NCBI GenBank assembly: GCA_038087875.1
Contig: CM075995.1
Span: forward strand, 6,698,001-6,762,000
Reading direction: 5' to 3'
Length of the DNA: 64,000 nucleotides
DNA from: Malacoraja senta
Taxonomy: Eukaryota
Shown here: one piece after another, positions 1 through 64,000 of the stretch
Layout of the letters: every line of letters begins with the position of its first letter
How positions within the stretch are numbered: the first letter of the stretch is position 1
Made by a program: the position numbers and the translations under genes
Notes under the pieces: generated by a model
What the model was told of the DNA's origin: nothing
What the model saw: the letters and a program-made list of their open reading frames with translations, nothing else
Databases searched by the model: none

Positions 1-2816
1 AACTCTATTGCTGCGCCACCATGCCTCCCTACTTAGGACAAATCAAGAGCAGCGAGAGATTATAGATGGTGCTTTTGGTTTAGTTTAGAGCGTAGAAACA
101 GGCCCTTCGGCCCACCGAGTCTGCATCGACCAGCAATCTCCGCATATTAACACTATCCTACACACACTAGGGACAGATATGCAGAGAGCAACAATAATCA
201 AAGAAATGTGGAGTCCACAATGGTCAATATGTACTGACAAAGTTGCAATATAACTGCTGAGGAAAAAAGAGAATAAAGTGACAAGCGATGTTGTTTCTAG
301 TTGCTCAAATACAATTCAAGAGTGACCACACTATAATTTAAACGCTACATTCAAGCAATAAATATAAAGTTACGCTATGAAAGGATTGCTTCACAATGGT
401 GTTGAAATGTTACTCATGGCTTACCATTCCCCCTTACTTTAAGGAGAGCTTTTGTAAGTATATTCGGATTTTGGATTGTTAGCTCTCCAGAATTATCCTA
501 GAGAGCAAAGTTAATTACAGGCATTTGATCCTTACTAGTTAAGCAGAGCCAAACAAAAACAAATAAAAACAATGATTACTGAAGCTAAATGTCTATCAAA
601 ACTACTTTAACTTTGAGAAGTAACTTTTTGTCTCACGTACTCTTTAGACCTTAGGCTTTAGATACAGCGCAAAAACAGGCCCTGCAGCCCACTGAGTCCG
701 CGCCGACCAGCGATCACCCTGTACACTAGCATTATCCTACACACACTACACAATTTTACAGAAGGCAATTAACTTAAAAACCCGCATGCCTTTGGAGTGT
801 GGGAGGAAACCAGAGCACCCGGAGAAAACCCACACATGGCCACCCATACAGGCAGCACCTGTAGTCAGGATGGAACCCGCGTCTCCAGCACTGAAAGGAA
901 GCAACTCTACTGCTGCGCCACTGTACCGCCCCTAACCCACATAATTCACCAAAATTAATCTTCATGAAACAAGGTACTATGAATATAATTTCAAATGTAA
1001 ACCTGAAAATACTCCTTGCTTCAGACAAGATTAAACTGAACAAAGTTTATCACAGGAAGTAAACAATTTTTAATCATTGCATCTAGCCTCCCACCTGTAA
1101 ATATCCGAATATTAAAGAACTGAAAACGAGAAGGCGCGTAAAGGTACAGCAGTAAGTTTCTTGAAAAAGTAAAATTAATATATCTCAAAGCCTTAATATT
1201 CCTTGCATCCTGAAGCCATTGCAAACAGCAGCCATTAGTGGAACCACAAGCATGGTGATTCATTTAATTTGTAGCTTGGTCAATTTCCAGCGGAAGACTG
1301 TTTCTTGTGCTGTATTTTTCTTAAAACGGTGAGGATGTTGTCTGTACCAGGACTTGAGGGTCTGAGCTACAGGGAGCGATTAAGCAGCCTAGGATTCTAT
1401 TCCTTGGAACGCAGGAGGATGAGGGGTGATCTTATAGAGGTGTACAAGATCATGAGAGGGACACATCGGGTAAACACAGAGTCATGAACCAGTCCACATA
1501 GGTTTAAGGTGAAGGGGGAAGATTTAATAGGTAACTTATTTGTTTACACAAAGGTTGGAGGGTGCATGGACAGAGCTGCTGGAGGAGGTAGTTGAGGTAG
1601 GATACTATCACAGCGTTTCAGAAACATTTAGACAGGTACATGGATAGGACGGGTTTAGAGGGATATGGGCCAAATGCAGGCAGGTGGGACTAGTGTAGAT
1701 GGGACAAGTTGGTTAGTGTGGGCAATAGACAATAGACAATAGGTGCAGGAGTAGGCCATTTGGCCCTTCGAGCCAGCACCGCCATTCAATGTGATCATGG
1801 CTGATCATCCCCAATCAGTACCCCGTCCATGCCTTCTCCCCATATCCCCTGACTATTTTTAAGAGCCCTATCTAGCTCTCTCTTGAAAGCATCCAGAGAA
1901 CCTGCCTCCACCACCTTCTGAGGCAGAGAATTCCACAGACTCACCACTCTCTGTGAGAAAAAGTGTTTCCTCGTCTCCGTTCTAACATCCACAGGCAAGT
2001 TGGACCTGTTTAACTCAGCATGACTATGACTCTCTATGACACAAAACATTACAGAAATTAAACTAAATCAGCATTAGCCGCAGAGCAAGCACCATCCCGA
2101 CAGATACCAAAGGCGTGATCGAAAGATAAAATGGTGGGTTTGGAAAGTATTCTTTTAGAGCTTAGAGGTCAAGCAACTTAAAACATGGCCGCAAGAAGCA
2201 AGTCAATTAAATCCGTGATGCACAAGAACTGGAAAGGCAAGGGAATGAGGAAGCTGCAGCCAGTTCTCCCCGTGACCTGCATGGGTTTTCTCCGGGAGCT
2301 CCGGTTTCCTCCCACACTCCAAAAATGTACAGGTTTGTAGGCTAATTGGCTTTGTAAAATTGTAAATCGTCCCTAGTGTGTGTAGGATCGCGTTAGTGTG
2401 CGGGGATTGCTGGTCAGCGCAGACTCGGTGGGCCGAAGAGCCTGTTTCCGCGCTGTATCTCGAAACTAAACTAAACAAGAGAAGTATGAGGCGGCAGAGG
2501 GAATTGAGAACAAGAATGAGGCTTTTTAATTTGTGACAGGGAACGAGAACATGGACAAATATTTCAGATGAGTCATAGAAACATAGAAAGTAGGTGCAGG
2601 AGGAGGCCATTCGGCCCTTCGAGCCAGCACCGCCATGATCCATCCACAATCAGTAACCCGTGCCTGCCTTCTCCCCATATCCCTTGATTCCGCTAGCCCC
2701 AAGAGCTCTATCTAACTCTCTTTGAAATGCCTACAGTGAATTGGCCTTCTGTGGCAGAGAATTCCATAGATTCCTAAAGTCTAAAGTAGCTACTTGATAG
2801 ATCTACATATGTATTA

Positions 2817-2835
2817 GCAGCGCCCTCTGGTGGGG
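2817..2835 (-). promoter_or_regulatory. CTCF-like motif (CCACCAGAGGGCGCTG)
   Basis: Near-consensus core in otherwise AT-rich non-repeat sequence. Motif match only. Confidence 0.6.
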
Positions 2836-4267
2836 GCTTAAAAAACAGCATAAAAATGCAAATGCTTCTTATGGACAATAATAGCATTACAGCCAAATGC
2901 TTTACAATGCACAATATATAACTTCATGAGCAGGTATCTTGTGAGAAAGAAAAATTATTGTCAATATATGGCCCTATTTTAATTCAAAGGTCAAACATTG
3001 CCAACCAACAACTCCCAACCACCTGCCCATTGAGGACCCTTGGACTATCTTTAAGAAAGAACTGCAGATGCTGGAAAAATCAAAGGTAGACAAAAATGTT
3101 GGAGAAACTCAGCGGGTGAGGCAGCATCTATGGAGCGAAGGAATAGGTGACGTTTCGGTGACGTTCCAATTGGACTTGATCACGCACTAAACGTTATTCC
3201 CTTCATCATGTATCTGTACACTGTGGGTGGCTCGATTGTAATCATGTCTATTCTTTCCACTGACTGGTTAGCACGCAGCAAAACGCTTTTAACTGTACCT
3301 CAGTACACGTGACAATAAACTAAACTGAACATCAACAGCATGTGGTGAAGGACAACAGCAGGTGAATGGGATCAGATCAGATCAGATAGAATTTATTGTC
3401 ATTTAAACATTAAAATTCAAACAAAATTATGTTCAAATTCAAACAAAATTCAATTCAAACGAAATATAGATGGCTATATAAGTATTTCTCCAAGTTAAAA
3501 GATTAGTCTTTCATCACTCATTCAAATTCCTAAAATTTTGCACAACAACACTCTAGGGCAACCAATCAAGAAAATGGTTCAAGACCAATTTTAATTTTGT
3601 TTAGAGATATAGTTAGAAAGCCATAGAGTAATAAAATGAGGAAACAGGCCCTTCAGCCCGACTTGCCCACACCAACCATCATGTCCCATCTACATTCGTC
3701 CCACTTGCCTGCATTTGGCCCATATCCCCCTAAACCGGTCCTATTCATGTACCTGTCTAAATGTTTCTTAATTTTGCGATAGTCCCAGCCTCAACTACCT
3801 CCACTGGCAGCTTGTTCCATACACCCACCACCCTTTGTGTGAAAACGTTGCCCCTCAGATTCCTATTAAATCTTTCCCCCCTCACCTTAAACCTACGTCC
3901 TCTGGTTCTCGATTCCCCTACTCTGAGCAAGAGAATCTGAGCGTCTACCCAATCTCTTCCTTTCATGAGCAGATACAGCATGGAAAAGGGTCCTTCGGCA
4001 TGCCGAGTCCACAATAGCACTATCTCTAAAACTAAGGTACACAAACTACTAGGATATCTAGATAACTCAAATTACAAAATCAAATATAAGTAGAAACTTC
4101 TATAGACGTAAAGGAGGGTTCTGCAAAAGTTTGCAAATATTTATAAACCTTCAAGCAACAAGCAAGGAAAACACACAATTTTCCTCCTTCATAAGAACCT
4201 TTTTTAAGAGATACAGCACGGAAACAAGCCTTGCGGCACACCGAGTCCGATAAGCAATCCCCGTATA

Positions 4268-6900
4268 CATATAGATACATAGATACATAGAAAATAGGTG
4301 CAGGAGTAGGCCATTCGGCCCTTCGAGCCTGCACCGCCATTCAATACGATCATGGCTGATCATCCAACTCAGTATCCCGTACCTGCCTTCTCTCCATACC
4401 CCCTGATCCCTTTAGCCACAAGGGCCACATCTAATTCCTTCTTAAATATAGCCAATGAACTGGCCTCAACTACCCTCTGTGGCAGAGAGTTCCAGAGATT
4501 CACCACTCTCTGTGTGAAAAAGTTTTTCCTCATCTCGGTCCTAAAGGATTTCCCCCTTATCCTTAAGCTGTGACCCCTTGTCCTGGACTTCCCCAACATC
4601 GGGAACAATCTTCCTGCATCTAGCCTGTCCAACCCCATAAGAATCTTGTACGTTTCTATAAGATCCCCTCTCAATCTCCTAAATTCTAGCGAGTATAAGC
4701 CAAGTCTATCCAGTCTTTCTTCATATGAAAGTCCTGACATCCCAGGAATCAGTCTGGTGAACCTTCTCTGCACTCCCTCTATGGCTATAATGTCCTTCCT
4801 CAGATTTGGAGACCAAAACTGTACGCAATACTCCAGGTGTGGTCTCACCAAGACCCTGTACAACTGCAGTAGAACCTCGCTGCTCCTATACTCAAATCCT
4901 CTTGCTATGAAGGCCAACATACCATTCGCTTTCTTCACTGCCTGCTGCACCTGCATGCCTACTTTCAATGACTGGTGTACCATGACACCCAGGTCTCGCT
5001 GCATCTCCCCATTTCCTAATCGGCCACCATTTAGATAATAGTCTGCCTTCCCGTTTTTGCTACCAAAGTGGATAACCTCACATTTATCCACATTATACTG
5101 CATCTGCCAAACATTTGCCCACTCACCCAGCCTATCCAAGTCACCTTGCAGTCTCCTAGCATCCTCCTCACAGCTAACACTGCCCCCCAGCTTAGTGTCA
5201 TCCGCAAACTTGGAGATGTTGCTTTCAATTCCCTCGTCCAGATCATTAATATAAATTGTAAATAGCTGGGGTCCCAGCACTGAGCCTTGCGGTACCCCAC
5301 TAGTCACTGCCTGCCATTGTGAAAAGGACCCGTTTACTCCTACTCTTTGCTTCCTGTTTGCCAGCCAGTTCTCTATCCACATCAATACTGAACCCCCAAT
5401 ACCGTGTGATTTAAGTTTGTATCCTAATCTCTTATGTGGTACCTTGTCGAAAGCCTTCTGAAAGTCCAGATACAACACATCCACTGGTTCTCCCCTATCC
5501 ACTCTACTAGTTACATCCTCGAAAAATTCTATAAGATTCGTCAGACACGATTTACCTTTCGTAAATCCATGCTGACTTTGTCCAATGATTTCACCACTTT
5601 CCAAATGTGCTGCTATCCCATCTTTAATAACTGACTCTAGCAGTTTCCCCACTACCGATGTTAGACTAACTGGTCTGTAATTCCCCGTTTTCTCTCTCCC
5701 TCCCTTCTTAAAAAGTGGGGTTACGTTTGCAACCCTCCAATCCTCAGGAACTACTCCAGAATCTAAAGAGTTTTGAAAAAATTATCACTAATGCATCCAC
5801 TATTTCTGGAGCTACTTCCTTAAGTACTCTGGGATGCAGCCTATCTGGCCCTGGTGATTTATCGGCCTTTAATCCATTCAATTTACCCAACACCACTTCC
5901 CGACTAACCTGGATTTCACTCAGTTCCTCCATCTCCTTTGACCCGCGGCCCCCTGCTATTTCCGGCAGATTATTTATGTCTTCCTTAGTGAAGACGGAAC
6001 CAAAGTAGTTATTCAATTGGTCTGCCATATCCTTGTTCCCCATGATCAATTCACCTGTTTCTGACTGCAAGGGACCTACATTTGATTTAACTAATCTCTT
6101 TCTCTTCACATATCTATAAAAACTTTTGCAGTCAGTTTTTATGTTCCCTGCCAGTTTCCTTTCATAATCTATTTTCCCTTTCCTAATTAAGCCCTTTGTC
6201 CTCCTCTGCTGGTCTCTGAATTTCTCCCAGTCCTCTGGTATGCTGCTTTTTCTAGCTAATTTGTACACATCATCTTTTGCTTTGATACTATCCCTGATTT
6301 CCCTTGTTATCCACGGATGCACTACCTTCCTTGATTTATTCTTTTGCCAAACTGGGATGAACAATTTTTGTAGTTCATCCATGCAGTCTTTAAATGCCTT
6401 CCATTGCATATCCACCGTCAACCCTTTTAGAACTAATTGCCAGTCAATCTTGGCCAATTCACATCTCATACCCTCAAAGTTACCTTTCTTTAAGTTCAGA
6501 ACTGTTGTTTCTGAATTAACAATGTCACTCTCCATCCTAATGAAGAACTCAACCATATTATGATCACTCTTGCCCAAGGGGGCACGCACAACAAGTCTGC
6601 TAACTAACCCTTCCTCATTACTCAATACCCAGTCTAGAATAGCCTGCTCTCTCGTTGGTTCCTCTACATGTTGGTTTAGATAACTATCCCTCATACATTC
6701 CAAGAAATCCTCTTCCTCAGCACCCCTGCCAATTTGATTCACCCAATCTATATGTAGATTGAAGTCACCCATTATAACTGTTTTGCCTTTGTTGCACGCA
6801 TTTCTAATTTCCTGTTTGATGCCATCCCCAACTTCACTACTACTGCTAGGTGGCCTGTACACAACGCCCACCAGCGTTTTCTGCCCCACCAGCGTTTTCT
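4268..6900 (-). mobile_element. 5'-truncated CR1 (HER1-like) LINE inserted in an HE1 SINE
   Basis: ORFs 5744-6889 (GDFN, KSDH, KSPGPD) and 4369-5652 ([24 protein letters not shown]) are joined by a +1 frameshift in an A6 run (5776-5781). (tctatgta)n tail. SINE halves flank both sides. Confidence 0.93.
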
Positions 6901-8482
6901 ACAAGCACTATCCAACACACAGGGGACAATTTTTACCGAAGCCAATTAACCTACAAACCTGTACGTCTTTGGAGGGTGGAAAGAAAACCGGAGAACCCGG
7001 ACAAAACATACGTGGTCACAGGGAGAACATACAAACTCTGTACAGACAGCACCCGTAGTCTGGATCAAACCCGGGTCTCTGGCGCTGTAAGACAGCAACT
7101 CTACCGCTGCGCCACCTCTTAAGAGAAAATAGTCTTTGCTACCATACTTGTGTACGTGGCTTCTCAAGATATTATCGTAAGATATCCCAAATAGCCTTCC
7201 AGAAACATTGACTGGGATTCCATTAAAAACACACAGGGCCTCAATGTCCATTATTATCACCCTTCACTTAATGAAATAGATTTTTGTGCAGTAACCAATA
7301 TTTCCTACTCCGAGGACTCAAAACTACAACTTTGCTTGGCCAGGCCAACCCTGCAACGCCACCAGGACAACGGGCCTTTGTGCCAGCTACACTTAAAGCA
7401 AGACACAAAATGCTGGAGTAACTCAGCGGGACAGGCAGCATCTCTGTCCCACTGAGTTACTCCAGCATTTTTCTGTCTACCTTCGATTTAAACCAGCATC
7501 TGCTGTTCTTTCCTACACTTAAAGCAACCTGGACTTACCAAAACGTGGTGACTTGTATATGGTCTCAGTGGGCTGTTTCTATGCACTTAATGTGTATAGA
7601 ATATTGTGGCTATCAAACTTTACAACTCTTCCCCCTTCTGTTATGGGGTAGACTGAGATTGACTCCCCCCCCCCCCCCCCTCCTCAATCTTTGCACATCC
7701 CCGAAGCCTTTCCACTCGGCACTTTAATTTCATGTTTCATGTATTTTGTGTTTTTTATGGCTGTTGGCAGATTAATTTCCCTCCTGGGATAAATTATGTT
7801 CCATCGTGTCGTAATCTGACGAAGGGTCTCGACCCGAAATGTCATCTATTCCTTTTCTCCAGAGATGCTGCCTGACCCGCTGAGTTACTCCAGCATTTTG
7901 TGTCTATCTTCGGTGTAAAGCAGCATCTGCAGTCCCTTCCTACACTTCTACACACTTCATACTTACACCAGGATAGACACAAAACGCTGGAGTAACACAA
8001 AAGTCCAGAATGGGCCTGTCCCGCCGAGTTATTCCAGCATTTTGTGTCTATCTTCGGTGTAAACCAGCATCTGCAGTTCCTTCCTATACTTACTCTAGGA
8101 TTGTGCATGTGTATAGTAATGACCTTACTGAACTATATTGCAAAAAATGAAATTTAATATACCTCGGTACATGTGAGAATAGAGAACCATTGAACTTCAG
8201 AAGAATTCGAACTTGGGCCAAATCTTTGTACTAATACAGATAATATATATGAATGTGTACCACTGGCCAAGGCTTCCACATTCTCTCTCTGGAGGATAGG
8301 TTGGCATGGTATTTCTGCAGGCTCTTAAGCTGCATTACTACAACAAACGTCACTAGTAACAAAGTTCACCAGAAATGTAAATGTAAATACTCAGGCATGT
8401 TTGACTTTTAAAAACAAACTGGAAATATTTTTACGATCATTTTACATGCACATTTGCAAAAAGCTTCATAGCTAAGTAGTAC

Positions 8483-9198
8483 ATAGAACAGAACAGCACA
8501 GGGACGGGCCCTTCGGCCCACAATGTCTGTGCCAAACATGATGCCAAGTTAAACTGATCTCATCTGCCTGTACATGATCCACATCCCTCTGTTCCTACAC
8601 TCCCATGTGCCTATCTAAAAGCCTCAAATGCCACTATCGTATCTGCCTCCACCACCACCCCTAGTAATGCATCCAGGCCCCAATTATTCTGTGTAAAAAA
8701 AACGTGCCCCTCATATCACCATTAAACTTTCCCCCGATCACCTTATCGCTATATCCCCGAGCTTTGGACATTTCCACCTTGGAAAAAAGGTTCTGACTGT
8801 CTACCCGATCCAGGCCTCATAATTTTATATACTCCCAACCTCCGAAATTGCAGACAATGTCTCCCCTTAACCTCCGAAGTTCCAAGGAACACAATGCAAG
8901 TCTATCCAATCTCTCCCAGCATCTGAAACCCTCTAATCCAGGCAGCATTCTGGTTAACCACCTCTTCACAACCCTCCAAAGCATCCACATCTTTCCTGCA
9001 ATGGGGCGACCAGAACTGCACGCAATACTCCAACTGTGACTTACCCAAAGTCTTATTGAGCTGCAGCATGACCTCCTGACTCTATACTCAACGTCCCTAG
9101 CAATGAAGGCAAGCATATTATACAGTCTTTACCACCCTATCTACTTGGGCTGCCACTTGTAGAGAGTTGTGAATTTGGACTCCAAGATCCCTCTGCAT
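8483..9198 (-). mobile_element. Old, diverged CR1 3' fragment
   Basis: MLAFIARDVEY...TRMLPGLEGF...LRGD remnants and a CR1-type 3' UTR/tail. Confidence 0.75.
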
Positions 9199-9308
9199 AG
9201 ACTGTATAAACAGTTTTTGAACTGTATATATTACCATATCAAGAGCAATCCAATGTACAATGGACTATGAGCTTTAATCGGATCGAAATTTACGAAAAAC
9301 AAACTCAC

Positions 9309-9441
9309 CGAGTTTGGAAGTCAGGCCATCCAGGCCAACTAATAATGCTGGAATTTCTTGAAGCTGTTCCTGCAGTTCCACCAACTGCTGCTTTTTTTTC
9401 TCCCAGTGTGCAGAAAGTACCACCACTTTGCCATCGACTAT
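9309..9441 (-). CDS. DTNBP1: Dysbindin-1 coding exon 5 (133 bp; IVDGKVVVLSAHWEKKKQQLVELQEQLQEIPALLVGLDGLTSKL)
   Basis: Acceptor ttttacttgcAG and donor GTgagt. Strong match to human LVDSEVVMLSAHWEKKKTSLVELQEQLQQLPALIADLESMTANL. Phase 0 start fits exon 4. Confidence 0.97.
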
Positions 9442-11631
9442 CTGCAAGTAAAACCAAACATATAATTAAAAGCTGGACTAGCCGAATAAATATGCCTTTA
9501 ATCAAGCCGCCGATGATGGCCGCGAGGAGCAAGGCCAGTAGGAAATTGAACCGGGATCATACTTTCTGCGCCCTCAAGGTGGGCTGTGGGAGGTTCCCAC
9601 AGGGCACAAAGGTGGCCGGGCGAGGAGAGGGACATCAATTCGCTGAACGAGCCAGACGAAGCTAACGGCTGGAGGCCTTGCAGAAGCTGGGGCCTGCCTG
9701 GATCAGGCGCCGCTCTATGGCGGATGACTGGACTTTGGAAACGGCACCATATTTGGCCACTCAAACAATAATTTCACCGCCTTTTGCACGTGTGACAACA
9801 AATCTCCATTGAACCACTCACACGTGTCCTTGCACTTACACATTGCTTTATTCAAATACACAGATAATACTTTGTTTCTCAGCACAATGATCAACTGGAT
9901 TATCAGGAGTGGATGGCGATGGATTATACTTTACCACAATAACAGTGCATAATCCCAAACTGTTTATTCCCCTGTTATACAGTTCAAAAACTGTTTATAC
10001 AGTCTTTCAGTACATCTCGGTGAGCATGACAATAAACCAAAACCTTGCTTTACGATATGGAACTATAACGCAAAAATGATGCAAAATACATTCTGCACTC
10101 TGGTATTTTTCACTTTGCTCTACCTGTTATACTTGTGCATGGCATGATTGCATTTGTGTACAGTATAACCTGATTTAATTGAATAACATGCAAACAAAAC
10201 TGTACTTGTACCTCGGTATAAACCAATATCTTATTTTACTACATCTATTTATGAAGTTATTACAATACAACGATATGCCTGTCACTTGCTGCAAAGCTAA
10301 TAAAATGTAATCTTTAAGTCGCATTCTAGAGCAGATCTTACATGAATAACAGGAGGATGAGCGGTGATCTTATAGAGGTGTATAAAATCATGAGAGGTAT
10401 AAATCGGGTAGATGCACAGAGTCTCTCGCCCAGAGTAGGGGAATCAAGGACCAGAGGACATCGGTTTAAGATGAAGAGGGAAAGATTTAATAGGAATCTG
10501 AAGGGTAACTTTTTCACACAAAAGGTGGTGGGTGTATGGAACGAGCTGCCAGAGGAGGTAGTTGAGGCTGGGACTATCGCAACGTTTAAGAAACAGTTAG
10601 ACAGGTACATGGATAGGACAGGTTTGGAGGGATATGGACAAAACGCAGGCAGGTGGGACTAGTGTAGCTGGGACGTTGGCCGGTGTGGGCAGGTTCCACA
10701 CTGTATGACTCTATGACATGACGATTATAAAACTAAACCTGAAAAGAGTAAATAATATACACCAAAGCTTAAAAAATTTAATGAAGGAGAATCTACTGTT
10801 GTAGAATCTTAATACACTATGGGCTGCTGGAACAGCACAGGAATATACTCTGAAGAAGTGTTCTGACCCAAATCATCACACATCCATTCCCTCCACAGAT
10901 GCTGCCTGACCTGCTTTGCTCAAGATTGCTGTATCTGCAGTTCCCTACGTCAATGGGAATATAATCATCCTTTTAAGGGAAATTTTAAAGCAAAGATGAA
11001 GCCATTCTTCTTGATTAGTACGGGTGTTCGGGGTCATGGGGAGAAGGCAGGAGAATGGGGTTGAGAGGGAAAGTTAGATCAGCCATGATTGAATGGCGGA
11101 GTAGATTTGATGGGCTAAATGACCTAATTCTGCTCCTATGACTTATGAACATTCTTCAAATGTTAGGAGGAACAAACATCAAATCTCTGTAATTGTGCTC
11201 AAAATCTTCTAGCTATTTACAATGACCATAGAGGTCAGTGAGCAAGTTCCATGTCTGTGCCATCTTTTGATATTAAAGGGTGGAACGATGGCGCAGTGGT
11301 TTAGTTGCTGCCTTAAAGCTCTAGAGACTCGGATTCGATCCTGACTATGGGTGCTGTCTGTACGGAGTTTGTATGTTTCCGGTTTTCCACCCACATCCCA
11401 AAGACATGTGGGATTGTAGGTTCATTGACTTCGGTAAAGATTGTAAATTGTCACTAGTGTGTAGGATAGTGCGAGTGTACGGGGATCACTAGTGTACGGG
11501 GATCGCTGGTCGCGCAAACTTGGCGGGTCGAAGGGCCTGTTTCTGCGCTGTATTTCTAAACTAAATACTAAATTAAACTGAACAAAGATGATTGTTAACT
11601 AAAAAATAAAAGACAACAAAGCTTATGAAAC

Positions 11632-11662
11632 CTGCAGTGCCGATGACCACTAGATGGAGTAG
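11632..11662 (+). promoter_or_regulatory. CTCF-like motif with upstream TGCAG module
   Basis: ctgcagtgccgatgaCCACTAGATGGAGTA. Motif match only. Confidence 0.5.
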
Positions 11663-11816
11663 CTGCTTTATCAAGCATCTTAACACAAGAAATCTGATAA
11701 GAAATTAGATATGCTGGGAAGGGGAGATGCTGACAACCTGAAATTAAAACAGAAAACCTATACGGTGGCACAACGGTAGAGTTGCTGCCTTACAGCGCCA
11801 GAGACCTGGTTTCCGG

Positions 11817-12737
11817 CAGATGACACAAAGCTGGGTGGCAGTGTGAACTGTGAGGAGGATGCTATGAGAATGCAGGGTGACTTGGACAGGTTGGGGGAGT
11901 GGGCAGATGCATGGCAGATGAAGTTTAATACAGATAAATGTGAGGTTATCCTCTTTGGTAGCAAAAACAGGAAGTCAGATTACTATCTAAATGGCATCAA
12001 GTTGGGAAAAGGGGAATTACAACGGGATCTGGGGGTCCTTGTACATCAGTCTATGAAAGTAAGCATGCAGATAAAGCAGGCAGTGAAGAAGGCGAATGGC
12101 ATGTTGGCCTTTATAACAAGAGGAATCGAATATAGGAGCAAAGAGGTCCTTCTGCAGTTGTACAGAGCCCTAGTGATATCACACCCAGAGTATTGTGTGC
12201 AGTTTTGGTCCCCTAATTTGCGGAAGGACATTCTAGCTATTGAGGGAGTGCAGCGTAGGTTCACAAGGTTAATTCCCGGGATGGCGGGACTGTCATATGC
12301 TGAGAGAATGGAGCAGCTGGCCTTGTACACTCTGGAGTTTAGAAGGATGAGAGGAGATCTCATTGAAACATATGAGATTGTTAAGGGTTTGGACACGCTA
12401 GAGGCAGGAAACATGTTCCCGATGTTGGGGGAGTCCAGAACCAGGGGCCACAGTTTAAGAATAAGGAGTGAACCATTTAGAACAGAGACGAGGAAACACT
12501 TTTTCTCACAGAGAGTGGTAAGTCTGTGGAATTCTCTGCCTCAGAGGGCGTTGGAGGCAGGTTCTCTGGATGCTTTCAAGAGAGAGCTAGATAGGGCTCT
12601 TAAAGATAGCAGAGTCAGGGGATATGGGGAGAAGGCAGGAACGGGGTACAGATTGGGGATGATCAGCCATGATCACATTGAATGGCAGTGGTGGCTCGAA
12701 GGGCCGAATTGCCTACTCCTGCACCTATTGTCTATTG
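11817..12737 (+). mobile_element. CR1 LINE 3' fragment splitting an HE1 SINE
   Basis: ADDTKLGG...RGYGEKAGTGY RT C-terminus and (ctattgt) tail. SINE head at 11762-11812 resumes at 12738. Confidence 0.9.
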
Positions 12738-13093
12738 TTTCGATCCTGACTTTGGGTGCTGTCTGTACAGTTTGTACGTTCTCCCTGTGAACACGTGGGC
12801 TTTCTCCGGTTTCCACCCACACTCCAAAGATGTACAGTTTTGTCCGTTAATTGGCTTCGTTAAAATTGTAAATTGTCCCTAATGTACAGTGATCGCTGGT
12901 CGGCACAGAATCGGTGGGCCGAAGGGCCTGTTTCTGCACTATATCTCTAAACTAATACAAATCTAAATAAAGATGAAAATGTCAATGAATAAACAAGCAA
13001 CTCAAAGTTCTGAGCACAGATTTTTAATGTGCCAAGCGACTGAAAATTAAAATGTGTAACTAAAAAATAAATGACAAAAAAGGCAAATTAAAC

Positions 13094-13124
13094 CTGCAGT
13101 GCAGATGGCCACTAGATGGAGTAG
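13094..13124 (+). promoter_or_regulatory. CTCF-like motif with upstream TGCAG module (paralogous copy)
   Basis: ctgcagtgcagatggCCACTAGATGGAGTA. Motif match only. Confidence 0.55.
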
Positions 13125-15547
13125 CTACTTTATTAAGAATCTTAACACAAGAAATCTGATATGAAATTAAATAGGCTTGGATCGAGTGGATGTGGAGAGA
13201 ATGTTTCCACTAGTGGGAGAGTCTAGGACCAGAGGTCATACCCACAGAATTAAAGGAGGTTCCTTTAAGAAGGAGATGAGGAGGAATTTCTTTAGCCAGA
13301 GGGTGGTGGATCCGTGGAATTCTTTGCCACAGAAGGCTGTGGAGGCCAAGTCAATGGATATTTTTAAGGCAGAGATAGATAGATTTTTAATTAGTACGGG
13401 TGTCAGGGATTATGGGGGGAAGGCAGGAGAATGTGGTTAGGAGGGAGAGATAGATGAGCCATGATTGAATGGCTGAACAAACTTGATGGGCCGAATGGCC
13501 TAACTCTGCTCCCAGAACTTATGAAAAGGGTCCTACCTTGAAAAAATTAAAACTTAGCAATTCATTGCTGCAACCAAATGTTTCCACAAGTTACTTTGTC
13601 AAAATATCTATGATTATCAGTTCTCCATGTTAGTTGAGGGATATCTGGCTACTTCCAGAGATTGTGAAGAGATATCTGGATTTAACATCTCATCTTCCAT
13701 ATTCTTTGTTTTCAGGTTATAGGAACAGAATTTGGCCATTCCCACACTCCAAAGACACAGCTTAATTGGCTCGGTAAAATTGTAAATTGTCCCTAATGTG
13801 TGTGGGATAGTGCTAGTGCGTGGGGGTCACTGGTTTGCCCGGACTCAGTGGGCCGAAGGGCCTGTTTCAGCGCTGTATCTCTAAACTAAACTAATTACAG
13901 TCAAACGGACATTTTCCTCAATCTCAAGTTGAGGTCTACACCATATTTCCCATGAGATGTTTTGACAGAATGATATCATTCCAACACTGCTGCTTCCTTG
14001 GAGATCAAGAATGAGATCATTACTTCTATCAATATACTTTGTGGCATGCATGTGACAAGAAGGAACTGCTGATGCTGGTTTATACCACAGAATGAAACAA
14101 TGTGCTGGAGTACTTCAGCAGATCAGGCAGCATTTCTGGAGAAAAAAAATGATAGGTGACGCTTCGGGTTGGGACCCTGCTTTAGACTCTTCTTCAGAGT
14201 CTGAAGAAGGGTCCCAACTCAAAACATCACCTACCGATTTTCCCTAGAGATGCTGCCTGGCTGGTTGAAGTACTGCAGCACATTGTGTCTATCTGTGTTA
14301 CTCCAGACACTTTGTGTCTATCTCATGACATGCATGTTATGCCTTGGATGTGGGGCTATTAACCTCCTTCCATATGCAGTTGCAAGATTTGAAATCCTAC
14401 AACAGAAGGGGGTCAACGACACGGTGGTGCAGCGGTAGAGTTGCTGCCTTACAGCAACCACAGATCTTGTTTTTCGATCCTGACTACGGGCGCTGTCTGA
14501 ACGGAGTTTGTACGTTCTCCCCGTGACCTGCATGGGTTTTCTCCGGGTGCTTCAGTTTCCTCCCACACTCCAAAGACGTGTAGGTTTGTAGGTTAGTCGG
14601 CTTGGTATAAATGCCAAAAATTGTCCCTAGGGTAGTGCTAATAGAAACATAGAAAATAGGTGCAGGAGTAGGCCATTCGAGCCTGCACCGCCATTCAATG
14701 TGATCATGGCTGATCATCCAACTCAGTATCCTGTACCTGCCTTCTCTCCATACTCCCTGATCCCCTTAGCCACAAGGGCCACATCTAACTCCCTCTTAAA
14801 TATAGCCAATGAACTGGCCTCAACTACCTTCTGTGGCAGAGAATTCCACAGATTCCCCACTCTCTGTGTGAAAAATGTTTTTCTCATCTCGGTCCTAAAA
14901 GACTTCCCCCTTATCCTTAAACTGTGACCCCTTGTTCTGGAATGTGAGGGGATCCCTAGTCGGTGCAAACTCGGTGGGCCAAAGGGCCTGTTTCCGCACT
15001 GTATCTCTAAACTAAACTGAAACTAACCTAAACAAAGGCAGTTCCCTCCCCTGCTTCAGCTTGAATGTTCACTCGGTATCACAGCAGTGTCTTTCCTGCC
15101 TGTGTCAATAAAAGGATGTTCTCAGTGGTGAAGGACAGAGCGTATGAGTGTTTCTGCACTGTCAGCTTAAGCGCGAGATGGAGTGGTATGCTGGCTGCAT
15201 GCTCCAGGGACTTCCGAGACATCAGAAGAGAAATGACTGCTGCCATTTCCAGTTCGTTGGCTACTTTATTGTTCATGGCGGGTAAAAACATTCACTACCC
15301 GGCATTGCCTTCCTAGTCAATCCAGGATCATGGAGAACCTCAAGTCAGACGTCAATCTTCACCTCTTCTCTTGGCAGTCCTTTTTCTTTAAAAAAGACAC
15401 AAAGTGCTGGACTCGAAACAAAGAACAGCAGATGCTGGTTTATTCCAAAGACAGACACAAAGTGCTGGAGTAACTCAGCGGGTCAGGCAGCATCTCTGGA
15501 GAAAAAAGGATGTGATGTTTCGGGTTGAAGCAGATGATAAAGTAGAT

Positions 15548-16036
15548 CTGGGGTGGGCAACCTTGTTCTGCATAGGGGCCAGGACGCATGTCTGTGAGCG
15601 GATGGCGGGCCACATCTATCACGTACGTGTACACATGGATCCCGCCCCCATCCCGCCTCGGATGGCAGGCAACAAATCACGTGTTCACAGAAGGCAGACA
15701 AAAATGCTGGAGAAACTCAGCGGGTGAGGCAGCCTCATGCAATCCTTGCATGTCTCACCCTCTGAGTTTGTCCAGCATTTTTGTCTACCTTTGACTTTTC
15801 CAGCATCTGCAGTTCTTTCTTAAACGTGTTCACAGAAGGTGCGCGGCCGTGCTGGCGGCTTTGCGCACGATGCGCTACAGCCAGAGCTCGGCGCTTGGCA
15901 GCGCTCGGGTTGAGATCGGCGCTAGGGTCGCACTCGGCGGGCCGGATGATTACGGGGAAAAAAATCCACCTGTGCGCCGGATGATTTTGGGTTACGGGCC
16001 ACATCCGGCCCTGGGGCCGTAGATTGCTGACTCCTG
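15548..16036. mobile_element. Non-autonomous hAT element with a nested Penelope hairpin
   Basis: Ends ctggggtgggcaacct and agattgctgactcctg. Perfect 8-bp TSD aagtagat at 15540-15547 and 16037-16044. The nested insert is flanked by acgtgttcacagaagg (15679-15694, 15824-15839). Confidence 0.85.
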
Positions 16037-16044
16037 AAGTAGAT

Positions 16045-17680
16045 GGATAGCAGTAGCAGGATTGGTCCGAGCCAGCATGGATTTACGAAGGGGAAATCAT
16101 GCCTGACTAATCTTCTGGAATTTTTAGAGGATGTAACCAGGATAATGGACAAGGGAGAGGCAGTGGATGTAGGGCACCTGGACTTTCAGAAAGCCTTTGA
16201 TAAGGTCCCACATAGGAGATTAGTGGGCAAAATTAGAGCACATGGTATTGGGGGAAGAGTGCTGACATGGATAGAAAATTGATTGGCAGACAGGAAACAA
16301 AGGGTAGGGATTAACAGGTCCCTTTCAGAATGGCAGGCAGTGACTAGTGGGGTACCACAAGGCTCGGTGCTGGGACCGCAGCTATTTACAGTATATATTA
16401 ATGATTTGGACGAAGGGATTACAAGTAACATTGCAAATTTGAAGATGACACAAAGCTGGGTGGCAGTGTGAACTGTGAGGAGGATGCTATGAGGATGCCG
16501 GGTGACTTGGACAGGTTGGGTGAGTGGGCAGATGCATGGCAGATGCAGTTTAATGTGGATAAATGTGAGGTTATCCACTTTGGTGGCAAAAACAGGAAGG
16601 CAGATTATTATTTAAATGGAATCGTTGGGAAAAGGGGAAGTAATAATAATAATAATAATAATGGATGGGATTTATATAGCGCCTTTCTAATACTCAAGGC
16701 GCTTTACATCGCATTATTCATTCACTCCTCAGTCACACTCGGTGGTGGTGAGCTACTTCTGTAGCCACAGCTGCCCTGGGGCAGACTGACGGAAGCGTGG
16801 CTGCTAATCTGCGCCTACGGCCCCTCCGACCACCACCAATCACTCACATACATTCACACGCAGGCAAAGGTGGGTGAAGTGTCTTGCCCAAGGACACAAC
16901 GACAGTATGCACTCCAAGCGGGATTCGAACCGGCTACCTTCCGGTTGCCAGCCGAACACTTAGCCCATTGCGCCATCTGTCGTACAACGGGATCTGGGGG
17001 GTCCTTGTTCATCAGTCAATGAAAGTAAGCATGCAGGTACAGCAGGCAGTGAAGAAAGCAAATGGCATGTTGGCCTTCATAACAAGAGGAGTTGAGTATA
17101 GGAGCAAAGAGGTCCTTCTGCAGTTATACAGTGAGACCACACCTGGAGTATTGTGTGCCATTTTGGTTTCCCAATTTGAGGAAGGACATTCTTGCTATTG
17201 AGGGAGTGCAGCGTAGGTTCACCAGGTTAATTCCTGGGACTGTCATATGTTGATGGAATGGAGCGGCTGGGCTTGTATACTCTGGAATTTAGAAGAATGA
17301 GAGGGGATCTTATTGAAACATATAAGATTATTAAGGGTTTGGACAAGCTAGAGGCAGTAAACATGTTCCCGATGTTGGGGGAGTCCAGAACCAGGGGCCA
17401 CAGATTAAGAATAAGGGGAAAGCCATTCAGAATGGAGATGAGGGAAAAAAAATTCACACAGAGAGTTGTGAGTGTGGAATTCTCTGCCTCAGAGGGCGGT
17501 GGAGGCTGGTTCTCTAGATGCTTTCAAGAGAGAACTAGACAGAGCTCATAGAGATAGATGAGTCAAGAGATATGGGGAGAAGGCAGGAACAGGGTACTAT
17601 TGTGGATGATCAGCCATGATCACATTGAATGGCGGTGCTGGCTCGAACAGCCGAATGGCCTACTCCTGCACCTACTATCT
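16045..17680 (+). mobile_element. Degenerate CR1 LINE RT fragment split by a SINE
   Basis: QHGFTKGKSC, DFQKAFD and PQGSVLGP with stops and frameshifts. Interrupted at 16641-16983. Confidence 0.88.
16641..16983 (-). mobile_element. tRNA-derived SINE with L2-type tail, unlike the dominant HE1 SINE
   Basis: tRNA-like head with B-box ggttcgaatccc, gtgtccttgggcaagacact core, tail aaagcgccttgag...aggcgctatataaat(att)n. Cleanly splits CR1 at gaagt|acaacgg. Confidence 0.85.
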
Positions 17681-20600
17681 ATTATCACACCAACCAACCT
17701 CCCTTCCATTGACTACATTTATACCTCGGCAAGGCCAGCAGCATAATCAAGGACGAGTCGCACCCTGGCCACTCCCTCTTTTCCCGGGCAAAACGTATAG
17801 AAGTGTGAAAACGCACCTCCAGATTCAAGGATAGTTTCTTCCCTGCTGTTATCAGGCAACTGAATCATCCGACCACAACAATGAGCAGTCCTGAACTACT
17901 ATCTACCTCATTGGTGACCGTCGGACTATGTTTGATCGGACTTGGCTTTACCTTACCGTAAACGTTAATCCCTTATCATTATCTATAAAAGACTCAACTG
18001 TAATCATGTATTGTCTTTCCACTGACTGGTGAGCACGCAACAAAAGCTTTTCACGCTAGAGGCAGGAAACATGTTCCCGATGTGGACGCGCTAGAGGCAG
18101 GAAACATGTTCCTAATGTTGGGGGAGTCCAGAACCAGGGGCCACAGTTTAAGAATAAGGAGTAAGCCATTTAGAACGGAGACGAGGAAACACTTTTTCTC
18201 ACAGAAAGTGGTGAGTCTGTGGAATTCTCTGCCTCAGAGGGCGGTGGAGGCAGGTTCTCTGGATGCTTTCAAGAGAGAGCTAGATACGGCTCTTAAAAAT
18301 AACGGAGTCAGGGGATATGGGGAGAAGGCAGGAACGGGGTACTGATTGGGGATGATCAGCCATGATAACATTGAATGGCCGTGCTGGCTCGAAGGGCCGA
18401 ATGGCCTACTCCTGCACGCATTGTCTATTGTTTATTCACTGTACCTCGGTGGACGTGACAATAAAGTAAACTGAAGTGAGGTTTCAGGGAAAGAAAGAAC
18501 ACACCAGTCTCTGCTTTCCCGTTGAAACTGCAGTCTTGCTCTGCGCCCTTCCAACTTTGATTTCAAGTTAAGTAGATGTAGGCTCGGAAGGGGAGGGGGA
18601 ACACAAACCAGCTGCATAAGGTCATAAGGAATAGGAATAGAGTAGAATTAGGCCATTCGACCCATCAAGTCTACTCCGCCATTCAATCGTGGCTGATCTA
18701 TCTCTCCCTCCTAATCCCATTCTCCTGCCTTCTCCCCATAACCTCTGACACCCGTACTAATCAAGAATGCATCTGGATCTCCCCCCAACTCCCAGGCGTC
18801 CATGTGTAAGAAGGAACTGCAGACCCTGGTTTAAACTGAAGGTAGACACAAAAAGCTGGAGCACCTCATATCTCGTTTGGGCAGCTTGCAACCCAGTGGT
18901 ATGAATATTGATTTCTCTGACTTCAAGTAACCCTTACATTCCCTCGCTCTCCATCCCTCCCCCACCCAAGTCATACCAGCTTCAAAGTCGTGTTGTTGAG
19001 TCTCATTGTCTATACTCGTTCTCACCTAGCACACGGCTAACAATGATCTGTTTCCTTTATCATCGTTAATTATTTGCATATCTTTCATTCATTTGTTCCA
19101 TATCTCTCTACATCACCGTCTATATCCATCGTATCCCTTTCCCCTATCTCTGTCTGAAAAAGGGTCTCGACCCGAAACGTCACCTATTCCTTTTCTCCAG
19201 ATGCTGTCTGACCCACTGAATTACTCCAGCTTTTTGTGTCTATCTTTGATTTAACGGTGATTGTCAGACTTTCAGCATTAAATCTATTGTCTTTCTCAGC
19301 TTTGGAATGGGCAAATAACAAGGAAAAATGATAATGGAAGACTGCTTTTAAGATGAGCTTCATGCAAAATGTTGCCACTCTCTGGGTCAATTGTTCGTTG
19401 AAAACACCACAGGTAAACAGGTAGCTTTTGCCGGTGCCACAGGTGAAAGCGGCAAATGGCTGGCCTTCATCGGCCGAGGCAATGAAGGGTCTTGATCCTA
19501 AATGTCATCCATTCCTTTTCTCCAGAGATGCTGCCTGACCCGCTGAGTAACTCCAGCATATTGCATCTGTCTTCATTGAATACAAGAGTCAGGACATCAT
19601 GTTGCAGTTGTAAAACACAACTGGCTTGGTCACATTTGAAGCATTGTGTGCAGTTCCGATTGCCATGCTACCTAATTTAGAGAGGGTGCAGAAAGATTCA
19701 GAAGGACTTTGTCTGAATTGAAATGCTTGAGCTCTAAGGGGGAGCTGGATGGACTGGGTCTGTTTTCTTTGCAGCAAAGGAGGCCGAGAGGTGACATGAT
19801 GGAGGTTATGAAAGGCATAGATAGGATAGAAAGCTAGAGTAATTCCCTGATACAGATGTCCAAAAACCAGAGGACAGGTTTAATGTGAAGGGGAAAAGAT
19901 TTAATAGGAATCTGAGGGGTAACTTTTTCCACACAAAGAGTGGTGGATGTATGGAACAAGCTGCCTGAGGAGGTAGTTGCGGCAGGGACTATCCCAACAT
20001 TTAAGAAGCAGTTAGACAGGTACATGGATAGGACAGGTTTGGATGGATACTGACCAAATGCTGGCAGGTGGGACTAGTGTAGCTGGGACGTGATTGGGAC
20101 ATGTTGGCCGGTGTAGGCAAGTTGGGTCGAAGGGCCTGTTTTCACACTGTATCACTCTATGACTAACTTTTTCACACAGGTAGTTGTGAATTTGTGGAAT
20201 TCTCTGCCTCAGAAGGCAGTGGAAGCCGATTCACTGGATGCAATCAAAAGAGTTAGACAGAGCTCTTCGGGCTAGCGGAATCAAGGATTATGGGGAGATG
20301 GCAGGAGCGGGGTACTCATTGTGGATGATCAACTATGATCACAGTGAATGGCGGTGCTGGCTTTAAGGGCTGAATTCCAACTCCTGCACCTATTGTCTAT
20401 GTATATGACTAGAGGGTATAAGGTTAAGGTGAGAGGGAAATGGTTTAAAGGCCGATCATGTTGGCACAGTGGTAGAGTTGCTGCCTTACAGCAAAATGCA
20501 GCGCCAGGGACCCGGGTTCGATCCCGACTATGGGTGCTGTCTGTATGGAGTTTGTACGTTCTCCCCGCGATCTGCGTGGGTTTTCTCCGAGATCTTCGGT

Positions 20601-21949
20601 TTTCTCCCTCACTCCAAAGACGTACAGGTTTGTAGGTTAATTGGCTTGATAAAAATGTAAAATTGTCCAAGTTGGCGATATGCAGAGTACTGCCCTGCCG
20701 ACTACAAAATTCAGAATGTTCAGAAGGTTTAAAACCGATCCGAGGGGTAAATTTTTCCACAGAAATAGTAGCTGATGTCTGGAATGAGCTGCGAGAGGAG
20801 GTGGAGGAGGCAAGAACAGTAATATTTAAGAGGCATCTGGAAAGATAACATTGAACAAGACATAGAAGGGGACACAAAGTGTTGGAGTAACTCAGCAGCT
20901 CAGGCAGCATCTCTGGAGAACAGGTAGGTGCCGTTTCAGGTCGGGACCTTTCCTCAGATTGATGAAAGTAGACAAAAAGCTGGAGAAATTCAGCGGGTGA
21001 GGCAGCATCCATGGAGCGAAGTAATGAGTGACCTTTCAGGTCGAGACCCTTCTTCAGACTGATGTGGGGGATTCATCAGGTTGATGAATGTCACTTATCC
21101 TTGTTCTTCACAGATGCTGTCTGACCTGCTGAGTTATTACGCCACGCTGTGTCTTTTTTTTGTAAACCAAAATCTGCAGTTCCTTCCTTCTACACGACAG
21201 AGAGGTATTGGGAATGAATGCAGCCAAATGTGATTAGTATAGATCGGCATAAATCCAATAGGCACAATGGCTTTCATGTCCTGCAACACTGACAATTATT
21301 TATTCTAAAAGGTGCTGCAAAAATAAAAAATGGAAAAATAAAAATAATGGCAATTGGTGGTTTGCTTGCAAAATGAGTTTTCTTAGTAGGTTTCCCAGTG
21401 CGGCAGTAATGACAAGTATATTGCTACGCAGATCTGAGATTACAGGATGCGGAGAGGATGTTTCCACTAATGAGAGCGTCTAGAACCAGAGGGCACAGCC
21501 TCAGAATAAAAGATCCCACCTTTCAAAAGAAGAGGAGGAATTTCTTTGGTCAAGGGGTGGTGAAATTCATGTGGTGGAATTCATTGCTCCAGACAGCCGT
21601 GGAGGCCAAGCCATTGGGTATTTTTACGGTGGAGAGTGACAGATACTTGATTGGTAAGGGTGTCAATGTGGGGAGAAGGCAGCAGAATGGGGTTGAGAGG
21701 GAAAGATAGATCAGCCATGATTGAATGGCAGAGTAGACAAGATGGGCCGAATGGCCTAACTCTGCTCCTGTGACATGAAATTATGATGTATCATGGATAG
21801 TAGAGTACTAATGGAAAAGCTCTTATAGACATCAAAAATGTTGGATCCCAAAACTATTATTCATGACAAATGGGGAAATGCATCTCCTCATTGAGCAGGG
21901 GGTGAGAGCACCTTTAATGAATATTTCTGAATCGACTTGGATATCATAC

Positions 21950-22010
21950 CTCTCCGGTTTTAGCACAGTCTTCGGCTCGTTTGTGAAGGGCTGCCCAGGA
22001 GTTCTCATAC
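21950..22010 (-). CDS. DTNBP1: Dysbindin-1 coding exon 4 (61 bp; YENSWAALHKRAEDCAKTGE)
   Basis: Acceptor ttttttcccaaAG and donor GTatga. Resembles human YEDTWAALHRRAKDCASAGE. Ends in phase 0. Confidence 0.96.
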
Positions 22011-22994
22011 CTTTGGGAAAAAAAGATAAATAAAGTAAGACTAGCCTAAATCATTTGAACTTTGATCAACTGATCGTTTGCTGTCATTGTCATCCATGTC
22101 TCTAAATTTAGTTATGTTTAGAGGTACAGAGCGGAAACGCCCACCCAGTCCGTGCTGACCAGCAATCCTCATACACTAGCACGTGATTGGGGATGATCAG
22201 CCATGATCACATTGAATGCCGTTGCTGGCTCAAAGGGCCAAATGGCCTACTCCTGCACCTATTGTCTATTGTCTACCACCTCTTCTGGCTTGTTCTATAT
22301 ACCCACCACTCTTTGTGGTAAACACACCAGCACATCCTTCCTCGGATATGGGGCCCAAAACTGCTCACAATACTCCAAATGCGGCCTGAACAATAGACAA
22401 TAGACAATAGGTGCAGGAGTAGGCCATTTGGCCCTTTGAGCCAGCACCGCCATTCAATGTGATCATGGCTGATCATCCCCAATCCGTTCCTGCCTTCTCC
22501 CCATATCCCCTAACTCCGCTATCTTTAAGAGCCCTATCTAGCTCTCTCTCTTGAATGGTGTGGATTACTGATAATTGTCCACTATAACCAGGTAAGGGAT
22601 TCGCTCCAAGCTCCTAGCAGTCACTCCATGAGATGAGTTGTTTTCAAATACAAAGTTCGTTTTAACAGCTGAAAATGTATTCTTCTTACTGGAAGCTAAA
22701 ATTACTAAAGGATGTTTGTTCCATTGTTTAATAGAGTATCATTGCACAAGTGTCGTTCGAAGTAATTGCTTGTCAATTTCAATGGTCTCCCGCAGTGTAA
22801 CTAGCAGCCTGTGTTCTTAAAGAGACAGTGATGTCTGATTACTGTAGGGAAGCTCCCACTGTATAACCAAAATCAGTTATAAAGAAGTCCGTGATATGAA
22901 GGGAAGATCGTATCGAGAAATCCCTGCACAGCATCACTCTTTATGTGACTCTTTACACGGCACGGTGGCGCAGAGGTAGATTTGCTGCTTTACA

Positions 22995-23499
22995 GTGTGC
23001 TGCTCTAGGTGTCAGCTGCTCTACATCGGTGAGACCAAGCGCAGGCTTGGCAATCGCTTCGCCCAACACCTCCGTTCGGTTCGCATTAACCAACCTGATC
23101 TCCCGGTGGCCCAGTACTTCAACTCCCCCTCCCATTCCAAATCCGACCTTTCTGTCCTGGGACTCCTCCATAGCAAGAGGGAGCCCCACCGCAAATTGGA
23201 GCAGCCACACCTCATATTTCGCTTGGGTAGTTTACACCCCAGTGGTATGAACATTGACTTCTTCAATTTCAGGTAGCCCTTGCTTTCTCCCTCCTTCCCC
23301 TCCCCTTCCCAGCTCTCCCATAGCCTACTGTCTCCGCCTCTTCCTTTCTTCTTCCTGCCCCCCCAACATCAATCTGAAGAAGGGTCTCGGTCCGAAACGT
23401 CGCCTATTCCTTCGCTCCATAGATGCTGCCTCACCCGCTGAGTTTCTCCAGCATTTTTGTCTACCTTCGATTTTTCCAGCATCTGCAGTTCTTTCTTAG
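22995..23499 (+). mobile_element. Penelope-like element 3' fragment: GIY-YIG endonuclease C-terminus plus 3' repeat with hammerhead core
   Basis: CSRCQLLYIGETKRRLGNRFAQHLRS...HLIFRLGSLHPSGMN shows the Penelope GIY-YIG signature. Followed by ctgaaga-agggtctcggtcc-gaaacgtc and the ubiquitous cagcatctgcagttc repeat. Confidence 0.88.
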
Positions 23500-24840
23500 A
23501 CTTGTGGATAATCATTTTATTCTGTAATCAAGACCTAGTTACCTAATTAAGTATTTCTGAACCTCCATTCTGTAATCAACATCTAGTTTTACCGTTAATC
23601 AATTTTCTGGATAATCTTACCAGCTGAGAATGTAAAAGCAGTACCAAAGCCAAGCTCAAGAGATCAGCTTTGACTGGTCTCCTGATGAGCTCCAGTTCTA
23701 ATAAATCACCCGTTACTTCAAACACCAACTTTGTCAGGTCATTCCATTTGATATAACAACATTTAAAAGATATTTGGACAGGTACACGGATAGGAAAGGT
23801 TTAGAGGGAATGTGTAGGAAGGAACTGCAGATGCTGGTTTAAACTGAAAAAAAGCTGGAGTAACTCAGCGGGACAGACAGCATCTCTGGTGATAAAGCTA
23901 AGTTACTCCAGCTTTTTGTGTCTATCTTTGGTTTAACCCTTTTAAGCAATCCCTCCCTACACAAGTCATGAGAGATTTGACGTCACCTCGACTTTTATCT
24001 TGACAACAAAACATGTCTGTGGAATTCTCTGCCTCAGAGGGCGGTGGAGGCAGGTTCTCTGGATGCTTTCAAGAGAGAGCTAGATAGGGCTCTTAAAAAT
24101 AGCAGTCAGGGGATATAGGGAGCAGGCAGGAACGGGGTACTGATTGGGGATGAACAGCCATGATCACATTGAATGGCGGTGCTGGCTCGAAGGGCCGAAT
24201 GGCCTGCTCCTGCACCTATTGTCTATTGTCTATATTGTCTATGTCTCTTTCAAGAGAGAGTTAGATTAAGCTCCTGGGGCTAAGGGAATCAAGGGAAATG
24301 GGGGAAAAGCTGGAACGGGGTACTGATTTTAGATGCTCAGCCATGATCATATTGAATAGTAGTGCTGGCTCGAAGGGCCAAATGGCCTTCTCCTGCACCT
24401 ATTTTTTCTGTTTCTAAGGAAAAAAAAAGAATGGATTTTGATGACTGACTAAGTGTGCCAATTTTGTTTTAAAAATGTCCACTCGCAGCAATATACAGAA
24501 TCCTCAGTTATATGCAAGGTTTGATTAGAATCACAATGGGTCATAGTTTCAGCACTATGGGTGTGTAACAGGGTGGTGAATCTGTGGAAATCATTGCCAC
24601 AGATGGCTGTGGTGGCACGGTGGCACAGCGCTAGAGTTGCTGCCTCACAGCGCCAGGGACTCTGGTTTGTTTCTGACTATGGGTGCTTATCTGTACAGAG
24701 TTTGTACGTTTGTACGTGACCTGCTTAAGTTTTGTTCAGGGATCTCGGGTTTCCTCCCACACTACAAAGACATACAGGTTTGTAGGTTAATTGGCTTGGA
24801 ATAATTATAAATAGTCCCTAGTGTGTGCAGGCTAGTGTTA

Positions 24841-25284
24841 AGGGCCAGTCCCACTTGGCCGTCATTTGCGCCTCATTTACGCGTCATATGTAAAATAGGT
24901 CGACGCGTCGTTACGCGCGACGTCACGCATCATCACGCCGTCTGGTGCGCGTGGTGTCATTATAATACCCTGCAGCGCGTGGCGACGCATGGTTGCGCAC
25001 GGTGACGTAACCATGCGATACACGCGAGACGTCGGGACGCCAGCGTGCGACGCCAATGCGTCAGCGTGCGTACGCGATACGTCACGCAGGTGGCGCACGA
25101 GGATTTCGTGCAACACGAAATCCTACAGCGCCCCGCAATACCGCACGCAACGCCACACTCCTCCAAGCCTCTCCATGCGCTCGTCCCGCGCTACCCACAC
25201 CCTACCCGTGCGCACAACGCGACGACCACATTTTTGGAGGTCGCGTAAATGGCGCACAAGTGACGGCCAAGTGGGACAGACCCT
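24841..25284. mobile_element. Harbinger-type MITE, CpG-rich
   Basis: TIRs agggccagtcccacttggccgtca and tgacggccaagtgggacagaccct, with tta on both sides (24838-24840, 25285-25287). Confidence 0.85.
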
Positions 25285-25289
25285 TTATA

Positions 25290-26030
25290 TCCCCTGATTC
25301 CGCTATTTTTAAGAGCCCTATCTAGCCCTCTCTTGAAAGCATCCAGAGAACCTGCCTCCACCGCCCTCCAGACTCACCACTCTCTGTGAGAAAAAGTGTT
25401 TCCTCGTCTCTGTTCTAAATGGCTTACTCCTTATTCTTAAACTGTGGCCCCTGGTTCTGGACTCCCCCAACATCGGGAACATGTTTCCTGCCTCTAGCGT
25501 GTCCAAACCCTTAACAATCTTATATGTTTCAATGAGATATCCTCTCATCCTTCTAAAATCCCGGGAATTAACCTTGTAAACCTACGCTGCCCTCCCTCAA
25601 TAGCAAGAATGTCCTTCCTCAAATTAGGGGACCAAAACTGCACACAATACTCCAGGTGTGGTTTCACTAGGGCCCTGTACAACTGCAGAAGGACCTGTTT
25701 GCTGCTATATTCAACTCCTCTTGTTATAAAGGCCAACATGCCATTCGCCTTCTTCACTGCCTGCTGTACCTGCATGCTTACTTTCATAGACTGATGAACA
25801 AGGACCCCCAGATCCCGTTGTACTTCCCCTTTTCCCAACTTGACGCCATTTAGATAGTAATCTGTTTTTGCTACCAAAGTGGATAACCTCACATTTATCC
25901 ACATTAAACATCATCTGCCATGCATCTGCCCACTCCCCCAACCTGTCCAAGTCACCCTGCATTCTCATAGCATCCTCCTCACAGTTCACACTGCCCCCCA
26001 GCTTTGTGTCATCTGCAAATTTGCTAATGG
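25290..26030 (-). mobile_element. CR1 LINE RT fragment
   Basis: ISKFADDTKLGG ... RIRSKPFRTETRKHFFSQRVV with deletions. Confidence 0.88.
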
Positions 26031-28113
26031 ATAATGGATAAGAATGGATAATGACCAAATTAAAAGGGACCGATGAAGTGACTGAAATAAATTCCCATTA
26101 TTTTCTTTATACATCTCAATTTCCAGGCTTTGTCCCACACCCACATCTTTTCCAGTTTACTTCCCCTCCCCCCCCCCCCCCACCATCAGTTTGAAGAAGG
26201 GTCCCGACCCAAAATGTCACCAGTCCACGTCCTCCAGAGATAGGGTGACACGGCGGTAGAGTTGCTGCCTTACAGGGCCAGAGACCCAGGTTCGATCCTG
26301 ACTATGGGTGTTGTCTGTACGGAGATTGTACGTTCTCCCCGTGACTGCGTAGGTTTTCCCCGGGTGCTCGGTTTTCTTCCCACACATTATTTGTAGGTTA
26401 ATTGGTGTTGGTAAAGATTGTAAAGGATAGTATAATGTACTGGGTCACTGGTTGACGCAGACTCGGTGGGCCGAAGGGCTTGTTCCCCCCCGTTGTATCT
26501 CTAAACTAAACATACTGCCTGACCTGCTAACTTACTCCAGCACGTTAATTATATTTCTGCCACCATCTGCCTCTTCCTTGGAGCTCCATTTTTTTTTCTC
26601 TAAATGATGACTTGGCTTCAAGGTAGTGCACAGAATCACTGGGCTGATTCCATAAATACGGGAGCTATTTTATGAGGAGCAAATAACAAAATTGGACATC
26701 TATATACAACCTTGGATGCATCCAAACCAGTCCAAGTGATTTATTTGATTGAAGTGAAGCCAATTTTTCCAATACATCTTTAATTTTGACCACATTCGCT
26801 CTCTCTAATGCTTCCACTGAGATATATTGACACCATTATCTTCCTTGTTTAATACCAATACAATATATAGTAAAACTCCACTACTTTGGCCCCCGTTGGG
26901 TCTTTAGTAATGTTCACTGCACACCTTTGGAAACTTACAAAATGTTACACTCCTATTAATACCTATTTCACAATTTTTTAAACACATTGCACGACAGTAC
27001 AATAGATTTTCCAATGAACCTGGTGAGTTCAAGTGGCACAGGAAATATACAAGCAAAGCAGATCCTGGCTCTTGCTGCAAATCTCTCCAGCTCCTTTGCT
27101 CCTGACTAAACCCAAAGAGTAAGCTCTGGCTGCAGTTCCATGGTTTCAGCCACACAACCTGCTTGCACCCATAAAGTCATCGAGTCATACAGCCATCATG
27201 ATGAGGGGTATAGATTGGGTAAAGGACTCTGTTGTAGGAAGGAACTGGAGATGCTGGTTGAAACCGAAGATAGACACAAAATGCTGGAGTAACTCAGCGG
27301 GGCAGGCATCGTCTCCGGATAGAAGGAATGGGTGCTTCAGGTTTGGGTTTCGAATTCTTCAGACCGCCTCTGTGTGCCAGGGGCGCCTCCTGCAGCCGAC
27401 CTTGAAGCCGCTGGAGGAAATACCCTGGTCTGAAGAAGGGTCTCGACCCGAAACATCACCCATTCCTTCTATCCAGAAATGCAGGGTAAAGGACTCTGTG
27501 GACCTACCCCGAGTAGGGGAATCAAGAACCAGAAGACAGAGGGCGGGAGTATCCAGGGATACCGCGGCCCATAGACAAAGGACCCGCCGAAAGGTTCAGC
27601 TCGCTCGCCTGAGACAGGGGACTCGCCCGCCGCAGAGGGAGGACCTACCCACCCGACTCATCTGCCAGAGACCAGGGACTTGCTAGGTGGACCCATATCT
27701 CAGACCAGAAACCGCCCAGAAGGCCCAGCCCGCCCTCCGCAGACCGGGGACTCACCCGCCACGGACGGTGGACCATTGCAGTGCACCGGAATCCGCCAGG
27801 AGGCTCGCCCAATGCAGATCAAGGACCCACGGGAACCAATCTGGAGGGCCGGTACGCAGATCGGCTGCAGGAGGGAGGACACCCTCGATCCATCGACAGG
27901 GGAGTAGGCCGCTGGAGGCCCTGCAGCAGCCTGGGGCTCGGCTGGACCAGGCGCCACTCCAAGAGGCCGAGCATGAGGACCAGACGCGGCCGACAGCGGT
28001 GGAGCAGCGGCGGAGGACACCTCGGCTACGCTTGCCCCTGCAACATCGCCATGGCAACGGGCCTTCATGGTCGGGCCAAGAACCCTGCACTTTCAACAAC
28101 TGGGACTTGAAAA

Positions 28114-31100
28114 ATGAATGAATGAATGAATACTTTATTGTCATTATAACATGTAAACATGTACAACGAAATTAGAAATGCCAACCAGTCAGTGCACACA
28201 TTTTCTTAGAGCAAAAGTCTAAGATAAACAACTAAAATAAATAACATGAAAAAAACCATTCTTCTGTCGATTTCCCAGTCCCTTTGGTGTGTAGCGCACC
28301 TGTACTCATTTGGTGGCTACATTAAGTGTATTTATTGCTGTGGATAAAAACTGTTTTTGAGTCTGTTTGTCCTTGTCCTCATTGATCTGTACCGTCTGCC
28401 TGATGGCAGCAGTACAAACAGGGAGTGACCAGGGTGGAGTGTGTCCTTTATGATCTTCTTGGATTTTTTGAGACAGTGGGAACTGTGTAGGTCCTTCAAG
28501 GTGAGGAGAGGGCAGCCGATAATCTTCTGGGCGTTGTCAATTGCCCTCTGGAGCGCCTTCCTCTTAGCCGCTGTGCAGCTGGTGTACCACACGCACACAC
28601 AGTATGTTAAGATGCTCTCAGTTGAGCATCGATAAAAGGATAGCAGCAGTCTCTGGGTGATGTTGTTCTTCCTGAGCACCCTCAGGAAGTACAGTCTCTG
28701 CTGGACCTTTTTCAGCAGCGCAGAGGTGTTCACGCTCCAAGTCAGGTCCTCCTCAATGTGGATTCCCAGGAAGCGGAAATCCGCCACCCTTTCCACACAG
28801 TCCCCATCGATGATTAGTGGGGTAATGTCCGTTTTCTTCTTCCTATAGTCAATTATGAGCTCCTTGGTCTTTGAGGTGTTGAGGAGCAGGTTATTTTCTC
28901 CACACCACCCTGTCAGCTGTTCCACCTCATCCCTGTAGGCGTACTCACCCCCCCCCCCAGAGATGAGGCCTACCACCGTGGTGTCATCCGCGAATTTGAC
29001 AATGGTGTTACTGTGGTGGGCGGGGGTGCAGTCATATGTGTAGATGGTGTAAAGCAGGGGGCTCAGCACGCAGCCCTGTGGAGAGCCGGTACTGAGGCTG
29101 AGGGCCGTAGATGTGTGACGGCCCACTCTGACTCTCTGACTGCGACCCGACAGGAAGCTCTTTATCCACATGCAGGTGGAGTGTGGAAGTCCCAGGTCCC
29201 CCAGTTTGTCCACCAGTTTGTGGGGAAGGATGGTGTTAAAAGCAGAGCTGTAGTCCACAAAGAGCATCCGCACGTAGCTCCCCCGCTGCTCCAGGTGGGA
29301 CAGTGCAGCATGGAGGGCTGTGGCTACAGCATCCTCTGTGGATCTATTCGCTCTATACGCAAACTGGTGGGGGTCAAAGCTTCGGGGCAGGAGTAATGTG
29401 ATGTGACCCCAGACCAGTTTTTCAAAACACTTCATCACCACTGGTGTGAGTGCGACTGGCCGGTAGTCGTTGAGACTGGAAATGTGGGGGTTTTGGGCAA
29501 GGGGACTATGGTGGAGGACTTCAGACAGGATGGGACAGTGGACTGGGCCAGAGACTGGTTGAAAATCCTCGTAAAGAATCCAGCCAGCTGGTCTGCGCAG
29601 TCCTTCAGCACGCGTCCAGAAACGCCGTCGGGTCCAGCAGCCTTCCTCGGATTGATGGCCCGCAGCGTGCGCCTCACCTCATGCTCCTCTATTTTGAGGA
29701 ATAAGCTGCTGTGGACCATGTGGTGTGATATGGCTGTCTCTGGTGGCTCCACTTCAAAGCGAGCAAAGAAGAGGTTCAGCTCCTCTGCCAACGAGGCATC
29801 ACCTTCAGCAGCTCCAAGGTTGGTCTTGTAGTTGGTGAGATACTGGATCCCCTGCCACACCTGCCTGCTGTTGTTACTGTCCAGGTGGTCCTCTATCCTC
29901 CTCCTGTAGTCTGATTTGGCCTCTCTGATGCCTCTCTTCAGGTTAGCTCGGGCCGTGCTGTATAAAGCCCTATCGCCAGACCTAAAAACGGTGTTTCTCT
30001 CTTTTAACAGCCGCTGGACCTCCCTGGTCATCCAGGGCTTCTGGTTGGGGTAGACCTGGATGCGTTTGTCCACTGTGACAGTGTCCATGCAGTTTTTAAT
30101 GTAACATAGTACACTGTCTGTGAACACCTCCAGGTCCTGGTGTTCAAACACATCCCAGTTGGTCCTGTCGAAGCAGTCCTGCAGCTGCTGAGAGGTGCCA
30201 TCAGGCCAAGTTGTGATGGTCTTTGTGATGGTAGGAGCAGTTTTCCTGAGGGGGGCATATGCAGGAATTAAAAGCAGGGACATATGGTCAGACTGGCCCA
30301 GGTGTGGTAGTGGTCTAGCCCTGTAGCCCAGCTTGATGTTGGAGTAGACCTTGTCCAATGTGTTAGCTCCTCTTGTAGCACATTTAACATGCTGATAGAA
30401 TTTGGGGAGCATTGCCTTCAAGTCCGCGTGATTAAAGTCCCCTGCTATGATGTGAACAGCGTCAGGATATGTGCTCTGATGGCTGCTAGTGCTACCATAC
30501 AATTGTCCGATAGCCGAGTTCGCATTAGCATCCGGTGGTATGTATACCACAGTTATCATGACGACAGTAAACTCTCTAGGGAGATAAATGGGCCTGCATT
30601 TAACAGTCACATACTCCAGGTCCGGGGAGCAGTGACTGTCTACAATCACTGTGTTAGTACACCAGTTGTTGTTCACGTACACACAGAGCCCTCCTCCTCC
30701 TCTGCTCTTACCAGAGTCTCTTGTCCTGTCATGACGCTGTGCGGTGTAGCCTGCTAGCTCGATAGCAGAGTCCGGAATGAGTGAACGAAGCCAGGTCTCC
30801 GTGATCAACAGAATGCAGCTGTCCTTCACGGCGTTGTTAGCTGCAGTTTGTAGCCTCAGTTCATCCATCTTGTTAGCGAGGGATCTGGCGTTCGTGAGAA
30901 ACAGGCTGGGAAGCGGTGGTTTGAGTGGCTGCCTCCGCAGCCTGGCTAGCGCGCCGGCCCTGCAGCCTCGCTTTTTCCTTCTCTCTCTGCGCCGCCTTCG
31001 CCTCCTCCCTGCTGGGATGGTAATCCACGGAGAGCCGGGGCTCCTCGCTATGTCCACCGGGATCTTGTGTGAACGGACAAACTCGGCTGTCACACTCCGC

Positions 31101-31252
31101 TCGCGACCAGCTCCAATCCTAAGGAGATCATGCTTGCTATAGACGTTGTTCGCCCGACAGTAAGTATGCAGGACAACATGTGCGAACACAAAAAACACAA
31201 AACACCGACCGGGAGAACATTTAGCCGCTGCAACTGTGTGCGCCGCCATCTT
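28114..31252 (-). mobile_element. Near full-length Rex1/Babar-type LINE (APE + RT) with one frameshift
   Basis: ORF 29435-31255 has an Arg-rich leader, NARSLANK, ITETWL, GDFN, SDH. ORF 28332-29441 has QFAYRANRS, DYSSAFNT, PQGCVLSP, KFADD, FLG. Tail gacaataaag(tcat)n. One-base deficit at the G5T4 run near 29486-29494. Confidence 0.9.
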
Positions 31253-31540
31253 CAAAAAGGTGCCAAACTGGCGATTCTGAATACTATCTCAGTGTACTGC
31301 TGCTATACACGTACTGTCTCCGAGATGCTTAAATAATATGTATCTAAGTACATGCATAGTGATACTTGTACTGAACTGTATACAAAACTGAATTTCACTG
31401 TACCTCGGTACATGTGACAAATACAGTCCCATACTAATAAGTTTAACGTGAGAGGTGGAAGATTTAATAGGAATCTGAGGGGCAACTTTTTCCAAGTAGA
31501 GAGTGGTGGGCGTATGGAATGAGCTGCCAGAGGAGGTGAT

Positions 31541-32098
31541 TGACAATAGACAATAGGTGCAGGAGTAGGCCATTCGGCCCTTTGAGCCAGCACCGCCATT
31601 CAATGTGATCATGGCTGATCATCCCCAATCATTACCCCGTTCCTACCTTCTCCCCATATCCCCTGACTCCGCTATCTTTACGAGCCCTATCTAGCTCTCT
31701 CTTGAAAGTATCCAGAGAACCTGCCTCCACCGCCCTCTGAGGCAGAGAATTCCACAGACTCACCACTCTCTGTGAGTAAAAAGTGTTTCCTCGTCTCCGT
31801 TCTAAATGGCTTACCCCTTATTCTTAAACTGTGGCCCCTGGTTCTGGACTCCCCCAACATCGGGAACATGTTTCCTGCCTCTAGCGTGTCCAAACACTTA
31901 ACAATCTTATATGTTTCAATAAGATCCCCTCTCATCCTTCTAAACTCCAGCATGTACAAGCCCAGCCGCTCCATTCTCTCAGCATATGACAGTCCCGCCA
32001 CCCCGGGAATTAACCATGTAAACCTACGCTGCACTCCCTCAATAGCAAGAATGTCCTTCCTCAAATTAGGGGACCAAAACTGCACACAATACTCCAGA
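31541..32098 (-). mobile_element. CR1 3' fragment nested in an older CR1
   Basis: LEYCVQFWSP...RGHSLRIRG and (ctattgt) tail. Older CR1 sequence resumes on both sides. Confidence 0.85.
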
Positions 32099-33469
32099 TT
32101 GGGGCAGAAATTATAACGACATTTATAAGACATTTGGACAGGTACATGGATAGGACAAGTTGAGAGGGATATGGGCCAAACGCAGGCAGGTGGGACCAGT
32201 GTAGATTGGACACCTTGATTGACATGGGGAAACTGGGCCGAAGGGCCTTTCCATGCTCTGTGACTCTAACTACGTGATCATCTTAAATAATTCATACAGC
32301 CAGTCAAAAGGTGAAGTAGAAGGGGGCATGATAGCTTATTATTTTACAGGAAGAATAAGGGTGAGGTTCAAAATACAGGAACATGCAGAGACATGGCAAA
32401 GAACAGAAAGAAACACAAAAACAAACATAACCTTTGCAGCAACACCCAAGAACAGGAAATCCCTCCAGTGCTTTGACAATTAGAGATAATCACAGAAAAA
32501 TAGAAATGCTGAAGGAATGGTCCCAAGGGCAGCCTGGGGCTTCAGCCCAGCTAGCCACGGCTATATCCCAGTCGCTGGCCTGGCTTGCCCGGCCCCTGCT
32601 CACACTGGAGAGGTGGAAGACGGACAGGGGGCCGGTAAGTGAACCAGTGGCAGTGATCTGGGCCTCGACGGGAGACAGGGCCGCCGGGAGCCCTGCAGCA
32701 GCCTGGAGTTCGGCCCAGCGATCAAACCACAGGCCCAGCACGCTCGGAGAGGGTAGGACACAGAGCCCAGCCACTGCTTGTCCCATGGATCAGGAATTGG
32801 AAATTGGGGTGGAAGGAGATGGCAATGGTGGCGGTGGACAAAGGGCCTGGTGAGAGGAACTGGGTGGGGGTCTTACCTGCCACACTCTCGAGGTTGGCTG
32901 TGGGAGGCGCCCAGCAGGGAACAAGAGCTGGAGAGGACCGGGCGTGGAGAGGGACGACGGCTCACGGGACGATCGGAATGGAGGTGGTGGCTGCGGCCAG
33001 CTGCAGCTGGGACTGTAAAATGGTGCCAAAATGGGGCCTCTTGCACATGGTCTGTTCTGCCAGTGGTCTGTTCTGTTCACACTGTACTAACCAGGGGATT
33101 GTGCTTATGTACGGGGATGGCTTTGCTGAGCTGTATGCAAGAAATGTTTTTCACTGTCCTTGGCACACGTGACAATAAAGAAACCATAAAGAAACTGAGC
33201 ACCACCTGCAAATTGAGAAATTTTTTCTGGCACTCCTCTCTTCAGACTTTGAGAAAGTCATGTCCATCCTCCCTTCTAGCATTCTTACCCTTGCCTTACA
33301 ATCAGTCTGAAGAAGTCTTGACCCTAAATGTCTTCTATCTATGTTTTCCTGAAATGCTGCCTGACTCTGTGCCTTCCTTTGCTTTTTTTCCCGTTGTACC
33401 ACAGTGCACATGACAATAAACTGAACCTTTGCTATGATATTTTTTTAATTTTGAGAGTTTTATGAAACA

Positions 33470-34369
33470 CTAGACCGTGGGACCCGTTGGGTCCCGTCCC
33501 CCAAAGCGGGAGGGGGGGGGGGTGGAGGCACGACGTCACAGGGGAGGGCTGGTCCCCGAACGCAATATTCCACCACTCACCCATACGTCCCAATACTCAC
33601 CACTCCCTAGAGAGGGAGGGGGGGGTAGAGAGGGAGGGGTGGAAGAGAGGGAGGGGTGGAAGAGAGGGAGGGGTGGAAGAGAGGGAGGGGTGGAAGAGAG
33701 GGAGGGGTGGAAGAGAGGGAGGGGTGGAAGAGAGGGAGGGGTGGAAGAGAGGGAGGGGTGGAAGAGAGGGAGGGGTGGAAGAGAGTGAGGGGTGGAAGAG
33801 AGGGAGGGGGAGGTAGAGGGGGTAGAGAGGGAGAGTAGTAGAGAGGGAGGGTAAAGGGAGGGGGAGGGGGGAGGGGGGGAGGGGGTGGTGGAGGGAGGGG
33901 GTGGAGGGGGGAGGGGGGTGGAGGGGGGTGCGGGGGGAGGGGGTGGAGGGGGAGGGGGTGGTGGGGGAGCAGGGCAGAGAGGGAGGGGGGTAGAGACCTT
34001 AGCCCATCTCCCTTCTCCTCCTCCCCTCGTTCCCATTCCCTGCCCCAGGACCTACCCAGGTCATAGAGCAGCGCCAGGGCCTGGACAGCTTGAGAGCCCA
34101 TTGTGATTGGTGCACCGTGAGAGGCATTGTGACATCATCACTGGATGCTCTCTGAGAAAGCGTTGGGCTTTTTTGAAACTTTAAATCATGAATAACTTCG
34201 AAAATATAGGTCGGAATGCGACGGGAAGATGTTTATTGCTTCGACGGGAAAAATGTGTGTAGCATATGTGAAAATGGGAAAGCTGTGGCCTAGCGTTTGA
34301 AAGAAGATAAGAAAAAACAGAGCAGAGTGACACATTGCCGGCACAAACAAAGAGTTTTAGTAGTATAGA
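33470..34369 (-). mobile_element. Non-autonomous Helitron with an internal purine-rich minisatellite
   Basis: On the minus strand it starts A|TCTATACTACTAAAAC and ends with hairpin gggaccc-aac-gggtccc then acggtCTAG|T. No TSD. Confidence 0.75.
33624..33990 (+). repeat. 17-bp tandem (ggaagagagggaggggt)n grading into G-run low-complexity sequence
   Basis: Read directly; about 10 units, then G tracts. Confidence 0.95.
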
Positions 34370-36204
34370 TATCTGAGGAAAGATGCAGATCTGCATAATT
34401 TATAATGGTTTTGCCTGCAATGTACCTTCGAATGATGGCAGCTCAGGTTGCCCTTAAAGTTGCCCTTACTGAATCACAAATCACTACGCAAAAAAAAAAA
34501 AAAGAGATTATGGAGTAAAACTTCACTCTTACATGATTTATATGGGGGGAAAATAAACATAACGTTGATAATCCTGGTCTAGGAACCATCCCCTTTATAA
34601 TGAGAGGGTGTGGGGTACTATATATATTCAGAGAGTAAAGGTTTAGATTTATGATTGTCACGAACCATGAACAGCATTTGTTTGTGAGCTATCCAATCAT
34701 ATTAGACATAGAAACATAGAAAACATAGAAAATAGGTGCAGGAGGAGGCCCTTCGGCCCTTCGAGCCAACACCGCCATTCATTGTGATCATGGCTGATCG
34801 TCCCCAATCAATAACCCGTGCCTGCCTTCTCCCCCTATCCCTTGATCCGTTCTTCACGCTGCTTCTTCGCGCTGCTTCTCTAAACGGCACCATTGTGTGC
34901 ATCAACCAGCATTTCTGCTCTTAATTTCTATTTAGCAAACAGTATGTGTGACAACAGGCAAGACCATGAATACAATTAAGCCAAACATACGCACAGAAGG
35001 TATAGGGAAGGGAAAGATGTGAGAGTACAGAAGATAGTTCTCAGCATTGCAGTGTAACAGTTCTGAAAGTCTGTTATCCGCAATGAAATAAGTTGAAAAA
35101 TTAGGGTTGTACCCTAGTTTATTGAAAGACCGTTCAGAAGTTTGGTGACAGAAGAGGGTGGCACAGTGGCGTAGCAGTAGATTTGGTGCGTTACAGCGCC
35201 AGGGACCCAGGTTCGATCCTGACCACGGGTGCTGACTTTACGGAGTTTGTACTTTCTTCCCGTGACCGCATGGGTTTCCTCCAGGAACTCCCTCCGGTTT
35301 CCTCCAGGAACTCCCTCCGGTTTCCTCCCACACTCCAAAGATGCACAGGTTTGTAGGTTAATTGGCTTCGGTAAATTTGTAAATTGCCCCTTATGTGTAG
35401 GATAGGGCTAGTGTGCGGGAATCATTGGTCGGCGCGGACGCAGTGGGCCGAAGGACCTGTTCTTCACGCTGCTTCTCTAAACTAAACTAAACGGCACCAT
35501 TGTGTGCATCAACCAGCATTTCTGCTCTTAATTTCTATTTAGCAAACAGTATGTGTGACAACAGGCAAGAACAAAATTGGCATTCTGGAGGTGTAATACT
35601 AGACAAGGCAGCGCTGAACTGTCATCATCCATGTAATTATAGCTCAGTTACATCACTATTTTTAAACAAAGCAATGACATGGGCAGAATGGGAGAACATC
35701 TCTTCGAGCAATGAGACAGCAATAAAACCTGTAATAAGCACTGGTCCAGACACAAATTAAATCACGCTTCAGAAAGACTTCATTAGCAGATCAATGCAAA
35801 GACTATAAACTAATAGCATCAAGAACAGATGTTTTTTTCCCCAATCATGTTTTTTAACATATTATAGGAGCAGAATTAGGCCATTCAGCCCATCAAGTCT
35901 ACTCCGTCATTCAATCACGGATGATCTATCTTTCCCTCTCATCCCCATTTCTCCTGCCTTCTCCCCATAACCCCGGACTCCCGTACTAATCAATTTCTGA
36001 CAATCACCCGCATTACAATTCTTGAACATTAACTACTTCCAACTTAATTTTAAGCCTATAGGATTTCTACCGGCATGTAACTTGGTGTCCTGCTGCATTT
36101 TTATTGAAGTGAGAAGTAAAATTTTCCCTAAAAGAAATTGTGTGGATATGTGAACACATTTTTGTTATTCTAAAATCTAATCAAACAAGCAGCCATGTCC
36201 TTAC

Positions 36205-36255
36205 CTGCTTAATAACTCAGCTCCCGCAGAAAACTTTGGCAAATCATCTGCACTT
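36205..36255 (-). CDS. DTNBP1: Dysbindin-1 coding exon 3 (51 bp; SADDLPKFSAGAELLSR)
   Basis: Acceptor ttgctctcacAG and donor GTaagg. Resembles human LPKYSAGLELLSR. In frame with exons 2 and 4. Confidence 0.94.
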
Positions 36256-39200
36256 CTGTGAGAGCAAATTGGAAATGTTAAGGCACAGTGTACAGGAGCG
36301 AACCTGGAAAATATTCTACCGTTAAACAGGTCTGTATATCAAAATACTGCAGTTCAAAGGAATCGATGTGATCAACTTTTAAAACAGACATTTTAAGCTT
36401 AGTTGATTTATCAAGATATTAGGATTGAAATATTTCAAAGAAATAAATTGAAGTAACCTGTAATATTACAGTAACCTCACAAAGTTGTACTAAAGAGTTC
36501 AAGAAGTTCCCTACACTTCAGCACAGTAGTAGGGCGGCTGTCCCAATGACCCAGAGACTCGGTTTCGATCCTGACCTCGGGTGCTGTCTGTACGGAATTT
36601 GTACGTTCTTCCTGTGACCACATGGGTTTTCTCCGGGTGCTCTGGTTTCCTCACACATTCCAAAGGCGTGTAGGTTAATTAGCTTTTGTAAATTGTCCCT
36701 AATGTGTAGGATAGAACTAGTGCACAAGTGGTTGCTGGTCAGCGTGGATTCAGTGGGCCAAAGGGACTGCATCTCTAAACTACATTTAAATGAATGTACC
36801 ACAAAGACCCAACAGTTTAATAATCCATCATCAAATCTGGAGGGACCACACTCAGGGCTACCCCGCTACCTTCAGGTAGAAGGTACAGGAGCCTGAAGAC
36901 TACAACGACCAGGTTCAGGAATAGCTACTTCCCCACAGCCATCAGGCTATTAAACTTGGCTCGGACAAAACTCTGAACATTAATAGCCCATTATCTGTTT
37001 ATTTGCACTTTATCAGTTTATTTATTCATGTGTGTATATATTTATATAATGGTATATGGACACACTGATCTGTTCTGGAGTCATGCCTACTATGTTCTGT
37101 TGTGCTGAAGCAAAGCAAGAACTTCAATGTCCTATCAGGGACACATGACAATAAACTCTCTTAAATCTTGAATCAGCTGCTCATTTTCTATCTCACAACA
37201 ATACACTGTTCTGATATTGTCCGTTAATTCCCCGTTTTATTTTAGTCAAAGATCAGAGTTTACGTCTAGTTCCTCTCCCTTGCAAAGGAATATAAAGTAA
37301 GCTTTAAAGCTAAGACGTGTTGGGTGGAACTGCAGATGCTGGTTTAAACTGAAGATAGACACAAAAAAGCTGGAGTAACTCAGCGGGTCAGGCAACATCT
37401 CTGGAGAAAAGGAACAGGTGGAGTTTCGGGTCAAGGCTCTTCTTTTGAAGCTAAGACTATCAGTGTTGCCACTGCCCCAACCCCCTCTCTCTTTGGTCAC
37501 CTGTGTTTCCCCCCACACTTTGATTCAAACTCTTTCATCTCTACTATTTTTCACGCTTAGCCAGAAATTATATTCCTGCAATGCTCTCACATTCCTCTTG
37601 ACCCCACTGAATTACTAACCACCCAACTCCCATTCCGATGCTCTTGATAGCTAGGAAAATACATAAGTTAACTTATCTCATGAATAATAGTTTTGGGACC
37701 CAACATTTTTGATGTCTATAAGAGTTTTTCCATTAGTACTCCACTATCCATGATACATAATCATTTCATAAGTCGTAGGAACAGAATTGGGCCAATCGGC
37801 CCATCAAGTCTACTCCGCCATTCAATCATGGCTGATCTATCTCTCCCTCCTAACCCCATTCTCCTGCCTTCTCCCCATAACACGCCAGGTCCCACTTTGT
37901 TCTCAGGCGGCCCCCCCACTCCGGTTCCCTCTTTGCTCTCGGCACCCCCCTCCACCCCCACGCCAGGTCCCTCTTTGTTCTCGGCGGTGTGTCCTCAACC
38001 GACCTCCAGCACCCATGGAATAACCACCCACAGAATTTCTGACCCTGTCTGAGAAGAGTCCCGACCCAATGAGTCACCCATCCTTTTTCTCGAGAGATGC
38101 TGCCTGACCCGCTGACTTGCTCCAGCACTTGCGTTCTACCTGGGTATAAAGCAGTTCCTTGTTTCTACTTCTTAAAAAGCTATGTTCTACAACAAGCGGC
38201 GTCTAGTCAGTCAGTGCTCGGCTGTCTTTTTCTGATTTGTAAAGATTTTGTCAAATTTGTGCATTTTGTTTTGCAAGCTGCTGAACGCTGGAACAAAATG
38301 TCAATTACATTTTTTTCTGGGAAAGTTTCCATGGCTTGTAGAAATGTGCAAAGTGAGTTTAATTGAAACAGTCTCAATATTTTCTGTTCAACCTCAAACG
38401 GTACAAGACTGATGTTTTCTACTTGCTGACTGTAAAAGAAAATGTAATTGATTTGCACTTGGGTGCTCTCACTAAGTCATTAATTAGCTCACTTTCCAAA
38501 ACACTGATCTTGTACATGCAGCCCATTACCAATAAATCATGCTCGCATAAAATAGGCTTTTATTATGATTCTCATTAAGGATCATTGATCTGAAACAACA
38601 ACTCTATTTCTCATCCCACAGATGCTGACCTGACCTGCTGAGTATCTCTTGCATTTTATGCTTTTATTTTGTTATTACAGACATGTGGTTTTATCTTGAG
38701 ATATTAGAACAGTACAGCACTAGCACAGGCCAGTCGGGCCACAACGTCTGGGCTGAACACAATGCCAGGACCATCACTTCTCTACCAAACCTATCCTATT
38801 CACGTGCCTGTCTAAATGTTTCTTGAACGGCAGTATCATCCACAACGACCTTCTCTGGCAGGATAGGATAGGTTTATAGGCAGGTGAGACGAGTTTAGAA
38901 CATGGGCATATTAGGCCAAAGGGCCTGTTTCCACGCCGTATGACTTTCTGACTACAACAGTGCGAATTAAAAGTGTATCGTCAAGAAGGAAAGAGGTTTA
39001 GGATGTTATTTCCAGAATCCGCACAGGCACCAATGAGGATGGGTTAAAAATAAAGTACTCCAGGACAGAGTTAACAGTATCAGTTTCACAACGGGTTGGA
39101 AGAGAGGCTGAGTAGTCGGTAGTTTCATGGTCAGGGTGGAGGGAACTGGAAACGGGACTTTACAGTAAGTGGGGGGGATAGAAGAGAGCCCAGGTGGTAA

Positions 39201-40077
39201 GATCAAGGCCCTGTAGAAACTTTAGCTTGATGGTGCTGAAGGGAGGAATGCAAAAGAAAGGGTCTCTGGGCAAACTGTACCCAATTGAAAATTCAAAGTA
39301 CTGAACCAAATAATTGTGTGTTACCAATCCACATATTTCTAGACAATACAAAATAGTTAGTTAGTTTATTGTTATTTTCATGAGTACCGAGGTAAAGTGA
39401 AAAGCTTTTCTTGTTGCATGCTATCCAGTCAGCGAAGAAACTATACATGATTACAATCAAGCTATCCACAGTGTACAGATACAGCATAAAGGATATAACA
39501 TTTAATTCACGATAAAATCCACTAAAGTCATATTAAAAAATAGTTTGAATGTCCTCTATGAGGTAGATGGGAGATCAGGACCACTCTCTTTAGACTTTAC
39601 GTTAGCTTTTATAGATATAGCGTGGAAACAGGCGCCTTTAGCCCACCGAGTCCGCGCCGACCGGCGACCCCCATAAACCAGCACTCTAGGGACAATTTAC
39701 AGAAGCCAATTAACCTACAAACCTGTATGCTTTTGGAGTGTGGGAGGAAACTGGAGCACCCGGTTGAAAACCCAAACGGTCACGGGGAGAACGTTATAAA
39801 CGCCGTACTGACAGCACCCGTAGTCAGGATCAAACCCGGGTCTCTGGGGCTGCAAGGCAGCAACTTTACCGTTGCGCCACCATGCCACCCTAAAACACTC
39901 TCAAGTTGGTGAGAGGATGGTTCAATTTCCTAATAACTGGGAAGAAACTGTTCCTGAATCTGGAGGTGTGCATTTTCAAGACACCCTGCACCATCTTTCA
40001 AACATTAGGAGCATTGCCTGAAGACAAACTCACTCAAGCTAATCAGTCTATTAAACATGGAATAAACAGATGATTAC

Positions 40078-40128
40078 CTTGACTTCTTAACTTTTACTTC
40101 TTTGGATTTGTCACTTAGCGTCTTTAAA
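40078..40128 (-). CDS. DTNBP1: Dysbindin-1 coding exon 2 (51 bp; xLKTLSDKSKEVKVKKSR)
   Basis: Acceptor ttctaatttcAG and donor GTaatca. Translation resembles human dysbindin LKTLSDKSREAKVKSKPR (recalled). Phase 2/2 joins exon 3 in frame. Confidence 0.93.
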
Positions 40129-42519
40129 CTGAAATTAGAAATAAGAAAATAATTAATATAACAATGGCAAAGCTGGTAGAGCTCCTACCTCACTGCGCAA
40201 GAGACTCAGGTTTGATCCTGACCTAGAGTGTTGTCGGTGTGGAGTTTGCATGTTCTCCCTGTGACTGCGTAAGTTTCCTCCCTCATCTCAAAGAAGTGCA
40301 GGATTGTCGGTTAATTATTCTCTGAAATTGCGTAGGGAGTGGATGAGAACACGGGATAACATAGAACTGGCGTGAACAGGTGGTTGTGGGTTGGCCTGGA
40401 CTCAGTGGGCCAATGGGCGCTGTTTACCTGCTGCATCACTAAGGTACAATAAGCAGTGCAACAAATGCCAAAGCAGATTCAGCAAGATGTTTAATCGTGC
40501 ACTTTGAGTTTGCAATTCTTTCTATTCTGCCACAGAAGGCTGTGGATGCCAAGTCAATGGATATTATTGAGGCGGAGACTGACAGGTTCTTAATTCGTAA
40601 GGGTGTCAGGGGTTATGGGGAGAAGACAGGGGAATGGGTTTGAGAGGGGAAGAAAGATCAGCCATGATTGAATGGCAGAGTACACTTGATGGGCCAAATA
40701 GCCTAATTCTGCTCCTAGAACTTATTAACTTATTTGCACTTGTGATTCTCCAAAATTGCAAAAGTAAAAAAAGTTCCTATTTAATGATCAGATAAATCAG
40801 TACAAACAAAAGCAGGTTTATTGGCATGAAGATATTCAAAAGGGATCAACACAATAAAAGTACAGTCTACCATGAATTGCGAGTTTAGTTTAGTTTAGAG
40901 ATACAGCGTGGAAACAGGCCCTTCGGCCCACCGGGTCCACGTCGACCAGCGATCCCCACACACAAGAAAGCACTATCCTACACACACTAGGGACAATTCA
41001 CAATTATACCAAGCCAATTAACCGATAAACCTTTGGGGTGTGGGAGGAAACCGGAGATTCCGGAGAAAACCCACGAGTGTCACAGGGAGAACGTACAAAC
41101 TCCGTACAGGCATCACCCGTAGTCAGGATCAAACCCGGGTCTCTGGCGCTGTAAGACAGCAACTCTACCGCTGCACCTCCGTGCAAAGTATTGCAGGAGT
41201 ATGCGAGTTGGCTGCACAAATTTCAAAATTGCCAATTAGATGTTTTTTTTAACACATGACTTAGATTTAGACAGATCGGCACCCTTTGCCAAAGGTTAGA
41301 AGTCGACAAGATATTACTTCATTCCCTGTGCAAATTAAACAAGGCCTGCTCACGGAGATTTGCACTTATTATATACCCACACATGTTACCCGCTTCAATT
41401 CAGCCTTTGAGTTGGAACTTTCCAGACTATTAGAAATGAATGCTCACACATTCACACAGCCAGCTGAAGAGTAATTTGTGCAAACGTCCGAGCCAAGTTT
41501 TACTCCAACTTTTGACGCCATTCATTGAGTACGAGTTATCAGGAGAAAACAGCCTAAGCCGTTTGTTCTGCACTCACATGACCAGCAGGCTGCTTTCATT
41601 CCAGAGATTTGTAAAATAGACAGGGTCCAGTTAAGCCAAAGGCAAAGCGCTGGAGGAACTCAGCAGGTCAGGCAGTAGCTGGGGAGCGATTGGACAGGCA
41701 ACATTGCAAGTCAGGACCCTTCTTCAGACTTCATGGTCCAATTGAGTGTAGTTTCAGAAACACATTATAAATATTTTGAGTATTTCTCCAGCAAAATAAC
41801 ACAAAATACTGTCCCCAAGAAATATGTGTAAGACGCTGTTACTTCCAAGTAACATGCGATAATTATAAACTTACAGGAGATGGGTGGGTGCCATACCTAA
41901 CTCAGGGGTCAGAGCAACCAGCTGTCTTAGAATCATACAGCATAGAAAGAGGCCCTTCGGGCCAACTCTTCCATGTTGTCACCAAGGAACAGGCAATTTC
42001 ATTTACACTGGGCTGGTCTGAACAAATGTTCAGGGAGAGAAGGGGGGCCCCTCCAATCCCCCACCCCAACCCCTCCTACCCCTGCCCCGTTTCTGCCCTA
42101 GTCCCCGCTCTCTTGGTTCAGTCTCTGTCCCTAATACACCGCCTACACCCTGGCCCAACCCCTCCCTGGCTCCCAGCTCCTACTCCCCAGTCTCCTGGCT
42201 CTGCCCCTGTCCCAACCCCCTATCATCGCCCCACACCCCCTCCTCCCGTCCCCAATGCAATGCCCTGCCTGCTGTCCCAGCCCCGTCCTTGCACCCGAGC
42301 CCCTACTCCCCTATCACCTTGCTCTGCCCCTGTCCCAGTGCCCTGTCCCCTGCTTCAGCCCTGTCCCGTCCTTGCACCCAGCCCCTACACCCCTATCTCC
42401 TGGCTCTGCCGCTGTCCCTAATGCACCCACTGCTCAGTCCCCTGCCCCTTATCCCCGCCCCAATGCAACTTCCTGTCCAGCCCCGTCCCTCTCCAATCCC
42501 TGTCCCTTCCCTGTCCAGG

Positions 42520-43260
42520 ACACTGTCCCAGTCCAGTCACTGTCCCTTCACTGTCCCAGTCCATGTCCCTGTCCAGTCACTGTCCCAGTCCATGTCCCTG
42601 TCCAGTCACTGTCCCAGTCCATGTCCCTGTCCCAGTCCAGTCACTGTCCCAGTCCATGTCCCTGTCCAGTCACTGTCCCAGTCCATGTCCCAGTCCATGT
42701 CCCTGTCCAGTCACTGTCCCAGTCCATGTCCCTGTCCCAGTCCAGTCACTGTCCCAGTCCATGTCCCAGTCCATGTCCCTGTCCAGTCACTGTCCCAGTC
42801 CATGTCCAGTCCATGTCCCTGTCCAGTCCATGTCCCAGTCCATGTCCCAGTCCATGTCCCTGTCCAGTCACTGTCCCAGTCCCAGTCCATGTCCATGTCG
42901 TCACTGTCCCTGTCCAGTCACTGTCCCAGTCCATGTCCCTGTCCCTGTCCCAGTCCATGTCCCTGCCCCAGTCAAGTCACTGTCCCAGTTAATGTCCCTG
43001 TCCCAGTCCATGTCCCTGTCCCAGTCCATGTCCCTGTCCCAATCACTGTCCCGTCACTGTCCCTCTCCAGTCCCAGTCTTCCCCTGTCCCGTCCCCGTCA
43101 CTGTTCTTGTCCAGTCACTGCCCCTGTCCTGTCCCTGTCCCTGTCTCAGTCCCAGTCCATGTCCCTGTCCCTGTCCAACCATTGTCACTGTCCAGTCCAT
43201 GTCCCTGTCCAGACCCAGTCACTGTCCGTGTCCCTCTCCTGTCCAGTCCCTGTCCCCCTA
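42520..43260 (+). repeat. Hexamer-based satellite-like array (gtccca/gtccct/gtccat/gtcact variants)
   Basis: Read directly; higher-order units such as gtcccagtccatgtccctgtccagtcact. Runs up to the gap. Confidence 0.93.
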
Positions 43261-43306
43261 CCCTCCGTCTCCAATACAACTCCTGCTCCAGTCTCTTGGC
43301 TCTGCC

Positions 43307-43506
43307 NNNNNNNNNNNNNNNNNNNNNNNNNNNNNNNNNNNNNNNNNNNNNNNNNNNNNNNNNNNNNNNNNNNNNNNNNNNNNNNNNNNNNNNNNNNNNN
43401 NNNNNNNNNNNNNNNNNNNNNNNNNNNNNNNNNNNNNNNNNNNNNNNNNNNNNNNNNNNNNNNNNNNNNNNNNNNNNNNNNNNNNNNNNNNNNNNNNNNN
43501 NNNNNN
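43307..43506. other. Assembly gap (200 N)
   Basis: Run of exactly 200 N, typical of a fixed-size scaffolding spacer of unknown true length. Confidence 0.99.
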
Positions 43507-44920
43507 AGAATCCCATGAAGCACAGATGCAATTTCCTGAGATGAGTTGTTGAGTACGCTGGATCTGCCGTCACTCCATGTGGCCAGGGAGGGTCATATCT
43601 TTCAGTCACCCATCTACGCTGTTCTTAGACTAATCTAATCGAACTTTATTGGACTAAGAAGGGAACTTTTTTTTCACCTTCCATCACAGTGAGGAATGTG
43701 GAGGAGTCACTGTGGTGGATGTTTATATTAAAATGTATTTTGTGTGTTCTGTTGCTTTTTATTAGTATGACTGTCTGGCAAATCAAATTCCTCGCATGTT
43801 GCAAAACATACTTCCTCGCATGTTGAAAATTCCTCGTATGTTGCAAAACATACTCCCTGCTACCTTCAGGTAGACTACCTGAAGACTGCAACGACCAGGT
43901 TCAGGAATACCTACTTCCCCACAGCCATCAGGCTATAAAACTTGGCTCGGACAAAACTCTGAACATTAATAGCCCATTATCTGTTATTTGCACTTTATCA
44001 GTTTATTTATTCATGTGTGTATATATTTATATAATGGTATATGGACACACTGATCTGTTTTGTAGTCAATGCCTACTATGTTCTGTTGTGCTGAAGCAAA
44101 GCAAGAATTTCATTGTCCTATCAGGGACACATGACAATAAACTCTCTTGACACTTGACTTGATACTTGGCTAATAAAGTATTATTATGATTATTATGATT
44201 ATGATTCTCTCTATATATTGTCATCAGTTCCCCCAAGATTCCATCACTCACCTAGACATGAGGTGATCTACGGCGATCAATTAACCATACCACACGATAC
44301 GATAGAACTTCATTTATCCCAGGAAGGATATTGATCTGCCAACAGTCATAAAACACGACGAGATATATGAAAAATGAAATTACAGTGACGAGTGGAAAGG
44401 ATTGGGGGATGTGCAAAGATTGGGGAGGGGGGGAGTCTACCCACGACAGAAGGGGGAGGAGTTGTACAGTTTGATAGCCACAGGAAGAAGGATCTCCTGT
44501 GGCGTTCTGTGTTGCATCTTGGTGGAACCAGTCTGTTGCTCCTCAAACTACCAACCCGCACATCTTTGGGATTTCAGTTTCAGTTTCAGTTTAAATTAGC
44601 CTACAAACCCGTACGTCTTTGGAGCGTGGGAGGAAACCGAAGATGTCGGAGAAAACTCCGCGCAGGTCACGGGAAGGACGTACAAACTCCGTACAGACAA
44701 AGACCCGTAGTTGGGATCGAACCCTGGTCTCCAGCGTTCTCAGTGCTGTAAGGCAGCAACTCTACCGCTGCGCCGCCGTGTGGGGGAAAGCAGAGCACCC
44801 GGAGAAATCCCACAGGGAGAACCTGCAAACTCCCACCCCGAGGTCAGGATGAATCCGGGTAAGGCAGCAACTCTAACCTCTAGTCATTGTGCCACCTAAG
44901 GAGGAAACCTTCAATAATTA

Positions 44921-45248
44921 GGGCGGTCACGGTGGCGCAGTGGTAGAGTTGCTGCCTTACAGCGAATACAGCGCCAGAGACTCGGGTTCGATCCGGATTA
45001 CGGGCGCTGTCTGTACGGAGTTTGTACGTTCTCCCGTGACCTGCGCGGGTTTTCTCCGAGATCTTCGGTTTCCTCCCACACTCCAAAGACGTGCAGGTTT
45101 GTAGGATGATTGGCTTGGTAAATGTAAAAATTGTCCCTAGTGGGTGTAGGATAGTGTTAATGTGCGGGGATCGCTGGTCGGCGCGGACTCGGTGGGCCGA
45201 AGGGCCTGTTTACGTGCTGTATCTCTAAACTAGACTAAACTAAACTAA
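44921..45248 (+). mobile_element. Full-length HE1-type tRNA-derived SINE (representative of dozens of copies, e.g. 651-929 -, 55832-56168 -)
   Basis: A-box tggcgcagtgg, B-box ggttcgatcc, central ggtttcctcccacactccaaagac domain, CR1-like tail gggccgaagggcctgttt...(taaac)n. Flanked by aataatt repeats. Confidence 0.9.
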
Positions 45249-46355
45249 TCTAATAATTCCTCTATTGCTATGTGTTTCCAACTAGTACAAACAGAAGGGG
45301 GCTTCAAAAGAAAAACGCGCGCAAAAATTCCCTGATGATAATTCTTTTTTATGACGTTCAACTTCAGACCTCATCACTTTGGGACGAATTTCTTTAGACA
45401 GAGTCATAGTCATAGAGTGATACAGCATGGAAACAGGCCCTTTGGCCCAACTTGCCCACATCAGCCAACATGTCCCAGCTAACCTAGTCCCACCTGCCCG
45501 TGTTTGGTCCGCATCCCTCCAAACCTGTCCTAACTATCCAGGGGGTGGTGAATCTGCGGAATTCTTTGCCACAGAAGGCTGTGGAGGCCGAGTCAATGGA
45601 TATTTTTAAGGCAGAGACAGAGCGATTCTCGGTTAGTACGGGGGTCAAGGGGCTATGGGGAGAAGGCAGGAGAATGGGATTAGGAGAGTTAGATCAGCCA
45701 TGATTGAATGGCAGAATAGACTTGATGGGCCAAATGGCCTCATTCTGCTGTCACTTATGAACTTATGAACCATTGGATTATATTGGGATCTTAAGGAGTT
45801 GCTGCCTCAAAAAGGCAGCCAGCATCGTCATAGACCCACACCACCCTGGCCACACACTCATTTCACCCCTGCCATTGGGAAGAAGGTACAGGAGCCTGAA
45901 AACTGTAACGCCCAGGATCAGGAACAGCTTCTTCCCTGCAGCCATCAGGCACTTGGACATCACAAAGCACTAACTAAACCATGAACTCCAGACTGTCTTG
46001 TTTGCAGGAAACGCTTGAGACATTATCTGTGCTTCTCTTTCCACAGATGCTGCCCAACCTGCTGAGTGTTTTCCTGCACTTTCCGTTTTTATTTCAGGTT
46101 GCCAGCATCTGCAATGGTTTTGATTTTTAGTTCCTGAAGGGCTTGTCCCTCTTGGCCGTCATTTACACGACAGGCCGGTAGTGACTGATGCGCGACGTCG
46201 AGCGACGGTCGCGCGCGTCATCATGCGTCCGCACAGCCGTCTGAAGCGCGGGACGTCATTTGAAGATGGACACAAAATGCAGGAGTAACTCAGCAGGACC
46301 GGCAGCATCTCTGGAGCGAAGGAATGGATGATGTTTCGGGTCCAGACTCTACTTC

Positions 46356-46390
46356 AGTCTGAAGAAGGGTCTCGACCCGAAACGTCACCC
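46356..46390 (+). ncRNA. Minimal hammerhead ribozyme motif (Penelope-associated)
   Basis: agt-CTGAAGA-a-GGGTC-tc-GACCC-GAAAC-GTC-acc: CUGANGA box, stem II, GAAA box, very short stem III and GUC cleavage triplet. Activity not shown. Confidence 0.65.
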
Positions 46391-46469
46391 ATTGCTTCTC
46401 TCCAGAGATGCTGCCGGGCCCGCTGAGTTACTCCAGCATTTTGTGTCTATCTCCAATCGTCTTGGCCCC

Positions 46470-46509
<40 letters not shown>

Positions 46510-46606
46510 CCGTAAATGTTTTTTTATTAGATTTTTAAACAAATGTACAATTTACAAGGAAGGGTAGAAAGCTCACACAATTTTAAAAACCATTTACACA
46601 TAATTA

Positions 46607-48730
46607 TCAAATTAAAATATTAACATTTTTATCTATAATATATTCAACCTCCTGCGGTGACCAGCGTTCACAGAAGGCCTCCACAGTCCCCGTGGACACC
46701 GCGTGTTCCCTCTCTAGGGACACGCGGGCACGGACGTAACCCCGGAAAAGGGGCAGGCAGCCGACCGCTGTGCGGCCGTCGACCGCCCGCTGCCTGGACC
46801 CGCGAATGGCCATCTTGGCCAGGCCCAGGAGCAGACCGACAGGGAGACCCCCTCCTCCCTCCCGACCCTCCCCCCCCTGTACCGGGTGCCCATAAATTAA
46901 TAGCGTTGGACTAAAATGTAGCCAAAACTTGAGGAGCAGCCCTTTCAGATACTCGAACAGGGGCTGCAACCTCTCGCACTCTATATACACGTGGAACACG
47001 GTCTCTTCCTCACCGCAGAAATGACAAGCAGGGGAAGAGTCCGTGAACCGGCTCAAGTACCTATTACAGGCCACGGCTTTGTGCAAAACTCTCCACCCCA
47101 GGTCCCCGATGTAAAGGGGGAGGACTCCCTTGTAGAGATACCTCCACTGGGGACCGCTCCCCTCGTCAGGTGGTAACACGGACCGCCAGGGTGTGTCTGG
47201 ACGGAAGACGAGGGCGAGGAAGTGGAGAGTGTGCAAGAGCAGCCTGTACAGTACTCGCCTCTCCGCGCCACGGAATGGCACACTGGGCATCTCAGAAAGG
47301 CGGCTCATGTTGCATGGGGCCGGCTCTCGGGGAGGGTCCCGGGCCATGGGCCCTATGAACAATTCCGACTGAGCGGGGGTAAGCTCGTCCGGAATCGCTC
47401 CATGCACACGCCTCTCCTCGATACCCACCGTCACAGCCACGACACCCCCCTCCCCCTGAGGAGCAGGGCCCTGGCTGAAGGTGACCAAATTCCTGGCCTT
47501 CAGGACTTCACGGTAAAAGCCAGGCAACTCCCGCCTAGCGCGTCGACTCATGCCCGCTACCGGGAGCCGGGAGCCCTCCTGAAGGCACCGCCCCTGACGG
47601 AAAAAGTACGTCGCCAGCACGTGCCATTTAGGAGGGTAGTCCGAGTAGACGTACCTCCGCAGGGTCCTGAGTCGGAGAGCCGCCACCTGGGTACGAATAC
47701 AGACCAGCGCCTGACCACCCTCCTCCAACGGGAGACTCAGAACCCCAGCAGAGACCCAGTGGTTCCTCTCCCCCCAGAAGAAGTTGACCAATCTCCTCTG
47801 TAACATGGTTATAAAATAAGAGGATGGGACCATAGTGGCCATCCGGTACCACAGTAGAGAGGCCACCAGCTGGTTTATAACTATAGCCCTGCCCCGGTAA
47901 GAGAGCACACCAAGTAGGCCTGACCAACGTCCCAGCCGGGCGACCACTTTCGCCTCCAGCTCCTGCCAGTTCGCCGGCCACCCCTCCTCAGCGGGACTCA
48001 GGTAGACCCCCAGATAAAGGAGGTGCGTGGTACTCCACGCAAAACCTGCCATCTCCTCCGGCAGGGAGTCCACCTGCCACCCACCCATCAAGAGACCAGA
48101 ACACTTCCCCCAGTTGATCCTGGCGGAGGATGCAGCCGAGAAAACCTGCTGGCACTCACGCATCCTCCGCAGGTCAACAGGGTCGGTGAACATCAGAAGG
48201 ACATCATCGGCGTAGGCCGAGAGAACCACCTCCATCCCCGGCCCCGGTAAAGCCAGGCCTGTCAACCGCCTCCGGAGAAGGCACAGGAAAGGCTCGACAC
48301 AGATGGAATACAGCTGGCCGGACATGGGACATCCCTGACGAACCCCCCTCCCAAAGGGAATGGGGGCCAACAATGAGCCGTTGACCTTAACAAGGCATTC
48401 TGCAGCAGTATATAACAGTCGGACCCAGGCCACAAAATGCGGTCCAAATCCGAACGCCTGCAGAGTCCCAAGAAGGTAGTCGTGCTCCACCCTGTCAAAC
48501 GCCTTCTCCTGGTCGAGGGAGAGAAAGGCGACCGACTGACCAGCCCCCTGGGACAGATGGATCAGGTCCCGGAGCAGATGGATATTGTCCTGGATGGACC
48601 GGCCCGGGACTGTGTACGACTGGTCAGGGTGGATCACCTGGGACAGCACGGGACCCAGGCGATTTGCCAATGCCCTTGCAAAGACTTTATAGTCCGTGCT
48701 GAGGAGAGAGACCGGGCGCCAGTTCTTCAA
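46607..48730 (-). pseudogene. Duplicated 3' part of Tx1 ORF2 (RT plus zinc finger), 5'-truncated
   Basis: ORF-track translation is identical to the C-terminal ~707 aa of ORF2, offset by 2265 bp. It begins directly after the poly(A) of the full-length copy. Confidence 0.9.
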
Positions 48731-48871
48731 AAGGCGAAGATCGCCCTTCTTTTTTTTTTTTTTTTTTTTTTTTTCCGTAAATGTTTTTTTATTAGATTTT
48801 TAAACAAATGTACAATTTACAAGGAAGGGTAGAAAGCTCACACAATTTTAAAAACCATTTACACATAATTA

Positions 48872-51800
48872 TCAAATTAAAATATTAACATTTTTATCTA
48901 TAATATATTCAACCTCCTGCGGTGACCAGCGTTCACAGAAGGCCTCCACAGTCCCCGTGGACACCGCGTGTTCCCTCTCTAGGGACACGCGGGCACGGAC
49001 GTAACCCCGGAAAAGGGGCAGGCAGCCGACCGCTGTGCGGCCGTCGACCGCCCGCTGCCTGGACCCGCGAATGGCCATCTTGGCCAGGCCCAGGAGCAGA
49101 CCGACAGGGAGACCCCCTCCTCCCTCCCGACCCTCCCCCCCCTGTACCGGGTGCCCATAAATTAATAGCGTTGGACTAAAATGTAGCCAAAACTTGAGGA
49201 GCAGCCCTTTCAGATACTCGAACAGGGGCTGCAACCTCTCGCACTCTATATACACGTGGAACACGGTCTCTTCCTCACCGCAGAAATGACAAGCAGGGGA
49301 AGAGTCCGTGAACCGGCTCAAGTACCTATTACAGGCCACGGCTTTGTGCAAAACTCTCCACCCCAGGTCCCCGATGTAAAGGGGGAGGACTCCCTTGTAG
49401 AGATACCTCCACTGGGGACCGCTCCCCTCGTCAGGTGGTAACACGGACCGCCAGGGTGTGTCTGGACGGAAGACGAGGGCGAGGAAGTGGAGAGTGTGCA
49501 AGAGCAGCCTGTACAGTACTCGCCTCTCCGCGCCACGGAATGGCACACTGGGCATCTCAGAAAGGCGGCTCATGTTGCATGGGGCCGGCTCTCGGGGAGG
49601 GTCCCGGGCCATGGGCCCTATGAACAATTCCGACTGAGCGGGGGTAAGCTCGTCCGGAATCGCTCCATGCACACGCCTCTCCTCGATACCCACCGTCACA
49701 GCCACGACACCCCCCTCCCCCTGAGGAGCAGGGCCCTGGCTGAAGGTGACCAAATTCCTGGCCTTCAGGACTTCACGGTAAAAGCCAGGCAACTCCCGCC
49801 TAGCGCGTCGACTCATGCCCGCTACCGGGAGCCGGGAGCCCTCCTGAAGGCACCGCCCCTGACGGAAAAAGTACGTCGCCAGCACGTGCCATTTAGGAGG
49901 GTAGTCCGAGTAGACGTACCTCCGCAGGGTCCTGAGTCGGAGAGCCGCCACCTGGGTACGAATACAGACCAGCGCCTGACCACCCTCCTCCAACGGGAGA
50001 CTCAGAACCCCAGCAGAGACCCAGTGGTTCCTCTCCCCCCAGAAGAAGTTGACCAATCTCCTCTGTAACATGGTTATAAAATAAGAGGATGGGACCATAG
50101 TGGCCATCCGGTACCACAGTAGAGAGGCCACCAGCTGGTTTATAACTATAGCCCTGCCCCGGTAAGAGAGCACACCAAGTAGGCCTGACCAACGTCCCAG
50201 CCGGGCGACCACTTTCGCCTCCAGCTCCTGCCAGTTCGCCGGCCACCCCTCCTCAGCGGGACTCAGGTAGACCCCCAGATAAAGGAGGTGCGTGGTACTC
50301 CACGCAAAACCTGCCATCTCCTCCGGCAGGGAGTCCACCTGCCACCCACCCATCAAGAGACCAGAACACTTCCCCCAGTTGATCCTGGCGGAGGATGCAG
50401 CCGAGAAAACCTGCTGGCACTCACGCATCCTCCGCAGGTCAACAGGGTCGGTGAACATCAGAAGGACATCATCGGCGTAGGCCGAGAGAACCACCTCCAT
50501 CCCCGGCCCCGGTAAAGCCAGGCCTGTCAACCGCCTCCGGAGAAGGCACAGGAAAGGCTCGACACAGATGGAATACAGCTGGCCGGACATGGGACATCCC
50601 TGACGAACCCCCCTCCCAAAGGGAATGGGGGCCAACAATGAGCCGTTGACCTTAACAAGGCATTCTGCAGCAGTATATAACAGTCGGACCCAGGCCACAA
50701 AATGCGGTCCAAATCCGAACGCCTGCAGAGTCCCAAGAAGGTAGTCGTGCTCCACCCTGTCAAACGCCTTCTCCTGGTCGAGGGAGAGAAAGGCGACCGA
50801 CTGACCAGCCCCCTGGGACAGATGGATCAGGTCCCGGAGCAGATGGATATTGTCCTGGATGGACCGGCCCGGGACTGTGTACGACTGGTCAGGGTGGATC
50901 ACCTGGGACAGCACGGGACCCAGGCGATTTGCCAATGCCCTTGCAAAGACTTTATAGTCCGTGCTGAGGAGAGAGACCGGGCGCCAGTTCTTCAAAAGGC
51001 GAAGATCGCCCTTCTTGGGCAGCAGGACAACAACTGCCCTGCGCCAAGAGAAAGGCATCTCCCCGGTCGCCAGGCTCTCCCCCAGGACCTTCATATAGTC
51101 GCCCCCCAGGACATCCCAGAAGGCTCTAAGGTACTCCACAGTCAGCCCATCCAGCCCTGGAGACTTGCCCCTCCTAAGCTGGTGCAGGGCACCAGTCAAC
51201 TCCTCCAGAGTTAGGGGATCATCCAGGTGTTCAGCCACATCATTGCACACTACGGGTAAGCCCTCCCACAGGACTTCTTGCGCCTCCCCACTCGATGTGC
51301 CAGCTGAGAACAGAGTCCTGTAGAAAGACCGAACCGAGGCACCAATGCTCTCTGGATCTGTGACAGAGGAGCCATCATCCGCAAGCAACTCTACAAGCTG
51401 CCTGCGGGCTCCTCGCCCCTTCTCCAGAGAAAAGAAAAAGGGGGAGGCGCGGTCCAGGTCGTGCAACATCTGGACCCGCGACCTCACATACGCACCCCGG
51501 GACCTCCTAAGCTGCAAGTCCCTCAGTGCTCCCTTCTTCTCCTGGTATTCCTCCCACTCACACGAAGCCCCACCAGTCTGATCCAGATGAGCCTCCGAGT
51601 CGAGCAACTCTCTCTCAAGCCGTCCGATCTCGGATTCCCGCCCCTTGGTCGACCCCCTCGCATAGTCCTGGCAAAACTGACGGACGTAGACTTTCCCCAC
51701 GTCCCACCACTGCCTTAGGGAAAGGAAACGCCCCTGCCTCTCTCTCCACCTCACCCAGAACTGCCTGAATGAATCCCGGAATCGGCAATCCTCCAACAGC

Positions 51801-52549
51801 TGGCTATTTAAATGCCAGTACGCGGACCCTGCCCGTGTGCGCGCTGGGATAAAGTCCACTCGCACCAGGCAATGGTCCGAGCATGGCGCCGGCTGCATGG
51901 AGGCTGCCGAAACACAAGAGACATAGGCCTTGGACACGTATAAATGATCAATACGGGACCCACCACCCTCAAACCTGTACGAGAAGGCGTTAGAGTCAGG
52001 ATGGAAATTCCTCCAAGCATCTACCAGCTCAAAAGAGTCCACCATCTCCCTCAAAGTCTTCACTGCTCCCGGGTCACGCTGAACGCCAGAGCGATCTCTT
52101 GTCTCAAGGGCACAATTAAAATCTCCCCCAAGAAAAACACACTCCCCACGGTCGATAGTATTCAACAACGTGGTCACTTCCCTTGTTAAGCGCGTCTGCA
52201 TTGCGCCGATCTTGGGGGCGTACACATTAACGAAGTGTAATGGCACACCATCCAAGCGCACGGCCAGATACAGCAAACGGCCTGGTACAACCTCCTGCAC
52301 TTTGAGGATCTCCGGCTGGAAAGACGGGGCCAACAGGAAGGCTACTCCACTCGATTTGGAGCTGAGATGACTCATATAGACCCCCCCTTCCCACTCCAGG
52401 AGCCATGTGGGTTCATCACTAGCCACAGTGTGTGTTTCCTGCAGGAAGCTCACCGCATATCTCCCGTCTCTGAGCACTGAGAGATGGTGAAACCTACGGA
52501 GAGACCCCCTGCCCCCATTGATATTAAGGCTGGCTATAGTGAGCTTCAT
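48872..52549 (-). CDS. Tx1 ORF2p, intact 1225 aa (APE endonuclease, reverse transcriptase, C-terminal zinc finger)
   Basis: APE motifs NING, LQETH, GDFN, RIDH, SDH. RT motifs KNWRPVSLL, DQEKAFD, GVRQGCP, YADD, YLG. C-terminal CHFC..ETVFH...C. No stops or frameshifts. Confidence 0.96.
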   Translation of the reverse strand: MKLTIASLNINGGRGSLRRFHHLSVLRDGRYAVSFLQETHTVASDEPTWLLEWEGGVYMSHLSSKSSGVAFLLAPSFQPEILKVQEVVPGRLLYLAVRLDGVPLHFVNVYAPKIGAMQTRLTREVTTLLNTIDRGECVFLGGDFNCALETRDRSGVQRDPGAVKTLREMVDSFELVDAWRNFHPDSNAFSYRFEGGGSRIDHLYVSKAYVSCVSAASMQPAPCSDHCLVRVDFIPARTRAGSAYWHLNSQLLEDCRFRDSFRQFWVRWRERQGRFLSLRQWWDVGKVYVRQFCQDYARGSTKGRESEIGRLERELLDSEAHLDQTGGASCEWEEYQEKKGALRDLQLRRSRGAYVRSRVQMLHDLDRASPFFFSLEKGRGARRQLVELLADDGSSVTDPESIGASVRSFYRTLFSAGTSSGEAQEVLWEGLPVVCNDVAEHLDDPLTLEELTGALHQLRRGKSPGLDGLTVEYLRAFWDVLGGDYMKVLGESLATGEMPFSWRRAVVVLLPKKGDLRLLKNWRPVSLLSTDYKVFARALANRLGPVLSQVIHPDQSYTVPGRSIQDNIHLLRDLIHLSQGAGQSVAFLSLDQEKAFDRVEHDYLLGTLQAFGFGPHFVAWVRLLYTAAECLVKVNGSLLAPIPFGRGVRQGCPMSGQLYSICVEPFLCLLRRRLTGLALPGPGMEVVLSAYADDVLLMFTDPVDLRRMRECQQVFSAASSARINWGKCSGLLMGGWQVDSLPEEMAGFAWSTTHLLYLGVYLSPAEEGWPANWQELEAKVVARLGRWSGLLGVLSYRGRAIVINQLVASLLWYRMATMVPSSYFITMLQRRLVNFFWGERNHWVSAGVLSLPLEEGGQALVCIRTQVAALRLRTLRRYVYSDYPPKWHVLATYFFRQGRCLQEGSRLPVAGMSRRARRELPGFYREVLKARNLVTFSQGPAPQGEGGVVAVTVGIEERRVHGAIPDELTPAQSELFIGPMARDPPREPAPCNMSRLSEMPSVPFRGAERRVLYRLLLHTLHFLALVFRPDTPWRSVLPPDEGSGPQWRYLYKGVLPLYIGDLGWRVLHKAVACNRYLSRFTDSSPACHFCGEEETVFHVYIECERLQPLFEYLKGLLLKFWLHFSPTLLIYGHPVQGGEGREGGGGLPVGLLLGLAKMAIRGSRQRAVDGRTAVGCLPLFRGYVRARVSLEREHAVSTGTVEAFCERWSPQEVEYIIDKNVNILI

Positions 52550-54648
52550 TTTGAAAGTACACTTGATCTTTTACCCGTCCCCGGTGATGGATTGGAGCCG
52601 CCCCTACCCTTCTTCCCTCTCTTTAGGACCTTAAAAAGCTCTTGGAACTGGCGCCTCTCATTTCTTACTAGCCCCGCCTCATTCCCCTTCTTCTGAAGGA
52701 TGGCATGAATGGACTGCATGGGCGCCATCAGGTCCGACCAGCGGTCGACAGCCAACTCCACCTTGTTCCTACTCCCTCTAGTGTCCTTTAAGAACTTCCG
52801 AAGTTCCCAGACTTCGACAAGTTGAGACACGGGGCCGCGGGTGGAGCAGTCCGTCAACTCATTGTCGATGGACTCCGGGTACCCCTCCTCCTCACACTCA
52901 ATGTCCGAGCCCGAGTCCAGATGGTTACTACTCTCAGCCGCCTCGCTCACCCCTCCCTGTGAGGTGGGCATTCCAGCCACATCACACAGTCCCTCCTCTG
53001 TCACCATCCCACCCCCAGGATCAGTGACAGGGGCAGGTACCGGTGCCTCTGACCGCGGCAAGCTTTCTGACAGTTGGCCAGTCTCCTGCACGCTCCCATC
53101 GCCCTCTGTAACCAGATTGGGCACAGTGAACTCAGAGCAAGTCTCCGGGCCTTGCTGTAAGCGGGTCTGTCTGGAGTCCGACCTAAGGACACGATCCAAA
53201 ACGATCTTGCCCTCCTCCGCACCCAGGGTATCCGCCCCTGCACCGTCACCCAGAGAGTCCCCGTCCCCCACCACCAGGTGAATCACCCCACTGTGTCCCT
53301 CAGGGGCCGATGTTACTGGAGTCTCCCCTGCTCCCTCAACCAGTGGGGCATTACACCCCTCAACTGGGCTTGTAGCCTCAACGGGGAGCTCATGTTGGGG
53401 ACCCACCCCCTCACCCAATTCCCCCCCTTCAGGCTGCCCCTGGTCATCCACTAAGCTAGCAGACATGTTTTCTGGGGGAACAGCCCCCAAGAGCAATATA
53501 TCGCCACTCTCAGGTGGCCCCAGACCTACAGAGGCATCCTCCCCCTCAGAGGAAACTTGCCCTGGGTACCCCACCTCAACAGGAGGGGAAGGCTCCCCTT
53601 CAGGTTGCCCCTGAACTTCAGGGCCCTTCTCTGTATCGGACGACCCATGCCTCCTCCTCTTCGAACCACTGGCGTACGGTGGTACGGTGAGCTCCATTGC
53701 AGAAGCCTCTACCTCCACATTACCTTCTATCTCAGAGGCGAGCATGAAATTATCTGCTTCCTGGGGTCCCGCTTGGAGGTGATCATCTTCTAGGGGATCA
53801 GCCTGGAGATGTTTCTTCTTTTTATTGACTTTCCTCCCCTGCTGATGCTCCCAAACCTTCCCATCCACCCTACGCACTTCTCCGGCATCCACCGCCACAG
53901 GTACGGGACATGGGGGTGGTGGGGGGATAGGGGTTGGGGGTAGGGGAGTAAAGCCTTCACGGGCCACCGTGGTAAAACCAGCAGCCCCAGATGGGCCAGT
54001 AGTGCTTTCCCGTGCCATCGTGGTGGAACTGGCAGCCCGGGTCCTGGGACAATTCTTGCGAAAATGCCCCACCTGTTTGCAACCGTGACAACGCACTTGG
54101 CCCGCATTCCAGAACACGCGATAGGAGAAATCATCCACCTCCACCTCAAAACTCCCCTCCGTGTCCATCCCCTTTGCCAACTGTATATACACGCGACGCT
54201 TGAACGTATATACATGCTGCATCTCAGGATCGTCAAACCTGTACAACAGTTTGGTGAGCCCTGACCGCACCTCCCCCAGCTTCCTTACATGTGGGAGCAG
54301 GAGCGCATCCGGAACAAAAGTGGGAACATTGGACAGAATGACCGGCAAAACGGGACCCCCCCATGGGTCCACCGCCGCGAAAATCCCCCCTGCTGTTACC
54401 CCCCTTTCCAGAGCCAGAGCCACCGCCTGTTCAGTCTTTAGTATAACCACAACCTTCCCACTGACCACCGCGCCCGAGACTATGGCTTTCTTGCCAACAG
54501 TCTCACCCAACGCATCTAGAAAGGCCTTTAAGGGCAGGTTGCTCTTCATGTACATTTTTACACCATATGTGCGCCCCATCAACTCATGGCCCTCAGTCTC
54601 TGAGACTGCCGACCGCGCGACAGCTGCATAACTCTGAGGGGCCGCCAT
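52546..54648 (-). CDS. Tx1 ORF1p (gag-like RNA-binding protein, ~700 aa from MAAPQSYAAVAR)
   Basis: ATG in aagATGG context at 54648. N-terminal SYAAVAR motif, CHGCKQVGHFRKNC zinc knuckle (CX2CX4HX4C), long acidic/proline-rich region. Its stop codon overlaps the ORF2 ATG (ATGA). Confidence 0.88.
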   Translation of the reverse strand: MAAPQSYAAVARSAVSETEGHELMGRTYGVKMYMKSNLPLKAFLDALGETVGKKAIVSGAVVSGKVVVILKTEQAVALALERGVTAGGIFAAVDPWGGPVLPVILSNVPTFVPDALLLPHVRKLGEVRSGLTKLLYRFDDPEMQHVYTFKRRVYIQLAKGMDTEGSFEVEVDDFSYRVFWNAGQVRCHGCKQVGHFRKNCPRTRAASSTTMARESTTGPSGAAGFTTVAREGFTPLPPTPIPPPPPCPVPVAVDAGEVRRVDGKVWEHQQGRKVNKKKKHLQADPLEDDHLQAGPQEADNFMLASEIEGNVEVEASAMELTVPPYASGSKRRRHGSSDTEKGPEVQGQPEGEPSPPVEVGYPGQVSSEGEDASVGLGPPESGDILLLGAVPPENMSASLVDDQGQPEGGELGEGVGPQHELPVEATSPVEGCNAPLVEGAGETPVTSAPEGHSGVIHLVVGDGDSLGDGAGADTLGAEEGKIVLDRVLRSDSRQTRLQQGPETCSEFTVPNLVTEGDGSVQETGQLSESLPRSEAPVPAPVTDPGGGMVTEEGLCDVAGMPTSQGGVSEAAESSNHLDSGSDIECEEEGYPESIDNELTDCSTRGPVSQLVEVWELRKFLKDTRGSRNKVELAVDRWSDLMAPMQSIHAILQKKGNEAGLVRNERRQFQELFKVLKRGKKGRGGSNPSPGTGKRSSVLSK

Positions 54649-56924
54649 CTTTAGGGCGTGGCACAACACACAAAGTATCAGTAGTTTATATCCAAAGCAG
54701 TCTTTCTGCTGTTGCTGCACCTCCACTCTTTTGCAGCAGTTAAATAGTCCTGTGAAGGCTTTCTTGGCAAGCAACAGAAGCAGTCTCCTCCTGATAAGAT
54801 AGGAAATGTCCGTGCCAATCCTCCCCGTCGTAAAAAAATGGATCTTCCTTATGCTTCTTCCTCAGGCCTCCGACTCCTCCCCGGCCTCAACGAAATCCAA
54901 GGCACTGTTGCCGTTCTTACCCAGCCCACCTGGACCGGGCAAGTCGGTGTAGGAGGGAGCTTTCCGATGTTACTGACCACAAACACCACTCTAGACTCAG
55001 CTCCCACTCGTTCAAGTGTAACTTGGCCTTCCGCCAGCCACTGCCGCTCCTACGACTTTACAGATACACGGACAAATCCTCCCTAATTAGAGGAATCCTT
55101 GAACAAAGAAAGTCTCTGCAGATCGACAAAGCTCTGAACTGCAAAGTCTGACTGCTTTTGTTTCTCCCCGCCAAACAAAACCTTCTGAAAAGTTCATCAA
55201 ATCCTCCCCGCCAGCAGAACAGCTCCTCACCTGGCCCCGCTCTGGGAGTAGGAGTGGGGGCGGATCCGGATCCGCAACGGCCGTGAGCCCCAGGCCGAGC
55301 TCGGCGATCGTTTGCCTGCTTCTGCTGCTGTTGGAGGTGAGACGCGCCAGGGTCTTGGGCCTGTCCCATTTTGGCCATCAGTTACGCGACAGGCCGGTGG
55401 CGCGTGAAGATTTCATGCAGGACGAAGTCCACACTCCTCCACTCCATGCGCCCGTCCCGCGCTACCCACACGCTAGCAGGTCGTGTAAATGGCGCGCGAA
55501 AGACGGCCAAGTGGGACAGGCCCTTGACTCGTGCAAAGTTCTCCAAAGTGCTTCTCCATAGCAACAGTTATTACCTGCATTCAGAAATGCCACACAGCAT
55601 TGGATGCAAGTTTAGAGTGGGCTCAATGTGGCCATTAAAATATAAGGGCGGCATGGTGCCGCAGTGGTAGAGCTGCTGCCTCACAAAGCCAGAGACCCGG
55701 GTTCGATCCCGACTACGGGTGCTATCTGTACGGAGTTTGTACCCGTGGTTTTTCCCCGGGTGCTCCGGTTTCCTCCCACATTCCAAAGAAGTGCAAGTCT
55801 CCAGGTTAATTAGCCTCTGTAAATTGCCTCTGGTTTAGTTTAGTTTAGTTTTTAGTTTAGATACAGCACGGAAACATGCCCTTCTGCCCACCGGGTCCGC
55901 GCCGACCAGCGATCCCCGCACATTAACACTATCCTACACCCACTCGGGACAATTTTTTTTACATTTACACCAAGCCAATTAACCTGCAAACCCGCACGTC
56001 TTTGGAGTGTGGGAGGAAACCGAAGATCTCGGAGAAAACCCACGCAGGTCACGGGGAGAACGTACAAACTCCGTACAGACAGCACCCGTAGTCCGGATGG
56101 AACCCGGGTCTCTGGCGCTGCATTCGCTGTGAGGCAGCAACTCTACCGCTGCGCCACCGTGACCGCCCTGTGTGTAGGATGTGAAAGGGGTGTAACATTG
56201 AACGAGTGTATGGGTGATCGATGGTCGGCATGGACTCGGTGGGCCAAAGGGCCTGTTTCCATGCTGTATCTCCCTAAATCTTGAGGTCCATTCTTATGAA
56301 TAATTAAATCCGGCAACAATCAGTTAAGCTGGAAATGTCAGATACCAGAGAGTATAGAAGATAGACACAAAATGCTGGAGTAACTCAGCGGGACAGGCAG
56401 CAGCATCTCTGGAGAGAAGGAATGGGTGACGTTTCGGGTCGAGACCCTTCTTCTGACTGAGAGTTGGGGGAGAGGGCCTGGAGAAGGGTCTCGACCTTTC
56501 ATTCATTTATTCCATATCTCTCTACATCACGGTCTATCTCTCTCATTTCCCTTTCCCCTGACTGGTCTGAAGAAGGGTCTCGACCCCGAGTTACTCCAGC
56601 ATTTTGTGTCTATCTTGGGTTTGAACCAGCATCTGCAGTTCCTTCCTACACCAGAGGGTATAGGATTGGTCTGAGAGTGGCAAAGTTTAAAGGAGATGTG
56701 CGGGGCCTTCTCCCCATGGCCTCTGACACCCGTACTAATCAAGAATCTATCTATCTCTGCTTTAAAAAACATGCATTGACTTGGCCTCCACCGCCATCTG
56801 TCCATTGATAGAGACAACGTGCTTTTGTTTAACAAAAATAAATGTAATGAATTATTTACAAAAATGATGTGTACAATACATAATAATACAAACAAACCCA
56901 CCACCATGATACAAAGCCATGATC

Positions 56925-57380
56925 TCATCTGCTGAGAGAATGGAGCGTCTGGGCTTGTATACTCTGGAGTTTAGAAGGATGAGATTGAGAGATCTTATTG
57001 AAACATACGATTATTAAGGGTTTGGACACGCAAGAGGCAGGAAACATGTTCCCGATGTTGGGGGAGTCCAGAACCAGGGGCCACAGTTTAAGAATAAGGG
57101 GTAAGCCATTTAGAACGGAGGCGAGGAAACACTTTTTCTCACAGAGAGTTGTGAGTCTGTGGAACTCTCTGCCTCAGAGTGCGGTGGAGGCCGGTTCTCT
57201 GGATACTTTCAAGAGAGAGCTAGATAGGGCTTTTAAAGATAGCGGAGTGAGGGGATATGGGGAGAAGGCAGGAACGGGGTACTGATTGGGGATGATCAGC
57301 CATGATCACATTGAATGGCGGTGCTGGCTCGAAGGGCCGAATGGCCTACTCCTGCACCTATTGTCGAATGTCTATTGTCT
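56925..57380 (+). mobile_element. CR1 3' fragment
   Basis: MFPMLGESRTRGHSLRIRG...RGYGEKAGTGY followed by the CR1 3' UTR. Confidence 0.85.
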
Positions 57381-57389
57381 AAAGGGAAA

Positions 57390-57645
57390 CAAATATTCTT
57401 AAATTCTAAATATTAAATAACTATTTCCCCGTCCTTATTGAGGATTAGTACCACCGCCCAGCGGTTTCAGAAACCCCCCAGGGTGCCCGTGGACAACGCC
57501 TAGTCCCTCCCTAACACCACCCGGGCGCGGACGTAACCCCGGAAAAGGGGCAGGCAGCCGGCTCGGGCAGGGCCCTCTTCCGCCTGGCGCCGTGACTCGC
57601 GGATGGCCAGCTTGGCCAGGCCCAGGAGCAAACCCAACCAGGACA
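57390..57645 (-). mobile_element. 3' fragment of a second, diverged Tx1 subfamily
   Basis: Encodes GLLLGLAKLAIRESRRQAEEGPARAGCLPLFRGYVRARV, homologous to the ORF2 C-terminus but clearly diverged. Confidence 0.85.
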
Positions 57646-57925
57646 TCCTGTGCATCACAACGTGTTTGCAGGGCTGAACCTTATCTAACACCCTAAAACA
57701 CTTCCATTATCGACCCATCATGGCGTTGCGATTGCAACAGTCAGTTTCTCGAGCTGTCACAGTTCCACAAAAGGGATTAGACGAAACGGCCAGTTTGTCT
57801 CATTGCCAGACTCTTTGGTGCTGTAACTGCCATCAGGCTATTAAACACTACAACCTCCACTGTCAGAGTGAGACTAAATGCAAATTGGAGGAACAGCATC
57901 TCATATTTCATTTTGGGCAACTAAA

Positions 57926-58506
57926 AGGCCCGTCTCACGAGTCTGCGGTCATTGGCGGCGAAACGGGAAGAATCTGCCGCCATAGACCGCGCACTCGTGA
58001 GAACGTACAATTCCGGGGCCGCACGGTGCTAAAATAAAATCGACAATGTCGAAAAATATAATCTTACCGCACAACCTCCACCAGTGATGCACGAGTGCGG
58101 CACGGCCGCCCGCACGGGCCGCCGCCAGTGTGGCTCGAGCGCCATGCGTCAAACCTCCACTGCCACAGCCTCCGCCAGTGACGCATGTGCCTCCGCCAGT
58201 GAGGCACGTGTGCTGCACGGCCGCAGGCACAGCCACCGCTACAGCGCCGCGATCAGGATGGCCGCCGCCACAGCCGCCGCTGGTGAGTCACGTGCGGCGG
58301 CCCGACGTCATCGCAGTCGGCCCGCTCTTTTTTTTACCTACCGCAAGCACGTGGGACCCGCCGTGTTTGAATTACTTGGCCCCCGCGCAGCATCCGTGCG
58401 GCGCTCCGGTGGATAGGCTCGCCGCTCTCGCCGTTGCCGCGCGGTCCCCGCTACCGGCGACGCCGCGCTTCACCGCCGATGACCGCAAATAGGTAAGACA
58501 GAGCCT
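57926..58506. mobile_element. Harbinger-type MITE inserted in a Penelope fragment
   Basis: ~40-bp imperfect TIRs (aggcccgtctcac..gcggtcattggcggcgaaacg versus cgcttcaccgccgatgaccgc..gtaagacagagcct). Penelope sequence resumes at ttacagcccagcggt. Confidence 0.75.
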
Positions 58507-59203
58507 TTACAGCCCAGCGGTACGAATATCGACTCCGGACTGTCAAAGCCACCGCAGCCAGACATAAAAACTCAATAACCAAAAGTCTGTAGCCTCCTTT
58601 TGCTCTGGTATTTTATTTAATTCACATGTTTAATCAATAATGTTTTATTATGAATGTTTAATGTTTTATGTGTCATTCCTAACTGTCACTGTATGTCATG
58701 TTGTCCCTTGCGGGCAGAGCACCAAGGCAAATTCCTTGTATGTGAATACTTGGCCAATAAACTTGTTCATTCATTCATTCAGTCATTCTCTAACGTCAAG
58801 TAACCCCGGCATTCCCTCTCTCTCTATCCCTGCCCCACCCAAGTCGCACCAGCTTCTCATTTTCACCCAACAAACAGCTAACAATGGCCAGTTTCCTTTA
58901 TCATCATTACATTTTTGCATGTCTTTCATTCATTGTTCTTTATCTCTCCACATCATCGTCTATATCTCTCGTTCCCCTTTCCCCTGACTAGTCTGAAGAA
59001 AGGTCTCGACCCGAACATCGCTCATTCCTTCTCTCCAGAGATGCTGCCTGTCCCGCTGAGTTAATCCGGCTTTTTATGTCTATCTTCGGTTTAAACCAGC
59101 ATCTGCAGTTCCTTCCTGCACAACCTCCAAATAAGCTCTGAACTTCCTGAGTTGGGCGCGTTGGTGTGGTGCTTTTTGTTCTATTATTGTTTGGTTCTTT
59201 TTA

Positions 59204-59240
<37 letters not shown>

Positions 59241-60154
59241 TTATGTGTGTGTGTGTATGTTCACAAGTTAGAGGCGTAGAATTAGGCCATTTGGCCCATC
59301 GAGTCTACTCCGCCATTCAATCATGGCTGATCTCTGCCTCCTAATCCCATTCCCCTGCCTTCTCCCCATGACCCTTGACATTCGTTCTAATCAAGAATGT
59401 ATCTAACCCTGCCTTAAAAATATCCACTGATGTGTGTGTGTGTGTACATATATGTGTGTGTGCGCATATATATACATACACACGCATGCACATAAAAATA
59501 AACGAACAATAATGTGTGTGCATATGTACATATAAATAAATATATATATATATTAATACGGTGTAGCAGCGCCTGCTGGCGCACGCAGATATCGAACCCG
59601 GCGTTCGGAAGCCGCGGTCACGTGACTCGGGAGGAGCTGCCGTTTTCCGTATTCTGTTGTGCTTTTGCAAGTTAGAATTTCAGTGTTCTATCTGGGACAA
59701 TTGGCAATAAAACACTCTTGACTCTTGCTGTATTGAACTCGCTGTCTTTAGTGCGATTGTAGCGTTTAAGTGGTGTTTAGATAGGTACTTGGAAGTGCAG
59801 GGAATGGAGGGATATGGATCATGTACAGGCGGATGAGATCAGTTTAACTTGGCATCATGTTTGACACAAACATTGTGGGCTGATGGGATCGTTGTGTTTT
59901 GGTTTGTATTTTCGGAGCTGGAGCGTGGAATCAGGCCCTTTGTCCCACTGAGGCGGCACCGACCGGCGATCACCACGTACGCTAACACAATCGTACACAC
60001 TGGAGGGTATAGCTTGAGGTGAGAGGGGCAAAGTTTAAAGGAGATGCACAGGGCAAGTCCTGAGTTCGATCCCGACAATGGGTGCTGTCTGTACGGAGTT
60101 TTACGTTCTCCCCGTGACCGCGTGGGTTTTATCTGGGTTCTCCGGTTTCCTCCC

Positions 60155-60760
60155 AAGAAAGCACATCGGCGCCTCTACTTCCTGAGAAGATTACGGAGAG
60201 TTGGTTTGTCAAGGAGGACTCTCTCGAACTTCTACAGGTGCACAGTAGAGAGCATGCTGACCGGTTGCATCCTGGCTTGGTTCGGCAACTTGAACGTCCA
60301 GGAGCAGAAAAGACTGCTGAAAGTTGTGACCACTGCCCATCCATCATCGGCTCCGACCTCCCCACCATCGAAGGGATCTATCGCAGTCGCTGCCTCAAAA
60401 AGGCTGCCAACATCATCAAAGACCCACACCGCCCTGGCCACACACTCATCTCTCCGTTGCCATCGGGAAGAAGGTACAGGGAGCCTGAAAACTGTAACAT
60501 CCAGGTTCAGGAACAGCTGCTTCCCCACAGCCATCAGGCTATTAAACTCGCCATCAAACAAACTCTGAACAATAACAGCCTATTGCACTTTATCTGTTTA
60601 TTTATTGTGTATATATATATGGTCTATGGTATATAGACACAGCAAACTTTTATCTCCTGTTCTGTATTATGTTTACATATTCTGTTGTGCTGCAGCCAGC
60701 AAGAATGTCATTGTCCTATCTGGGACACATGACAATAAAACTCTCTTGACTTGACTTGAC
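60155..60760 (+). mobile_element. Rex1/Babar-type 3' fragment (others at 36862-37170, 43854-44160, 45775-45975)
   Basis: KKAHRRLYFLRRLRR...FYRCTVES...SGRRY..RFRNS and a gacaataaa tail with (cttga)n. Confidence 0.85.
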
Positions 60761-60779
60761 ACTCCAAAGATGTGCAGGT

Positions 60780-61007
60780 CCTAGAGAGGGAACACGCGGT
60801 GTCCACGGGGACTGTGGAGGCCTTCTGTGAACGCTGGTCACCGCAGGAGGTTGAATATATTATAGATAAAAATGTTAATATTTTAATTTGATAATTTTGT
60901 GTAAGTGTTTTTTAAATTGTGTGAGCTTTCTACCCTCCCTTGTAAATTGTACATTTGTTTAAAAATCTAATAAAAAAAACATTTACGGAAAAAAAAAAGA
61001 AAAAAAA
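60780..61007 (+). mobile_element. Short 5'-truncated copy of the same Tx1 family inserted in an HE1 SINE
   Basis: Near-identical to the 3' end of the large element. Poly(A) present. TSD aaagatgtgcaggt at 60766-60779 and 61008-61021. Confidence 0.9.
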
Positions 61008-61138
61008 AAAGATGTGCAGGTTTGTAGATAAATTGGCTTTGGTAAGAATTGCAAATTGTCCCTAGTGTGTGGGATAGTGTTAGTGTCGCGGGTGATCGCT
61101 GGTCAGTGTGGAGTCGGTGTGGTTTCTGTGCTGTATCT

Positions 61139-61213
61139 CTAAACTAAACTAAACTAAACTAAACTAAACTAAACTAAACTAAACTAAACTAAACTAAACT
61201 AAACTAAACTAAA
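61139..61213 (+). repeat. Expanded (aaact)n SINE-tail microsatellite
   Basis: About 15 perfect pentamer units. Confidence 0.97.
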
Positions 61214-61613
61214 GAGGCTAATGAGAGGAAACGTGCAAAGTACCAGGAACTGGTGGAGATCTGCCAGGACAGAGGCTGGAAAACATACTATGAGCCCATA
61301 GAGGTGGGCTGTAGAGGCCTTGCAGGACGCTCACTCTGCAGAGTCCTCAACCAGTTGGGCATTTCGGGGCTGGCAAAGAAGAGGGCCATTCAATCCGCAA
61401 GCGAAGCCGCAGAGAAAGCCACTAGGTGGCTTTGGATCAAGGGGGCTGATCCGTGGCGCGGTTGCTGCTGGGACGCAAGTCGGGGCCTGATCAACCCCGG
61501 CTGGGTCGCCTGGGCGTGGGTGTCTGATGTTGTGAGACCCGAAACACCCGGTGACCACAGGTCACATCACGGAGGATGCGTCCCAGCGCATCTAGAAGAT
61601 GTATCTTTCACAC
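61214..61613 (+). mobile_element. 3' fragment of an RLE-encoding (HERO/R2-group-like) non-LTR retrotransposon
   Basis: EANERKRAKYQELVEICQDRGWKTYYEPIEVGCRG...AEKATRWLWIK shows the RK..KY..L and EVG.RG RLE C-terminal pattern. Flanked by (aaact)n on both sides. Confidence 0.78.
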
Positions 61614-62256
61614 AAACTAAACTGAACTAAACTAAAACGAAACCAATGTCTTATATAACTGAAACATGAACTCCCAACTTCTATATCAAGTCAAGTGAGT
61701 TTATTGTCATGTGTCCCTGGTAGGACAATGAAATTCTTGCTTTGCTTGAGCACAACAGAACATAGTAGGCATTTACTACAAGGCATTCTATAGATATATA
61801 CACAATGGTCAATATACTGATTCGAAGGTACACAAAAATGCTGGAGAAACTCAGCGGGTGCAGCAGCATCTATGGAGCGAAGGAAATAGGCAACGTTTCG
61901 GGCCGAAACTCAAACAGTTTACTTTGAGCGTGTGAAGGTGTTACAACTAGAATGTGGTGGAGTGGAGACAAAGTTGCCTAAAGGCATGTTTCATGTTATA
62001 TTGATTGAGGCAGCCAGATCCTTAACTAAGTGATGAGATAAGTCTGTTAACAATAGTATGAGTTATTTCACAGTGCAATGTGCCAGGAATCTTATAATTT
62101 GATGCATCTGCTGCATAATTCACTCCTTCCGTTCTCAGTTACTGAAGTGTCCCACATGACCAGTTACTACTAGCCCCACCGATATGGTGACACCCCTTCC
62201 CGCTAATCCCACTAGGGGGCGGCACGGTGGCGCAGCGGTAGAGTTGCTGCCTTTTA

Positions 62257-63779
<1,523 letters not shown>

Positions 63780-64000
63780 TTACAGCGCCAGAGACCCGGG
63801 TTCGATCCCGACTACGGGTGCTGTCTGTACGGAGTTTGTACGTTCTCCCCGTGGGTATTTTGCGTGGGTTTTCACCGGGTGCTCCAGTTTCCTCCCACAC
63901 TCCAAAGACACACAGGCTTGTAGTTTAACTGGCTTTGGTTAAAGAAAAAGTAATTTGTCCCTGGTGTGTAGAATACTATGTATAGAACGGGTGTCAGGGG

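What the first reader, a model, noticed from the sequence alone, without database searches (positions are those of the whole stretch)
46475..51016. Seamless 2265-bp head-to-tail 3' duplication of the Tx1 element inside a single TSD: possible self-targeted retrotransposition
Seen: in element orientation the structure is TSD - full element - poly(A) - last 2265 bp again - poly(A) - TSD. The duplicate starts at internal site gccc|AAGAAGGG (51016 region; junction at ~48749). That site resembles the family's two genomic target sites here (tccc|AGAGCGG and ctcc|AAAGATG, i.e. CC|ARR). Inference: a second copy may have primed at an endonuclease-like site within the resident element, and its cDNA annealed to the homologous upstream flank, leaving no visible 5' junction. 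Alternatives are an RT template jump from a truncated cDNA to a second poly(A) RNA, or a false duplication in assembly, since the two copies look identical.
Basis: partly seen in the sequence, partly recalled or inferred. Interest (0 to 1): 0.78.

Follow-up and report, generated by a model that had tools for sequence, protein, structure and literature searches.

The report
LINE re-inserting into its own copy
A young jumping gene carries an exact second copy of its last 2.2 kb, likely because a new copy started inserting inside the old one and was finished by copying it; in several side-by-side copies elsewhere in this genome the newer copy's front end matches its older neighbour, though an assembly error at this one spot is not excluded.

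Summary
The structure is as described: TSD, full 6457-bp LINE (both ORFs open), A25, element positions 4216-6457 again, A36, TSD. The two 2242-bp copies have 0 differences, and the junction occurs once in the assembly. No read test was possible.

The family is target-specific (ACTCCC|AGAGCGGGGCCA in a MITE). It re-inserts at occupied sites more often than chance (about 18-20 multi-copy loci, about 5 expected, 1175 sites empty). In several such tandems the upstream copy is young at its 3' end but matches the older neighbour at its 5' end. A short new cDNA completed by copying the resident would explain the identity seen here.

A second TSD-less tail-to-internal case (G000:C348) has non-identical copies and starts at a strong target-like site. 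The window's own site matches only the CCC|A core (rank 131 of 1024 A-starts), so the motif is weak evidence here.

My odds: self-primed insertion with resident-templated completion 0.45, template jump 0.25, assembly artefact 0.15, DNA-level duplication 0.10, other 0.05. Tail-to-internal LINE tandems and cDNA-resident chimeras are already known.

The parts
55232..55243 (-). 5' target-site duplication AGAGCGGGGCCA, preceded by CTACTCCC
48775..55231 (-). Full-length LINE copy, 6457 bp; 1 singleton allele among 87 sampled copies (very young)
52546..54648 (-). ORF1, 700 aa, open; no Pfam hit; a CCHC-like knuckle is visible in the translation
48872..52549 (-). ORF2, 1225 aa, open: Exo_endo_phos + RVT_1 + weak zf-RVT; best solved relative is human L1 ORF2p (E 8e-85)
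51010..51023 (-). Internal site GCTGCCC|AAGAAGG (element 4215|4216) at which the duplicate starts; candidate nick site, core match only
48750..48774 (-). First tail, A25, joined to element position 4216 with no TSD (2-nt AA overlap)
46510..48751 (-). Second copy of element positions 4216-6457, identical to 48775-51016
46474..46509 (-). Second tail, A36
46463..46474 (-). 3' target-site duplication AGAGCGGGGCCA
55244..55523 (-). Left part of the host MITE (terminal repeat GGGCCTGTCCCACTT; an inner copy of it at 55357-55368)
46139..46462 (-). Right part of the host MITE, with an inner 98-bp hairpin (46260-46456) and the other terminal repeat
60766..61021 (+). Separate 209-bp 5'-truncated copy of the family at an off-target site (ACTCC|AAAGATG), 14-bp TSD

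Best explanation
A very young, target-specific L1/Tx1-type LINE carries an exact tandem repeat of its last 2242 bp inside one TSD, likely made when the element's endonuclease nicked an internal CCC|A site, a new cDNA was primed there, and that cDNA was likely completed by copying the resident element. Inferred steps: (1) bottom-strand nick at 4215|4216; (2) poly(T) priming and a short cDNA of the 3' end; (3) the cDNA end anneals to the same sequence in the resident downstream of the nick and is extended on resident DNA back past the nick; (4) top-strand fill-in. The 2.2-kb duplication is then in effect one long target-site duplication with no visible 5' junction. It may have happened after the first insertion or during the same integration episode.
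For: Shown for the family. (a) 5'-anchored chimeras in TSD-separated tandems: C1b shares 33 rare alleles with its downstream neighbour up to position 2475 and is young-type from about 2500; C7a shares 22 up to 4420; C7b shares 3 up to 266. That is 3 clear cases of 13 pairs tested; 2 more (C796, C5773, perhaps one locus) are compatible. (b) 6 of 8 tandems with a truncated resident share its 5' breakpoint (chance about 0.022 per pair). In two of them the new copy carries the resident's allele 6200G, against C in 182 alignment rows. (c) About 18-20 of about 95 filled canonical sites hold 2 or more copies (my count) against about 5 expected with 1175 empty sites. 4 of 33 off-target loci are also doubles. 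(d) Second TSD-less case, G000:C348: the copies share a 28-bp deletion and 3 SNPs seen in no other sampled copy, yet differ at 4 substitutions and one G. The three upstream-specific changes lie in the last 150 nt, and the start is at TGTCCC|AG, rank 12 of 6440. (e) 20 of 33 off-target inserts are 268 nt or shorter, and 13 of 86 sampled copies match the window for 250 nt or more from the 3' end, so identity needs no identical full-length source.
Against: The window's site is a weak match: rank 191 of 6440 positions, 131 of 1024 A-starts, above only 5 of 31 real off-target sites; G at -4 in 0 of 21 CCC-type sites. The new upstream tail should be the longer one, as in 10 of 13 TSD-separated pairs, but it is shorter in both TSD-less cases (25 vs 36, 13 vs 26). 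Both TSD-less cases sit in very young copies (1 and 3 singletons), whereas most residents hit at the TSD are old; this fits a single-episode origin. The C348 upstream 3' haplotype has no second copy in the assembly, so its separate source is not shown. C348's register is ambiguous by 2 nt and was chosen after seeing the sequence. With zero differences, the window holds no allele that could show a crossover.
Confidence: 0.45

Rival explanations
1. Single-event template jump: reverse transcription began at the normal target, stopped at 4216, and the cDNA's terminal TT paired with the poly(A) of a second RNA from the same source, which was copied to full length.
For: Gives identity, a single TSD and the extreme youth (1 singleton in 6457 bp) without extra steps. 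There is a 2-nt AA overlap at the junction. Truncated copy 3' of a full copy is the expected order. C348 has a snap-back piece of the kind a free cDNA end could make. Template jumping by R2 RT is mentioned in PMC2718515 (passage).
Against: Does not predict CCC|A at both TSD-less junctions (ordinary truncations 1 of 45). At C348 both RNAs would need a source with a frameshifting 28-bp deletion found nowhere else in 89 alignment rows. The 45 TSD-flanked truncated copies show no other poly(A) RNA captured at the 5' end, but they were chosen for having a TSD next to the truncation.
Confidence: 0.25
2. Assembly artefact: two overlapping contig ends, one stopping in the poly(A), were joined head to tail instead of being merged.
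For: 0 differences between the copies; first tail shorter than second; a gap 3 kb away. The assembly holds near-identical duplicated loci (L172/L173, L208/L209, C796/C831; L114 and C1a share 12 doubletons).
Against: No N at the junction. The junction is unique, so it was not borrowed from another assembled locus. The same architecture occurs at C348 with non-identical copies. The start lies at one of 31 CCC|A sites in 6457 bp. Both copies keep 8 alleles that differ from the young majority, so polishing did not pull them to the family average.
Confidence: 0.15
3. DNA-level tandem duplication: replication stalled or broke in the poly(A) tail and restarted 2.2 kb upstream on a 2-nt AA microhomology.
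For: Predicts identity and a shorter upstream tail, seen in both cases. The 13-nt inverted insert at C348 resembles a templated repair insertion (recalled, not tested). Internal deletions are common in older copies.
Against: Such events accumulate with residence time, yet both cases are in the youngest class. Does not predict CCC|A starts or the 3'-tip clustering at C348.
Confidence: 0.1
4. Two-step routes: a poly(A)-to-4216 DNA circle recombined into the resident, or an ordinary TSD-separated tandem later lost the TSD and the first 4215 bp of the second copy.
For: Zorro3 makes circles joined from the 3' poly(A) to internal positions (PMC3510499, passages). TSD-separated tandems with long resident-copied tracts exist here (C7a).
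Against: Needs two rare steps in a copy with 1 singleton. There is no evidence of circles for this family.
Confidence: 0.05

Closest known systems
Tail-to-internal non-LTR tandems in Drosophila (McGurk and Barbash 2018, PMC5932611; passages)
   Same: 3' end of one copy joined to an internal position of the next; described as common.
   Different: Ascribed to double insertion with the TSD kept in the junction; 6 of 10 mapped jockey dimers had distinct truncations. Here there is no TSD in the junction, and 6 of 8 TSD-separated tandems with a truncated resident share the breakpoint.
R1 tandem arrays (Stage and Eickbush 2009, PMC2718515; passages) and SINEU-3 tandems (Kojima 2015, PMC4494074; passages)
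   Same: A target-specific element re-inserts into the TSD beside a resident copy (at its 5' end for R1), as in about 20 loci here.
   Different: Copies are separated by the TSD. The passages read do not describe 5' completion from the resident or a start inside the element.
Alu inserts completed by recombination with a resident Alu (Wagstaff et al. 2012, PMC3415434; passages), and L1 templated insertions likened to SDSA (10.1101/2024.08.27.596794; passages)
   Same: Chimera with the 5' part from the genomic copy and the 3' part from the new cDNA, without direct repeats (6 of 226 Alu inserts).
   Different: Cultured cells or tumours; the Alu cases give deletions or rearrangements and the L1 templates are typically under 250 bp. 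Here duplications of 0.3-4.4 kb are seen in an assembled animal genome, at sites already occupied by the family.
Tx1-clade elements that target non-autonomous DNA transposons (Xenopus Tx1 in Tx1D; Tx1-mobilised SINEU in Mariner-N4; PMC4494074)
   Same: Two-ORF APE-RT element with a fixed site in a MITE, TSD mostly 12-15 bp.
   Different: Different target (CTACTCCC|AGAGCGGGGCCA in a ~680-bp MITE). Clade placement by tree was not tested.

Membership tests
L1/Tx1-group non-LTR retrotransposon | ORF1 plus ORF2 with APE endonuclease, RT and C-terminal zinc region | tested here: met
L1/Tx1-group non-LTR retrotransposon | Poly(A) tail, TSD, frequent 5' truncation | tested here: met
Tx1 clade | Target-sequence preference, often within another repeat | tested here: met
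   93 of 99 rows are followed by the canonical target or a close variant; the target lies in a MITE
Tx1 clade | RT phylogeny groups with Tx1 rather than L1 | not tested
TPRT insertion at an internal site (self-insertion) | 3' junction at the family's endonuclease motif | tested here: inconclusive
   CCC|A core met; -4 and -5 positions poorly met in the window; well met at C348
TPRT insertion at an internal site (self-insertion) | Upstream copy has a 3' tip from another source | tested here: inconclusive
   0 differences in the window; clustered differences at C348 but no source found
Ordinary double insertion (R1-type tandem) | TSD between the two copies | tested here: not met
   A25 joins position 4216 directly
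Real genomic structure | Reads span the junction | not testable with these tools
   Best run holds 0.69 of the words and carries many other letters, so likely another species

The most novel reading that the evidence does not exclude
This Tx1-type family homes to its own copies. Pairing between the new cDNA (or RNA) and a resident copy steers or rescues integration, so that occupied sites, even weak off-target ones and weak CCC|A sites inside the element, gain new copies far more often than over a thousand empty perfect targets. The window is the internal-nick end of that spectrum.
Probability: 0.3. Interest if true: 0.72.

Novelty: new variant of a known kind. Interest (0 to 1): 0.47.

Why it matters
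How the 5' end of a LINE cDNA is joined is still open. This family offers about 25 natural re-insertion events in one genome with alleles that mark where new cDNA ends and resident-copied DNA begins. If homology to a resident raises insertion success, it explains tandem growth and the mosaic haplotypes of young copies. It also means that some apparently full-length new copies are short cDNAs completed from old ones, which matters for dating LINE activity. The single window locus, taken alone, is a modest and unverified example.

Tried and rejected
Read support: the look-up of sequencing runs listed no RNA holder and no run with more than 0.69 of the words. Four runs laid on 47900-49600 were contigs with many fixed differences and no piece across the junction; this is uninformative. 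The flank was not tested in any run.

A second haplotype of this locus: the search with flank 45900-46200 found only the window itself.

Recurrence of the same junction: none. A source for the C348 upstream 3' tip: none.

Full-length new cDNA from another sampled copy: rejected, 6 or more differences. Insertion of a second copy into the poly(A) with an all-A TSD: not favoured, because none of 31 off-target sites lies in an A-run.

Rfam found nothing at gathering level in 44000-58000. The ESM Atlas gave only unnamed EN-RT clusters. Earlier scan notes: none.

The first PWM had one site (L040) off by one base; it was corrected. L171 and L183 were dropped as repeats of L053's secondary target. L036, L042 and L177 were left out for lack of a TSD; L015 was left out for a gap; L220 and L221 arrived after the matrix was built.

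The broad 3'-end listing was cut at 100 of 673 rows and was not used for counts.

Literature: searches gave 0 papers; one search gave one unrelated paper; Gilbert et al. 2005 is recalled only (not held). No supplements were read.
Full report
Observation. The window holds, on the minus strand, a 12-bp TSD (55243-55232), a 6457-bp LINE (55231-48775), A25, element positions 4216-6457 again (48751-46510), A36 and the TSD (46474-46463). The two 2242-bp copies have 0 differences. ORF1 (700 aa) and ORF2 (1225 aa; endonuclease, RT, weak zf-RVT) are open in the first copy; the best solved relative is L1 ORF2p. The junction string occurs once in the 1.94-Gb assembly. No second haplotype of the locus was found, and no usable reads.

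The family. In one search, 93 of 99 rows are followed by AGAGCGGGGCCA or a close variant. The target lies in a ~680-bp MITE with GGGCCTGTCCCACTT ends, and 1175 exact empty targets remain. Nine 3'-end pattern searches (175 rows with overlaps) cover most but not all tail types of this subfamily. From them I took 31 distinct off-target sites, with consensus (R)CTCC(C)|A: C at -2 in 29, C at -1 in 28, A at +1 in 28. Off-target inserts are short: 20 of 33 are 268 nt or less.

Re-insertion beside residents. About 18-20 of about 95 filled canonical sites carry 2-3 copies separated by the TSD (my count; some may be haplotig duplicates). About 5 are expected if sites were chosen at random (P 7e-6 for 18); unequal site accessibility could also cause this. 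Four of 33 off-target loci are doubles too (L039, L040, L100, L175). The upstream copy is usually the younger, as described for R1 (PMC2718515, passages).

Resident-templated 5' ends. Of 13 TSD-separated pairs tested for rare alleles, three are clear 5'-anchored chimeras. C1b has 3 differences from its neighbour in the first 2500 bp, then 156, while it differs from the young majority at only 6 positions after 2500. C7a shares 22 rare alleles up to 4420, and C7b shares 3 up to 266. C796 and C5773 fit the pattern over about 1100 bp but lack rare markers. C7a_2/3 share alleles up to 5401. C1a, C2a and C5093 share none; C2b, C8, C2c and C5007 share 2-3 scattered alleles. Of 8 tandems whose resident is truncated, 6 share the breakpoint (L020, L039, L040, L072, L074, L100) and 2 do not (L116, L175); chance per pair is 0.022. 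In L020, L039 and L100 the two copies carry alleles of different subfamilies, so they are not DNA duplicates. In L039 and L100 the new copy carries the resident's 6200G, against C in 182 alignment rows. I infer that new cDNAs often anneal to the resident downstream of the nick and are extended on it.

A second TSD-less case. G000:C348 reads TSD, full copy, G-A13, a 13-nt inverted piece of nearby element sequence, positions 4416-6457, A26, TSD. Both copies share a 28-bp deletion and SNPs 4855, 5398 and 6181 not seen in other sampled copies. They differ at 4455 and 5273 (downstream) and at 6311, 6320 and one extra G (upstream). This locus is therefore not a copy-paste artefact. Its start fits a nick at TGTCCC|AG (4417|4418; rank 12 of 6440), though the register is ambiguous by 2 nt. 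The upstream 3' haplotype has no other copy in the assembly.

The window's own site. GCTGCCC|AA has the CCC|A core (31 such sites in the element) but G at -4, seen in 0 of 21 CCC-type real sites. It ranks 191 of 6440 positions and 131 of 1024 A-starts, and scores above 5 of 31 real sites in leave-one-out. Alone it does not separate a nick from a jump with A-microhomology. Together with C348 it is 2 of 2 at CCC|A against 1 of 45 ordinary truncation points.

Identity. The nearest other copy differs at 6 positions over 4216-6457, so a 2.2-kb cDNA from another sampled copy is excluded. A short cDNA completed from the resident needs identity only at the tip: 13 of 86 sampled copies match the window for 250 nt or more from the 3' end. 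The resident has open ORFs, so its own RNA is also a possible source (inference).

Against the main reading. Both TSD-less cases have the shorter tail upstream, opposite to 10 of 13 TSD-separated pairs. Both sit in very young copies. Random off-target choice would give far fewer than two self-insertions (my estimate 0.01-0.02), unless residents attract or rescue insertions, which the tandem excess suggests but does not prove. The assembly has duplicated loci, and the junction has no read support.

Verdict. My odds, which are judgement and not computed posteriors: nick-primed with resident-templated completion 0.45 (including the variant in which this happens during the first integration), template jump 0.25, artefact 0.15, DNA-level duplication 0.10, other 0.05.

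Known relatives. Tail-to-internal non-LTR tandems (PMC5932611, passages), TSD re-insertion (PMC2718515 and PMC4494074, passages), cDNA-resident chimeras (PMC3415434 and 10.1101/2024.08.27.596794, passages) and poly(A)-to-internal circles (PMC3510499, passages) are in print. Passages of PMC2881922 and PMC5105311 added nothing. Searches found no paper combining re-insertion at occupied sites with resident-templated 5' ends; the library lacks most subscription papers, so this is not proof of novelty. The Tx1 name is recalled and was not tested by a tree.

Noticed in passing
G000:C796:77440 and C831:175723 (L076, L102, L165): After the tail comes a short piece resembling element positions ~6175-6190, then an inverted piece 5620-5495; the inversion starts at another GCCC|A site. 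Probably one locus held twice.
   Followed up: partly
element positions 6245-6257, 6194, 6158, 6087: Ordinary 5' truncation points cluster; 12 of 45 fall in 6245-6257, which suggests a pause or structure in the RNA.
   Followed up: no
element positions 6019-6204: Young copies show shuffled combinations of about 9 shared alleles, a mosaic pattern that cDNA-resident chimerism could produce.
   Followed up: no
L053, L171, L183; L099, L220: Two secondary targets are hit repeatedly at different loci (TACTCCC|AAGCCTT and GCTCCC|GAGGTCAGG), each apparently in another repeat.
   Followed up: no
L166 / L042 (G000:C1601:5247-5281): A young copy whose tail is followed by a GAC/GAA trinucleotide array, with no TSD seen.
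   Followed up: no
window 46260-46456: A 98-bp hairpin inside the MITE, made of a short repeat common in the window; it recalls Penelope-like hammerhead repeats (from memory), with no Rfam hit at threshold.
   Followed up: partly
L172/L173, L208/L209, L048/L050/L051/L201, L114 vs C1:373004583: Near-identical duplicated loci, either segmental duplications or unpurged haplotypes.
   Followed up: no
window 57458-57634: A 78%-identical fragment of an older relative of the family.
   Followed up: no
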